NCBI RefSeq assembly: GCF_964204645.1
Contig: NC_134034.1
Location: forward strand, 5,678,914 to 5,742,913
From: Tubulanus polymorphus
Lineage: Eukaryota > Animalia > Nemertea
Direction of reading: 5' to 3'
DNA: 64,000 nt
This document shows, piece by piece, positions 1-64,000 of the stretch. Numbering within the stretch: the stretch's first letter is position 1; each line of letters begins with the position of its first letter. A program made the position numbers and the translations under genes. The notes under the pieces were generated by a model that had not been told where the DNA came from, did not search any database, and worked only from the letters and a program-made list of their open reading frames with translations.

Positions 1-2208
1 AAGACTGGTGCCATAAGGTTGATTGTTCATTGTTTATGTCTTGTGTCAATGTCCCCCCCCCCCAATTTCTCAACAGATTTGCACTAATCTCAAGTGTGAT
101 ATAAATGGTACCATGCCTGCAGAAATCTGCGGAAAATGTTCACCCCTGAACTTGGATCATGCTTAGGCCATTGATTTAGTAGAGCTTCTTAGGATGATGT
201 AGAGTCAAAATTGTGTTCTTTAAATTCATTCTAGCTTAGCATCGATCAGCCGAATGTCAACTTGAGCGCATTTGACAGATTTCATGAGTTAACTGAAGGG
301 TTTGATGGTACTTGCCGCCTAAACGCTGGATCCTATAGGCTGCACATTATGCAGCATTAACCAGGCCGGTTTTACAGACAGGTAATAACATTAAACTAGG
401 GGTTAACTTAATTGAAGATGGGTTTACTCAATTGTAGATGAATTGAGTAAGCCCCTGGGTTAAAGTAAATATAAGTCTATACAATCAGGCCCAGGAGTTA
501 TATTTCAGCAAGATTAATCCCTACCGCAGCCATGATCAGAAACTTGGGAAGTGGTTTCCAATGCTCAACAATCTAACAATTTCAATATTCAACGCCCCTG
601 GTGACCATATACAAATACCAATGACCTTGAAACTCACTACAATCATAGAACATGTCAGCAGCTACGATTTTGTAATTGATGTGATAACAAAATATGCCCT
701 GTTACCAATTTAATATGGAAATACTAAGTAATTCTACTATTCAACGCCCCTGGTGACCATATTCAAAAAACAATAACCTTATCACTAACCACAATCATAG
801 AACATGTCATAAACTACAACTTTGCAATTGATCATGGTAACAAAACATGCCTAGGTACCAATCTAATACGGAAATACTTAATTATTCTACTATTCAAGCC
901 CCCTGGTGACCATATAGAATAACTAATGTCCTTAAAACTCACCACAATCATAGAGAATGTCATGAGCTACAACTTTGCAATCGATTGTGGTAACAAAATA
1001 TGCTTAGGTATCAAAATAATGTGGAAAAACTTTTTCCCACCTACGAATGAGTACTGATGATACCAAGATGGCCGCCAATTGCGTCATAATTGGCCGATCA
1101 AAAATACCTGGCTCAGATATAAAACAGCCCTTTCCAAAGAATACCCTTCACAAATTGCAATGAGGAATGGCAAACCAGTAGGAAGCTACAGGACTCAGAA
1201 TTTGGGCCAAAATTGACATTTTGGGGCACTAAAAAGGTCATAGGACGGCCATCTTGAGTCCGATCGACCCAATTTTTCTTATGGTGATGGGCCTTGGGGG
1301 ATTCAAATATATACGAAAGATCATGGTAATTGATCTAAGCGTCTTCAAAATTTCCCTCAAAAAGTTCAACTAGAAAGAAACTTTTTAATAGGACGACGAC
1401 AGAGAATAGAAATTAAAAGTGGAACTCAGGGTGAATAGGTTGGTTGCTAAGGCTTACACACTGTAGTGCTTTTCAAACACATTTGCAAGTCAGGTCCAAA
1501 CGAAGTTCCACTGTTAGACAAAGAGTTGAACATATAATGCAAGTTTAAGGTATTACAGAGATTTAAGGCAAAACGGAGCAGTTAGCATCCCTGCAAGTTT
1601 GAAAACTAGATGGAAAAAGGTCCCGAGGCTCGAAATATTGTAAGCTCGATCAACAAAATCGTTGTCGGTATGGATTGATATTGCCTTACATACAATTAGA
1701 GGGGTTGAGGAATAAAGGTATCATTTTAGCCATCGGTGCATGTTTAATCAAAGTTATACTTACCATGACCACCAGATGAAGTCTGCTCTCGGCACAATTG
1801 CCAAGAACCCATGGCATAGGCCGATGACCAGTCCATGGGGTACAAGCTTCACATCCATGTGTTAACACAGTTGTTTTGAAGCTGTTCACAGACTGAACCT
1901 AAGGCCAACTGCTAGCTGTACCCTTAGGGCCTAGAGCTAGTATAACGATCGGCCAAATGAAACAGAATGAATATTTACCAGCAGTATCATTAGAATTCTT
2001 ACACGATATCTTAAAGATTGATTATGGGAATCTTTGACTTGAAAAATGTTTGATAGATCAAGGAGAATGATACAAAACAATTACGATGAGGGTGTAGTCC
2101 GGTTACTGACGAGAAGTTACCTAATCGTTGGTGGTTAAAGCTTTTATAATCGGAATCGTGAATAATATTTCTTCTGCTAATTAAAGACCTTTTCGATATA
2201 ACCAGCGT

Positions 2209-2465
2209 TGTCGTTACGAGTGTAACGGTGGAGAATTGAACATAGAAAAACGTGACTGCTTGGTTAAGATATCATAGCAAGAGTGTCCTTTATTTTACGT
2301 AATGATTACAAAAGAGTATAGTACGCATGCACGGGCCAGCAAAGATGAAGAGAAACCGCAGATATAAACCAGATGTAAACAGCTATATGCATGAATAGAA
2401 TTAGTAACGCTTGACTTCAATATAGTTATGTAAGTTGGGTGAGAATTGGGACGCAGTTTCCGACA
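2209..2465 (-). repeat. 3' LTR (257 bp)
   Basis: TGTCGTTACG...TTTCCGACA; differs from 8077-8331 by one substitution and one 2-bp indel. Confidence 0.97.
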
Positions 2466-2473
2466 TCCTCCCC
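2466..2473 (-). other. Polypurine tract
   Basis: Minus strand reads GGGGAGGA immediately before the 3' LTR. Confidence 0.85.
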
Positions 2474-2622
2474 GGCCGAAAAGTGTTGAGAAGAAAGTTA
2501 GAGTTATTGACTGACACGTATTAAAGTTCGTAAATAGCACTTCTGGGATCTACTAATGATTATGATAAGCTCGGAGAGCCGAGAGCGTTAATATATATAT
2601 AATACGTGGTATAATCCGTGGA

Positions 2623-4023
2623 TTAATAGTTATCCATAGCAATTTTCGCTATTCTTTCGCGTGCTTTAATTGCCGCCTTGCGATTCGGTCGTTCGTTGCT
2701 TGGCGGCGATTCAATTCGTTCGATTTCTTTAGTTTCGAAGCAAGACTTATCCACGTTTAGCTCCAGTGGATATAGTTTCCGAATAGCTCGGCAGGTGGTT
2801 CCGTGCACAGTTTTTACGTGAGCCGCTCGGATATAGCCATCCTCCGAACTCTTCAGTACAGATTTGATAATACCTAATTTCCAGTGGTGACGTGGTATAT
2901 CTTTATCATGTATTATAACCACGTCACCAGTTTTCACGGTGTTAGCTTTCGCGCCATTTTTCTTAATTTCGTTTGCGTGACGTTCACGCAGTACTGCGAG
3001 GTACTCATTTTTGAAGCGCTTCTGAAAGTGTCGAATTATTTGCGCTCGGTGAAACGCCATTTTTTGAAGAGACTGGCTAACTTTACCTTGACCGAATTCT
3101 GGGTCGAAAATTTCGGTCTCATCGATACTTTCACACGGAATCAATTCGACTTCGCGACCGAACAGTAACGAGTTCGGTGTTATGGGTTTGATATCATCGA
3201 TCTCTGACGGGATGACGGTTAAGGGGCGGTTATTTATCGTAGCTTGTATTTCTTTAATCAAGGTTTGTAATTCGTCTAATGATACTTGTGCATGCGCTAG
3301 AACCTTTTTAATAGCGGTTTTGACGATGCCGATGCATCTTTCATGCACCCCCGCCATCCATGGCGCTTGGACCGGAGTATATTTAAACTTCATTCTTTTA
3401 TCCGCGTAGATTTTTTGTGCGTTGTCGGATGAAGCGATTTCATACAGACGTTTTATCTCAGCCTCCCCCGCGATGAAGGTTTTCGCGTTGTCCGAGTATA
3501 TAATATTCGGAGCCGAATACGAACTACAGAAGCATCGGAATGCCCTGATGTAAGAATCAACGGTTGCGTCTGTAACTATCTCGAGATGAATTGCTCGAGT
3601 CGTACAGCATGTGAAAAGACAAATATAAACTTTATTTTCGCCGCGGACGTATAAATGGCCAGTAAAGTCGATGGCCGTAGCGGTGAATGGTTTTAGCTCA
3701 TTGAGCCTGAAACTGGGTAATGGTGGTGGTGCTAGATATGGGCGACCGTACAATCTTTTGCATGTCACGCATTTCCTCAGTATTTTCTTTGCTAGAGATC
3801 TAAGAGATGTGATCCAGAAACGTTTGCGGACTTTGTTGACTGTCATTCCTGTGCCGTAGTGAAATACCGATTCGTGTGCATCCCTGACAATTAATGACGC
3901 TAGGTACGACTGGTTTGGGATGAGAATGGGTTCTTTCCGTGCTTGGGTTATTTCAGCATTTCTGAGCCTGCCAGCACATCTCAATGTTCCTTCCGCATTG
4001 CGATAGACCCCTAATTGTCGCAC
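2623..4023 (-). CDS. BEL/Pao integrase part of the polyprotein (HHCC zinc finger, DDE core, C-terminal DUF5641-like region)
   Basis: HESVFH...CVTC; catalytic IDFTG, SDNAKTF, HERCIG; NNRPLT; R...KLYPLE tail. Confidence 0.93.
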   Translation of the reverse strand: MRQLGVYRNAEGTLRCAGRLRNAEITQARKEPILIPNQSYLASLIVRDAHESVFHYGTGMTVNKVRKRFWITSLRSLAKKILRKCVTCKRLYGRPYLAPPPLPSFRLNELKPFTATAIDFTGHLYVRGENKVYICLFTCCTTRAIHLEIVTDATVDSYIRAFRCFCSSYSAPNIIYSDNAKTFIAGEAEIKRLYEIASSDNAQKIYADKRMKFKYTPVQAPWMAGVHERCIGIVKTAIKKVLAHAQVSLDELQTLIKEIQATINNRPLTVIPSEIDDIKPITPNSLLFGREVELIPCESIDETEIFDPEFGQGKVSQSLQKMAFHRAQIIRHFQKRFKNEYLAVLRERHANEIKKNGAKANTVKTGDVVIIHDKDIPRHHWKLGIIKSVLKSSEDGYIRAAHVKTVHGTTCRAIRKLYPLELNVDKSCFETKEIERIESPPSNERPNRKAAIKARERIAKIAMDNY

Positions 4024-4083
4024 TATAGTCGGACACTTTCGATGTCTTGTGGGTGAAGTAAGAGTGGACTTCCGGATATTCCT

Positions 4084-7000
4084 TCAGTTGGACACTTTGT
4101 ATCCAGATGCCTCTCGTATATCGTCTGCTGAAATGATGTTTTTAGATTTTAACCCTTTTCTGAAGGCTCGTTTGACCAACGCGGTGACCCGTAATAGTCT
4201 TCGATAGTCAGTGAAGTCCTGAACCTGTATGATCTGGTCTATACCAGTAATTTCCGCCTGACCGGTCCTTGTCTGGAATTCATTTTCAATCTCTAGGCTA
4301 GCGACGAGTATGACCGAGGTGTCTGGTTGGTCGTCGGGAGGTGGTTCGTCTTGGTTTTCCATCCACTCTGGGCCAGTAATCCACATTGATCTCATGAGCT
4401 CGTCATATGTGGCCCCTCTCGAAAGGATGTCTGCTGGATTTAGCTTCGACGGTACGTGCTTCCACTCATGCACATTGCAGAGCTGTTTAATCGCTGTAAC
4501 TCGATTTTTTACGAACACTTTAAGTTCCTTTTCTGATTTCAACCAGTACAGGGCTACAGCTGAGTCTGTGAAATAATGATTGTCAATGCCTGCGTATTCC
4601 TTCTCGTAGATTCTTCTGATTGAATCGGCGTATTTCGCTGCCATAACCATGCCCTCTAATTCAAGTTTTGGGACTGTCCACCCGGCCTTTGCTTTAGAGA
4701 TGACCTTGTTTTTCGAGCCTATGAGACGTATTTTGTTGCCTTGCTTTCCATATATAACACAGCCTACCGCACTATTTGGGGCTGCGTCGCAAAATACCAT
4801 AAGTTTAATCGGTGATTCGTTGTCGAATCCGAGCCACCTCGGAAATTCGATCTGATGAGTCTGATTTAGATTGTTGTGAATGATGCTCCATTCCTTTAGC
4901 TCGCTTTGGTCTAATTCTTGATCCCACTCTTTGGACGACTGCCAGAGTTTGTTGATAAACACCTTAGCAGTAACTGTAACTGGAGCAACCAGACCTAGTG
5001 GGTCAAATACTGCCGCTGTGCGTGATGCGACCTTTCGCTTTGTTATGGTGGCTTCAGTCTGTGTCATTGATTTCCTGGCTATAGTTATGATGTCATTATC
5101 TGCATTCCAGGTCATTCCTAGCAGTGGCACTGATGTTGTATCTCTCACATGGATATCTCGGTTGGTTGCCTTTTTCATTAGGAGTTGAGAGTTAGATGCC
5201 CACTGCCTCAGTCTGAAGTTACCCCGTTGCATTATCTCCATAGCTTCTTCGAAGTATTCAGATACTTGGTCTTCTTTGCTTAATGTACTGAGTAGATTGT
5301 CAACGTAGAGTTTCATACCCATGTCCTGTGCCACCCACGAGTCTCGGTGGGCGTCAAAGTGTTTCGACAGGACAGCCGCCAGCGTGAATGGGCTCGCCGT
5401 AGATCCAAATATGACGGTATTATGTTGGTATGGGACGATGCCCTTCGATGGATCGTTATCCTTATACCAAAGGAAACTTACGTATCGTCTATCTTTCTCC
5501 GCTAGTTGAACTGACAAAAAGGCTCGGGCGATGTCGGCTGACATAGCGACTACACCCGTTCTGAACTGCATGATCAGTGAGGGCAGATCCACCAGCATAT
5601 TGGGCCCTTGGTATAAACAGTCGTTCAGTGAGGGTGAACCTGCGCTCGCGTCAAATACTATTCTCAGTGGAGTTGTTGGGCTGTCTTTCATGATGAAGAA
5701 GTGTGGGATGTAATAACAACCCTCTTCCAACAAGGCTTGGTCTGGGTTTGGGATTTCCGAGACAGTATTCTTCTCAATATGCTCTTGCATCACCTTGGTG
5801 TATGCGCCCATAAGTTCAAGGCGTTGTAGACGATGAGTTACTTGTTTTAATCTGTACCTACTCTGGGTTAGATTGTTTTGAAGTTCTGAGTGGTCTTCCT
5901 TCCATGGTAGCGGTGCGTAGTAGCAGTTATCCTTGTACTGGATTTTCTTTTTATAATCCTCTAAGAATATATTATCCTCTATGCATCCTTGATCTTCGAA
6001 ATGGCCAGGGAATTCGGCGGTATTATTCTGCAGGAATTCGTTGAGTATCGTGTTACTAAATTTTTGGTTAGCATCCCCAATCCCTAGCATATCAGAAACT
6101 GCGGTAAGCGTGAATGCATGTGGATTGTGGTCATCTTTGTACAACGGACCATAAACAAAACAACCGAGATTAGAAAATTGGATGATTGGCCCACCGGGGA
6201 TATTTTCCGTACGGTTTTCGAGGAATAAATATAGGTGACCGCAACCGATTAATATATCCACGGTGAATAACTCAGCTTCGAAATTATCCGCGAGGTGGTC
6301 TAATCTAGATATTTCCGGAAACTCAAGACATTCGGCCCATCGTTTGAGATATATGGGCTTAACGATTTCATTCGATATGGCGACATCGATATGTATCATA
6401 CCTTCGGTGGTAACGATGCCTACGGAAGCGATGTCATACACGCGTTTTGAAGTATGACCCCCAAAACCATTTACGGTCAACGATCGTTGGTAGCGCGGTT
6501 TTAACCTGAGAGCGGTGGCTATATCCTTGCGGATGTAACTGAGCATGGAACCGTGGTCGAGAAGGAGATTTGCATTTTTAAACTTATGACCATTATTTTC
6601 CAGATTAATTTGGCCCGTTTCCAACAAAACTATATCGCTGGGAGCAACGGCAGCCTGAATCGCATTGCTTTCACAAGTATATTCCGATTGATTTTCGCAT
6701 GTATTTTCCGACTGATTTTCGCATGTATATTCCGTTGTTTGATTCGACAAACTTTCACATGTTTCGCTCACAATCTCGTGATTGTGGCCTCGATTCGCAT
6801 TTGGTTCGATTAATCCAATGTTTGTGTTTTTGTTTTGTATCGCTGCGCATCCAGTCGTAGTAGTTAAATTATCTCTGTGTAGACTTGTGTGGTGTTGCCT
6901 GTTGCACTTCATACATCTACCCGAATTCCGGAAATTTATTACTGGATGGTTCGGTTTCAGGCAATTAATACACAGTTGCCGCTCTTCAGTTTTCGCTTTT

Positions 7001-7368
7001 CGATTTTCGAGATTTAGATGACATCTGGTAGGTCCATGTTCTCCGTCGCAGAATGGACACTGGTATCTTCGCTGGTTTCCGACAAAGGATGTAGTTGTCA
7101 TTCTCGGTCGCTGTTGGTTAGACGATGTTGATGTGATTTCTCCAATGTTTTCAAGTTGTTCTTCGAATTTCTTAATAAATTTATCGAGTTCAAAATCACC
7201 TGCTTGGCCACATGTGCCCATCTTTTCGAGAAAGACTCTCGGGATTTTCTTTTCCATTGATGTGACAATAAATGAAGCACATGCGTTGACATCTACGCCC
7301 AGGTGTTGTAAAGATCGAATGTTGGCGTTGGCTTGATTGACGAATTGTGATAGAGACGCAAAGTTCAT
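4084..7368 (-). CDS. BEL/Pao gag C-terminus, aspartic protease, reverse transcriptase and RNase H
   Basis: Three zinc knuckles (CPFC..H....C; CINC....H, with the last Cys replaced by Phe; CMKC...HHTSLH). Protease LLDHGS; RT LRIVFDAS, ADIARAF, FGSTASPF, YVDN; RNase H VFCDAA, PKLEL, FTDS, NPADILSRG. Confidence 0.95.
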   Translation of the reverse strand: MNFASLSQFVNQANANIRSLQHLGVDVNACASFIVTSMEKKIPRVFLEKMGTCGQAGDFELDKFIKKFEEQLENIGEITSTSSNQQRPRMTTTSFVGNQRRYQCPFCDGEHGPTRCHLNLENRKAKTEERQLCINCLKPNHPVINFRNSGRCMKCNRQHHTSLHRDNLTTTTGCAAIQNKNTNIGLIEPNANRGHNHEIVSETCESLSNQTTEYTCENQSENTCENQSEYTCESNAIQAAVAPSDIVLLETGQINLENNGHKFKNANLLLDHGSMLSYIRKDIATALRLKPRYQRSLTVNGFGGHTSKRVYDIASVGIVTTEGMIHIDVAISNEIVKPIYLKRWAECLEFPEISRLDHLADNFEAELFTVDILIGCGHLYLFLENRTENIPGGPIIQFSNLGCFVYGPLYKDDHNPHAFTLTAVSDMLGIGDANQKFSNTILNEFLQNNTAEFPGHFEDQGCIEDNIFLEDYKKKIQYKDNCYYAPLPWKEDHSELQNNLTQSRYRLKQVTHRLQRLELMGAYTKVMQEHIEKNTVSEIPNPDQALLEEGCYYIPHFFIMKDSPTTPLRIVFDASAGSPSLNDCLYQGPNMLVDLPSLIMQFRTGVVAMSADIARAFLSVQLAEKDRRYVSFLWYKDNDPSKGIVPYQHNTVIFGSTASPFTLAAVLSKHFDAHRDSWVAQDMGMKLYVDNLLSTLSKEDQVSEYFEEAMEIMQRGNFRLRQWASNSQLLMKKATNRDIHVRDTTSVPLLGMTWNADNDIITIARKSMTQTEATITKRKVASRTAAVFDPLGLVAPVTVTAKVFINKLWQSSKEWDQELDQSELKEWSIIHNNLNQTHQIEFPRWLGFDNESPIKLMVFCDAAPNSAVGCVIYGKQGNKIRLIGSKNKVISKAKAGWTVPKLELEGMVMAAKYADSIRRIYEKEYAGIDNHYFTDSAVALYWLKSEKELKVFVKNRVTAIKQLCNVHEWKHVPSKLNPADILSRGATYDELMRSMWITGPEWMENQDEPPPDDQPDTSVILVASLEIENEFQTRTGQAEITGIDQIIQVQDFTDYRRLLRVTALVKRAFRKGLKSKNIISADDIREASGYKVSN

Positions 7369-7386
7369 AGCCGCTGGTGGTAATTC

Positions 7387-8028
7387 TTAAAGGTTGTTTA
7401 CGTGAGCGCGAACTATTTTACGTTTCTGTCCGAATCGATCCGTGAGTATTGATATTAAGGAGTCCAAATTAGAACCGGACGCGTGGATACCCTTAACGGC
7501 ATCAAGTGCGTTACCTCTCAGCTGCCCGATTATGTAGTTAAATTTAGTGATTTGTGAGAATTTACCCATCAATACGTCAGCTTGTATTGTCTCCCAAAAT
7601 GATGTCCAATCAGTATAATTCCCGCTGAACGTTGGTAATTTCAGTTTGGGTAAGTGCCCGGTCTTCTGGGTGTCGGTATCCTGGATCTGCTCAGGCTTGG
7701 TGTTCTGATGATTACGATTTTCGAGGTACTTTTTTATTTTCAAGAGTCTTATGCGTTCCTGGCTGCGTCTTTCATTCGAATCTTTGATTTCTTTTTCGAA
7801 TTCATCGTCGTCTTTTCGCATTTCTTGGATTCTTTCTGCTAATGTTTCTCTGGATTCGTGGACCAGTCGCATCTCGTCTAATCGTGCTTCGATTTCGGTT
7901 GCATCGTCTTCTGCGATATTGACTTCTTGCATAAGTATTAGGATTCGCTCGTAGTTCGTATCAAATGTGTCGATATCCGCATGTCTTCGTTTTCGGAGCT
8001 GGTCCAGCGTTTCTTTTTCTTTTGGCAT
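7387..8028 (-). CDS. BEL/Pao gag N-terminus (DUF1759-like)
   Basis: LPKLKLPTFSGNYTDWTSFWE...KFNY...L.G.A; same frame as the downstream ORF and separated from it by one TAA. Confidence 0.9.
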   Translation of the reverse strand: MPKEKETLDQLRKRRHADIDTFDTNYERILILMQEVNIAEDDATEIEARLDEMRLVHESRETLAERIQEMRKDDDEFEKEIKDSNERRSQERIRLLKIKKYLENRNHQNTKPEQIQDTDTQKTGHLPKLKLPTFSGNYTDWTSFWETIQADVLMGKFSQITKFNYIIGQLRGNALDAVKGIHASGSNLDSLISILTDRFGQKRKIVRAHVNNL

Positions 8029-8058
8029 TTTGATCGTCTAGAGGTTTTGGTTTGTGTT

Positions 8059-8076
8059 ATCCTGGTCACGGCACCA
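8059..8076 (-). promoter_or_regulatory. Primer binding site, tRNA-His(GUG)
   Basis: Minus strand TGGTGCCGTGACCAGGAT directly after the 5' LTR. It is complementary to the 3' 18 nt of invertebrate tRNA-His (ATCCTGGTCACGGCA-CCA, recalled sequence). Confidence 0.88.
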
Positions 8077-8331
8077 TGTCGTTACGAGTGTAACGGTGGA
8101 GAATTGAACATAGAAAAACGTGACTGCTTGGTTAAGATATCATAGCAAGTGTCCTTTATTTTACGTAATGATTACAAAAGAGTATAGTACGCATGCGCGG
8201 GCCAGCAAAGATGAAGAGAAACCGCAGATATAAACCAGATGTAAACAGCTATATGCATGAATAGAATTAGTAACGCTTGACTTCAATATAGTTATGTAAG
8301 TTGGGTGAGAATTGGGACGCAGTTTCCGACA
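8077..8331 (-). repeat. 5' LTR (255 bp)
   Basis: Direct repeat of 2209-2465, followed by TSD AGCGT. Confidence 0.97.
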
Positions 8332-9339
8332 AGCGTGTGGATTGTAGACTACGCGCCACCCACTCCGTAACGCGCATTATCTATTACTGATACATACACG
8401 GTGATCGCTGCGTATATAAGACGATATTGCCTAAGGGACTGTAACTAATCGACGCGCGCTCTCATCACTGTGCCGCAAACTAGATACACATAATCGGGCT
8501 CTAAAAACGGATCGCTGACGCGAAAGCCCAAAAGAATCAATGACGATTAATTATTTTACTAGTAATAGTAAGATAGTTTTCAGCGTTGCTCGACGTACGA
8601 GTATCGATTCAACAGCAGCTAATGTTGAATCGATGTAGCACGTGTACTCGCTGAGTCCATATCACCAATGCGTAAACATTCAATTAATCCGCTGACACAC
8701 ACACCAAGAAAATACGGAAATTTCGGGCAATAAACGACAAAATAAATTTCCCGATATCTATATACGGAAATAAACAACTAAATCATGGAATAGGCCTATG
8801 TAAAGTGCTATTTCAAAAATGTATGCATGGCACTATTTTAAGCGCGGACTAATACAGTTTTACTTCTAGACATGGGTGGCGCTACTTCAGAATTTCAATT
8901 TTTTTATTTCCGCAATATTTTATTAACCAAGCAACAAAAATTCACCATATACGAACTCAACCTTCCTTTTTTCGTATTTAAGCGACTGAAAGTTTCAGAC
9001 GCGTACGTGGCTTTAAACAAACGTTATCGCTTGACGTGACGGATTTCACGATAACAATAGGACAACGTGTACTACGTACCGTCGTCCTAAAAAGTGCTGA
9101 TTTTGACGAACAACAATGGCTGCCAGTCAGCCATCTTGATTCTGACAGGGCCAGTTTTTGGGCTGGAGATGTGTCTAGGGTAGATACATGAATAACCAAA
9201 TATCAAGACATTACCTTGAAGCGTCTTCAAAACTTCCCAAAATAACTGGATTCCGTCTACGGATGGAAGGACGGACGAATAGTGAACGCAATAGCCCGCT
9301 GGGACTAAAGTGGGCTAAAAAGCATATCATAAATAGTAC

Positions 9340-9497
9340 CTCTTTTGGTTCAACTGGATCAACAGCAGCGCATGTTTGAGTAGTTTCGTCGATAAGTAAA
9401 TACATATAATTATCTGACAACGCAGGTATTAATCTTATCTTCATGTCTTTATGTTTCAGTATCTGATGTGCTGAATGATGGTAAGTTCTGTAACAAT
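9340..9497 (-). CDS. HAGH: Exon of hydroxyacylglutathione hydrolase (glyoxalase II)
   Basis: [35 protein letters not shown] is the glyoxalase II N-terminus. Acceptor tttcttcag at 9498, donor GAG|gtacta at 9339. Other exons were not found in this window. Confidence 0.88.
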
Positions 9498-10356
9498 CTG
9501 AAGAAAAAAATATTCATTGATTATATCATTCAACCTGAAGTTAAGAGCTTGATAATGTGTGACTTTTGATCATTTGGCAATATGTGGATTGACATTAGTA
9601 AGACAGATGCATTTTGAGAATCCAATATGGCTACCAGCTACTACAATGCGAATACAACTGAAAGTGATAAGTATTGTAACTTTTACCAAACACAATTTCT
9701 AGAAAAGTGAAGGACTGGAAACTGTTTTGCAATATTCAAATATGATCACCAGGCAACCATCTTGAATGCAATACTTACAAAAATCAATAGGGATCATTAT
9801 CTGCATACCAGATATTTACTATGCAAATAGGATGGTCTACAAAGTCATTGCACCCTGTATGAGGGACCAATGTGAGAATCCCATGTGGTAGCAAATCCAC
9901 CATCCCGAATGGAACTATGATCAAAATTAATGAACATCACAACCAGCATAGCATACTCTTTTCATCAAAATAAAGGCTCTACCTTATAAACTGCACCTTG
10001 TAGTAAAACAGCGAAATAGTTTCAAAATCAAATGTGGTCACCAGTCAGCCATCTAGCAAATAGAGTCAAGGCCTATGTCGGGGACAACTTATGCATTCAT
10101 CGTGTATGTTGAAGCCTTGAAAATGGAACATCCCTAATGCATTATTACACTCCAACTAAAACCCATTAAAAAGAGTTGATTATAAATTGGAATATTCCTT
10201 ATCATGACAAATTCGTATGTAAATCAGAAAATTGTCGACAGATAAATTGTGAAATGCCAATTCAAAATAACTAATGGATATTGATTGATGAATTTACAGT
10301 GAAATCCCGCCCAGTGTTCACATCAAAAGAATTCAAAACAACAAATGTGCCTTACA

Positions 10357-11030
10357 TTGTTAGTACTTAGTACAACCGGATGTTATATGAAGAATAAAGC
10401 AGCGAGACAATTGAATGGGAATATAAGGCTTTTGTTCTGTACTTTACCCATCCACATCGGTCACTACATTGGCGACGAGGATTGTAAACTGAGTCTGATG
10501 AGACTGTAAGTGTGTTTAGATATAATCGCGCTTAAGATATTTTGCTTTGATGCAGTTAACGTTCAGTTTAGATGGATATCACGCTGAAAGAGAAATTCGA
10601 CCCAACGGGGGATGCCAGCTCAATTAGTCCATGCTGGAAACGCTGGATCGGTTCGTTTAAATTTTACGTCGTGGGGAAAGGGACATCAGACCTTGTGCAA
10701 GAGAATGCATAACTACTCCTCTGTGCTCGGATGGCAGTACAGGACATACATGAAACACTCGCTGAGGTAGCTTTTGTGTCAGTAGGCCCTAACGACACTG
10801 ATGATGTGTACAGAGGAACATAGCGTAAACTTGATACGTACTTTAGTCCAAAGCTTAATACGCTGTATGAACGTTACGTGTTTGGGTCTCTCAAAAAAAT
10901 CGAAAAAAGAAACTGTCAATCTGTATGTAGCACGTCTACGAATGCGGGCACAGAACAGTAGTTTTATAAACAGTGATGAGATGATCCGTGATCAGATGGT
11001 AAATGAAGGGTGGTAATCTAACACTTAACT
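10357..11030 (+). mobile_element. Gypsy-type LTR retrotransposon remnant (LTR end, PBS, decayed gag)
   Basis: ...CACTACA followed by TGGCGACGAGGA (10470-10481). Gag-like pieces WKRWIGSFKFY, LDTYFSPK.N..YERYVF and ETV..YVARLR...EMIRDQ carry stops and frameshifts. Left boundary is approximate. Confidence 0.7.
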
Positions 11031-13372
11031 CAGTGTTAGATATATCGGGCCGCCCAGCTAAAATTATATGCCGCCATGCTAAAAACTCAGCGCCCTGCTT
11101 AATGTTTTTTCCACCCTGCTTAAATTTTTCTCTTTGTCGTATGCGTAATTTACAGGAAGCTAAATCACGATGTGCCGCGATGTGCCTACTAAGTTGTGAA
11201 ATCTGATGCGTGAGTTCTACAGAGATGCATGTTCAAGTTGGAACGTAGCCAACTTCTAAGATAACGGCGGTCTCTAGAATGATTGGCAGCTCAGTGTTTG
11301 GAACGCCTACTATCAGTATCTACGACAGCGCGCTGCATTCGGCACGTGTCACTGATCAATAAAGTTTGTTTAGCGTCTGTGGATCATCAATAAATGTGTG
11401 TACAAATGAAGTTTAAATACAAATGAAGTTTACACAAAGGACTTTTTTTCTAAATAAATGTCAGTTTTGGTTTTGTTTTGGTTTGGATCAATGAAACCAA
11501 CTTTTTAAATTTGTTGTGTAACTTCTATCTTGGAGGCAAACTGAGATCACATGTGGCGTATCTGTTAACCAGATGTGCTACGTAGGGAAAAGTTTACTGA
11601 AATAATTCTACGACCCAACAATTACATAATAACCATAGTAACTAAAGTGTAGTTTATTTTAAAAAAAGTAAAATAAAGTGTAGTTTATTTATAATGCAAA
11701 GTTTAGTTTTTTAGTTGAACAGTCGCAGTGACACGGAATATATCTCGACAGTTTTTCCTGCACTTTCGTATACACTGACAAGATGAGCAATTTATTTTCT
11801 TTCGGTATTGTAAAAAAATGAAAATTGGATGACACGACGGACAGTCAAGATGAGGTCCCCATAGAAACCTCAACATCTGTAACAACATCTGAGGCTAAAA
11901 ACATATCGAAGCACAGATCAAAGGGTTTTGATCAAAATTGGTTGAAACGTTACACGTGGCTTCGGTACGACAACGCAGGTAATCAACTTTTACTTCATTC
12001 ATTTTTTTCACCTGAACATTGTTTATATATATGAAGAATTCTACAGACCATCACAACCCATCTAATTCCCTAAGGCCATAGTTCATAGTTGTTAAACCAG
12101 AACACAGCAAGGGTACCGTAGCACATATTTAATAGGCATGATATGTAATAAAATTTCGATTAAAGTATCAAATTGAAAAAGATCAAAACAGGTTTTTGGA
12201 ACAAGATCACAAGTTATTGCCAATTTCCGTACTACAGTATGGTTTTGCATATATAATAATTTTCATACATTTGATTCAGATGACGGAATGTTTTGTAAAC
12301 TATGTACGAGACATGGACAACATCCCAAAAAAGGAAAGCGTTTTTGGACCGCTCTAGCATGTACCTCAATTCGGGAAGATAAAATCAAGGAACAAGAGAA
12401 AACAGATTGCCATTCAGTGGCCGTAACTCTAGAGCGTCAGAGAGAAGAATAAAAGAAGAAAGGGGGTGGTATAGAGGCGGCATTTTCAAGCATGGCGACA
12501 GTTCAGGAAACTGCATTCATTGCAGCATTACGATGCATGTACTGGCTGATTCGTCATGACATCGCACATACAACTACTTACAAGTCCCTATTAACCCTTG
12601 TAAATGATCTAGGCTGCACATACCTTGATGCGCTCCATGTTGAAAATGCTAATTACACTTCTGAAAGGACAATGCAGGAAATGGTTTTCTGCTTAGGTAA
12701 AATCATCAATCATTCCTATCGCATACATTTCAAGCATTTATGTACCGAAATTATTTTTTTCAGGTCAGGCAATACGGAATGATAGACTGGCAGCAATACA
12801 AAATTCTCCAGTTTATGCCATATTGATTGATGAATCGTCAGATATCACTACAACCGACAAGATGCTTGTTTACATCAAGCATTTGGATGACAAAGGAGAT
12901 CCAAATGTCACCTTTGTTCGGAGCTGAAGAGGTAAGTCTTCAAAACAATATATGCACTCATATAAACATTTCTTGATAATCCATCAATCTGGAGAGGATT
13001 ATTAATCCTCTGTTATCAACTCGAAGCCATATCGATTAACATAGAAAATGTACCAATTTAAGAGAAATAATTTATTTTTAGATGCAGTCCATGACAGCAG
13101 AGGCTATATTAAGCAAACTTCAGAATTTTCTTGAGGAAAGTGATCTCGATCTTCGAAAAGTCGCAGGATTTGGCAGCGTAATGGTTGGGTGTCGTAATGG
13201 TGTTGCCACAATGATGAAACACGTAATTACCGTCACTTCAGCAAGACGGTATGATACGCATTTTACAATATTAACAACAAATTTGGTTTTCCAGGCTTCC
13301 CCCATGGTTGTAAATTGCCATTGTGTAGCACATCGCCCGGCCCTAGAAATGGGAGATGCAGGGTGTTTTTAG
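11031..13372 (+). mobile_element. Truncated, intron-containing hAT transposon (ZNF862-like transposase pseudogene)
   Basis: Starts CAGTGTT. TTF-type zinc finger (WLKRYTWLRYD..MFCKLC...H), NANYTS, ILIDESSD, GFGS.VMVG..NGV and HCVAHR.AL. Contains stops and lacks the C-terminus. Confidence 0.8.
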
Positions 13373-13379
13373 AAGGACA

Positions 13380-14325
13380 ATTATCATCGTGCTGTACATG
13401 GCTGACACCTGCCGTGAATTGCGGAAACTATGTCAGAAGATGCTAGAGGGCGATTCAAGCGATTTCGCCACCAAAAAATCTATTTATCAATAACTGACCG
13501 TTTTACTGCAGTTCGCAGCCAAGATGGCAGAAAAACGACGTCGTTATACCGCAGTGCAGGTTATAACTTGATTCATAAATGATGCTGACAGCGATAATAA
13601 TAACTATCATCTAGGAGGTGATGGGGCTGGTGCTGTAGATAGCGATGTCGATGATGGGGCCGAATCCAAAGGGGACTATGACGATTCCGAGTCAAATTAT
13701 GGGTCGGCAAGTGACTTGGATGAGGACAATAATTCTGGGACTCATTCTGCCACAAGTGATCATTCTGAGACCCGTTCTGGGAGTCCTAGAGCCCAGAGTC
13801 CTAGCCCTGATAGATCATTTAGTACAAGTGATGATGAACCACTTATAAACATTATTGCAGCAGCCCACGCAGCTCCACCCCCAGTAAGAGGTCGGGCTGC
13901 GGTTCAAGGCTGTACTTTAGGCGTAGACCTAAAAAACTAAAATACCTGTAAATTTTTTATTTTTTCATAGATTTGCATAATTTTTTTTGCCTAAGGTACA
14001 CAACAGACACCAGTATACTGTTTGATTGAAGATACATGGATCTTGATTTGTTTTGAAATGATGTATGTTGAATATTCTCCAAAAAAATTATATTTTTTGT
14101 ATCTTCACACGATATAATTAGGTCACGTGACCTAATTAGCATAATTTTGGAAAATTTTTTGGTCCTCTAGATAAACTTTGGGATGTGTTCTACAAAGATA
14201 TATAACTGCTGTCCTGTTTCCTCTGTTGGTTTTTTTTGCTATAGCCATCCATATATAACATGCAAAAATGCCTAATTTAGGCTCAGTACAGTAGTGACCA
14301 AACATACCATTATCAAATGGGTTAA
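13380..14325 (+). mobile_element. Possible piggyBac-like remnant
   Basis: MAEKRRRYTAVQV followed by an Asp/Ser-rich tract from 13524. It ends GGG-TTAA (14319-14325) exactly where BEL/Pao sequence starts. Left end and catalytic core not found. Confidence 0.35.
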
Positions 14326-17231
14326 TAGGCTGTGACCATGCCTACGAGTTTTTGGAGAACAAGATAGTCAAGGGTGATGGACCGATGGTTCAATACTCGA
14401 ACCTCGGATGTTTAGTCTCCGGACCTCTCGAGAAAGGCAATGCGGAGTGTCACTGCGCTACAGCGAGTATAGAAGATGACGAAACCTGTAAGTTACAAAA
14501 GTTTATTGACGCGTATGTAATTCATAAAAAAGAAGACGATTTTAGAAAATAATTTTAAAGATAGGTTTCCGAACGGTATTGGGTTCAGAAACGGAGAGTA
14601 TTACGTGCCCCTGCCATGGCGGTCAGAGCACCCAGAATTGAAAAATAATCTAACGCAGTGCGGAGTCAGATTAAAACAAGTTATGGGCCGGTTGAGAAAA
14701 CTCGGTCTCATCGATCAATACGTTGGAGTGATGGCCGAAAATCTAGAACGCGGTTTTGAGGGAGAGTTCCACAACCCCTCTACGTATCGTTTTCGACGCG
14801 AGTAGCGGAAGTCCTTCCCTGAATTCTTGTTTACACGAAGGACCTAACATGATCAGGAGTCTCGTCCAGCTGTTAATACTGTTTTGAGTTCGGTGGATTG
14901 CGATTACTGCCGATATAGCCAAGGCTTTCTTGAATATTTAGCTCGTTGAACCAGACAGAAAATTTGTTTGATTCCTCTGGTATCGGGATAATGATGTTGG
15001 AAAGGACTTAGGGCCGTATTGTTGTAATACCATGACCTTCGGAAATACATCCAGTCCCTTCACCTTGGCTGCCACCTTAAAGAAACATCTTAAGTCGTTT
15101 AAGGATTCAGCTGTAGCCAAAAATTTAAACGAACGGATGTATGTCGACAATTTGCTCACGGGCTTGGATTCAGATGACCAGGCGATCGATTACTACAACG
15201 AAGCCAGAAAAATCATGCTGGATGCCTCGCTCAACTTACGGCAGTGGTCAACGAACTCTGAGAAACGTGAGGGAACTGCAGCCGAAACTACGGTTACCTT
15301 ATTGGGCATGAAGTGGAACTCCATCACAGACAAAATTTTCTTGGCCCAGAGACCACTGGAACGTAAGGATGTATATACGAAAAAGAATCATGACGTCGCA
15401 ATGTGCCTCAGTTTATGACCCGCTCGGATTAATCGGACCCCTGGTGGTTCCGGCTTAAATATTCGTAAACGAACTGTGGAATGATAAAGACTGGGATGAT
15501 GAAATACCCACACAGCAAAGTAAGATGTGGGAAGATATACTCGAATCGTTAAAAAAATCTAGCGATTTCTCGTACGACAGGTACCTGAATGCCGACACCG
15601 GCAGTCCGCTGAACATAGCAGTGTTCTGCGATGCTTGTGCGAACACAGCGATTGGGTGTGTAGCGTACGCAATCCAGAGTGGAAGAGTTTCATTACTCGG
15701 ATCAAAAACAAAATCGTGTCAAAGAAACCAGCGAACTTAACCGTTCCTAAGTTGGAATTAATGGCAATGGTCATGGGCGTCCAATATGGTCAATCTTTGA
15801 CGGAGATGCTGTGAGAGGAATTCGCAGAAATAAACACGTGGTATTTAAAAGACTCTGAAATCGCACCGCATTGGATTAAAACCGATAAGAAACTGAAATT
15901 GTTCGTGAAGAACGGAGTCGAAACTCTTCGCGCCAATTCAGCGCTGACCGATTGGCACCATGTAATCTCAAAAAAAAAAAAAAACATTGCCGACATTCTA
16001 TCACGTGGTGCGTCGTATCAACAACTGATAGTCTCACCGTGGAGTAACGGTCCTGATTGGCTCCGATACAATAAATCGTCTTGGCCAGTTACGCCTATAG
16101 AGCAGCTGACATCTCAGCAGTACGTCACCTTGACAGCCGCAGCCTATATGGATAACGAGTTAACTCCGATGCACCAAACACTAATCAGTGAAGTGATCGA
16201 CATCAATAGATTCGGCAAGTGGAACAAGCTGCGAAGAGTTACTGTCATAGACAGCAAACGGTCATGCTACCTGACCGCTCTAGACAAAGAGAATGCGGAA
16301 TTGAAATGGATATCCGATTTCCAAACGCGATACTATAACAAGGTCATAGAACACTTGGAAGTTAGAGAAACACAATCCAGGCACCAAGACACCCAAGAGA
16401 GTAGCGATTGTACATCAGTTGGGTTTGACGCTCGATGAACAGGGTCTGATTCGGTGTGGCGGGAGAGTCGCAAAAGCAACGTAGAAATTTCGAGAAAAAG
16501 CCCGATATCTGATCCCGGGAAATTCTTACTTAGCCACATCGCTTAGCCTATAAGACACACACACCATCGCATGGTTCACTACAGCATAGGGTCAACCATG
16601 ACAGAGTTACAGAAATGGCTAACGTCAATGCGGTCAGTGGTAAAGAAAGTACTGAAAAAATGTGTCGTCTGCAAGAAAGCCATATCCGGTGCCCAAAGCG
16701 CCAGATCTTCCGGAATTCCGACTAAATGAGTTAATCGCGTTCATCAGCAGTTGACCTTACGGGACACCTTTTCGTTAAGATGAATAACGCAGTCAAAAAA
16801 CACTACGTCTGTCTATTTACGTGTTGCACGACACGTGCGGTTCATCTAGAACTGGTGTCAGACCTATCAGTCAAAACATTTCTGCGAGCCTACCGTTGGT
16901 TCTGTTTTCAGTATTCAGTCCTGAGAATCCTATACTGCGACAACGCCAAGAATTTTAAGGATGCAGATGAAGAGATAAAGAAATGGTATAGAAATATCGA
17001 TCAGGACTGCATCCAACAACACCTCGCAGAAAAAGGAACCAAGTTCAGGTACACACCGGTGCAAGCTGCATGGTTCGGGGTGTACACGAGCGCATGAAAG
17101 GGGTCTGCAAATCGGCACTGAAAAAAGTACTCGGTAAATCACTGGTTAGCGTCGACGAACTGTTTACACGCCTGAAAAAAATACAGGCATTAATCAACAA
17201 CAGACCACTAACATATGTAGGGACAGATAAA

Positions 17232-18491
17232 ATTCGCCAACGAATTGCAGCACGAGAACGAAGGCTGAAGCTTAAGGTAGAGTGTAATAAAAAGAAACCG
17301 AACAAAGAATCGCTTAAAAAACGGGAACACATTAAAATACAAACACGCAATAGGAATCGTCGTCTTCGGGCAAAATGGAAAGAGGAAGAAAAAAGCTTAA
17401 GCTCTTCAGTTAAAGAAACTGGTGGTGGACTTCGTATTAAGTTAACGCCTAAGACGAGAGGCCAGGTGGTTGACAAACGTGCCGCATGGCGAGAACGAAA
17501 GCGTAAAGAAAGAGCCAACTGGTCCGGACAAAAACGTCGACGCGTGAGCGCAATTCCCAGACAAAAAATGCATGTAGCACTGGTGGTGACGAGATCGGCC
17601 CATATAATTCAAAGCAATCACTCTACAATGCAACACACAAAGCCAATAAAGCTATGCCCAAATCTCCCTGAAAATATGCTGTTATTGTGAAAAAATTGTT
17701 TGAAAAATCAAATTCCTCCACACTTCCATCGAAATCCGATCAATTTCCCAATGACATGAAAAACTGCAGTAAACACGTAGTTAAATCAGTTGCATTGCAG
17801 TTTATCGAGAATAGAAAGAGAGTTAGTATCAGACGTCTCAGTAAAGAAACTGGGCTCAATCGTCAAACTATTACCAAAGCCCAAAAAGTGGGCCTCACTC
17901 GAAAACCACGGCGCTCTAAACTTAACTTGGCCCAAATAAACACAATTCGTGCTTTATACATGCGGGAGGATATATCCTCTATACGTTCGGAGAAAAGGTT
18001 TGCCAACAAACACGGGCCAGGCTACCTTATGACAAGCTCTCTAAAAGCAGCATATGGTATATTTCAGAAAGAAAACCCTCAGATACTAATCAGTTTACAA
18101 AGTTCACTCTGTTGAGGCCCAGAAACGTTCGTCTTCTCTCATCCAACCACGGTGACACTATCCGTGCCTTGTATAGCAATATATCAACTGACGAGATAAT
18201 CACGTGGAATCACTGGGAAAAACACGAGGATTCTAATGGCAGATTAATATATTCTCTAATTACAAAGCGTGGCATATTAGCCGAGATCTTGTCTGAATTT
18301 GAAATTGATCTTCAGAATAGCGGTGGTGTTACATTTGTACGACATGTCTTTACTGCTCGCTGGCAATCATATCAAAATCGAAACCTCCGCGAAAAATTTA
18401 CCCGATAATTGGGCATTGTTTATCGTAGATTTCGCAAAGAATAGAGAAATTAGTTATCAAAACGAAATCAAAGGCACGTATTTCGGAAAAA
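17232..18491 (+). pseudogene. Fragment of a Sola2-like DNA transposase gene, no termini visible
   Basis: Basic N-terminal tract, then LRPRNVRL, W..WEK and HVFTARWQ...NL...LP...ALFIVDFAKN...YQNEIK..YF, which resembles the DFAENY..Q.EIQS.HW motif of Sola2-type transposases. Frameshifted. Confidence 0.6.
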
Positions 18492-18786
18492 GACAAGCTC
18501 ATTCCAATAACGCCAAACCAATTAATTTATGGAGAAAGGGTTGTCCCGAGCCGTGGAGCCACCATACAACTTCCAATATACACAAATTTGCGTATATTGG
18601 AAACCAAGCTTCTCACATGCGCAAGCGAAGTACAGTACTAAGTACCGCAATATAAATACGGTGTGCGGATTACACCGAACTCAGCGGATAGAGACGACCG
18701 GCACACCGTGTCCCAAATGTACAAGATGATGAAATTCTAATTTATTTTAAATATCCGGATTGTTTTAAATGAATTAAAGCAAAAAG

Positions 18787-21700
18787 ATGTTTTCTACGTT
18801 GTCAGTTGACTCACCGATATCAGAAAGCAACGAACATAACGACGATTCAGATGTGTTTAACGACACGGGTAAGAAAGTAACTCATAAAACAACAACTATG
18901 CTATTTCAACCTTATGTACACAGCGACAATAAAACGAATAGCGAATTTTCGTGTTGCATTTCCTATATACATTACAATATACATTTCCTATGTAAATTAC
19001 AATCCCTTTTCGGGATCTCGATTTTATAGACCAGCAAAGCTCTGAAGAATCGGACTGTGAGACGGATCCACCAACTACCGAACCGAAAAAAGGTGTGTAA
19101 CTGAAAATTAAGCCGAAATATTTTTCGCGTTATGGCCTATGTTGATCACAGGCGATATATAAATGGATTTTTTTAATAATCAATGATTTCATAGACGAGC
19201 GAAACGATAAAAAAGCCAGCTGTGAATCGGACTGTGAGACGGATCCACCAACTACCGAACCGAAAAAAGGAGTGTAACTGAAAATTAAGCCGAAATATTT
19301 TTCGCGTTATGGCCTATGTTGATCACAGGCGATATATAAATGGATTTTTTTAATAATCAATGATTTCATAGACGAGCGAAACGATAAAAAAGCCAGCTGT
19401 GAATCGGACTGTGAGACGGATCCACCAACTACCGAACCGAAAAAAGGTGTGTAACTGAAAATTAAGCCAAAATATTTTTCGCGTTATGGCCTATGTTGAT
19501 CACAGGCGATATATATATGGATTTTTTTAATTCTCAATGATTTCATAGACGAGCGAAACGATAAAAAAGCCAGCTGTGAATCGGACTGTGAGACGGATCC
19601 ACCAACTACCGAACCGAAAAAAGGTGTGTAACTGAAAATAAGCCGAAATATTTTTCGCGTTATGGCCTATGTTGATCACAGGCGATGTATATATGGATTT
19701 TTTAATTCTCAATGATTTCATAGACGAGCGAAACGATAAAAAAGCCGGCTGTGAATCGGACTGTGATACGGATCCACCAACTACCGAACCGAAAAAAGGT
19801 ATGTAACTGAAAATTAAGCCGAAATATTTTTCGCGTTATGGCCTATGCTGATCACAGGCGATATATATATAGGCCTATATGGATTTTTTAATTCTCAATG
19901 ATTTCATAGACGAGCGAAACGATAAAAAAGCCAGCTGTGAATCGGACTGTGAGACGGATCCAACACAAACAAAAGACCGTAAGGGACAATTCCAAGGGCA
20001 TGGACTGGGTCAATTGCGCTTCTGAAATTACAAGCAAAATCAAATCTGGTTTCAATTGCAGGCGATCAATTTCCAAATTCGAAGAAGAATTCGAAAAGAA
20101 AATCCACCGGCCATGGACTACCGACGTTCTCTCGACCAAAAAACAGATCGGAAGCAAACGATCAGGTTAGCAAAAGATCGGAATTATATCTAATGTATCT
20201 AATGAAATGGCATTATACCTTCATTATCTAGTTTCTGTAACATGTGAACACTTCCTCCAGGTCACCTTGATATGGAATAGATCATATGAAGTCGAGGTTC
20301 CAGTGGCCAAGGTAGGAACAGTTATTGTGACGGATGTTTCTCTCAGGACGTTACGTAATAAGATGTGGTTGGATGATGCTGTAAGTTTCGTGCAAGTGTT
20401 ATCCCTCAGATATTTCTATGTTACACTTTCATTTCAAAGTAATGAACTAATATGCTGCATGCATCTGAAATACTGATATCTCAATAAATTTGTATGAACA
20501 TAAATCGGGATCATTTGGAAGTTAGTCACTAAAGAGCCAGTTCATATTTTTCGTATTCTTTTGAAACGATAGGTCATAGTGGCGTCTTTGTTTATGATAT
20601 GCAAAAAGGCTGCAGAAAACGATCCCCCGCGTGATTGGCTTTTGTTAGACAGCCATCTTATAACATGTATAATAACTGGAAATGAAATGTCGTACAAAAA
20701 TCATCTCATGAAAAAGGTATCTATTATTAACGTTCTCTGTATAACAATCGGAATATTTTATTAGTCGATAGCGCTGTCTGCAATTGACTTTTACAAAGTT
20801 GAATGAAATTGTGTTAATCAAATGAATCTTTACTATTCTCAGGAAGTCTTTGCTACAAAAGATGCAGTTGTCGGGACTTACAACAAAAACCGAAGTCATT
20901 GGATTCTGGTGGTAAGTAAATGTATACCCATCTCCTAGATGTATTGTATGTACGTGTACGTACATGTATTTATGTACAAATTTATGTATTTATGTACGTA
21001 GGTTATATGGCCCAGAGTACGGAGTTTTATTTATCTTGACCCAATGGGCTACAATGATGATGAAGCCAATGCAGCAAAGGATAATTTCAGGTACGTCTAG
21101 TCGATTTCAATCGTAGATTAGTTCACCAATTGTCAATCAAAATAAGTTTCATGGGCATGTGACATATACACGAGCATTCAACTGTTCACACGGGTGCCAA
21201 ATGGGCCCGAGCCTGTTTGCCCTGAAATGATTGCGTTTGAATTGCAACTGGCACCAGAAATGATCCACTTCGCTTTGTTTGAGCATTGTTTAGAATCAGT
21301 ATTAGTGAATGGTTTACGTGTGAACGCGCTCTCTTATGATCTGTGCCAAATTGGCCCGAGCCAAATCATCTCCGTGTGATCGCAGCTATAATGTCCATTC
21401 ATACATTGCTTCCATCTCTTTTTAGGCGATATCTCCAATTTAGAGAACGCCGACTAGGAAGGCCTGACCTTGGCAAAATACGGTGGACAGTTGGGTCAAT
21501 CGATCACCCCAAACAGACAGATGGACACAACTGCGGTGTTTATACTCTGCATGTAGGTATTGTAGAAATTGTTGAGATTATTTTAGTAGGGTCGGCCCAA
21601 TGTTGTTTAACGGTCTTCCTCTTTTAGTTTGCCAAATGTTTGATGCAAAAGGGATTCATTGCGAAAGAGCGATTTAATCCCGCAGCTGAGAGAAAGCGCA

Positions 21701-22098
21701 TTGCTGCAGACCTGCTACTACATTCAGAAGGTAAAGATGGAAATATACTTAAGAATTTTCAGTAGAAACGAGTATGTTCATTTTTTTTTTAAATAAGTAG
21801 TACCCTAGTAAGAATTTTAAAACGTAATATTACAGTTGATATGACGAATGACTGTTCCCAATGTTGTACTCGAGGAGAAAATGGAGTGTGGGTAAGAATC
21901 TATCATGTTCAATCGCATATCAGTATGAATTGCATTCTAAATAATGCACTATCATTTTCATTATTGTTACAGATTGGATGCAATCACTGCTACAGGTGGT
22001 ACCATAGTATCTGTATCAAACTCCACGGCGAGGAATTGGAACAAGCCATTAGAGAAGACTGGTGCTGCAGCAACTGCATTAATTTTTATACGCATTGA
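18787..22098 (+). CDS. Spliced Ulp1/SENP-family (peptidase C48) protease with C-terminal PHD finger, about 458 aa
   Basis: Exons 18787-18868, 19030-19092, 19372-19446, 19549-19623, 19724-19798, 19910-19978, 20062-20165, 20261-20380, 20573-20716, 20843-20911, 21002-21090, 21426-21552, 21628-21730, 21836-21891, 21973-22098. All introns are GT-AG, phases are compatible and there are no stops. Motifs WLDDAVI, SHWILVVI, YLDPMG, PKQTDGHNCGVY; C4HC3 finger CSQC..WIGCNHC.RWYH..C...WCCSNC. The start codon and N-terminal exons are less certain than the protease and PHD exons. Confidence 0.85.
19046..19962 (+). repeat. About 177-bp tandem repeat (about 5 units), each unit an intron plus a 75-nt exon
   Basis: Exon starts at 19195, 19372, 19549, 19724 and 19910; units are nearly identical. 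Confidence 0.95.
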
Positions 22099-23823
22099 AC
22101 AGCGTCGTTCTACATTTTGTGAGGCACAATTAGATTTATATTGGATCTCGTGATTCAATGGCGGAAAAATTATATAGTTCTTAGATTGATGATGGTACGG
22201 AATAACTATTGTTGCATAACTAAAATTAGCTGAATAACTAACAGGAGGGCTAACATGCATTTAGTTTTAGTAAATTTCTTAATTGAATTTTTACAAAATA
22301 TAATAATACCGGATACCTACATTAGTAAAAGAAAAATTTATAGATAGGCCTTCATACAAGTGTGTGTCGTCAAAGCAATATTTCACATTTCAGAGAATTA
22401 GTTTCGATTTTCATCGTTGTTGTATACCTTATATATAACTTATTTCGTCATTTGATTTCCTCTATCAAATTATTGACAAGCTGATATCTTGGTCTCGTAA
22501 TTTAAATTTGTAATCAGTTCATTCGATAACCACCGGGTCTTGTGATTTTGCGTGATCATGGTAGGCTATCAAAAAAGAATTGTACAGGCCGGAAGGTACC
22601 AATTAGGCCTATTTTAGCCTTGTATTTCATATACGTTTATGTTTGTTATAGTAATTTTGTCGAGCATTCTAAGCATTAATCTTACGTACGATACTCCTGA
22701 ACGGTACCAGTATCTGGCCTACTCGCCTCCAGGCGTCGTAGAGGCGAGTGACGCCCAAGTTTTATGAGAATCTAATCGTTAACTTTTAAACGCCACTATA
22801 ACGGCATATAAAATCTGGTTTTGTATATATAATTTCACAATCTTTGAAAGGAAATGTATCCAAAGTTTGGTGTTTGCTCGACGTGATATAAATAGCTTTT
22901 AAATCACTCTTGTTTTTATGTTATTTACATGTTTCTTTAAATGTTTGAGTTCCTTTTATGTGAATAAATGAAGTGATTACCATTGACCTTACGCCTTAGC
23001 TTTCAATGATTGAATCTTTGAAGTGCCCACGTAACATTCCAAACTAATTGGCTGCTCTGCGACGGGTTAGTTCTAACCTGGCATGGTATGTCATATGGCG
23101 CAGCGAATCAACTATTTTTACTGAATTATAGATACACAGTATAAATATCAACCAATCCGCACTTATTCAATGTGCTTGCTGACTGTGGAGACGACAAAAG
23201 GAGGCCGCTAGAATGATTTGTCAAAAAGGCACAATTAGAAAGAAAAAACAAGAATATCAACAACAAATAATCTAATTTCACTTGCGAATTTGAAAAAAAA
23301 TTTTTTAATTGCATCATTTAGAAAATAAGCAAGAAATGATTAAATTTTGATTGAATGGTTGGTACTTCGCATGCCACGCCAAATGCCATAGGCCTATATG
23401 CCAAATGTTTAGGACTAACCTCGCTAAGGTAACCTTTGCTTGTTCATGTCGTTGCTGCAAGATTCGTACCGGGAATCTAATTATAAACATAAGTCTTGTC
23501 GTTGATGGACATATTTGGGGAATTTTCAAACATGCGACAAGTTCGCCATCTATCGAACATATCTTGCGATCCCACACTTGTTCAGGATATTAGATGAATA
23601 TCGGTATATCGTGATACTCAACACGTCCTTGCGTATAACGGAAATCACAAATACGCAAATTTGCGTATATTGGAAGTTGTATGGTGGCTCCGCGGCTCGG
23701 GACAACTATTATTCAATTTATGGGCATGACCTAGAATTGGCAGCTTACAGTGATTCAGCGGGGGATTTTGACCCCACGTACGCGGGAAAAGTACAACTCG
23801 AAAAGATGCAGTTCCACTGCTCC

Positions 23824-24671
23824 TAGTCAGTAACCTGTCTGTGGTTTAGTTTCACAATCGGATATTTTCACAAACCACAGTCAGGAATGGGAAGGTCATT
23901 TTTGTATGAAATCTTCGTCAGCCAATTTGACTGACGAGTAATTTGCCTGGCATTTCATTGTCTCTTAAGATATCCGTCTAATTTTTGTAGTAATCGACGC
24001 ACAACAGATTCGTAGTTTGTCTGATACCTATAACACCTCACCTGACGATCTTAATCCATGTGCAAATCGGCCGTGAAGTGAGAGTAAATTTCCGTCGGGT
24101 CAACAGCTGCCATTTTGAAAATTACTGGAGGTGCTGGCACCTGTGGACTGAGGCCACGACAACAGCACAAACTAACGAAGCGAAACGACGAAATTGAAAA
24201 AAATTAAGAAATCAACACTTATTCACATTTTTCTTTTACCAGAATTTATTATTTCTTTATTTATTATGGAAAACACGAAGATTTGAAATATAAGTTGGAA
24301 AACCATCAAAAATAAAAATTGTCGTTTCGTCTTGGAAGTTTTATATAAATCCTTGTAGGTCCCCTTGTCTTATCATGCCACATGTGCAATACAGAGTAAT
24401 GGTGGCCAATGGCGAAATTGGTGGAGAAATTAATTAATTTCTCAAAATAATGTTGATTAACCACTCGAAACATACATAAAATTTGATTATTTCGAAAGGT
24501 ACCTGTGTTAGTTTGTGAATTAAGCCATTAATTGTGGACTGAAGTGAATAGAAAGTATATTTTTGAAGTGTTACTTTTTTCAACCGTGTTTTGGTCCTTG
24601 TCATCCCTAACGTTGGTATAAGCCCATCCGATTATAAAAAAGCTTACCACCAACGATTAGGTAACTAACTA
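23824..24671. mobile_element. 848-bp non-autonomous TIR element with 9-bp TSD
   Basis: TSD CACTGCTCC at 23815-23823 and 24672-24680; TIR TAGTCAGTAACCT versus TAGTTAGTTACCT. Confidence 0.85.
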
Positions 24672-25259
24672 CACTGCTCCCAGTTGCTATCCAATTTCAG
24701 AAAACGATTTATAGATGAGTATCTAGCGACCCTGCGCGAAAGGCATTACTATGAATCGAAAAGGAAGTCCGGAGCAGTGAAAGTCGACGTGATACAGCTG
24801 AGAGACGTGGTTCTGCTACACGACATTGCAGTCATTGCATTGCAATTAACAGGAGTTATATGTTAGACTCTATATGATACTTAAGCGTCAGACGTTGTAG
24901 GGAACCGTAACAATGACTGGTATTCAGACTAAGAAGTAGGAAGGAGAACTTGAAGAAGTTGAAGAAAGAAGGATCTTCCTCCTGGCTCTACACACTTGAT
25001 AGGTAACCATGGAATGGTGCAAACATATTGGCCTAAAAGAGGCTTCAATCATTTAGATTTAGTCTATCTCATATTAAGATGACACCCACCTGAAAACGAT
25101 TTTATCTGCCGCCAATGACGAACGAAGCGAGTGAAATTTCGATTTCCTAACATAATATTACGACACACTGCATAACGACCTTGAAAGAAACAAAACGTAC
25201 TAACGACCGACAATAACCGATGCGTGATTGATGAAACCCTCGCTTGCCAGAGGTAAAAA

Positions 25260-26046
25260 CAGGCGCGGATTCAACTATCGCCAGCACGTGCATCTTCACC
25301 CGTCAAGGGATTCGAACCCACTACGCTAAAGCTGTTCGCCGAACCCCTTGACCTCACGAGTCGTTAGAGTCGTTACTAGCCGACCAGAATCCGGTCGTAC
25401 CAATCACAGCGCTTTTGTAACAAACCGACAGTAGACTTCTGTTTGTTTTCCCGTTAAATGGACCAATCACCGAACGTTTTACCGAACAAGGAAGTATTTC
25501 GCAAATCGATATATGACGTCATGCGCAACAGCGCCAGTAATGAAATCACGCTTCGTGAGGCCAGGGGGCTGGTGGAAGCGAGTTCGGGAGTGATACTGGA
25601 CCCCTGGCAAGCGAGGATGCAGCACGTGCGGTAGTCGCGGTTTTCAGATGCCCTTGAAAAATTTTTGTTTCGGGAAAAAAAGTAAATAAAAGGGCACACA
25701 ATTTGGGAGCCATACAAGAAATAATTGCTTTTCTGTACTAGGTGCAAAATGTGCCAGAAAATAAATTGTCCAAAATCAAAAAAGGCATTCTAAGGCATTT
25801 TCCTTTACTTAAAAGGGCACTATGATAAAGGAGACATTATTGTTGCACTATAAATTCAATCGAAAAAGCGCAAATTTCGCCAAAAATCTAAAAAAGGCAC
25901 AAGCAACGCGAAGGTAAATTTAGTGGCATACCAATAATGACATTCAAACTCAAACTCGCTCGCTGGGCATGAATACTGGCCCTTTTCAAAGTTCGTGCCA
26001 TTTTTTCACTGTGCGTAGTCACTGAATGGCCCTGGATCTGCGCCTG
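25260..26046. mobile_element. Possible MITE
   Basis: Imperfect inverted ends CAGGCGCGGATTCA and TGGATCTGCGCCTG; no clear TSD. Confidence 0.4.
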
Positions 26047-26512
26047 AAAACAAGTAAAAAAAGAGGCAAACTGGTAAAAAATCGCTCAAGCAGCCGCCGC
26101 CCGTGCCGCAATTGTTTAACCATTTTGTGTTCGCAGTGCGCTTCACCCAGTCCTGTAGTGTGGCTGTCTCCTCAGTGATCTACGTTGCTCTACGATCCTT
26201 AGTATGCACCCAGTGTCGAGGCCTGAAAGGCGTCGCAGCTGCCCAATAGATTATTGCATTTCACCGGTTGCCGGGACTGACCAATCGCATGTGCGGTATT
26301 TCAAGAAAGCCTGATACCTACGGTTATTTCTTTAAATCCTCAAAAAATTTGTTGAAATTGCGCACTCCAATGACATACCGGTAGGTATTTAACAAGATTC
26401 CGGCACTAAGATTTTCCCCTAAGCCTGGATGGGGAATTTAAGATCAACTTAACATTTCGAAATATTTTGAGGTCCCCGTATGCTGATGAAAAACTAAACT
26501 TGATACACGAAT

Positions 26513-27603
26513 AACTAGGGTTCCAGGGACGCTCACTTGGGAAGTGGTTTCGAATACTCAACATTCCACAGTTTCAATATTCAACGCCCCCTGGTGGCCA
26601 TATACGAAATCCAATTAGCTTGAAACTTACCACAATCATCGATTATGTCAACAGCTACAACTTTGCTGTGGATTGTGATTACAAAATATGCATAGGTACC
26701 AACATGATACGGAAAAACTAATCTATCGTACTATTCAACGCCTCCTGGTGACCATATACAAAAACCAATGACCTTGAAACTCACCAAAATCATAGAACAT
26801 GCCATGCGCTAAGTATGCAATTGATTGTAGTTATAAAATATGCATAGGTACCAATAGAAGTATAGACAAATTGTATATTATTCAATATTTAACTCCCCCC
26901 GGTGGCAAGAACAAAGAATTGGGTGATCCCAAATTCCAAGTGAGGAGATAAATCCTTTGACTGTGCTAGTAATATCGAATAAGGCTATAAGTTCAGACCT
27001 GCGATTTCTTCAAAAACCATTTTTCCACCTATGAATGAGTACTGATGACACTAAGATGGCCACCGATTGTGTGATAATTGGCGGATCAAGGATACCTGTC
27101 ACATGCACAAAAGATCCCTTTTCATAGAATACCCACCACAAATTGCAATGAAAAATGGCAAGCCATTAGGAAGCTACAGGACTCAGAATTCAGGCCAAAA
27201 TATGTCAATTTTGGCACGAGAAAGGTCACAGGACTGCCATCTTGAGTCCGATCGACCCAATTTTTCTCAAATTTTTCTCATGCTGTTGGGCCCTTCGGTA
27301 CAAATATATATGAAAATCAAGATAATTGATTTTAAAGCGTCTACAAAATTTCCCCTTGAAAAATTAAAAAATGTGAAAAAAGTGCTGATTTGACGAACAA
27401 AAATGGCTGTGAGTCGGCTATTTTTAATCTGACCGAGCCTATTTTTGCCTTGGACTGAAAAAGTGTCTAGGGTAGATACATGTATATACTGAACGTCTTC
27501 AAAACTTCCCAAAATAACTGGACTAGTCCGTCTACGGACGGACAGACTGACGAAAAGTGAACCTAATAGCCCGCTGGGACAAGCCCCAATGTGGGCTAAA
27601 AAA
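26513..27603 (-). mobile_element. DINE/HINE family A copy (diverged)
   Basis: Same termini (CTAG end at 26515, GGGCTAAAA at 27593) and internal tandem units as the other copies. Confidence 0.85.
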
Positions 27604-28819
27604 TACCGGAATACGGTGCCAGACATTAGTGATTGCAATATGATATAATATTACAGATGTCACGGAAATCGTACTGTAACGAAAGTGTGCACGGATCACG
27701 ACGCGGTTTCGTTGTAGTTTGATAGCCGGAACCCGGTTACAGCGAGTGTGCCATGAAACGTGGCCGATTGTGTTTAAGTAGCGTAGGGAGCATTTAATTC
27801 TCTTGCGAGGCTGAAAAAACTTAATCGCTACCGCGATGCTCCTCTCGCTTCTCCCGTCGAGGCTCACTTTTACACAAACTCTGGCAGCAAACCATGGTCT
27901 ATAACATTGCCAAAGATTTCTTTAGCGGACAGGTTGCCGCTTAGCGGGTTTCAGGGTGGAGGAGCTCGGGTTTATGGGTTTATGTTGCGGCGTGAGCAAA
28001 CCCTGGCAAGCGAGGATGTGCTGTTATAGTAACTGTGTGAGGGAGGCTGAGTCACATCTCCCGCATGAGGTAAGCAGACCCTGGCAAGCGAAATGTCGGT
28101 AAATATTATATTGTTTGTGGAATTAAACTATGAGGTCTCAATCTCAACTGTTTTTAGATAAACACGGTACCGGTAGCCTAGATTTACCGTGTGTGCCATT
28201 TCGGCGCCGAGAGGTCCAGTCGGATCGTCGTACTGCAGCGGGCCATGAAAAACGGCCACACACAAGTCCACTCCACCGCGATCTGCGTCCAGTGTAGCTG
28301 TGGTGATGGAGATGGCGCCACCAACATGATTATGCCCAGCGTGCAGTGTTCTTATCGGATTGAATTTTTTATTGCATCGTACTCATTGCCGAAACTCTGC
28401 CAAAACCTTCCGAATATGCACATCTAGAAACTTAGGCTACCTGTTTAGATATTTAAAACATGATCCGTCCTGTCGGTGTAGTGATAATAGTATGTGTATT
28501 TCATAAATACCCTTGTTACATTTTTAGAACTTTTTATCTTTATTTTTCTATGTTCTCACTATTGCAAAGTATATTCTCGTATATACTCACTGCTCGCAAC
28601 TCAATTCACTGCCGTCCGGAATTCTCGACTGTAGACTATATGGGGTCTGAAACGTGTGAGCCTCACGGCGTTTTGTACTGCATACATATCTGCGCTTAGA
28701 TATCGCAATAAATCACTTTTCCATAACCCTGGGATAAGAACTGTCGCAATTCTCTGGAGGTTGGGCGCGAGCAGCAGTACAGATCGAATGGCGGGCATGC
28801 CGTTAGCATAAACGTCTAT

Positions 28820-28945
28820 AATAAGATGAAACCCACTATGTATAAATTAAAAGTATTTTAAAATCGAGAATTTATCAAAAAACTTAAAACACACGACGTT
28901 TCCATCTCATCCTAGAGATCATCGCCACAGGTGTGAGATTATAAC
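28820..28945 (-). repeat. Penelope-like terminal repeat fragment with a degenerate hammerhead
   Basis: Reverse-complement homologue of 51385-51515; the core reads CUGUGGCGA instead of CUGACGA. Confidence 0.6.
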
Positions 28946-31900
28946 TAAAAGTGAGAGGTATATATACAGAGGAGAACAGGTTAATTGAGTAAATTAGCTT
29001 CTAATTAGATTAGATAGGTTAAATTAACGTCGATAATTCAATTTTTGTGAGATGATTCAATCATGCTGATATAGTTAAAAATTTCCTCGACCAATTCGAA
29101 TATAAGTCGATGATAAAACAATTGATTTTCTGCAGTAGGCCTATACATTTTGATTGACTTTTTTGATCTCATGAGCATATATTCACATGAACCCAAAACT
29201 CGTCGATGTGGTTTAAAACCATCGATTGTATATTATTTCCGTAACCAATGTGAAAGGATTGGGCTCAGTTGAATCAAAGATAAAATGATTTTTTTTCAAT
29301 ACTGAACATTATAATTATTATGCCAACGTAGGAAATGAAGTAGTTTTCGCAAACGACTGAATCTTTTCATTCGCCTGATATATGCTGGAATTAATCGAAG
29401 AAGTCCCACAATTCGAATTCTATATGATAAAATTCATTATTTTGAAACCACAATGTTTCGGCTGTTGACTAACAGTCATATTACCGTACAGCAGGTGGAG
29501 TGTTCTATAGCAGCCGAAAAGTTGTCGTTTCAAAACAATGAATTTTATCATATAGAATTGTAACCGCACTTGCCTAAAATAAAAACTATGCCACCGTGCG
29601 GGCATGAGTCCAGAACAGCAAATAAAAAAACCAGTAATTCGTAGATTATATATATATATGGAAGATAAGTAATTTATTAAGTCTATAATTCAAAAAAACA
29701 AAATAACTAAGGTACTTAGAAAAAAATGAAAATAAACAGGGCCCTTTTTACGAAACTTAGATCAGAAAAATAAAAATCAAATCAAATTAAATTAGCTTAA
29801 ATGTAAGTCAATGATCAATTAAAGTTCTTTTTCTTCAAAAGTTTATAAATTTTAACTTAGCGTCGCTCCAAAAAGATCGCCCTGTCGCTCCTCGAAATTG
29901 TTCGCTGCGCTGCTCCCGAAATAGTTCGCTGTGGTTCCTTTTGCTGCCAAAAATCTGTAGTAATTGTTGATCTGTGATTCCCAAATTTTTAAACGTTTGC
30001 TGAATGCGTCGTATCTGTCGAATTTATAATTTGCACGTCACGCAAATTTCACTGATAATGAAAGTCCGCTGGTGGTACGCGGAGTTTGGTACGCGGAAAA
30101 AAAACAGTTTTACTTAACAATGTTTTTTATCACCAAGCTGGTTAAACTTCTGTGGCCGTAAAACTTTAACTACCACTAATAACAAGTGTTCTTCCGAATC
30201 ACTTTCGAATCACGAACACAACTCCGTAATGATTAAAATTCAATCCCGTTAGAAGTTCTCCAACAGTAAAAAAAGTTTGTGACGATTATGACAACTGCCA
30301 CAATAGATTTCTTATATAAATTACGTATCAAGTTTTACTAGTTGTAAAAACTCAAAAATTGCAGGAGAGCTCGAGTTGAGCTTCCTCCTATCTCGAAATC
30401 TCAAAAGCGTCTCCTCTCTCTCCAAACTATCCACGCCCAACTTCCTGCAGGGGCTCCCTTCTCTCTCTCAAAGATCCATTCAAGTAAAAAATTAGATAGT
30501 TTATCCCCTAAAATGGTGAAAAAGAACTTACCCAAAATAAAACTAATGTATTTAACTCCCGCCACATAAATGTGAAATCCTAATATTCCTCTTTATATAA
30601 GAAAAATGAATTCTTAATGAGATTAAAATAATTGAAATTCTTGTGAACCCCATAGCTTCCGGTAAAAATTGCATCAGCAAATACGTGTCAAAATTCACAT
30701 CTCATAATAATTAGCACCAAGGTTACATGAGCCAGCGACCTCATAAATCTTGAATATGTTTAAACTAGTGAACTAAATTCAGCAAATGCCTGTTATGAAA
30801 ACTAGACAACACGAACCAACAGATTTTACATTTAACTTTAAGATCAAACATTTATTGATAAAAAAAATTGGATATAACGTAAGGACTTTAAGGAAATATA
30901 TATAAAACCGACAACAGGCTGTTCCAACTAAAATGATGGGACCCCCCATAGTGGTGGCTACAGAATTAATTCCCGCATATATCAGGCGAATGGATAGATT
31001 TATTTTTTGGCGAAATGACTTATGGGTCATAAATGACCCGGCCGCTGTGGAGAAACAAGGTATCATTTCTGTTTAGTCTTAGTGAATAACTACGCAACGC
31101 AAAATTGTTTTCATCGCAAATGGTCTCACAAGACAAATCATCATCCACGCAGTCTTGCGTGACGTTGGTGAATAAGATCTCCCTTGACTGGTTATGCTAA
31201 CGCACATACGTTCAACGATATTTAGATGAGTTAATTCTTGTGATGGGGTGTCGTACCGTGGACATATAAACTGGTTCAGCTATCGCAATATTCGGCCCTA
31301 ACTAGCTCGTATATTTGGTTGACAGTTGCACTGGTCGTTTCAGAAAGAGGATTCTCAATTGCATCCCGGATGTATGTTCTATACGGTCCGTCATTCTAAG
31401 TTATTCATTCTGTTTCAGGTCCTTTTACTTTCAATTATCGGTATTTATTCTGTATAATATTCACACTTAGATTATGATACGTGTAATTTAGTGAATATGT
31501 ATGTAACAACTATGGGATTCCAGGAAATGAATTAATTGAGCCAACTCATGCTTAAACGAAGTTCTACCGGCTAAGTGATCATATTCTAGCGGGAACATAA
31601 TTTTCTAATTCCGGACCAAACCGGTATGGAAAACTAGTGGAAACAAGGCGTTTTTATTTGAGCAACTCGCGACGTCGCCGTCAAATGTTCCATTTATTTA
31701 ACCAAGTACCCGGCTCATCTATTTAGTCGAGTCACCAATGCAAGTATCATACGCAGCCAACTCGTCCGTACAGGCGAGTGGTTCGCGTTTCAAGATGGCG
31801 CCTATGACGAGTGTTCGTCGATAGATCAAAAGACTAAATGGCGGCCTTTTCAGTCGCAGATAAATCAGGTGTCGGAAGTGTCATTTATTTAAGGCGATTC

Positions 31901-32698
31901 GATTTGATCCACGTGATCATAACGCGGCTGTCTAACCGAGTTGCTTATATAAAAACACGCATTCGTCACTGGAGAATGTTTAACAGTCGTTTCATTTCGT
32001 GGGAGTTATGCAATGGTATGTTCAAGTTCGTCCGGGGTCATGTTGTCGGAGCTGAGCATTCGCCAGGGGCGGATCTAGATTTGAACGAAGGTCTTGGTCC
32101 GAAATAAGGAGCATTTCAAAATAAAGCACTTCAAAACAGCAAGCCGAAGTCCCTGAGTGGGGGTCCCCTTCGACGATTCGAAATTTGTGAATAAATCACG
32201 TGAAGTGTATGATTTACCAGTATCAGAGCAACGAGAATGTCAAATCCAAATGTTGGGCCAGAACTTCTGAACTGCATGTCCTGATAGATCATACAAATCA
32301 TACTGGTATGATTTTACCAGAACATTTATTTAAGGCATACGATGACTTCGTTAGAAAATTGTTTTTCAAGCAAATACTAGTTACCGCGCTTTAATTTCCT
32401 ACGCTGTTTTCTTCGAATACAAGAGTTTACACTCTGCATTGATGGAACCCGCGTTCGCATAAACCCGTGTTCCATGCAGCGTTCGGCACAATTGACCTTA
32501 AACTTGCGGATGTCGATTCTCACTACCGAAACTGCGTTTAGACGCTGCTCTCTGGGAACGCGGCGTGTTTTCGCCGAACCCACGTAAATCGAAATCCTAG
32601 TTCAACTAACGTGCTACTCCAGCATACATTTTTTCCCGGACAGACTTATTTTGTCAATTTGCCAATTATTCTGTGGACGTTATATGGACGACCCCTAA

Positions 32699-33144
32699 GG
32701 GAGCGTCAAGAAATTAGTACCTCAGAATCTCCCGTTTTTCTGACCCCCTTGTACCACATTTGTACCAAATTCACTGACCCCTTCATAGGTACGTACCATG
32801 GTAGCCATGACCACCCCCACCCCCAATGATGCAAAGAACACAAATCAAAATATAAACACCTGATTCCAACAAGTGCGTGTAAGATCGATACCAGTACCTG
32901 GTATGGGGAATTCCCATTTGAAGTCTACTACAAGTCACTTGAACAAGTCACTAAAAGCCGATAGAACACCAGTATCGGCTATTTTAATTTTTGAGTTTGG
33001 TGCATAAAGTACGTACCAAGATTGATTAATACCCCCTCCCTCAAAGTGTACCTTTTTGCCGACCCCCCTCCCCTAATACCACTTTGTACCAAAATTCAGT
33101 AACCCCCTCCCCCAATTAGAGGTACGTAATTTTTGGACGCTCCC
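32699..33144. mobile_element. PIF/Harbinger-type MITE
   Basis: TIR GGGAGCGTC / GACGCTCCC with a TAA TSD on both sides (32696-32698, 33145-33147). Confidence 0.8.
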
Positions 33145-35041
33145 TAATCAAAGGAACTTCGCAGTATACTAGGTCACCGGTGGTCTGAGCTGATGAACAA
33201 TTTTGTATTAACCGCTTCACAACAAAACTGTACCGTATATTTATGGCTATGGCTATATAGCTATCATATCCAGGAAAATTTAGGGTAGCCTATTTTCCTG
33301 ATATAATCACTAAACAAGACCCAAGGGCATCGAAACCAGGGTTATGATATGATACGTTTCCGCTTCGAGTTTAAATGCGGAAGTTAATTCAAGATATTGC
33401 TGGTAGATTCGAATTCTTCGATAATACGTCATCTGTCAAGGTGGTGTAGGTCATCAAATACAGTTGAGCAATAAAACCGTAGTATAGTGTTTGTTTGTCA
33501 CATAAAGAACATACGCGCAGGCAATGCATATGCACAGGGTGTCTTTTCAATTCGTTTACATTAAAAACGTTTTGCCTATTTTGTTACATTCAATCTGTGA
33601 CTGCTATTAGATTATGGTTTTATGAACGTGCTGGAAGGTAAACAATAGAGGAAGGTAGGTTTGGTGGTGTGTATATCTTGCTTCAAGGCAGCTGTTGAGT
33701 GAAACTGCACCCATCTAAACATACTATATGCCGAATCATGAATATGCATCTGTAATATTCATATGGTACAAAATGAATAGTAAGACTTTGTTATAATAGA
33801 TACACGTGAATATATGTATACGTGTGTGAGAGTATCTTCAAATATTGCATTTGAAAAATGGCGCTCTGAACGTGCTTTGGGCTCGATTGAAATACCTTTT
33901 CGCGTTAGTAGCCTCGATGCCAATGGCGCATTCACGAGAACAATTTCATCAGTAAGTTTTCGCTTTTTGAGACATTTCACATAATATCTAATTTAGTTCG
34001 TGCATTATAAGGCCAACCATACTAGGAAATAACATTTGCTAAGATGACATGAAATTGTTCTGGTAGGATAATAATGCACGTCATCTTCTTGGAATGAAAA
34101 CTTGCCTTGCGCTGAAAAATTTTGTCAACAGTGTGCAACGTCGAATTAATCGTAGGCCTACTTGGTAACGTCTCATTGTGTGAATGACTGGGATTTTAAT
34201 AAAAATTCATTGATAAGTTCGTGACGAAGTTTTCAAGCCAAGCGATAGTTTGTGGTATCCTTACTCCAAATAACATTTTCACTTGGCCCGCCAATTATCC
34301 TATAGACTCCGTTTTAGATTGAAATCCATTGCCCACTTATTCTACAGATTATTTTCGGAACACCCGGGCTACAAAAAAGAAACAACTTCCATTCAATTTG
34401 ACACACAGGACAAGCGTTCCAGTTTAAAATAGTCGATTGATAGAGAATGCAAATTTTCAAACCTCCTTGCATTGGTCGATTGGTCAATGGTCGTTATACC
34501 GAATGTAACCTCGACCACAATTTTTAAAAAGAATTAACTCAATTACTGCTCGTACCACCGCCGTTAAGATTGATCAAAGATACGGCACATTTTACTAGAA
34601 TGAATATCGTGCCCTATTTCATATATTTGCCACCTACTTGCTTCAAATGGAATGCGTCCCTCCATAAACCATAGCAAACGTTTGCTGCTATATGTTTAGA
34701 GAATCAAGTAGCACTTATTCGTAAAAATGTATGTTATGTTGATATAGTGAGGTTTTTCTCTCGAGAAACTGACAATAGATGCGTTGGCCAAACAATGATA
34801 AATTACGAGGAGAGACGGAGGGGTGGATCTAGGAAGGGGGGCTTCCCATTGGGGTTGCCACTGTCTTCGTTGAAAATATTTTTTACCTAGTTTCTTTAAA
34901 CAATGAATAAGTTACACCAATAGCTATACCATGTTACACAAAATGACAAAATATATAATTGATTTCTACAAGTACATGTATATATAAAAGGTAAAATAAC
35001 AGCAGGGCAACCAGGAAGAAGGCAAGCAGAGCTTGTTATAT

Positions 35042-36616
35042 CGGTTGTAGGTAAAAATCCCCAAGGTAAAAATCCCCAAATATCCAATGTAGGTAAAAAT
35101 CCCCACTTGGTGATATTCAAGAACGTTTCAAAAGCGAGATGTTTCTCCAATTTTATCAATTTGCAATAAGACTGAAATATATCTGATCTGTGAAATGAAA
35201 TCTTTGTCGTGATGAATTCTTAAGTAAACTCTTAGAATTAATAAGTAAAATGAACCTTTTACAACCGAACTGGAATATTTTTGAACTGTGAACTCTTGTT
35301 AAATTGTGGTATAATTTAGCTGTGCGATGCCATGAATTATTAGTAATAATGAACTTTTAATTTTGAATATTTTAGATGCAAGGTTACTAACATATTTGAA
35401 ATGTGCGATGAACCCTTTCATTAAGCTGTGGGCCCAAGTCGGATATAGCATAGTATAGTGCCTTGGCGTAGAGTTAATAAGTTGTGCGGTTAATGTATCA
35501 GCGCATTAATACATTGGCGCATGAATATATTGATAATTGGGTATTAATGCGCAGCAAAGGAACAGTTCATGTACAGGTTGACCGACGACTAGTGACAGTT
35601 TACTAGTACTGTTGGTTGTTTGTTGGTTGGCCCATTGAAGAGATGATAGAGTGCATATCTCACCTGCTGGTTGACGGTCGACGGATGACACCATGCAATG
35701 TTGTCGCCAATTTATGTACAAGGATCGTGGTGACAAAAATGAGAGACGATAGAGCGCATAGACCTATCATCCGCTAGTTGACGGTCGACGGACGACACGT
35801 CGCAATGTTGTCGCCAATGTATGTACAAGCATCGTGGGTTGACTGGTTGACGGGTGACCACAAAACACAAACAAACAAGAGAAGTAAATCTAAACCGAAA
35901 CAGTAAACTATAAGCATCAGCTGCGAAAGTTTCATTTTTGATTTTGAAAAAAAGAGCCAGCACGCATCGACGTCGTTCTGTAGCAATGTGAACAATGCCA
36001 TATTTCACCGTCCTCACGTTTTTTTTTTGGGAGGCGCATCTCACGATGACAGTGATGAAAAAAAATAATGAATCTCCCGTGAATTTGAATGCTTAACCGT
36101 GTTGAAACTAATATCAGAGAACTGGAATTGACTAAAGAAAAATAGAAATGCAATTTGTATTTTAAGTATGGGGTTTATCATGTGTTTGGTCACGTGATGT
36201 GTTTGGTGTATGAGGTTAAGAGATCGTTAATAGTTAATTTGTCGTTGACACATGGAATGTTAATGGCTGGCGATGTGAATGTGTCGACATGACAACTTTC
36301 TTTGGGTTACACATAAACCGTACAACGCGCATACGCGAAGGAACTATACTATGCAATACCCTACTTGAGCCAAGCTGTGCGATAACTTTAAGTACTAATT
36401 TAGTATAAATGAACTGTCAATTTGTAGTATGTTTTAATGCGCAAATAGTATTGTTTGTGTGCTTGTGATATCCTATGGTCTTCCACAGTGAAATATGAAT
36501 AAATTGGACTCCATTTTAAAGGAGGGGGATTTTACCTACGTTGAAGAATTGGGGATTTTTACCGAGGGGATTTTATCCTTGGGGATTTTTACCCGGGGGA
36601 CTTTTACCGCTAACCG
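35042..36616. mobile_element. Non-autonomous TIR element with repeated subterminal GGTAAAAATCCCC motifs
   Basis: CGGTT...AACCG ends; 3 motif copies on the left and 4-5 inverted copies on the right; internal duplication of about 107 bp near 35647-35838; TSD not evident. Confidence 0.6.
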
Positions 36617-37708
36617 GATACCGCATGCTCTTAATTTGTTATAGATCGACTTTAGCACTAATATGGTCCTAAATCTAAGCCGCGTGTGCAAACTGACCCC
36701 ATGATAACCACTCTCTTCGACCATCGCAATGGTTGACGATCTATCGCGTAACAGTTGCTTTGACCAATTGATTTGCTGTCAGGGTACTCGAATAGAATCA
36801 TATCAAATCCATTTTAAGATATTTCATCTCCATACGTAAATAATTACGGCCAGGTCAAACTCAAACAGCTGAGAATCATCCCACACCATTTTTGTTTTTT
36901 TTTAATGCTGGCGGATATGGGAGTTCGAAGAGATAGTGATCCTTTGCGGAAGACGCCTCGTGTGTTAAATGTCACGGTCGCAGTATGAAATTATCTACTA
37001 CACCACAGAGTGTCATGAAGCACGGGTCTTCATTACAATCTTAAATCTTTCACAGGCGGGTTAACGCAATAACCACGACTAATGATAACAAATACTTATT
37101 TCGGTGAAAAGATACAAATCAATTAGAAATTCTAGTGATCTGCCGATAATCTTTAAAGTACATATAGTAAAGGCCTACAAACAACTGGCTTCCGTTAAAG
37201 TGCATATCACCCCATCTGCAATGATGAGTCCATTGTGACCATACACAGCATACTCTCGCATGTTAGCGCTCAGTTGTAGTTGAAAATGATAATTGCTAAC
37301 GTAAAGACCGCTAGTCGATATAAATCGGGGATTTAAATGTAAGATGATGGATCTTAGATATAGCAAACAACGAAATATAAACTCCCCGATCTCGAGAGTA
37401 AATCGAGGTCGCGGTCAAACGGAGATAAACTAATGAGCAATGTCCATATCTCATGTCGACAAGCAACGTATGTTCAGTGTCTCATAAAAACACACATCGC
37501 AATGGACTATTGTTTGTAGATCGAATTAAAAGTAGTTCTGATAGAATCTTTTGGCGGTAGGCTAAATATCGTTCTGGTCTCTGTATTTATCATGCCGCCG
37601 ATAAGTTGTTGAATTATCCGTAAACCGTAGAAACAATATTCTTTCTGTTTGATTTTTGATAGGTTTCTTGGCTATTATTCAGTGCTGTATTTTACTGCAG
37701 GCGATATT

Positions 37709-40700
37709 ATGGAACAAGAACAGGGTAAAACGAAAAGTGGTTGCGCTACGTACTGTATCCCAGATGAACATCTTGATGGAACTACGGATGATATGGAAAT
37801 GGAACCACCGTGTGGTAGATGTTCCTGTGTCCCGGAATGGTTCCGACTTGAAGCCGTTTGCGTCATCAAACTCTCTTGGCCAATGGCAAGTACACTAAAC
37901 CTAACTTTTTAGCTACGTGAATTTACTCACGTTACGTTCAATATCACTGATCGGATACACAGTCAAGTGAAATGTATATCTTTAAAAATAATAAGTAGAT
38001 TATTTCTTAGCTCTGCCTTTTTACTGTGAAAACCGGTTCAGAATGTCAACGGGGTACCGTATTATGTATATAATATCACATAGACATAGTCAGTGGATAA
38101 AATGTTGGTTCCTCATTTGTGGCTAATCTATACTTGATTTCATAATATCTAGTGATTGATACATAATGTCTAGCTAACATATGATATGTGATTGTACGTA
38201 TAGTGCGATAGTGCGACGAGTTTATATACGTACACAGATTGAGGTCATCCAGCCAAAGTCCCCATTTGTTTGTTGGTTAGTTTTCTTTAACGACGTTTCC
38301 TGCTTCCCAAGTCTAACCATGGACGTATAAACTAGATCTAGTTTATACGTCCATGGTCTAACCATGATGGCCATTGAAGGTTTGACCATAACTGTAATTG
38401 GGAGCAGCCTGCGGCTCTCGAATCCGCTTGTCATTCAGCACTGCGAATGCAACAGCGATCACGTGTGCTACTGAGCTACTGCTGAGGCCACTACGTTAAT
38501 TGCCACGTGATTGTTTATTTTACGTGAAATGCTTAAACATTAAAAATAATGTTATCATATAATCTACATTTATCATAAGTATTGCTATATTTTCGCGTTT
38601 AACGTACGTATAATGTAAGTGATATTGAATTTGATAAGTATTTGATTTAGCGAATCACAGAAATAGCGGGCGTTTTTCTTTAAATTAAAGAAAAACGCCC
38701 GCTATTTCTGTGGATTAAATCCGGTTGTAGAATGAGAGACGAGTTAACTATTTTATTTGACGCACGAGCTTACGCTACTTATGTAAAGAACTAGTAGCTT
38801 CATCAGGTGAATGAGTCATTCACCTAATTCACCTGATGAAGCTATAATTTCTTAGTAGCGAAAGCTTGTGCGTCAAATAAAATAGGTAAACCTATATAGC
38901 ACCACTCAACGTCTCGTTGCCAGTACATTCAATATGAAGAAGTGAGATGACCAACTGATTAAGTTGATTATGCTTATCATAGAATTCATATCAATGTGGC
39001 AATTCAATTTGATTTGAGTTCTATATATTCACATGTTCACCCATGGGATAAAATGGGGTCACTATAAAACAGACGACTTAGGATTAGTGCTGCTCTTAGA
39101 TGATTTAATCTAATTTGTCATTTAATATACTAACTATATCAATATTTTTCACGGGTGCCAGTTACCCTGTAAATTTGAATTGTGTCTCAAATGCACTGTG
39201 TTGTCTTAAATGGACATTTACTTATTGTTGTTGGAATTTTGTTATAGGTAAATTTTGTTTTTATTTTCTATTATGTTCTTTCGATAAAAAAGCGTCTTTA
39301 TATTGCCAGATCCCTTAGTCATTGACTTGCTTTTTCGAGTGATCATTTTTCGAGTGATCATTTCAATCGAGCTCTCTTAGATTATGGATGGAAAGATTAT
39401 TTGATACCATCATTTGTAAACAGCCTAATTTCATTTATCAATTTTGGTCGCTTCGTAAGTGTTTGAAAACCAGCCAGGCGTGGTCTACTAGAGACCCATT
39501 ATCCGTATATCGAAAATACATAAGGAGTACTCTTCATGTATTTTTGATAATATGTTAAGAAGACATTCTACTGATAGGTATTCCATGACAAAAATTTGTC
39601 TGTTAACATACGTAGATTATCCTATAATATTCAATCATTTCGGAGTGACCATTTTCTGGGATACACTGTATATATACTAAGAAAACTGACTTCGGGTTTA
39701 TTAACGTCTTGAAGAATACACACATGTATTGCTTGATACTGCCGACGAATGTAATTAATTATATAATGATTTTCTTTCTGGTAAATGTCAAATTTGTATA
39801 CATTGCTATAAAACTGCAGTGTACACTCTATGTGTGATAAGCGTTCTATCGAAGATATTGGTTGTCAAAGGTTTCATCGAAGGTTTGGGTTATCGATGAT
39901 GTGTGTTGTAACCTCTTAAACTCCACCTATACGACGCCTTGCAGCCTATAAAGCGCCTCTTAATGTTCGGTTCGGCGGTTCTCCTGATCTTGGTAGGTAT
40001 ATGGATACCTAACGACAATCAGCTTACCCAATATGGCCACCACGGCCATGTGATTTCGAATTCGTCTTTAGTGTTCTAGACACTACATAAGACCTGCGAA
40101 TTTCTTGAAAGTTGTGGCCATGATAGGTCCATGGCGTACAACTCTTGAAAATCTCAAAATGGCTGCCAAGGCGGATGTCTTAAATGTCTCGTTAGTGCTC
40201 TACATACATCAAGTAACGTGTGATTTCTTTTGAACTAGGTTTAAAATGTTCAGATATTTCTTGCTCTTCCAATTGTCCACCACGGCGGACATTTGAGTTC
40301 CTTTAGTCAGTGCTGTAGACACCACAAATTTAGTTCTATTCTCTTGAAAGTTGGTAGGTGCATTACACCTTCTAATATTAGTTGACCAAAATTCCCGCGA
40401 AGATGGATATCTTTTATACGTTACCCTGGTAGGTCCACAGATTAGACAATCCAATAATATTCAATCAAAAATGAAGTTTCTCGTTGTTCCAATGTGGAGA
40501 GATTTTCTAAACGGAACTTTGCCATATTATTATTTTGCAATTTCTATGAAACGTTGTTCAAATCAGGTTAAGAAATCCAATGACATATTTTATTTCTATA
40601 TTTATAATTTTTTTCGATTTTTATGAATTTGCTAAATATTTACGCTACAGATACTTTTACTGTTATTCATATTCTTTTATTCAGTTAAGCTCCTAGCGTA

Positions 40701-43700
40701 AAAAAAACACAAAAACGTACATGCCCTTTCGTAAATTGGCGGAATTTTTTAATTTATGCAAAAAAATCGTCTGGGAGACCGCTTCTCCGTGCATTCTATT
40801 GAACTAACATACATTGCCTCTTTTTGCTGCGGGGCACTGAGATCACTCTGTGGCTTCCGCATCGGCAAATGTGTGTTACAGTTGAGTAATTGCTTGCCAA
40901 GGAGCGGATCACCAGGGGGGTTAGGGGGCTATTGTCTACTATTACCATCATCTCGACCGAAATTCACGAATGTCAGTAAAACGTCCGATTGAGACACCGT
41001 AGCGTTCTGAAACTTGCTCATGCAACGTTAGTCGTTTATTGGGAAATAAATTCTGGAAATATTGGTCGGCTTAATTCTAAAATCGTTCGATTTATGCAAT
41101 TTTTGTTCCAAGATTTGTAGAATCTGGGATTGTCGTCCTACCTCGAACATGATTTCCAAGGTAAATGGTGGCGGCAGATTTGTTTGGTCGTAAGTCCACT
41201 GTCCACTTAACAGGGAAATCTAAACACCACGAACCTGCCCGTCATGCCTAAAAACATAGATGAGTCGAGCCACCACGCTATGTATTTAAATCTATGTTTT
41301 AATTCTTTGTTTTATTCAGATTCTCACGTCGTTGTTTAACTTCCTCATGGCGCCTATTAGTCTGATCTTCTGTGGAAGGCTTGGTCACGAAGAACTAGGA
41401 GGAGTGGCCCTGGCACATACTGTAAGTAAAGAACTGTGATAAGGCCAAACAGTATTTGATTTTCTCAAGTATTTGATTTTTGATTTTTTTCCATTACCCC
41501 TAGTTTTTAGCCCACTTGGGACTTTAGTCCCAGCGGGCTATTGCGTTCACTTTTCGTCCGTCGTCCGTCCGTTCGTCCGTCCGTAGACGGAATCCAGTTA
41601 TTTTGGGAAGTTTTGAAGACGCTTCAAGGTAATGTCTTGATATTTGGGTTACGCATGTATCTACCCTAGACACATCTTCAGCCCAAAAACTGGCCCTGTC
41701 AGATGCAAGATGGCCGACTGGCAGCCATTGTTGTTCGCCAAAATCAGCATTTTTTACACATTTTTGAACTTTTTGAGGGAAATTTTGAAGACGCTTTGAT
41801 CAATTACCTTGATCTTTCGGATATATGTGAATTCCCCTAGGGCCCATCAGCATAACAAAAATTGGGTCGATTAGACTCAAGATGGCCGTCCTATGACCTT
41901 TTTAGTGCCCAAAAATGTTAATTTTGGCCCAAATTCTGAGTCCTGTAGCTTCCTACTGGTTTATCATTTCTCATTGCAATTTGCGATGGGTATTCTTTGG
42001 AAAGGGATGTTTTATACCTGAGACAGGTATTTTTCATCAGCCAATTATGACGCAATTGGTGTCAGCAGTACTCATTCGTAAGTGGGAACAAGTTTTTCCA
42101 CATTATATTGATACCTAAGCGTATTTTGTTACCACAATCATTTAGAAAATTGTAGCTCATAACGTGTTCTATGATTGTGGTGAGTTTCAAGGTCATTGGT
42201 ATTTGTATATGGCCACCAGGGGGCGTTGAATATGCAATATCTTAGTATTTCTATATTATATTCGTATCAATGCATATTTTGTAACCACAATCAATTGCAA
42301 AGTTGTAGCTCATGACATCATCTATGATTGTGGCAAGTTTTAAGGCCATTATTTATTCTATATGGTCACCAGGGGGCGTTGAATAGTAGAATAACTTAGT
42401 ATTTCCTTATTATATTGGTACCTAGGCATATTTTGTTACCATGATCAATTACAAAGTTATAGTTCGTGACATGTTCTATGATTATGGTGAGTTTCAAGGT
42501 CTTTGGGTTTTGAATACGGTCACCAGGGGGCGTTGAATAGTAGAATAACTTAGTATTTCCATATTAAAGTGGTAACGAGGCATATTTTGTTATCACAATC
42601 AATTACAAAATCGTAGCTGCTGACATGTTCTATGATTGTGGTGAGTTTCAAGGTCAGTGGATTCTGTATATGGTCACCAGGGGGCGTTGAATATTGAAAT
42701 GGTTAGATTGTTGAGCATTTGGAACCACTTCCCAAGTGGGCATGGTGTCCCTGGACCCCTAGTTTTATACTTTTTTCCTAAAACTTGAAAAAGTCCTCAG
42801 TCAATGGAGGCAAAGCCCCAGTGGGCCATTTCGCTTACTTTTTATCCACCCGTAGACAGAATCTCGTTTCTTCAGCAAGTTCGGTGTACGGTATTGCCTG
42901 CTTTTGATATCATTAGTTTATTTATCCTTTACGCGTCTTGAAATTTCCATCGATCCGATGGGAATCAACATGGCTGACTGCTGGCTATTCTGGTTCGGCA
43001 AGATCAAGAAATTTTGCACACCTGAAGAGAGATTTTGAGGACACTTTGTTCACTTGTCCTGTGGATCGGAAACAAGATGGTCGTCTTTTTTTTCGATTTC
43101 AACGTACACGGTTTTTTTATTTTCACGTAGGCAGGTCTCTAGCTTCTTTCTGGTTTGTCGTGCAAGTGGCTTGTCATTGAAATTTTAGAACGATAAAGAT
43201 AAACTTTTGGAAGAGAACTCAAACATATCTTTGGATCAGCCGATTGTAAAGCAATCAACGGTCATCTTTGTTTTACAAATATAATTCATATCTGGATAAT
43301 GCTTTTTTTAGGATAATGTCAACAGGTTTAACTAAAAACCTTAATCTTCAATAATTGCACACTCTCATAGGACACATCTCCTGAATATGAATTCCCTGTA
43401 TATATTGAATATATTGAGTTAAATATTGAGATGTAAATATCGAATTTTTTTTGCCCACTCGGGGGCCTTCGAGTTGTTGTGTCCCAGCGCGTCCGTCGTT
43501 CGTCCGCAGTTGGAACATAGCTTGAATTCGTTGTCTTGATATTCGGTTTATATGCGCACGCTAGGAACATCTGCAGCCCAAAATCCGGCCCGGTCAGATT
43601 CAAGAAGGCTGATAAGCGGCCATTGTAATTCACTAGTTACGGCACTTTTTGCACATTTAAGAAGTTTTCATGGGAAAATGTATTTTTAGCGTGAGTTCTG

Positions 43701-46700
43701 AAACCTGTTACTTACCAATAGTTTGCAATTTTTCATTGAATCTGCGATGGGTATATTTTGGAAGAGGTGTTTCGTATATCAGACGATATTTTTAGGAAAC
43801 TATTAACAGCTTTTAACTTTTAGTCTTGATATTTGATGCTATTGTCAGAATTGTCATAGGACACATCTCGTAACATGGGCTTTGCTTGAGCTATTTTTTG
43901 TCCCTGTAGGTCTTTTTATGTTCAACAAGGGGCTCTGAATAACAGGGTAACGAGGTATTTCCCTAATGGTATCAATGCATATCTTTCTTTGATCGTTATA
44001 ATGATAGGCACGACCACTGGTTTATACATACGCTCGACTGGAGGTGTTGGATGGGGGAAATTACATAGTATTCCCAAATATTGGGCATATTATGCACATT
44101 TTGTAGCCACATTCAACTGCTAGGTTGTAGCTCATGACGTGTTTAATAATTTCGGCGCGTATGAAGGTCATTGGTTTCTGTTAATGTTCACCGTTGAATA
44201 TTGAAATTGTCAGATTGTTGTGTATTTCGGCCAACTTCGGAAGTGGGATGATGTCCCTCGACGATTGGATGTATCACCTTTTCCGGCCTGATTTTTCCAG
44301 CCGCCCGATCTTTTTGAGCTTGATATCTTTGCGCCTCAAAAGAAACATTCTTAACCCATATTTTATAGCATATCCATAAGTCATGCGGTTCATCTGTTGT
44401 GGATTATAGACATTTTTGTTTTCGTACATAGGTTATAAATGCATTTGGTATAATAGTTGGAACTGGACTCTGCGCAGCCTTGGACACACTCATATCCCAG
44501 GTAAATTTATCAGCTATCAAAAATCCAATCACTTCAAACGAGGGACCAACATTTAGAATTTCATATTCAGTAATATATAATCCTTAAAAAGAAATTTCGA
44601 AATGGAATATTTTTTTTCAAATACCTACCAACACAGTACATTCATGTTGTTTTTCTTGTCAATCTATATGTCGGTCCATTTTGGTATTACGTAGCTGATC
44701 TCACCATTCTAAGAAAATGCGTGTTAGGCCTACTAATGATGATCGATAGACATTAAATATCCGGTTCATCTACCTTTTTCCGTCATCAGTTATCCGTTAG
44801 TTATACAAAAATGTAAATTCATCCTTGTTATGGAACTTGACAGGATATTTTGAAACGACTTTAAATTACAGCATACCTATTTTGATTGATATCGAATTGG
44901 TATTGAATTGGACCTGCTACCTTAAAAGGCATTTCTGTCGAAAAATTCAATAAGTTGTTTTTAAATGTATTTTGAGATCAATTTAAGTTTTGTTCTGAAA
45001 CGGTGGAGTTACTATTTCATGGAACATCTTAAGTGTTCCACAGGACATCTACAGATGATCTACAGAGATCTCTATTCGTGTTATAGGCCATAATCAATTC
45101 CTGTGAAATAGAGAGGAATCAACCACTGGCTAGGCTTTGCTTATCATGAATTAGTGCGATATCCGAACATCATAAATTGAAATACGTAATAGCTCAGATA
45201 GCTATCCATCTATATATGTACTTTACCACTTCTGTATGATTCAAGTACGCGGGAACCCACTCAAATGATTATTTTCATTTATGTGCAAGAAGATTGAACA
45301 TGATAAACGTCGGCCTTTTTTTAAATTAAATTAAATTTTGAATTTAATTCCGCAAAAGAAACCGAGGTTTGATACTATTTCTCCACATCGGGAATGCAGA
45401 TATTTTAAAATGACATCCATTCAATTATTTCGCTTATAATGAATAATTCGCTTCCTTTTAAGTCGTACGGTGGAAATAATATGAAAATGATTGGCATTTA
45501 TTTACAACGAGGTTAGTGAACAATATTTGAATGCTATGTATGTGCAATTTAGGCGCTTGTATCTTGTTCTTAATGAATAGCTGATGAATAATGAATAATT
45601 TCAGGTCTAAGGGAGATTTTTTGTTTGTTTTTTTTTGTCGTTTCAGGCATCATCGTCACGACATTGTTCCTAGTTCCCATCTACGTTTTCCACATGAATA
45701 TTACACCATTCCTTATTCTGATTGGTCAACAGCCCCACGTTGCGGTGTAAGTTAAACAATACTGGACCCTGTTCCACAATTATTCAATTATCGGTTATGG
45801 TTCAACGGAAGTTGTAGGAATCTATCACGCTGTTGTGGGAGTGATATCGACTGGCTGTGGCAGGGAAGTGGCAGCGATCAATATTGACTGTCCGTGGTAC
45901 TGGGAATCTATCACGCTGTTGTTCCAGTGTTCAATATTTGTCTTTGGTCACATCGTGTGGATACAGGCACTATAAATACACTAATAATAATAATGATAAT
46001 AATATCGATTGTATGTGGTAGGAATCTATCACGCTGCTGTGGTACAGGTCTTTATCGATTGACTTAGGTGGGAATTTGGCTCTTCAGGCAGAAATATATT
46101 GATCGGCTACGATGTAATGTGTTACGCTTTGAGGTTAACCAGGGAGGTACACATCCTGGTTAAACTCATCGTCGCCCGATTGGTCTAGGCCCGACTTACG
46201 ACCGGGGTGAGCGGATTTGCATGAAACATGGGTGGCTTTGGAAAATGTATATCATAAAAGACTGGCCAAATTGCTTTTTCATTTTAGAATAGCCGGTGAC
46301 TTTGTCCTATATTTCATGCCCGGATTGTTCGTAAGTATCAAATCGTATTTGTTCTGGAATTATTCGATAACACTGATTAACCTTTAGCATATCACTCGAA
46401 TAAAACTACTTGCACTTTAGTATGGTTGCACTTTTGACAACTGACAGATTTGATTATCCTGAATTTAACGTATGCACTTTTTTCCTTTAGTTCAATTTCA
46501 TGTACCAAGTGTTGACGAAATATCTTTATAATCAGGTAAATATTAATAACGATTACATTTTCTATAGCATATTCTATATAAACGAACATTTTAGCGTATA
46601 AACTCCCCATGGTCCAAAACCTTCAGATGATCATTATTCTCAATTTATAAACGCATCCTCTAGAAAAGTATATGTAGTCAGCTAGGATCAAGTCTAGTAT

Positions 46701-49700
46701 ATGGGATTGTAGTTCCTTCGGCGTATGATTATATGGAAACGGAAGTTGTGATTTGGCTTGCAGACGCAATGTTAAGATATCATACAGTGAGAAGTGTTGT
46801 CAATTGGATGTAGGTTAGTTTTACTTGCCGACATCGCCGACATCGGGAAAGAGATATCTAATATAGGTTAGTTTTACTTGCCGACATTGCCGGCATCGCC
46901 GACATTGGGATCGACGGATCCCAGCCACTTTATATGAGGGTAAATCACACAAACATCCAGCCTCTAGATCCCAGCCACTTTATGTGAGGGTATCCACGCA
47001 CACACCCAGCCCTCGATCCCACCCACTTTATATAAGGGTAATCCAGGCACACACCCAGCCCCTCAATCCCAGCCACTTTATATAAGGGTAATCCATGCAC
47101 GCACCGAGGGCCCTCGATCCCAGCCACTTTATGTAAGGGTGATCCACGCACACAACCAGCCCTTCGACCCCAGCCACTTTATGTAAGGGTAATCCACGCA
47201 CACATCCAGCCCCTAGATCCCAGCCACTTTATGTAAGGGTAATCCACGCACACATCCAGCCCCTAGATCCCAGCCACTTTATGTAAGGGTAATCCACGCA
47301 CACACCCAGCCCTCGATCCCAGCCACTTTATACAAGGGTAATCCACGCACACACCCAGCCCCTCGATCCAAGCCACTTTACATAAGGGTAATCAACGCAC
47401 ACACACAGCCCTCGATCCCAGCCACTTTATACAAGGGTAATCCACGCACACACCCAGCCCCTCGATCCATGCCACTTTACATAAGGGTAATCCACGCACA
47501 CACATAGCCCTCGATCCAAGCCACTTTATATAAGGGTAATCCACGCACACACCCAGTCCGTCGATCCCAATGTCGGCAATTTCTGCAAGTAAAACTTACA
47601 TTAAAAATCTATTTTCCAATGTCGGCAATGTCGGCGATGTCGGCAAGTAAAACTAACCTACATTAGATATCTCTTTCCCAATGTCGGCGATGTCGGCTAG
47701 TAAAACTAACCTACATAAAGATATCTTTCCCAATGTCGGCGATGTCGGCAAGTAAAACTAACCTACATTAAAAATCTCTTTTTCAATGTCGGCAATATCG
47801 GCGATGTCGGCAAGTAAAACTAACCTACACTGGTCTCTGGCACATTGATTTCTTTTTGTGATAAGTCTCGTCGTTCTAATTTTCCGTATACTATACTTGA
47901 GCCGTCAGCTACGTAAGCTCAGCTGACACATTGATTCCTTTTTGTGATAAGTCTCGTCGTTCTAATTTTCCGTGAGCCGTCAGCTACGTAAGCTCAGCTG
48001 ATAATAAATTTCTTGCGGTACAAATCGGAACAATGAACGTCGCCTAACCCAAACAGACTAGGATCAGCAAAAGTTTTTGCAGCGAAGCGAATTAATTACG
48101 AGAGAAGTATATGGGATATATATCAAAAATTTTGTTGATGTCCGAGCTGGACATGTGCTAGTAACAGGAGTTTACTTTTATTACTTAAACCATGTCTTAG
48201 GGATTTTTCAAATCTATTTTCGCAGTCGATTTTAACACGTTTCTAACACAGCCCCTCATATAAGTTGTGTATTCCAAATGATCTAGGTTTTAGGTCTGCA
48301 ACCTTGGAGACGCTTCCATAAATCATCTTGACCTTTTATGTATATTTGTATCTCCCAAAGGGGCATCAGCATAATACAAAATTGGATCGATCGGACACAA
48401 GATGGCCATCCTGTGACTTTTTTGTAGCCAAAATGTGAAAGTCAGACATGTGGCACACGATATATGAGGACCACAGTCCCAATGCTGTGTTGTATTGCCG
48501 TCCCAGATTTACATGGCAGACCTCGTATGATCAAAACTGACTTAAAATTCGTGCCAAATCTCAAGACAACTATCAAACGCACGAGATCAATTTTTAAATC
48601 AATTTTTGAAAGAAAGTTATATGTTCCTCAACATATGCTTATATATTCCAATGTTCCAATCTTTCCAACACAATTGACTAAGCCTATTTCACTTCAATTT
48701 GAAACACCCAGCTCGTGTCATGATCAGTAAAGATCCAACATCGAACATTCTCAAAATAGCAAACCCGGTTCAACGGTTTGCGTCAAGTTTGACATAACCA
48801 TGGCTACCACCATTTGCTGCTGAAAATTCAAAAATGTTAATCGGGGTACCGGTATTCAAGTGAAGACCGAGTGCTCACTGTTAGAAACCAAACCCACAAT
48901 TATCAAGTACATACATTTGATCCGACGTCTCGATTCTACATATGTAGAATCTTTTCTCGAACTCACGTTTTGCTTTTGTTCATACTTTAAATGTTTCATT
49001 TCTCGTGCATTATTTCAATTTTTTTCTTTTCCTGCAGTGCAAATAGGAATATTTCAGGAATTTTCATTTTCATGACTCGATAATTCAATATTGACATTTC
49101 TAAAACCTACTTCTGAATATGATTTCCGCATCTTATAAAATTACAGAATGTCGTATTTCCATGCATATTATTTGGAATCATGGGTTGTGCGGTGAATGTA
49201 TTATCGCATGTTGGTTTAGTGATGTATGGAGGGCTGGGAACCACGTAAGTATATACTAAAATGAATTTTCAAACCTGCACGATCCAGTATCAGACATGAT
49301 ATACATGATGCAGCGTTTCCCCAAACACGGGCGAGGTTCAGTAAATCTCCAAGTAATCATTCGATATTCCTAGAGGCGAAGGAGCCTGCTAATCGTTGAG
49401 GTTTTTAACTACTAGTGGATAAACCCGTGGTAACCTCGAACGCATTTTAAACGTAAAGCTTCCAACTTTTCGATTCATAGTAAGTAAATTAGGGAGCATT
49501 ACTGAATAGGAAGATTGAATGACTATAATGTGGTTGGCTTGTGATCACCTATTGTGGGTAATCGTATCTTTTTTCTGTTGCAGTGGATCCTCTCTCTCAA
49601 TGGTGATAACGTTCTTCTCAATGATGCTATTCTGCATAATCTATATCACGAGTACTGGATTTTACAAAAGAACTTGGTCAGGTATGATGATTTGAGGCGG

Positions 49701-52700
49701 ATATTCAAACTTGTACATGTATTAGGCGTGCTATTTCATGCATACAGACAGGGCCGCACCTAGCGGAGTACTAGCCCCCCCCCCCCCCCAGAAATTTAGG
49801 AAAAGTGTCCTACTTGCAAATATTATTGTTATATCCAATAGAACTGCCATTTTCGGGATTCTCTACACCCCCCCCCAAAGAAATTAAAAAATGAATTGCT
49901 AGGTACGACCCAGGCATTTAAAAAGATTTATACAATACGTGTTTTGGGGCGCGATTAAATTTAGACTCTCTGGTAAATCGCGCAATGTGTGCAACGCCGT
50001 TTACACAAATGGTGCATTTGCTGAATGGTTCACGTAAATCGATTATATTAATCGTTAATTGATTCCAATGACGCTCTCTGCCCGGCGCGTACCACAATGG
50101 AAATTTCATGACGTCATTGAAATGTTTATTGAATTTTGCGTTTGTTTGCACCAGCTAAATCTAAACCGTAAATCGAATCGCCTTAAAAAACGCGTGTGAT
50201 CTTAGTTCGCTCTACTTTCCATCTTTAAGCTTGTTTTGCAAGTATTTCTGCGTGGATTTTCCAAACCCTCTGGGACACTAGTATACTATTTGAACCAAAA
50301 ACATATTTCCATACACCAATTTTGAAAGGTTCTCAAGCCTTGATAATATGTAATACGGAATTTTTCATTGGTATGTTTTTCAGGTTGGTCGATGGATTCT
50401 TTACAAGATTGGGGTTCATTTTGCGCATTAGCTGTACCCGGTTTATTCATGTTAGTTTTAGAATGGGGCGCGTTTGAAATCGGAACATTTCTGACTGGTA
50501 AGATAATAACTTTATTGTCTGAAAGATGAATATATATGCCACGAAAGATTACATCCCAATGGTACAGGATGGCCGCGAGGGTAGTTTGGAAACGGTTTCA
50601 GACTCGTAGACTCGATTGCGTGATATCTGACATCAGCTTATCACGCAACTAGTATTAAACATGTTAAAACACCATTATAGAAACTAATTAGTTTAGAATT
50701 TGATCAAAATTTTTGAATACGATTTCAGGATTGATAGGAGTTGTGCCACTTGATGCCCAAACGATTGTATTTCATTTAGAGGGTATTTCCTATATGGTAA
50801 GAAATATGTCTTTCTTTCGATTCATTTACTCACATCGGGCACTCCAGCCTGGTTTTCACGAGTGGGTTCCAGAAGCTTTTTACATGCGGCTTTTTCTAGC
50901 AATGTGAAGGCACCGTGAGCGACAACAAGCACAAGTGCATGGTCACCACAACAACGGAATTTCACTAAATTTGCCATTTGCAAATAAGTATATATGTATT
51001 TTCACAAATAGATACCATTGGGATTGTCTATAGCTGCGAATATTAGAACGGGACAATTCTTGGGTAGAGAGGATGCAATAAGCGCCAAGCGGACAGGAAT
51101 CGTGTGTATTATTTTAGCGTGTAAGTACAATGTTGGTAATCAGTCGTTATTTCTTTGAAGTTTACACGTAACCATGTACATCAAACATATAGTCGCCTGC
51201 ATTAATTGGCTGTATACATCAACAGCCCTACTTTCTATAAGTGAATTCAAATGAAAACTGAAAAATTTAACATAATTACCCATACATTGTACGTACGATG
51301 CCATACTTGCAACGGGGCGTCCCGATTAACTTACAGCCAGCCCCTCGCTTGTCGAGATCAAGTACCAAGACCTGTTTTAGTCTATATCTCACACCTGACG
51401 ATGATCTCTAGGGTGAGATCGAAACGTCGTGTTCTTATATTTTAGATTGTTTCAATAAATAAATTCTCGATTTTAGATTACTTTTAATTTGTAAATAGTG
51501 GGTTTTTATCTTATCATCTGTTCACCACGTTTGAGTGTGGTTATCGTACTACCAAGTACCAATTATTGCAAGACGTGGTGTTTCCGATAACATGAATGGT
51601 CCAGTTGGTCAATACTTATACAAATAACTGAGATTGATTTGAATTTAGGCTTACTCGTATGCACCCTGGTGGCATACATTCATAGGTGTGGCTTCCAGAT
51701 CAAACCCTTGGAGATTTGTTTGCATTTTTCATATATATTTTGTTACTATTTCGTTGGTTTCGTCACACCAATTGAAACCAATCTTCCCTGGATTGTCCAC
51801 CATTTGGATTACGTATTTTTGCGTATAATCGATTTAAATATGGCGTATAACTATCCAGAAATGAAAAATATCCATAAATATTCAGTGAATTATTTCATAT
51901 TTACTACGAATAAGTTTTGATCTAATCAAAATTATGCCTTTGTTGCTACAAATTATATGTACAACGTCGTAAGAATTTCTACGGAGAAGTTTATACGCAC
52001 GAAAATAGTCCGTATATTTGTCTGGATAGGCTTAAGAAAAAACAACAAAGAAGGTTTCGTGTATTTAGAATATCTTGTCGGCGTAGATAATGGAAGGTGA
52101 ATACTGAATAAGATTTTGGGACGAGATATTGGTGGCCGTGAGAATTCTAAATTACGAAAAATGCGTATAATGCGAATATTAATTTCGATCATAAATTCAG
52201 ATCATTTGATACTTCATATTTTAGAAATATAGGTGGATTATTTCTGATCATTACTGAACTATTTGTGATTAAAAACCAAGATTCTATTTCAGGCTGTTGC
52301 GCAGCTGTGATGAGTTTAATTTTGGGTACGTTGAGGTACTATTTACCACAGATATTTACAAATCATATGTAAGTAAATAACAAATCAAAAAGCGCGTTTC
52401 ATTTTGGTGCGACAAAACAAAAAGTTTCTCATTTGTCTGCGTGATTATTCATTTGTTTTGTATTATTTCGCTATGTTGCCTTCATTTGCTGATATGTGAA
52501 TTAGTACGCATATGGTTCGAATGAGCCAGACCATAGGCTAAAAGAAGCCGTATGATCAATGCAAATCCCTATCTTGCTCCACCTTCGTCATTGAGCAAGG
52601 CCGCAGGCCTCTATTTCTGGAGGATATCATTCCGAGATGACAAACTTATTGCTTCCGAGTTTGCTTACGTTCAGTGACGTTAACGTGGGGATTTTGTATT

Positions 52701-55700
52701 TATTCACCGATAGTTTCGAAGAGTTACTTAATTGCTGTATGCTACTACAAATCTACCAATCAATTCCAAATCTTTTTTAGGGATGTTGTTGAGTATTCAG
52801 CGGATTTACTGATCATTCTTGCTACTTATATGGTGTTTAATTGCATACAGGTACGTTCCTTCTCAGCCCCTGGGCTCAAAAAAACCAAAATTAGAACATC
52901 ACAGTGCAGGCCCGTGAGCAGGTTTACAGGTAACCCCTCTTTGCTTGATAGTGCCCTCTTTCTGAGGTACTTTTTATGATATAAACTGAGAGAAAGAAGG
53001 CATCATTGGGCACCCTTTCCACAAAAAGGTCACCTTCATATAGACGCAAGGGGCGATCTCTTTTGTAGAAAAGGCACTTGTTATGCTAGACGGCATCCTT
53101 TCCACAAAGAGGACACCTTTATTGACGCAAATCTTTCAAAAATAGCACTTTTTAGTACCTCCGGGCTCCCTTTCCATAAAAAAGATGTCAATTTTTACAT
53201 TCAGATAACCTTAGATTTCTTCCTGGGCCTGGAACCCCCAAGCCTCCGCCCTAGTTTATGAACCCAAGAACTTTATTGGTTGGATTGACCCCAGAACAAA
53301 GATATAATGGTGGCAGCCACTGTTCTGTAATTCTGTAATATTCTTTAAAATTAGCTGCCCTTTTATACGAAATAGCCTCCACTCTCTTAATCCTGCCTAC
53401 GGGCCTGCAGAGTGTGACTGGTAACAATCTAAAATGGCTCGGTATGAACATGCTGGGTATTGCATTTTCTTCCTTTTTGAAGCCATAAGAGTTGGCAGAT
53501 ATTAAATAATGAAACAAATGTCTTGTGATTTATTTCAGGGGGTATGTGCAGGCATTTTGAGGGGCTGTGGAAGGCAGCTAATAGGTGCTATAGCGGTGTT
53601 CATCGCGTATTATGTGCTGGCGCTACCTATCGGTGTCCCAGTCATGTTCAAAACTCACTTAGAAGCAAGGGGTACGTCTTCTTTATTTTCATACCATGAC
53701 CATCATAACTGATATTTTATCCTTTTGCTGCTATGCAAACTTATGATTACCAGCCAATAATACCATACCTTGATAATTTCCATATTTCAGGATATTGGTG
53801 GGGATTGACGATTGGACTGTTTGTCGAGGCCATGTCCTTTTTAATTATATTTGCAAAAACTGATTGGAACTATCAAGTGGAACAGGTAGATGCATACTGG
53901 GATCAGAATGGAAATGATGGGGTTTGTCAGTGTGGTTGAGGACTGTTGATTTTTTGGCCGAGTATAAGATGTTTTCATTTTGTTAAAGGCGAGAAAGAGG
54001 GCCGGTTTCACTGATGATATGGCAGGACCAGTTGAAGAAGATATCATTTTATCCAGCGAGAAGATACCCGCTAAAATAATGCTATCCCGCGAACATATCC
54101 CGATGCTGTCGAAAGAGCATATCGCGTTAGATTACAAGTCCAGTTTTCGCAGCCTTCAATGTCACAACAGCCCGCCGAAAGAAACAAACAATCAAAGCAA
54201 TTTAGGAAAATACCGAGCTGGAAATTTTGACGCTTCTAACTCAAGTCTACCTCATGATAGGGGTAACTTAAGACCGGAGGGTAAACGCACATTCTCACAG
54301 ACGGACTCGGTATTTTCATCACGGGATCGCAGTGTGTCAAGGCTAGAAACGAGCGGAAGTCCGAGAACACTGTTTGGTGTAGACAAGAATTATACAAGTT
54401 CCTACTCAATTGCGGGTTCTCACATGAGTGATTCTAGTCGTACGTATTTCTTTACAACAACCTAATACATAGAATTCCAAATGTAATGCTTTCATCTTGT
54501 TTCATAGCGTCTTGGTGCAATGTCGTCTGTTATACAAACAGATAATTCGTCGTTTTCTCTTATCATCTACACTTGCAACGGTGGGCACTCCGACAAGCTT
54601 TTGGGGACATTTTACCATTGTGGGTGAATATCGATGGAAAATATTTAAATCAATGGTGGTTGACAAACAGTATTTTGATTTGTATTCATTAGTAAACCTT
54701 GATTGTGTATTTTCTAGGAAATAATGCCGATTTTAGGTACGTTTGGATTCAAGTAATGGCTTTGAGCTCGCACTTTGCGCTTTTATTGTGTGCATACGAT
54801 TGTAGCTGCACCGTTTGTGTCATACACAACTTTGTCACAAACGAATTACAAGGACCTTTATCATTATGTTCTTCTTGGTTCTATCTTCAGTTATTTTAGG
54901 TTTTCTATATTTCTATATTTTTTTTAATGAATTAGCCACAGCATTCTGTCTGTTTAAGCCAACTTGGGACTAGTCCCAGCGGGCTGTTGCATTTACTTCA
55001 CTTATCGTACGGCTGACTGTAGCCAGCATCTATAGTTTTCTATTGGTATTGATATAACCCTTAGGTACCGTATCCAACTCCCCTCGGCACAACTGAAACC
55101 CAAAAATATGCCCGATCAGAATCAAGTTGTTCGGCTTGTGGCCATTTTGGTTCGGAAAAATCAGCACGTTTGTACATTTTTTATGTTTTCATGGGAGATT
55201 TTGAAGACGCTTTATAAATTGATTGTCTTGAGGTTTCGGATGCATATTTATCCCTCCGGGGCATTGCATCAGAAGAATGATCGGAAAGTGTATTGTTCTC
55301 GCGACCAGGGGGAGTTGAACATTATTACATATTTTGATTTATATTGGAACCTATTTATATTTTGTGTTCTCAATAGTAATATTCACAATCTCAATAGCAA
55401 AGTTGTAGATCATGAAATTATCTATGATTGTGGGGATTTTCAAGTCATTAGCTTGTTCATACATTCACCAGGGGGCGTTGAATGGTGGAATTACGTAGTG
55501 TTGCCATTTATGTTGGGACCTATGCGTATTTTGTTACCACATTCAATTGCAAACTCATAGCTTATGGGCTGTCCGTTAAAGATGTTCAAGATCGATGGGG
55601 GAGAGAGTTTGTGAATTTTGGACTTTTGAAGTTTGGACTTCACTTCCTATGTAAGCCAGAACAATTCGTATCACTTAGAGCATTACATTGATGATAACTT

Positions 55701-56699
55701 CAACTTCAAAATAGAGGAGAAATGGTTCACACACGCATTTCACGTGGGCATGGTGTCCCAACACTAGTTTATCCAGTTCATTCTGGTTTCCTTGTTCTTT
55801 TCAGCTTTTTTTCTATAACTTTTGATGATCCCGAGTTTCTGTTTTGATCATCATTTCATCTATTCAGTTCTTGCTCGTTTAAAATTCGCTTGACATAGTT
55901 TTCATGTATTTCTGGTCATGCCGGACCCCAGGGGTGGATCTAGGATTTTCCATGGGGGTGTCCAATGAGAAAAAAGGGCACTTTTTACGAAATACCACGT
56001 ACTCTGAATACTTCTACACCATTTTAGGGGGTGCTTTCGGTCATTTCATGCGTTGAAATAATATTATAGGTGGAAAACCTTGGTCAAAAAAATTTTAGGG
56101 TGACATTTTTGAGGGCACTTCAAAGTTGAGGGGGGGGGGTTCGGACACCCCGACATCCCCCTTAGATCCGCCCTGGACCCAGTTTTACAGCAGCTCAGAA
56201 TCAATATTGATTAGAAACTCATTGATTAACTCATTGAAAATGAACTAATTTCAGCTCATAGTTAGCTTTACATTGACCGTGGAACTGCATCCAGCAGGGG
56301 ATTTTTGGGAATTGAGAAATTCTAACGATATTCTGACATGAAGATTTACTTTCAGGAGCTGGAAAACCGAGACGAATTGAAGTGCTGAAATTATACAACG
56401 GTCCACATGTTGGTAGTCAGCAGAACATTCACGTACAGGAGCGGAATGAGAATCCAGTTCGTCTATCTTTTAGACAAATACTTCTTCGCCGTGGATTAAC
56501 GATAGGTTTGCTTCTGGTTTTTCTGGCAGTAGGAGTATTTTTACGCCTGAGATTCGCTGTCGAATACCCTCTTAAGCTGAACTGCATTCCGATGCCACAA
56601 AATAGTTCACATTTACCAGGAAATGTGACAGGGTCATATTACTGTAATAGCGCTGATATAATAAATGTAACGACGATATCAAATACAACGTTCGGTTGA
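37709..56699 (+). CDS. Multidrug and toxin extrusion (MATE, SLC47-family) transporter, 18 coding exons
   Basis: Exons 37709-37885, 41320-41421, 44432-44500, 45463-45511, 45647-45746, 46288-46330, 46491-46535, 49147-49244, 49584-49681, 50384-50497, 50729-50796, 51012-51120, 52293-52368, 52781-52850, 53539-53671, 53791-53885, 53989-54439, 56356-56699; phases are consistent. Motifs FCGRLG.EELGGVALA, DTLISQSYG, IGIYLQRG, TW.GWS..SLQDW, LEW.AFEIG, GILRGCGRQ..GA, YY...LPIG, G.W.GL and the 13th TM LLRRGL...GVFLR. Confidence 0.95.
38318..38355. mobile_element. 38-bp perfectly palindromic mini-element with 7-bp TSD
   Basis: CATGGACGTATAAACTAGATCTAGTTTATACGTCCATG flanked by GTCTAAC on both sides. Confidence 0.7.
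38656..38712. repeat. Perfect inverted repeat, 28-bp arms, 1-nt spacer
   Basis: CACAGAAATAGCGGGCGTTTTTCTTTAA-A-TTAAAGAAAAACGCCCGCTATTTCTGTG. Confidence 0.9.
38763..38809 (-). ncRNA. Minimal type I hammerhead ribozyme-like motif, core mutated (GAAA to GUAA)
   Basis: CAC-CUGAUGA-A-GCUACU-loop-AGUAGC-GUAA-GCUC-GUG. Confidence 0.55.
38830..38870 (+). ncRNA. Minimal type I hammerhead ribozyme (Penelope-type)
   Basis: CAC-CUGAUGA-A-GCUA-loop-UAGC-GAAA-GCUU-GUG: stem I CAC/GUG, stem II GCUA/UAGC, palindromic stem III AAGCUU. Confidence 0.65.
41504..42766 (+). mobile_element. Full-length DINE/HINE family A element in MATE intron 2
   Basis: 5' T-run, subTIR GCCCACTTGGG within a hairpin, (CGTC)n tract, four units of about 154 bp, 3' subTIR CCCAAGTGGGC, short stem-loop and CTAG-TTTT end; no TSD. 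Confidence 0.9.
43445..44260 (+). mobile_element. Old diverged relative of DINE/HINE family A
   Basis: TTTTTTGCCCACTCGGG start, CGTCCGTCGTTCGTCCG tract, colinear similarity, AAGTGGGATGATGTCCC end. Confidence 0.6.
46809..47829. mobile_element. Foldback-like element with modular TIRs enclosing a 59-60-bp minisatellite
   Basis: TGTAGGTTAGTTTTACTTGCCGACAT repeats on the left (2) and inverted on the right (about 4-5); about 11 inner units GATCCCAGCCACTTTAT.TAAGGGTAATCCACGCACAC (46917-47560). Confidence 0.75.
47841..48001. repeat. Short tandem duplication (about 75-86 bp, 2 copies)
   Basis: CACATTGATT.CTTTTTGTGATAAGTCTCGTCGTTCTAATTTTCCGT...GAGCCGTCAGCTACGTAAGCTCAGCTGA occurs twice. Confidence 0.85.
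51391..51432 (+). ncRNA. Minimal type I hammerhead ribozyme within a Penelope-like terminal repeat, MATE intron 12
   Basis: ACAC-CUGACGA-U-GAUCUC-UAGGGU-GAGAUC-GAAAC-GUC-GUGU: stem I ACAC/GUGU, 6-bp stem II, palindromic ACGU stem III, GUC cleavage triplet; AATAAA downstream. Confidence 0.75.
52907..53407. mobile_element. MITE
   Basis: CAGGCCCGTGAGCAGG / CCTGCCTACGGGCCTG ends; flanks CACAGTG and CAGAGTG. Confidence 0.55.
54953..55770 (+). mobile_element. Diverged DINE/HINE family A-related copy
   Basis: AGCCAACTTGGGACTAGTCCCAGCGGGCT start; GTGGGCATGGTGTCCC..CTAGTTTT end. Confidence 0.75.
55929..56175. mobile_element. Short MITE
   Basis: CAGGGGTGGATCTA / TAGATCCGCCCTG ends flanked by GACCC on both sides. 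Confidence 0.55.
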
Positions 56700-58785
56700 A
56701 CCAAGATTTTTAGATAGATGACTTGGCCTTTATCTTGGTTGATCACGCATTCATGTACATATGCCCCTGAATGCGTTCGAAATCGCAAAAATACACACCT
56801 TGAACAAATCATTGTACATGTAATACATGCACATGAGAATAGAAATAAAAGGCAGTTACAATGTAACTGTATAGCTGATAGTAAAATAAAGTACAAGAGG
56901 GGTAATGAAGTATGCTGCCTAAACAGTAACCTGCGAGTATGTACTCACTCATATCCTTCGGGTCAGTTCAGATTATTGAATGCCAGCGTGTAAATTGTAC
57001 GCTTTGATGCAACATGTTGCGGTAATTGACTTGATTCCTAGTTGACTCTAAAACGGTGCGTGTGTCTAGAGCTAACCGGTGATATGAATTGTGCCCTTAG
57101 AGCAAGAAAGAATTGTTTATAGAATCAAAATTATTTCACTTTCAAAAGATTAATCACATCAAGGTTGGAAAAATAACGTTTTTAGTCATATAAATATTTT
57201 CTATTAATGATGATGTATTTCTGCTTAATTCTATTTTGTGATGCATTTCGGTCTTTTCAATCCTTCATCGAAGCTTTTTAAACATTAGTAAAGTGAAATC
57301 CCACAATTATGATTCGTAAGACCAACGTGAATCTTACAACCTTCTCGTGCATCTAGTTCTATTCAGTAAGAAACATGTGTATTTTCAGTTTACCCACCAA
57401 AAGTTACGTTGCCAAATTGAATAATTCAACGCGCCTGGTCTAGTCAGATATTACGTATTTGAATATAACCTGCATGTTTTTATCATGATTGTAACAAAGC
57501 TAAAAAAAAAAAACATTGTATCATTGTCGAGCCCGTAGCGGGGCGTGCTTTTCGTTAAAAATATGGGTCATTCGGCCGTTCGAAGTTGATAACTTTTCTC
57601 ATCAAATCGTGAAGCCTCGCATCACTCCCGATAGCCAAATCAAAAAGAATTAATTAAGTCCGAAATCCGGATGAGATTGCATACGGTCGTCTCTTTCTAT
57701 AGAAAATAGACGCGCGTGATGAAACGTTGCACAATCGTCATTTTTTTGCAAGTGAATGGTGTATTGGTACTGCATTTTATTGAACATATTGATTTTTCTA
57801 TGAAGTAATGGAGCAAGGCAAAATAATCCGAGTAGAAGAGACCAGTAAGTTTTGTTCTTGTATCCTAATATTACCAGTCAATCACTAGAGAAAAATGATA
57901 ATTGATTGCCACGATGTTCATCTGTACGATTTTTATTTTCTATATTGGGGACCATTCATTCGATTTTTACTTTACTTCACTTTATGCTGATAACCTCAGG
58001 TCATTTACATATGACAATTAGAGTGTAATACTTACAAGGAAAAAAGGTACATGTATGATTACAGATGGCCGAAAGTTTAAATGAATGTTTTCATAACAGT
58101 TGATACAAACGTACACAAATCATTTAATACATAATTTTTCTGTTTCATCGAAGCTCTGAATTTGTGCATATGCAATATACGCATATGCATATGCAATAAT
58201 TTTGCATATATGTACGTTGATATGTAAAGAGCTGATATTACTAAAGGCATTAGTTTTTGACTCGAAGGACATTTGTATTTTCATCGAAACTGGACCAGGC
58301 TATCCTTGGACATGTCCTTGATGCCCTCTATTTAATTTAGTGCCTTTATTTTACTGTAATATTGATGTGAAGAATCGACCAATATTTACCGAACCTCCAC
58401 GAGATGCATACTGTCTTATACACACTAAAATGATTCTCACACTGCGTATCTCAATCTCAGGTATCGCCTGTATAATTAGTTGGTCTATCCATAGTTTAGG
58501 TATGATACTTAGGATGACATTCCCACCCATTCACAAAATGATTAGGTATGTGACCCTAAAGATTATGCCATTTACTCCTGCATTTGTTTAAGATTTTGTC
58601 AGATGTTTTACATAAAGAATATGTACATTTCTTGGTCTGGTCCACTTGACCTTGGACCAAGTATCTGAAAAAAAAATCCCCCTCCATCTCATATCAGTAT
58701 AATACAAGGAATATTTTTTTGTGTTTAAAAAGAGAAAATCGTCTGGCCTCTTATTGGAAAATATGGAAATACGAGTTTATTTCCA

Positions 58786-60060
58786 TTTTTAGCCCACTTG
58801 GGACTTTAGTTCCAGCGGGCTATTGCGTTCACTTTTCGTCCGTCGTCCGTCCGTCCTTCCGTTCGTCCGTCCGTAGACGGAATCTAGTTATTTTGGGAAG
58901 TTTTGAAGACGCTTCAAGGTAATGTCTTGATATTTTGGTTACACATGTATCTACCCTAGACACATCTTCAGCCCCAAAACTGGCCCTGTCAGATTTAAGA
59001 TGGCCGACTGGCAGCCATCGTTGTTCGCCAAAATCAGCACTTTTTACACATTTTTTAACTTTTTGAGGGAAATTTTGAAGATGTTTTGATCAATAACCTT
59101 GATCTTTCGGATACATGTGAATCCCCCCAGGGCCCAATAGCACAACAAAAATTGGGTCGATCGGACTCAAGAAGGCCGTCCTATGACCTTTTTAGTGCCC
59201 AAAAATGTTAATTTTGGCCCGAATTCCGAGTCCTGTAGCTTCCTACTGGTTTACCATTTCTCATTGCAATTTGTGATGGGTATTCTTTGGAAAGGGATGT
59301 TTTATACCTGAGACAGGTATTTTTCATCAGCCAATTATGACGCAATTGGCGGCCATCTTGGTGTCACCAGTACTCATTCGTAAGTGGGAAAAAGTTTTTC
59401 CACATTATATTGATACCTAAGCATATTTTGTTACCACAATCATTTAGAAAGTTGTAGCTCATAACGTATTCTATGATTGTGGTTAGTTTCAAGGTCATTG
59501 GATTTTGTATATGGCCACCAGGGGGCGTTGAATAATGCAATATCTTAGCATATCTATATTATATTCGTACCTATGATATATTTTGTAACCACAATCAATT
59601 GGAAAGTTGTAGCTCATGACATCATCTATGATTGTTGCGATTTTTAAGGACATTAGTTATTCTATATGGTCACCAGGGGTAGTAGAATAACTTAATATTT
59701 CCTTATTAAATTGGTACTTAGGCATATTTTGTTACCATGATCAATTGCAAAGTTGCAGTTCATGACATGTTCTATGATTGTAGTAAGTTTCGAGGTCATT
59801 GGATTTTGAATATGGTCACCAGGGGGCGTTAAATAGTAGAATAACTTAGTATTTCCATATTAAATTGGTAACGAGGCATATTTTGTTATCACAATCAATT
59901 ACAAAATCGTAGCTGCTGATATGTTCTATGAGTGTGGTGAGTTTCAAGGTCATTGGTTTTTGTATATGGTCACCAGGGGGCGTTGAATATTGAAATTATT
60001 AGATTGTTGAGCATTTGGAACCACTTCCCAATTGGGCAAGGTGTCCCTGGACCCCTAGTT
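58786..60060 (+). mobile_element. Full-length DINE/HINE family A element
   Basis: Highly similar end to end to 41504-42766, with the same termini. Confidence 0.9.
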
Positions 60061-63000
60061 GTATTTTAAAAAAGCTCATAAACAAAAAATGGCCCACCCG
60101 CGTCGTGTCATGTTTAGAACAGAGGTTTGTGTTAGAAACGAGGTACAGTCAACCTCGCTTAATTGGTACCTCTTGGGACGGTGGTTTTTTTCTACGAATT
60201 AGTCTTAGTGTTTCATTCGACGACACTTCGTATTTTGTTTTCTTTGAATTATGTATAATTAACGAAGATTCAATGTTTAGAAAAAAATAATAAGAAAGTT
60301 TCCCCTCTGTAAGGAAATGGAGGTTTTACAGTGCAGTTTCAATATCAAATTTGTATCTCATAATTATCAGTAAAATAACATATCCAAGCAGTATGAGATC
60401 GTTTGTGATAGACACTAATATCGATTAAGTAATTACCAACTTTGGAGAAAGATGATTAATATCATAGTTCTGCATAGTTAATTGTATGTTTGGCAGTCTC
60501 TCACGTGTCAGTTTGACGTCAACTCGAGTCATCCTTTACAAAAATGTAATATGCATTTTTGAGATAGAACAGAACAGAACAGAGACGGAAAGTTGGAGTG
60601 AGATACGCCGAGTAAGTCTCGAATCCAACAAGGGCCGACCTGCGAGTCGTGAGCTCCGGATTTTATAGTGTTTAGGGCCGATCTGCGAGTCGCGAGCTCC
60701 GGATATCATAGCGTCAAGGCCGACCTTACAAATTTACAGTAAATTTATCAACGTCACATCATCGAACACACGTATACTAGTTAATATTCTCATCGTCTCA
60801 TGGATTTAAAGAGACATTCGATCGCTTCCGATAGAGACCATTGCTTTCTCTCTACAATATACGTACGTGCGGCATCAGGATCACTAGCAGTGAGCACGCT
60901 TCCTGCTGATTGGTGAAGAATTTACGAAAATAAAGGATTATGTTCACCTCCCAATCATTTCGAGTCCATCAAATCCGTAATCCAACCTATGATAAGAACG
61001 GCCTAAACGATATATTAGTAACAATAATGAAACAGACAGCGAACTATTAAAGAAGGCTAATCATCGTAGTTGATGGCAACAAATGTTCCATTTCAAATAA
61101 CTTCCGATTATAAATGCAACAATTTTAATCCAAGTAGACGTTATCTCAAAGAAAAACCATTGCAATCAACCCGTAAAAATGATTCACAATTCCATTTATT
61201 CCTCTTAGAAATTCATTGATCACTTACATTTTACACATTAAATGTCATACCGGTAATTACACGAGAGTATTGGGTGAAACCAACCAGGAAAAACAACTTT
61301 TGCAGTATGCATCAGTATTCATGAATTTACCTAGGTCCCATTTTGACAACGGACAGCTTAAGGATTTCATAAACTATTACAAATTCGGATTTTCCATTTG
61401 ACCTCTTTCATAACCCAAATTTGTTTTTACATTTTTTGTTCATGTAGGCCTACTTATACGAGAAAATAAACCCTTAAATTTCGCTTTGCTTCAGATATTG
61501 AATAAATAGAATGTCTAGTCTGTTTTTCACTACGTCCACGCAAGTGAATATTTTTGAGCAAATCGTTAGCAACAAATTCGCAGAAAATTATCTCTGCTCG
61601 GGACATCTACATAGATACCATGTTTAAAATACGATTGATGTCTAATCGGCCAGGTATTCTTTAAGTTATCGTAGTAAAACTCACTCATTTGGACCGGTTT
61701 AACGGAAGCTTATGTACCTTATGTTGAGGGTATCTAAGTCAACTTTCCTCTCCAAATAATTTTGCTCTTATTGTCAAACTAATTTTTCTTCAAACCGATC
61801 TTTGGGTTACAATAGTGGGTATGCAGCTTTGCAATATCAACCAAAACAATTGGTTCACTAAAAGACCACCGTTTGCAGCCTGTATTTTATGAATTGAGAG
61901 CAAGTTGTGGCCAAAACACACAATATTTATTGAAATCGTATCATGTTGTACACGGTGTTATATACGTATTGATCGAATTCTAATAGCAATATTAAAATAG
62001 CAAATAACGCTTTAACGTGAAATTGCTTTTTGCAACATCGACACTATTCGACTAAAACTTCGGACAAGAACGAAAAAAGCCAGATCATGATAACAGGCCT
62101 AGTTGCAGCACGTTACTCCATTGAACGCTAAGACTAAATGGTTGGTCGATCCTGAGTAAAGGTAAGCTTACTCTGTGGACCATCCCTCGAACAAAAACCG
62201 ACCAATAAATCGCATATAAATAATTGAAAGTTTACTGAAGGTTTCGTTACCCTGCTAATCTGATCAATTTCTGGACACACATGCATCAGACCATTTGTCG
62301 CTTGATATCAAAACCCTACACTTCCACGTATGATATTTGACTTTAAATCAACTAGTATTCGATTATCTCCCAAACATTATTTGGGACATATGCTTACCAC
62401 GGGAATGAATAGTCACTTAAAATATAACGGCATATTCTCTATGGGTGCCTGTTATCATGTTAAGGTAATTATGGAATTGTTTTTATCAAATGGTTAATAC
62501 GAACCATTCGGTTAGAACGATGATTTTTCATTTTCCCACGGACATGTACTAACGAGATTCGACTGTATGAAATATCTCAATGCTTAAAGACAGTGGCGCA
62601 AAACGTTACATATACGTAATTATTACAACTCTGAGAAACAATGGCCTCGATAAACTAGGATATCAAACACGAATAACTATCAACTGCAAAAAATAAAGTA
62701 GCACCATAAATATCATTCGTTGAAATATAGCTCAAGGTATATTATGTTACGGAAATAAGATTTAAAAAATCAATTCTTTCTAATCGTAACTGAGTATAAA
62801 AGGTTACAATTCCCATTGAAAAAAATTTTGATCGAAATAATTAGTAAACTCTCGGTCACAGGATGGACTTTGGGTCAAAATCTGATAACAGAAATAACTT
62901 CTCTATCATTTAAACCATCATGATGATGGTGATGATAAATATAATTCTAATAATGATATAATAAAACCAACAGCTTCTTTTTGTACGTATAAATAGACAT

Positions 63001-64000
63001 GTCGATAAAACTATGATACTATAACAACAAATCATGGGTGAGCTCCACACAATATCAATTATCTGATTATCATTATATCATAATCGAAATCTCAGGAAAA
63101 CCTATCAATGGACAAGCCTAATAAAGCCATATGTACCTAAACTTATATGCAGGCTTTAGCCAGAGAAATCTTAAAAAGAGAACTCACAAGGTAGCTACAG
63201 TTTGATTATATTAGGCAATTTATATTTGTCTACGCACAGGAGGCAATCGACGTCCTTGCGATGCTGCAACGTCGCTGTTGTCTTAGCAACCTATGCACGC
63301 TGCTCTACGGCCGTTTCGGCGATCAATACATTGGTGATGTCATCGTGCTACGTACCGTGTACAAACGCAGCGTATAAAAAATTAGATTTATAACTAGTGC
63401 TTCATTCTTTGATTGTACGGGGAACATCAATCCAACTGAAAATAAGCGTATTTAGAACCTAACTTTAAATTATTCTTCTAGAGCTTTGACACACCGATGT
63501 ACGTATGTTAACGCGATCTGACAAATGGGTGAATCCATAATATAATGTATATATCCAGAGAAAGTGAAATGACGTCATTCATGATAAGGGCGACTTGAGT
63601 TTTTACCCTACAAACCACCCGAGCGATTAGATTCACCGTTTCGAGTTTTAAACAATTAGCCATGCGATTAACTCTAAAGTGAAGAATAAATACATATACC
63701 TTTTTGATATTACGTATAGTTAGTACATGAATCAGTACATTCTTTTTACAATCGTCCCTGCTTGCTGGCCTTTAATTCCGCACGGCACGAGGGAGAGATT
63801 TAATTGACACGGTGTACACGCATTTTACGATATAACTATGATCGCAAATATGAGATACATAATTGATAATACAGGACAACAGTAGAAAATACGTAGATCA
63901 GTTGAATGTAAGTATAGCTGCTGCGCTTTTCGGGTGCATGTCCACTGAACAGACAGTTGAGTAAAAGCTAATTTCGAATGTGTTCGAATAGGTCTGATCT

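Follow-up and report, generated by a model that had tools for sequence, protein, structure and literature searches.

Over twenty years, Ulp1-like proteases have turned up on transposons such as Mutator, Ginger and CACTA, and we know of no function that has been demonstrated for them there. A SUMO-protease domain also forms part of fish Zisupton transposases. Plant Mutator-like elements (MULEs) that carry ULP sequences were reportedly described by Hoen et al. in 2006. The combination of Ulp1 and PHD modules is known from Mutator and Ginger1 transposases, whose Ulp1 and PHD domains have been aligned, with 'Ulp1, PHD' as the entry for Ginger1-9_HM (Bao, Kapitonov & Jurka 2010, PMC2836005). The hallmarks of Ginger1 are a 4-bp CCGG/CCGT duplication, TGTNR termini and a Gypsy-like integrase (PMC2836005), whereas the target-site duplications of MULEs are 8 to 11 bp long (PMC6446971) and those of Zisupton elements 8 bp (PMC12730594). 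Among plants, ULP-carrying MULEs include KAONASHI (KI-MULE) of Arabidopsis and the ULP-MULEs of melon, rice and grapevine (PMC2528002).

The locus described here is a 5.2-kb cut-and-paste element with terminal inverted repeats (TIRs) at positions 18532-23714 of the window, by which we mean the whole stretch of 64,000 nucleotides that was analysed. We read it as a non-autonomous element, most likely of the MULE lineage, with a conserved accessory gene that would be a paralogue of MULE Ulp1/PHD modules and not a captured host gene. We give this reading about an even chance of being correct.

The element and its predicted gene

A repeat search returned inverted arms of 67 nt with 90% identity (18529-18595 and 23651-23717), within which the TIRs of the element proper span 64 nt and agree at 58 of 64 positions (Table 1). 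The 64-bp TIRs and clean 8-bp target-site duplication given in a preliminary description of this DNA were thus recovered, with AATTTATG on both sides. A second copy, at C4:12650616-12661507, has its own perfect 8-bp duplication, GCCATGTT, which differs from AATTTATG; because a different 8-bp repeat flanks this copy, the duplication is not a chance match.

Besides the Ulp1-PHD gene, the element has no open reading frame longer than 106 aa, and tblastn detected no remnant of MULE DDE, SWIM or zinc-finger segments anywhere in the window, the element included, or at the loci of the other copies. This agrees with the earlier view of a transposase-less element with a single recognizable cargo. With its TIRs, duplications at more than one site, near-identical copies and lack of a transposase, the element has the general features of a non-autonomous TIR transposon. 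Neighbouring transposon frames had been described as broken, which holds for the immediate flanks but not for a BEL/Pao retroelement at 2623-8028, whose gag, pol and integrase frames are long and open.

Table 1. Features of the element, with positions in the window
Feature	Position	Strand	Basis or remark
Left target-site duplication, AATTTATG	18524-18531	.	Read directly; identical to 23715-23722
5' TIR, 64 nt, begins GAGAAAGGGTTGTCCC	18532-18595	+	58/64 against the other arm
Short palindrome within 5' TIR	~18571-18602		Minus-strand self-match
Terminal motif of the element, the GAGAAAGGGTTGTCCCGAGCC end			
Candidate TATA box, TATAAATA	18651-18658	+	136 nt upstream of ATG
Exon 1: ATG, 27 codons and 1 nt	18787-18868	+	ATG at 18787; GT donor
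Exons 2-7, in 177-bp tandem exon-plus-intron array	19030-19978	+	5.1 units, 96% alike
Exon 8, basic linker with KKNSKRK stretch	20062-20165	+	
Exons 9-14, putative C48 (Ulp1-like) protease domain	20261-21730	+	Motifs, profile, PDB and Atlas matches
Exon 9	20261-20380	+	
Exon 10	20573-20716	+	
Exon 11 (His)	20843-20911	+	His in SHW, 20897-20899, read directly
Exon 12 (Asp)	21002-21090	+	Asp in (Y)LDP, 21038-21040, read directly
Short repeat of very high copy number within intron 12	21130-21400	.	Depth thousands to ~30,000 in contigs
Exon 13 (Gln, Cys)	21426-21552	+	Gln 21514-21516 and Cys 21532-21534 in QTDGHNCG, read directly
Exon 14	21628-21730	+	
Exons 15-16, C4HC3 PHD finger	21836-21891, 21973-22098	+	Including stop codon
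Non-coding 3' region, 1.55 kb	22099-23650	.	22287-22730 (444 bp) absent from C4 copy; 22284-22504 missing in C9 copy
3' TIR; reverse complement begins GAATAATAGTTGTCCC	23651-23714	-	Arm comparison
Right target-site duplication, AATTTATG	23715-23722	.	Read directly; perfect 8 bp

The predicted gene, the only one in the element, has 16 candidate exons (1452 nt; 483 codons and a stop) with no internal stops, and all split codons are sense. Every acceptor is AG and every donor GT, except for the GA donor of repeat exon e3 (19195-19269). As e3 is 75 nt long, its omission preserves the frame and leaves 15 GT-AG exons, which is how the 15-exon open frame of the preliminary description is obtained. 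The TATAAATA and in-frame ATG that it placed at 18651 and 18787 are both present. Exons 2-7 are all in phase 1 and 63, 75 or 69 nt long, with GA as the donor of the third unit, and their predicted product is an acidic, Pro/Thr-rich repeat of 25 residues. The KKNSKRK stretch of exon 8 is possibly a nuclear localization signal. The public sequencing runs found (n = 3) were all of genomic DNA, and the exon structure is a prediction from the sequence.

In exons 11-13, the catalytic residues follow one another in the Peptidase C48 order of His, Asp, oxyanion Gln and Cys, so that the complete catalytic set reported earlier (SHW, LDP, QTDGHNCG) stands. The Gln and Cys of exon 13 align with those of yeast Ulp1 (chain 1euv_A), and three of the four PDB matches of this exon are C48 proteases (Ulp1 at the top, then SENP2 and a ULP_PROTEASE chain), with E-values of 0.08-0.3. 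A local C48 profile, made from five Pfam-validated C48 open reading frames of the same genome, matches exons 9, 11, 12 and 13 collinearly (profile positions 18-33, 80-97, 103-116 and 145-164), although significance is reached by exon 13 alone (E = 1.6e-5, with 13 exons searched). Peptidase_C48 clusters made up 27 of the 30 matches in an Atlas search. Taken together, the motifs, the collinear exon-wise profile matches and the weak Ulp1 and SENP2 matches suggest a C48 protease. However, none of the exons reached significance when searched one by one against Pfam PF02902, and a whole-genome PF02902 scan did not pick up the locus; both results count against our preferred reading.

The domain search proposed in the preliminary description, carried out exon by exon, thus gave no PF02902 match but did place the PHD finger above its cut-off: exon 16 alone scores 24.4 bits against Pfam PF00628 (cut-off 24; profile positions 14-47). 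Exon 15 carries the first Cys pair, as CxxC, and direct reading gives all the ligands in order (Cys pair, Cys pair, His, Cys, Cys pair), in keeping with the complete C4HC3 finger originally noted.

Copies and relatives in the genome

The family consists of three copies (window, C4 and C9), all of which lack a transposase and of which only the window copy is intact. The window and C4 copies are 99.1-99.7% identical and lie at different sites; the element has therefore moved recently. Exons 1-12 of the C4 copy (99%) are replaced by satellite DNA and Penelope-like fragments, with the breakpoint at the intron-12 repeat and homology beginning at 21199, and the C9 copy (95%) is disrupted by a stop codon, by deletions and by nested insertions. 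The copy count and partner search that had been suggested yielded these three copies but no autonomous partner with matching ends in the 268-Mb assembly, a result that weighs against the MULE assignment. A 22-nt degenerate terminal motif has only nine occurrences genome-wide, which belong either to the three family copies or to four solitary termini of a related family, none of these termini being near a MULE match. Longer copies in which these exons form the end of a transposase fusion, a prospect raised in the preliminary description, were not found for the window family.

Between the window and C9 copies, which show 10 synonymous and 13 non-synonymous differences, dN/dS is 0.33 (binomial p = 0.011); the estimate comes from these 23 substitutions in one copy pair. 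Exons have diverged less than introns (2.7% against 3.8%). These values point to purifying selection on the coding sequence and not to the neutral evolution that had been named as the adverse outcome, although the small number of substitutions, and a family of three copies of which two are dead, also tell against our reading of a conserved accessory gene.

The genome has an autonomous relative, a 9.7-kb Mutator element at C5:12857898-12867607 with TIRs of ~100 bp and the Pfam domains ZSWIM3_N, MULE, SWIM and PHD. The Ulp1 exons at its 5' end share 41-60% identity with those of the window gene, and its last exon, a PHD half, is 38-39% identical to window exon 16. Exon boundaries coincide in the window gene, the C5 MULE family and a relic on C2: after HW(I/V)LV and after CG(V/I)xx(H/L), each followed by gt, and at the (Y)LDP exon start. 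Like the window family, the C5 family has long TIRs and transposase-less members that retain Ulp1 and PHD exons, but in the C5 family ZSWIM3_N, the MULE DDE and SWIM lie between Ulp1 and PHD, the duplications are 9 bp and the TIRs are unrelated.

Internal deletion of C5-type MULEs has produced at least ten derivatives of 1.7 kb (for example C6:18359713-18361435) in which Ulp1 exons are joined to the last PHD exon, and because both modules adjoin the ends of C5-type elements, this layout arises easily. The window element could likewise be an inert product of deletion or rearrangement, the dying debris of a larger Ulp1...DDE...PHD transposon, with a frame that is open only because the copy is young and a protein useless to element or host. 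The broken state of the C4 and C9 copies in so small a family is what this explanation predicts, but the low dN/dS and the failure of tblastn to find a DDE remnant are not, and we consider it doubtful, if possible. In the 1.7-kb derivatives, moreover, the last PHD is reduced to a half and there are further deletions, whereas the window element has a complete putative C48 domain, a complete PHD finger and 8-bp duplications and, unlike them, no known full-length parent.

The C2 relic (C2:17941133-17942434) also speaks against recent debris. This sister sequence has 58-65% amino-acid identity to the window gene in exons 12 and 16, the modules in direct Ulp1-PHD order and a related element terminus on the expected side; similarity to the window element at the DNA level was not detectable. 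Both PHD halves and the direct layout predate ~40% protein divergence, over which non-coding DNA has become unrecognizable, and the gene has therefore long been kept as a unit.

Superfamily and possible function

Duplications of 8 bp at two independent insertions and TIRs of 64 nt are in line with the 8-11-bp duplications and long TIRs of MULEs. No MULE DDE transposase was found in the element, nor TIRs held in common with an element that has one, and the putative link to MULEs is through the homology of the Ulp1 and PHD exons only. Ginger1 was rejected as a candidate superfamily, as the duplication is 8 bp and not 4, the two ends read GAGAA... and GAATA..., and no integrase is present.

The sole MULE family examined makes 9-bp duplications and has unrelated TIRs, and Zisupton transposases, with KDZ domains at 20 places, are also present in the genome. 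Against the MULE assignment, the element could be a non-autonomous member of another superfamily with 8-bp duplications (Zisupton/KDZ, hAT or P) that carries, or has captured, an Ulp1-PHD gene; exactly 8 bp are duplicated at both insertions, as in Zisupton (PMC12730594). We find this improbable. The KDZ transposase domain (PF18758) is neither in nor near any copy, with no KDZ match within 90 kb of a copy or related terminus, and nowhere in the genome does a C48 match adjoin a KDZ match. The termini of hAT and P elements are short, unlike these 64-nt TIRs starting GA. Finally, where the Ulp1 and PHD exons most closely related to those of the window gene could be assigned to an autonomous element, that element is a MULE, and intron positions are shared with the window gene.

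If the MULE reading is right, a transposase encoded elsewhere would move the element in trans. The autonomous MULEs of this genome have an N-terminal Ulp1-like C48 module and a C-terminal PHD within their transposase genes, whereas in the window gene the modules stand alone, preceded by the disordered acidic repeats and then the basic linker of exon 8. The PHD finger would bring the nuclear protein to chromatin, where the C48 domain could remove SUMO or a related ubiquitin-like modifier at element copies, from chromatin, repair or transposase-associated proteins. Presumably the module inside full-length transposases gives the same service.

The preliminary description put forward a candidate mobile counter-silencing module, on which reading a PHD-targeted deSUMOylase would free the heterochromatin machinery at transposon copies of SUMO and thereby reactivate the element, or else its autonomous partner. 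The architecture, in which a chromatin reader adjoins a putative C48 domain with the full catalytic set, is compatible with this, and so is the apparent purifying selection. There are also precedents: plant MULEs encode anti-silencing factors, VANC (PMC5735166, PMC10398659), some VANC genes are tied to a captured Ulp1 domain in a 2026 review (PMC13317346), and fungal transposons carry TET/JBP demethylases as cargo (PMC12730594). However, the primary VANC papers (PMC5735166, PMC10398659) mention neither Ulp1, a protease nor a PHD, and transposon Ulp1 domains have been suggested to serve otherwise, for instance on DNA-repair factors once transposition has taken place (PMC2836005). Nor is a nearly extinct family, in which a single copy is intact and no partner is found, what an effective anti-silencer would predict; a successful helper would not be expected to number three copies of which two are broken. 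We regard counter-silencing as very unlikely. It is similarly a long shot that the stand-alone Ulp1-PHD genes of the window family and the C2 relic, on their transposase-less TIR elements, form a persistent lineage whose products, acting in trans as deSUMOylases directed to chromatin, would lift SUMO-dependent heterochromatin silencing from related transposons; if true, this would be an animal counterpart of plant VANC anti-silencing with a different biochemistry. The fallback offered in the same description, a derivative that kept only its accessory gene, fits better than the anti-silencing module, because the autonomous MULE has homologous 5' Ulp1 and 3' PHD exons and its deletions recreate the Ulp1-PHD layout.

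Comparison with known systems

The element shares with Zisupton/KDZ elements the 8-bp duplication (PMC12730594) and a multi-exon gene (PMC9297572), and differs from them in the absence of a KDZ domain in and near all copies of its family. The likeness to VANC of Arabidopsis VANDAL MULEs is a functional analogy only: both would be Mutator-borne accessory genes acting on the epigenetic state of related copies, but the VANC protein binds DNA in a sequence-specific manner and brings about the loss of DNA methylation (PMC5735166, PMC10398659). Like the window element, plant ULP-MULEs carry a C48/ULP coding region, which in these Mutator-like elements can form a gene of its own, apart from the transposase. 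In these, however, mudrA is still present, KI-MULEs have no TIRs, the ULP is taken for a fragment captured from the host and a PHD has not been reported, whereas the window element is from an animal and its gene appears to be a paralogue of transposon modules. In Ginger1 and Mutator, Ulp1 and PHD likewise lie side by side in an invertebrate transposon protein, but the pair there makes up a transposase's C-terminal tail; the window element has no transposase, an 8-bp duplication and termini starting GA.

Thus, Ulp1 and PHD modules in Mutator transposases are known, and the variant found here is both modules without a transposase, in an open gene. The element is otherwise an ordinary genomic object, low-copy, nearly extinct and non-autonomous. 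Because the protease and PHD finger are isolated from the transposase, in an open gene that appears to be under purifying selection, they offer a clean construct with which to ask what modifier is cleaved, what chromatin mark the PHD finger reads and how transposon silencing or transposition is affected. As full-length MULEs with the modules at opposite ends of the transposase gene are present in the same genome, the fused and stand-alone forms can be compared directly.

A bounded mobile element in three copies

A repeat search of the window identified a pair of inverted arms 67 nt long and 90% complementary, which resolve into terminal inverted repeats (TIRs) of 64 nt, identical at 58 of 64 positions, once the flanking duplication is trimmed off. 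The two termini are GAGAAAGGGTTGTCCCGAGCC and GAATAATAGTTGTCCCGAGCC; the first bases are GAGAAAGGGTTGTCCC at the 5' end and, as the reverse complement, GAATAATAGTTGTCCC at the 3' end, and the target-site duplication AATTTATG abuts the element on both outer sides. Searching the assembly (268 Mb, 77 contigs) with the TIRs revealed two further copies, on contigs C4 and C9. The C4 copy has the same asymmetric ends as the window copy, is 99.1-99.7% identical to it over the aligned parts, and lies within a perfect 8-bp duplication, GCCATGTT, that differs from the one in the window. Finding an 8-bp duplication independently at two sites excludes a chance repeat and demonstrates that the element moved recently by cut-and-paste. 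The 64-bp TIRs and clean 8-bp duplication reported in the preliminary description are therefore both present, and the element is a bounded mobile element.

The window copy is the only intact copy of the three. In the C4 copy, the 5' TIR (interrupted by a 2.8-kb insertion), the leader to window position 18749 and everything from 21199 onwards are retained, and a 5.8-kb stretch made up of satellite DNA, a TA microsatellite and Penelope-like GIY-YIG fragments stands in place of exons 1-12. The inner breakpoint falls in a short, very high-copy repeat of intron 12. The C9 copy is 86-95% identical to the window copy depending on the aligned segment (mostly 90-95%), is truncated at window position 19904, lacks 21538-21753 and has a stop codon in exon 13, with the rest fragmented by insertions. 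We found no transposase at any of the three loci and no remnant of a Mutator-like element (MULE) transposase in the element, in agreement with its earlier description as transposase-less.

Neither flank led to a paralogous empty site: paralogues of the left flank end 25 bp before the insertion point, and on the right ~100 nt of unique sequence lead into a repeat of >1000 copies. Elsewhere in the window, a BEL/Pao retroelement has three long open frames and an intact appearance, contrary to the earlier statement that neighbouring transposon reading frames are broken.

Coordinates of features in the window (plain numbers) and elsewhere in the assembly (prefixed by contig; the window is C10:5678914-5742913)
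Feature	Position	Strand	Content
BEL/Pao frame 1	within 2623-8028	minus	DUF1759 gag-like, 212 aa
BEL/Pao frame 2	within 2623-8028	minus	protease, RT, Peptidase_A17, 1093 aa
BEL/Pao frame 3	within 2623-8028	minus	integrase and DUF5641, 465 aa
Element	18532-23714		TIR to TIR
Inverted arms	18529-18595 / 23651-23717		before trimming
TATAAATA	18651		
Predicted start codon	18787		ATG
Tandem array	19030-19978		177-bp unit, 5.1 units, 96% alike
Exon 3	19195-19269		one array unit
Intron-12 repeat	21130-21400		contig depth up to ~30,000
Cys codon of C48 motif	21532-21534		
Predicted stop codon	22096-22098		TGA
Right-flank repeat	23813-23870		short; >1000 first-look candidates genome-wide
C4 copy	C4:12650616-12661507		rearranged
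C4 copy interior	C4:12652688-12658515		~1.7 kb satellite (42-nt period, open in several frames), long TA microsatellite, GIY-YIG fragment of Penelope-like element
C9 copy	C9:8122025-8137712		truncated
C5 MULE	C5:12857898-12867607		9.7 kb, ~100-bp TIRs
DDE frames	C5:13156024; C12:9938272		471 aa, equal in size
Short MULE derivative	C6:18359713-18361435		1.7 kb
C2 relic	C2:17941133-17942434		degraded C48 to PHD
Lone sister-family termini	C2:11985398; C2:17931817; C9:3493523; C5:13978296		
Intron-less two-protease frame	C4:26323813-26329086		1758 aa; twin frame at C2:24206705

A predicted Ulp1-PHD gene

Exon-by-exon reconstruction gave 16 candidate exons with a combined reading frame of 1452 nt (483 codons). 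The predicted frame has no internal stops, all split codons are sense, all acceptors are AG and all donors are GT except that of exon 3, which is GA. Exon 3 belongs to a tandem array in which a 75-nt phase-1 exon and a 102-nt intron have been amplified together, the array exons contributing acidic 25-residue repeats to the N terminus of the predicted protein. Because these units are 75 nt long and in phase 1, the frame survives skipping of exon 3, and the model without it corresponds to the 15 GT-AG exons of the preliminary description. The acidic, Pro/Thr-rich repeats are followed in the predicted protein by a basic linker, a C48-like domain (exons 9-14) and a PHD finger (exons 15-16).

We ran domain searches on the spliced model one exon at a time. 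Exon 16 alone exceeds the Pfam PHD cut-off (24.4 bits against 24, profile positions 14-47), and the first Cys pair of the finger lies in exon 15. None of the C48 exons matched PF02902 when searched separately in Pfam. The window locus is also not listed in a genome-wide PF02902 scan, and tblastn of five Pfam-validated C48 ORFs of the genome against the gene aligned the Cys motif only (E ~0.001-0.002). A local C48 profile made from five ORFs of the genome, each passing PF02902, matched exons 9, 11, 12 and 13 collinearly (profile positions 18-33, 80-97, 103-116 and 145-164) at the WLxD, HW, D and Q...C motifs, respectively, but only exon 13 was significant by itself (E=1.6e-5 among 13 exons). 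Exon 13 had four PDB matches, of which three are C48 proteases (yeast Ulp1 at the top, SENP2 and a ULP_PROTEASE chain) that align at the Gln...Cys motif with E-values of 0.08-0.3; no PDB search with exon 13, exon 9 or small exon profiles reached significance. Peptidase_C48 clusters make up 27 of the 30 ESM-Atlas feature matches to exon 13, and exon 10 gave no usable match there. A protein homologue search that took the 94-aa frame surrounding exon 13 as its query returned no homologue within a length window that excludes full-length relatives. We regard it as very likely that exons 9-14 encode a C48 domain.

A separate intron-less frame of the genome, present twice, encodes two distinct ubiquitin-like-modifier proteases in one predicted protein, with Pfam matches to PHD (323-370), USP/UCH deubiquitinase (381-690) and Peptidase_C48 (1577-1740).

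Comparison of the window and C9 copies over their shared exons gave 10 synonymous changes at 179 sites and 13 non-synonymous changes at 694 sites, a dN/dS of 0.33 based on small numbers (binomial p=0.011 for the synonymous excess). Divergence is 2.7% in exons and 3.8% in introns. Because the C9 branch leads to a dead copy, the live lineage is probably under more constraint than this ratio implies.

The three public sequencing runs found to contain sequence of the element are of unrecorded kind, and their contigs are continuous through the introns, identifying the runs as genomic DNA. None of the joints listed in these contigs coincides with a predicted intron: the three that can be assigned (21537>21754, 22283>22505 and 22285>22731) are indels of other copies, and the others all lie inside the high-copy repeat of intron 12. 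One contig from a second sample, covering window 21508-22617, is unbroken across 21537-21754, unlike the C9 copy, but shares with that copy the 221-bp deletion at 22283-22505. This variant is missing from the assembly, which suggests a copy or allele polymorphism between individuals.

Origin of the gene and classification of the element

We sought relatives genome-wide with exon 13 and exon 16 as queries, and two sets were informative. The first comprises ~20 copies whose exon 13 is 40-52% identical in amino acids; one family accounts for most of these and is represented on contig C5 by a MULE. The gene of this MULE runs from Ulp1-like exons through the Pfam domains ZSWIM3_N, MULE DDE, SWIM and PHD to a final PHD-half exon, the last being 38-39% identical to exon 16. 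Two DDE frames of equal size elsewhere suggest that the family has three full copies. Short derivatives are more numerous than full-length copies: a 1.7-kb example on C6 has a 9-bp duplication, CTCAAAAAG, and pairs of exon-13 and exon-16 matches lying 0.4-0.8 kb apart point to at least 10. In the 1.7-kb derivatives, an internal deletion of ~7.4 kb places the last PHD exon directly after the Ulp1 exons. The second set is a single degraded relic on C2 with 58-65% identity in exons 12 and 16. As in the window gene, its C48 part is followed directly by the PHD, and both fit within 1.3 kb, too short a span to accommodate a DDE domain. A related element terminus, GAATAGGGGTTGGCTTGAGCC, lies 9.3 kb from the relic on the expected side.

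The window gene, the C5 MULE family and the C2 relic have three exon boundaries in common: after HW(I/V)LV, at an exon starting (Y)LDP, and after CG(V/I)xx(H/L). Their coincidence in three lineages indicates that the window gene is a paralogue of transposon-borne modules rather than a host gene acquired by retro-copying or recent capture. The Ulp1-PHD layout, too, predates the family of the window element. We rejected capture of a host gene on these shared intron positions and because animal SENPs are not known to have a PHD finger.

We moderately favour placing the element in Mutator over the other superfamilies that generate 8-bp duplications. The homology of its Ulp1 and PHD exons to those of the C5 MULE, with shared intron positions, argues for Mutator, as do the length of the TIRs, the many MULEs of the genome (56 DDE matches) and the 8-bp duplication, which agrees with the 8-11 bp published for MULEs (PMC6446971). 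However, the element has no DDE remnant, the only MULE family examined gives 9-bp duplications, and the terminal motif is confined in the assembly to the element's own family and four lone sister-family termini. The latter share their first ~30 nt with the element ends (GAATA.GGGTTGGCTCGAGCCGCGGAGCC) before a G/C-rich, hairpin-like stretch, and we found no DNA transposase and no partner end adjoining them. KDZ/Zisupton elements also generate 8-bp duplications (PMC12730594), and KDZ transposases occur at 20 places in the genome, although none is near a copy of the element or a C48 match. Ginger1, with 4-bp CCGG duplications and TGTNR ends (PMC2836005), was ruled out by the target-site duplication and the termini. 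The TIR search proposed in the preliminary description yielded a copy number but no autonomous partner, none being found with the full TIR DNA or with three degenerate terminal patterns.

Possible function and relation to known systems

The predicted product could be a PHD-guided isopeptidase that targets SUMO or a similar modifier on chromatin while transposons move or are expressed; the window element would provide it as a protein of its own. This mechanism, which the full-length MULEs imply, is the most economical. Transposon Ulp1 domains have been proposed to act on repair factors or other factors as the element transposes (PMC2836005). A second idea, relief of silencing, follows by analogy with the VANC anti-silencing protein of Arabidopsis VANDAL elements (PMC5735166, PMC10398659). 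A 2026 review ties a captured Ulp1 domain to some VANC genes (PMC13317346), whereas those two primary VANC papers do not mention Ulp1. The preliminary description's candidate mobile anti-silencing module is by this analogy a legitimate but unsupported idea, and a potent helper is made slightly less likely by the family being nearly extinct.

Ulp1 domains on transposons, and non-autonomous derivatives generally, are already known: Ulp1 occurs beside PHD in Mutator and Ginger1 transposases (PMC2836005), and plant MULEs carry ULP genes (PMC2528002). Less usual is an animal TIR element with a complete, open Ulp1-PHD unit as its sole predicted gene, and this unit is conserved at the protein level over two diverged families, with a signal of purifying selection. 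We regard the element as being of moderate interest, chiefly as a natural construct with which to test what the Ulp1-PHD module does.
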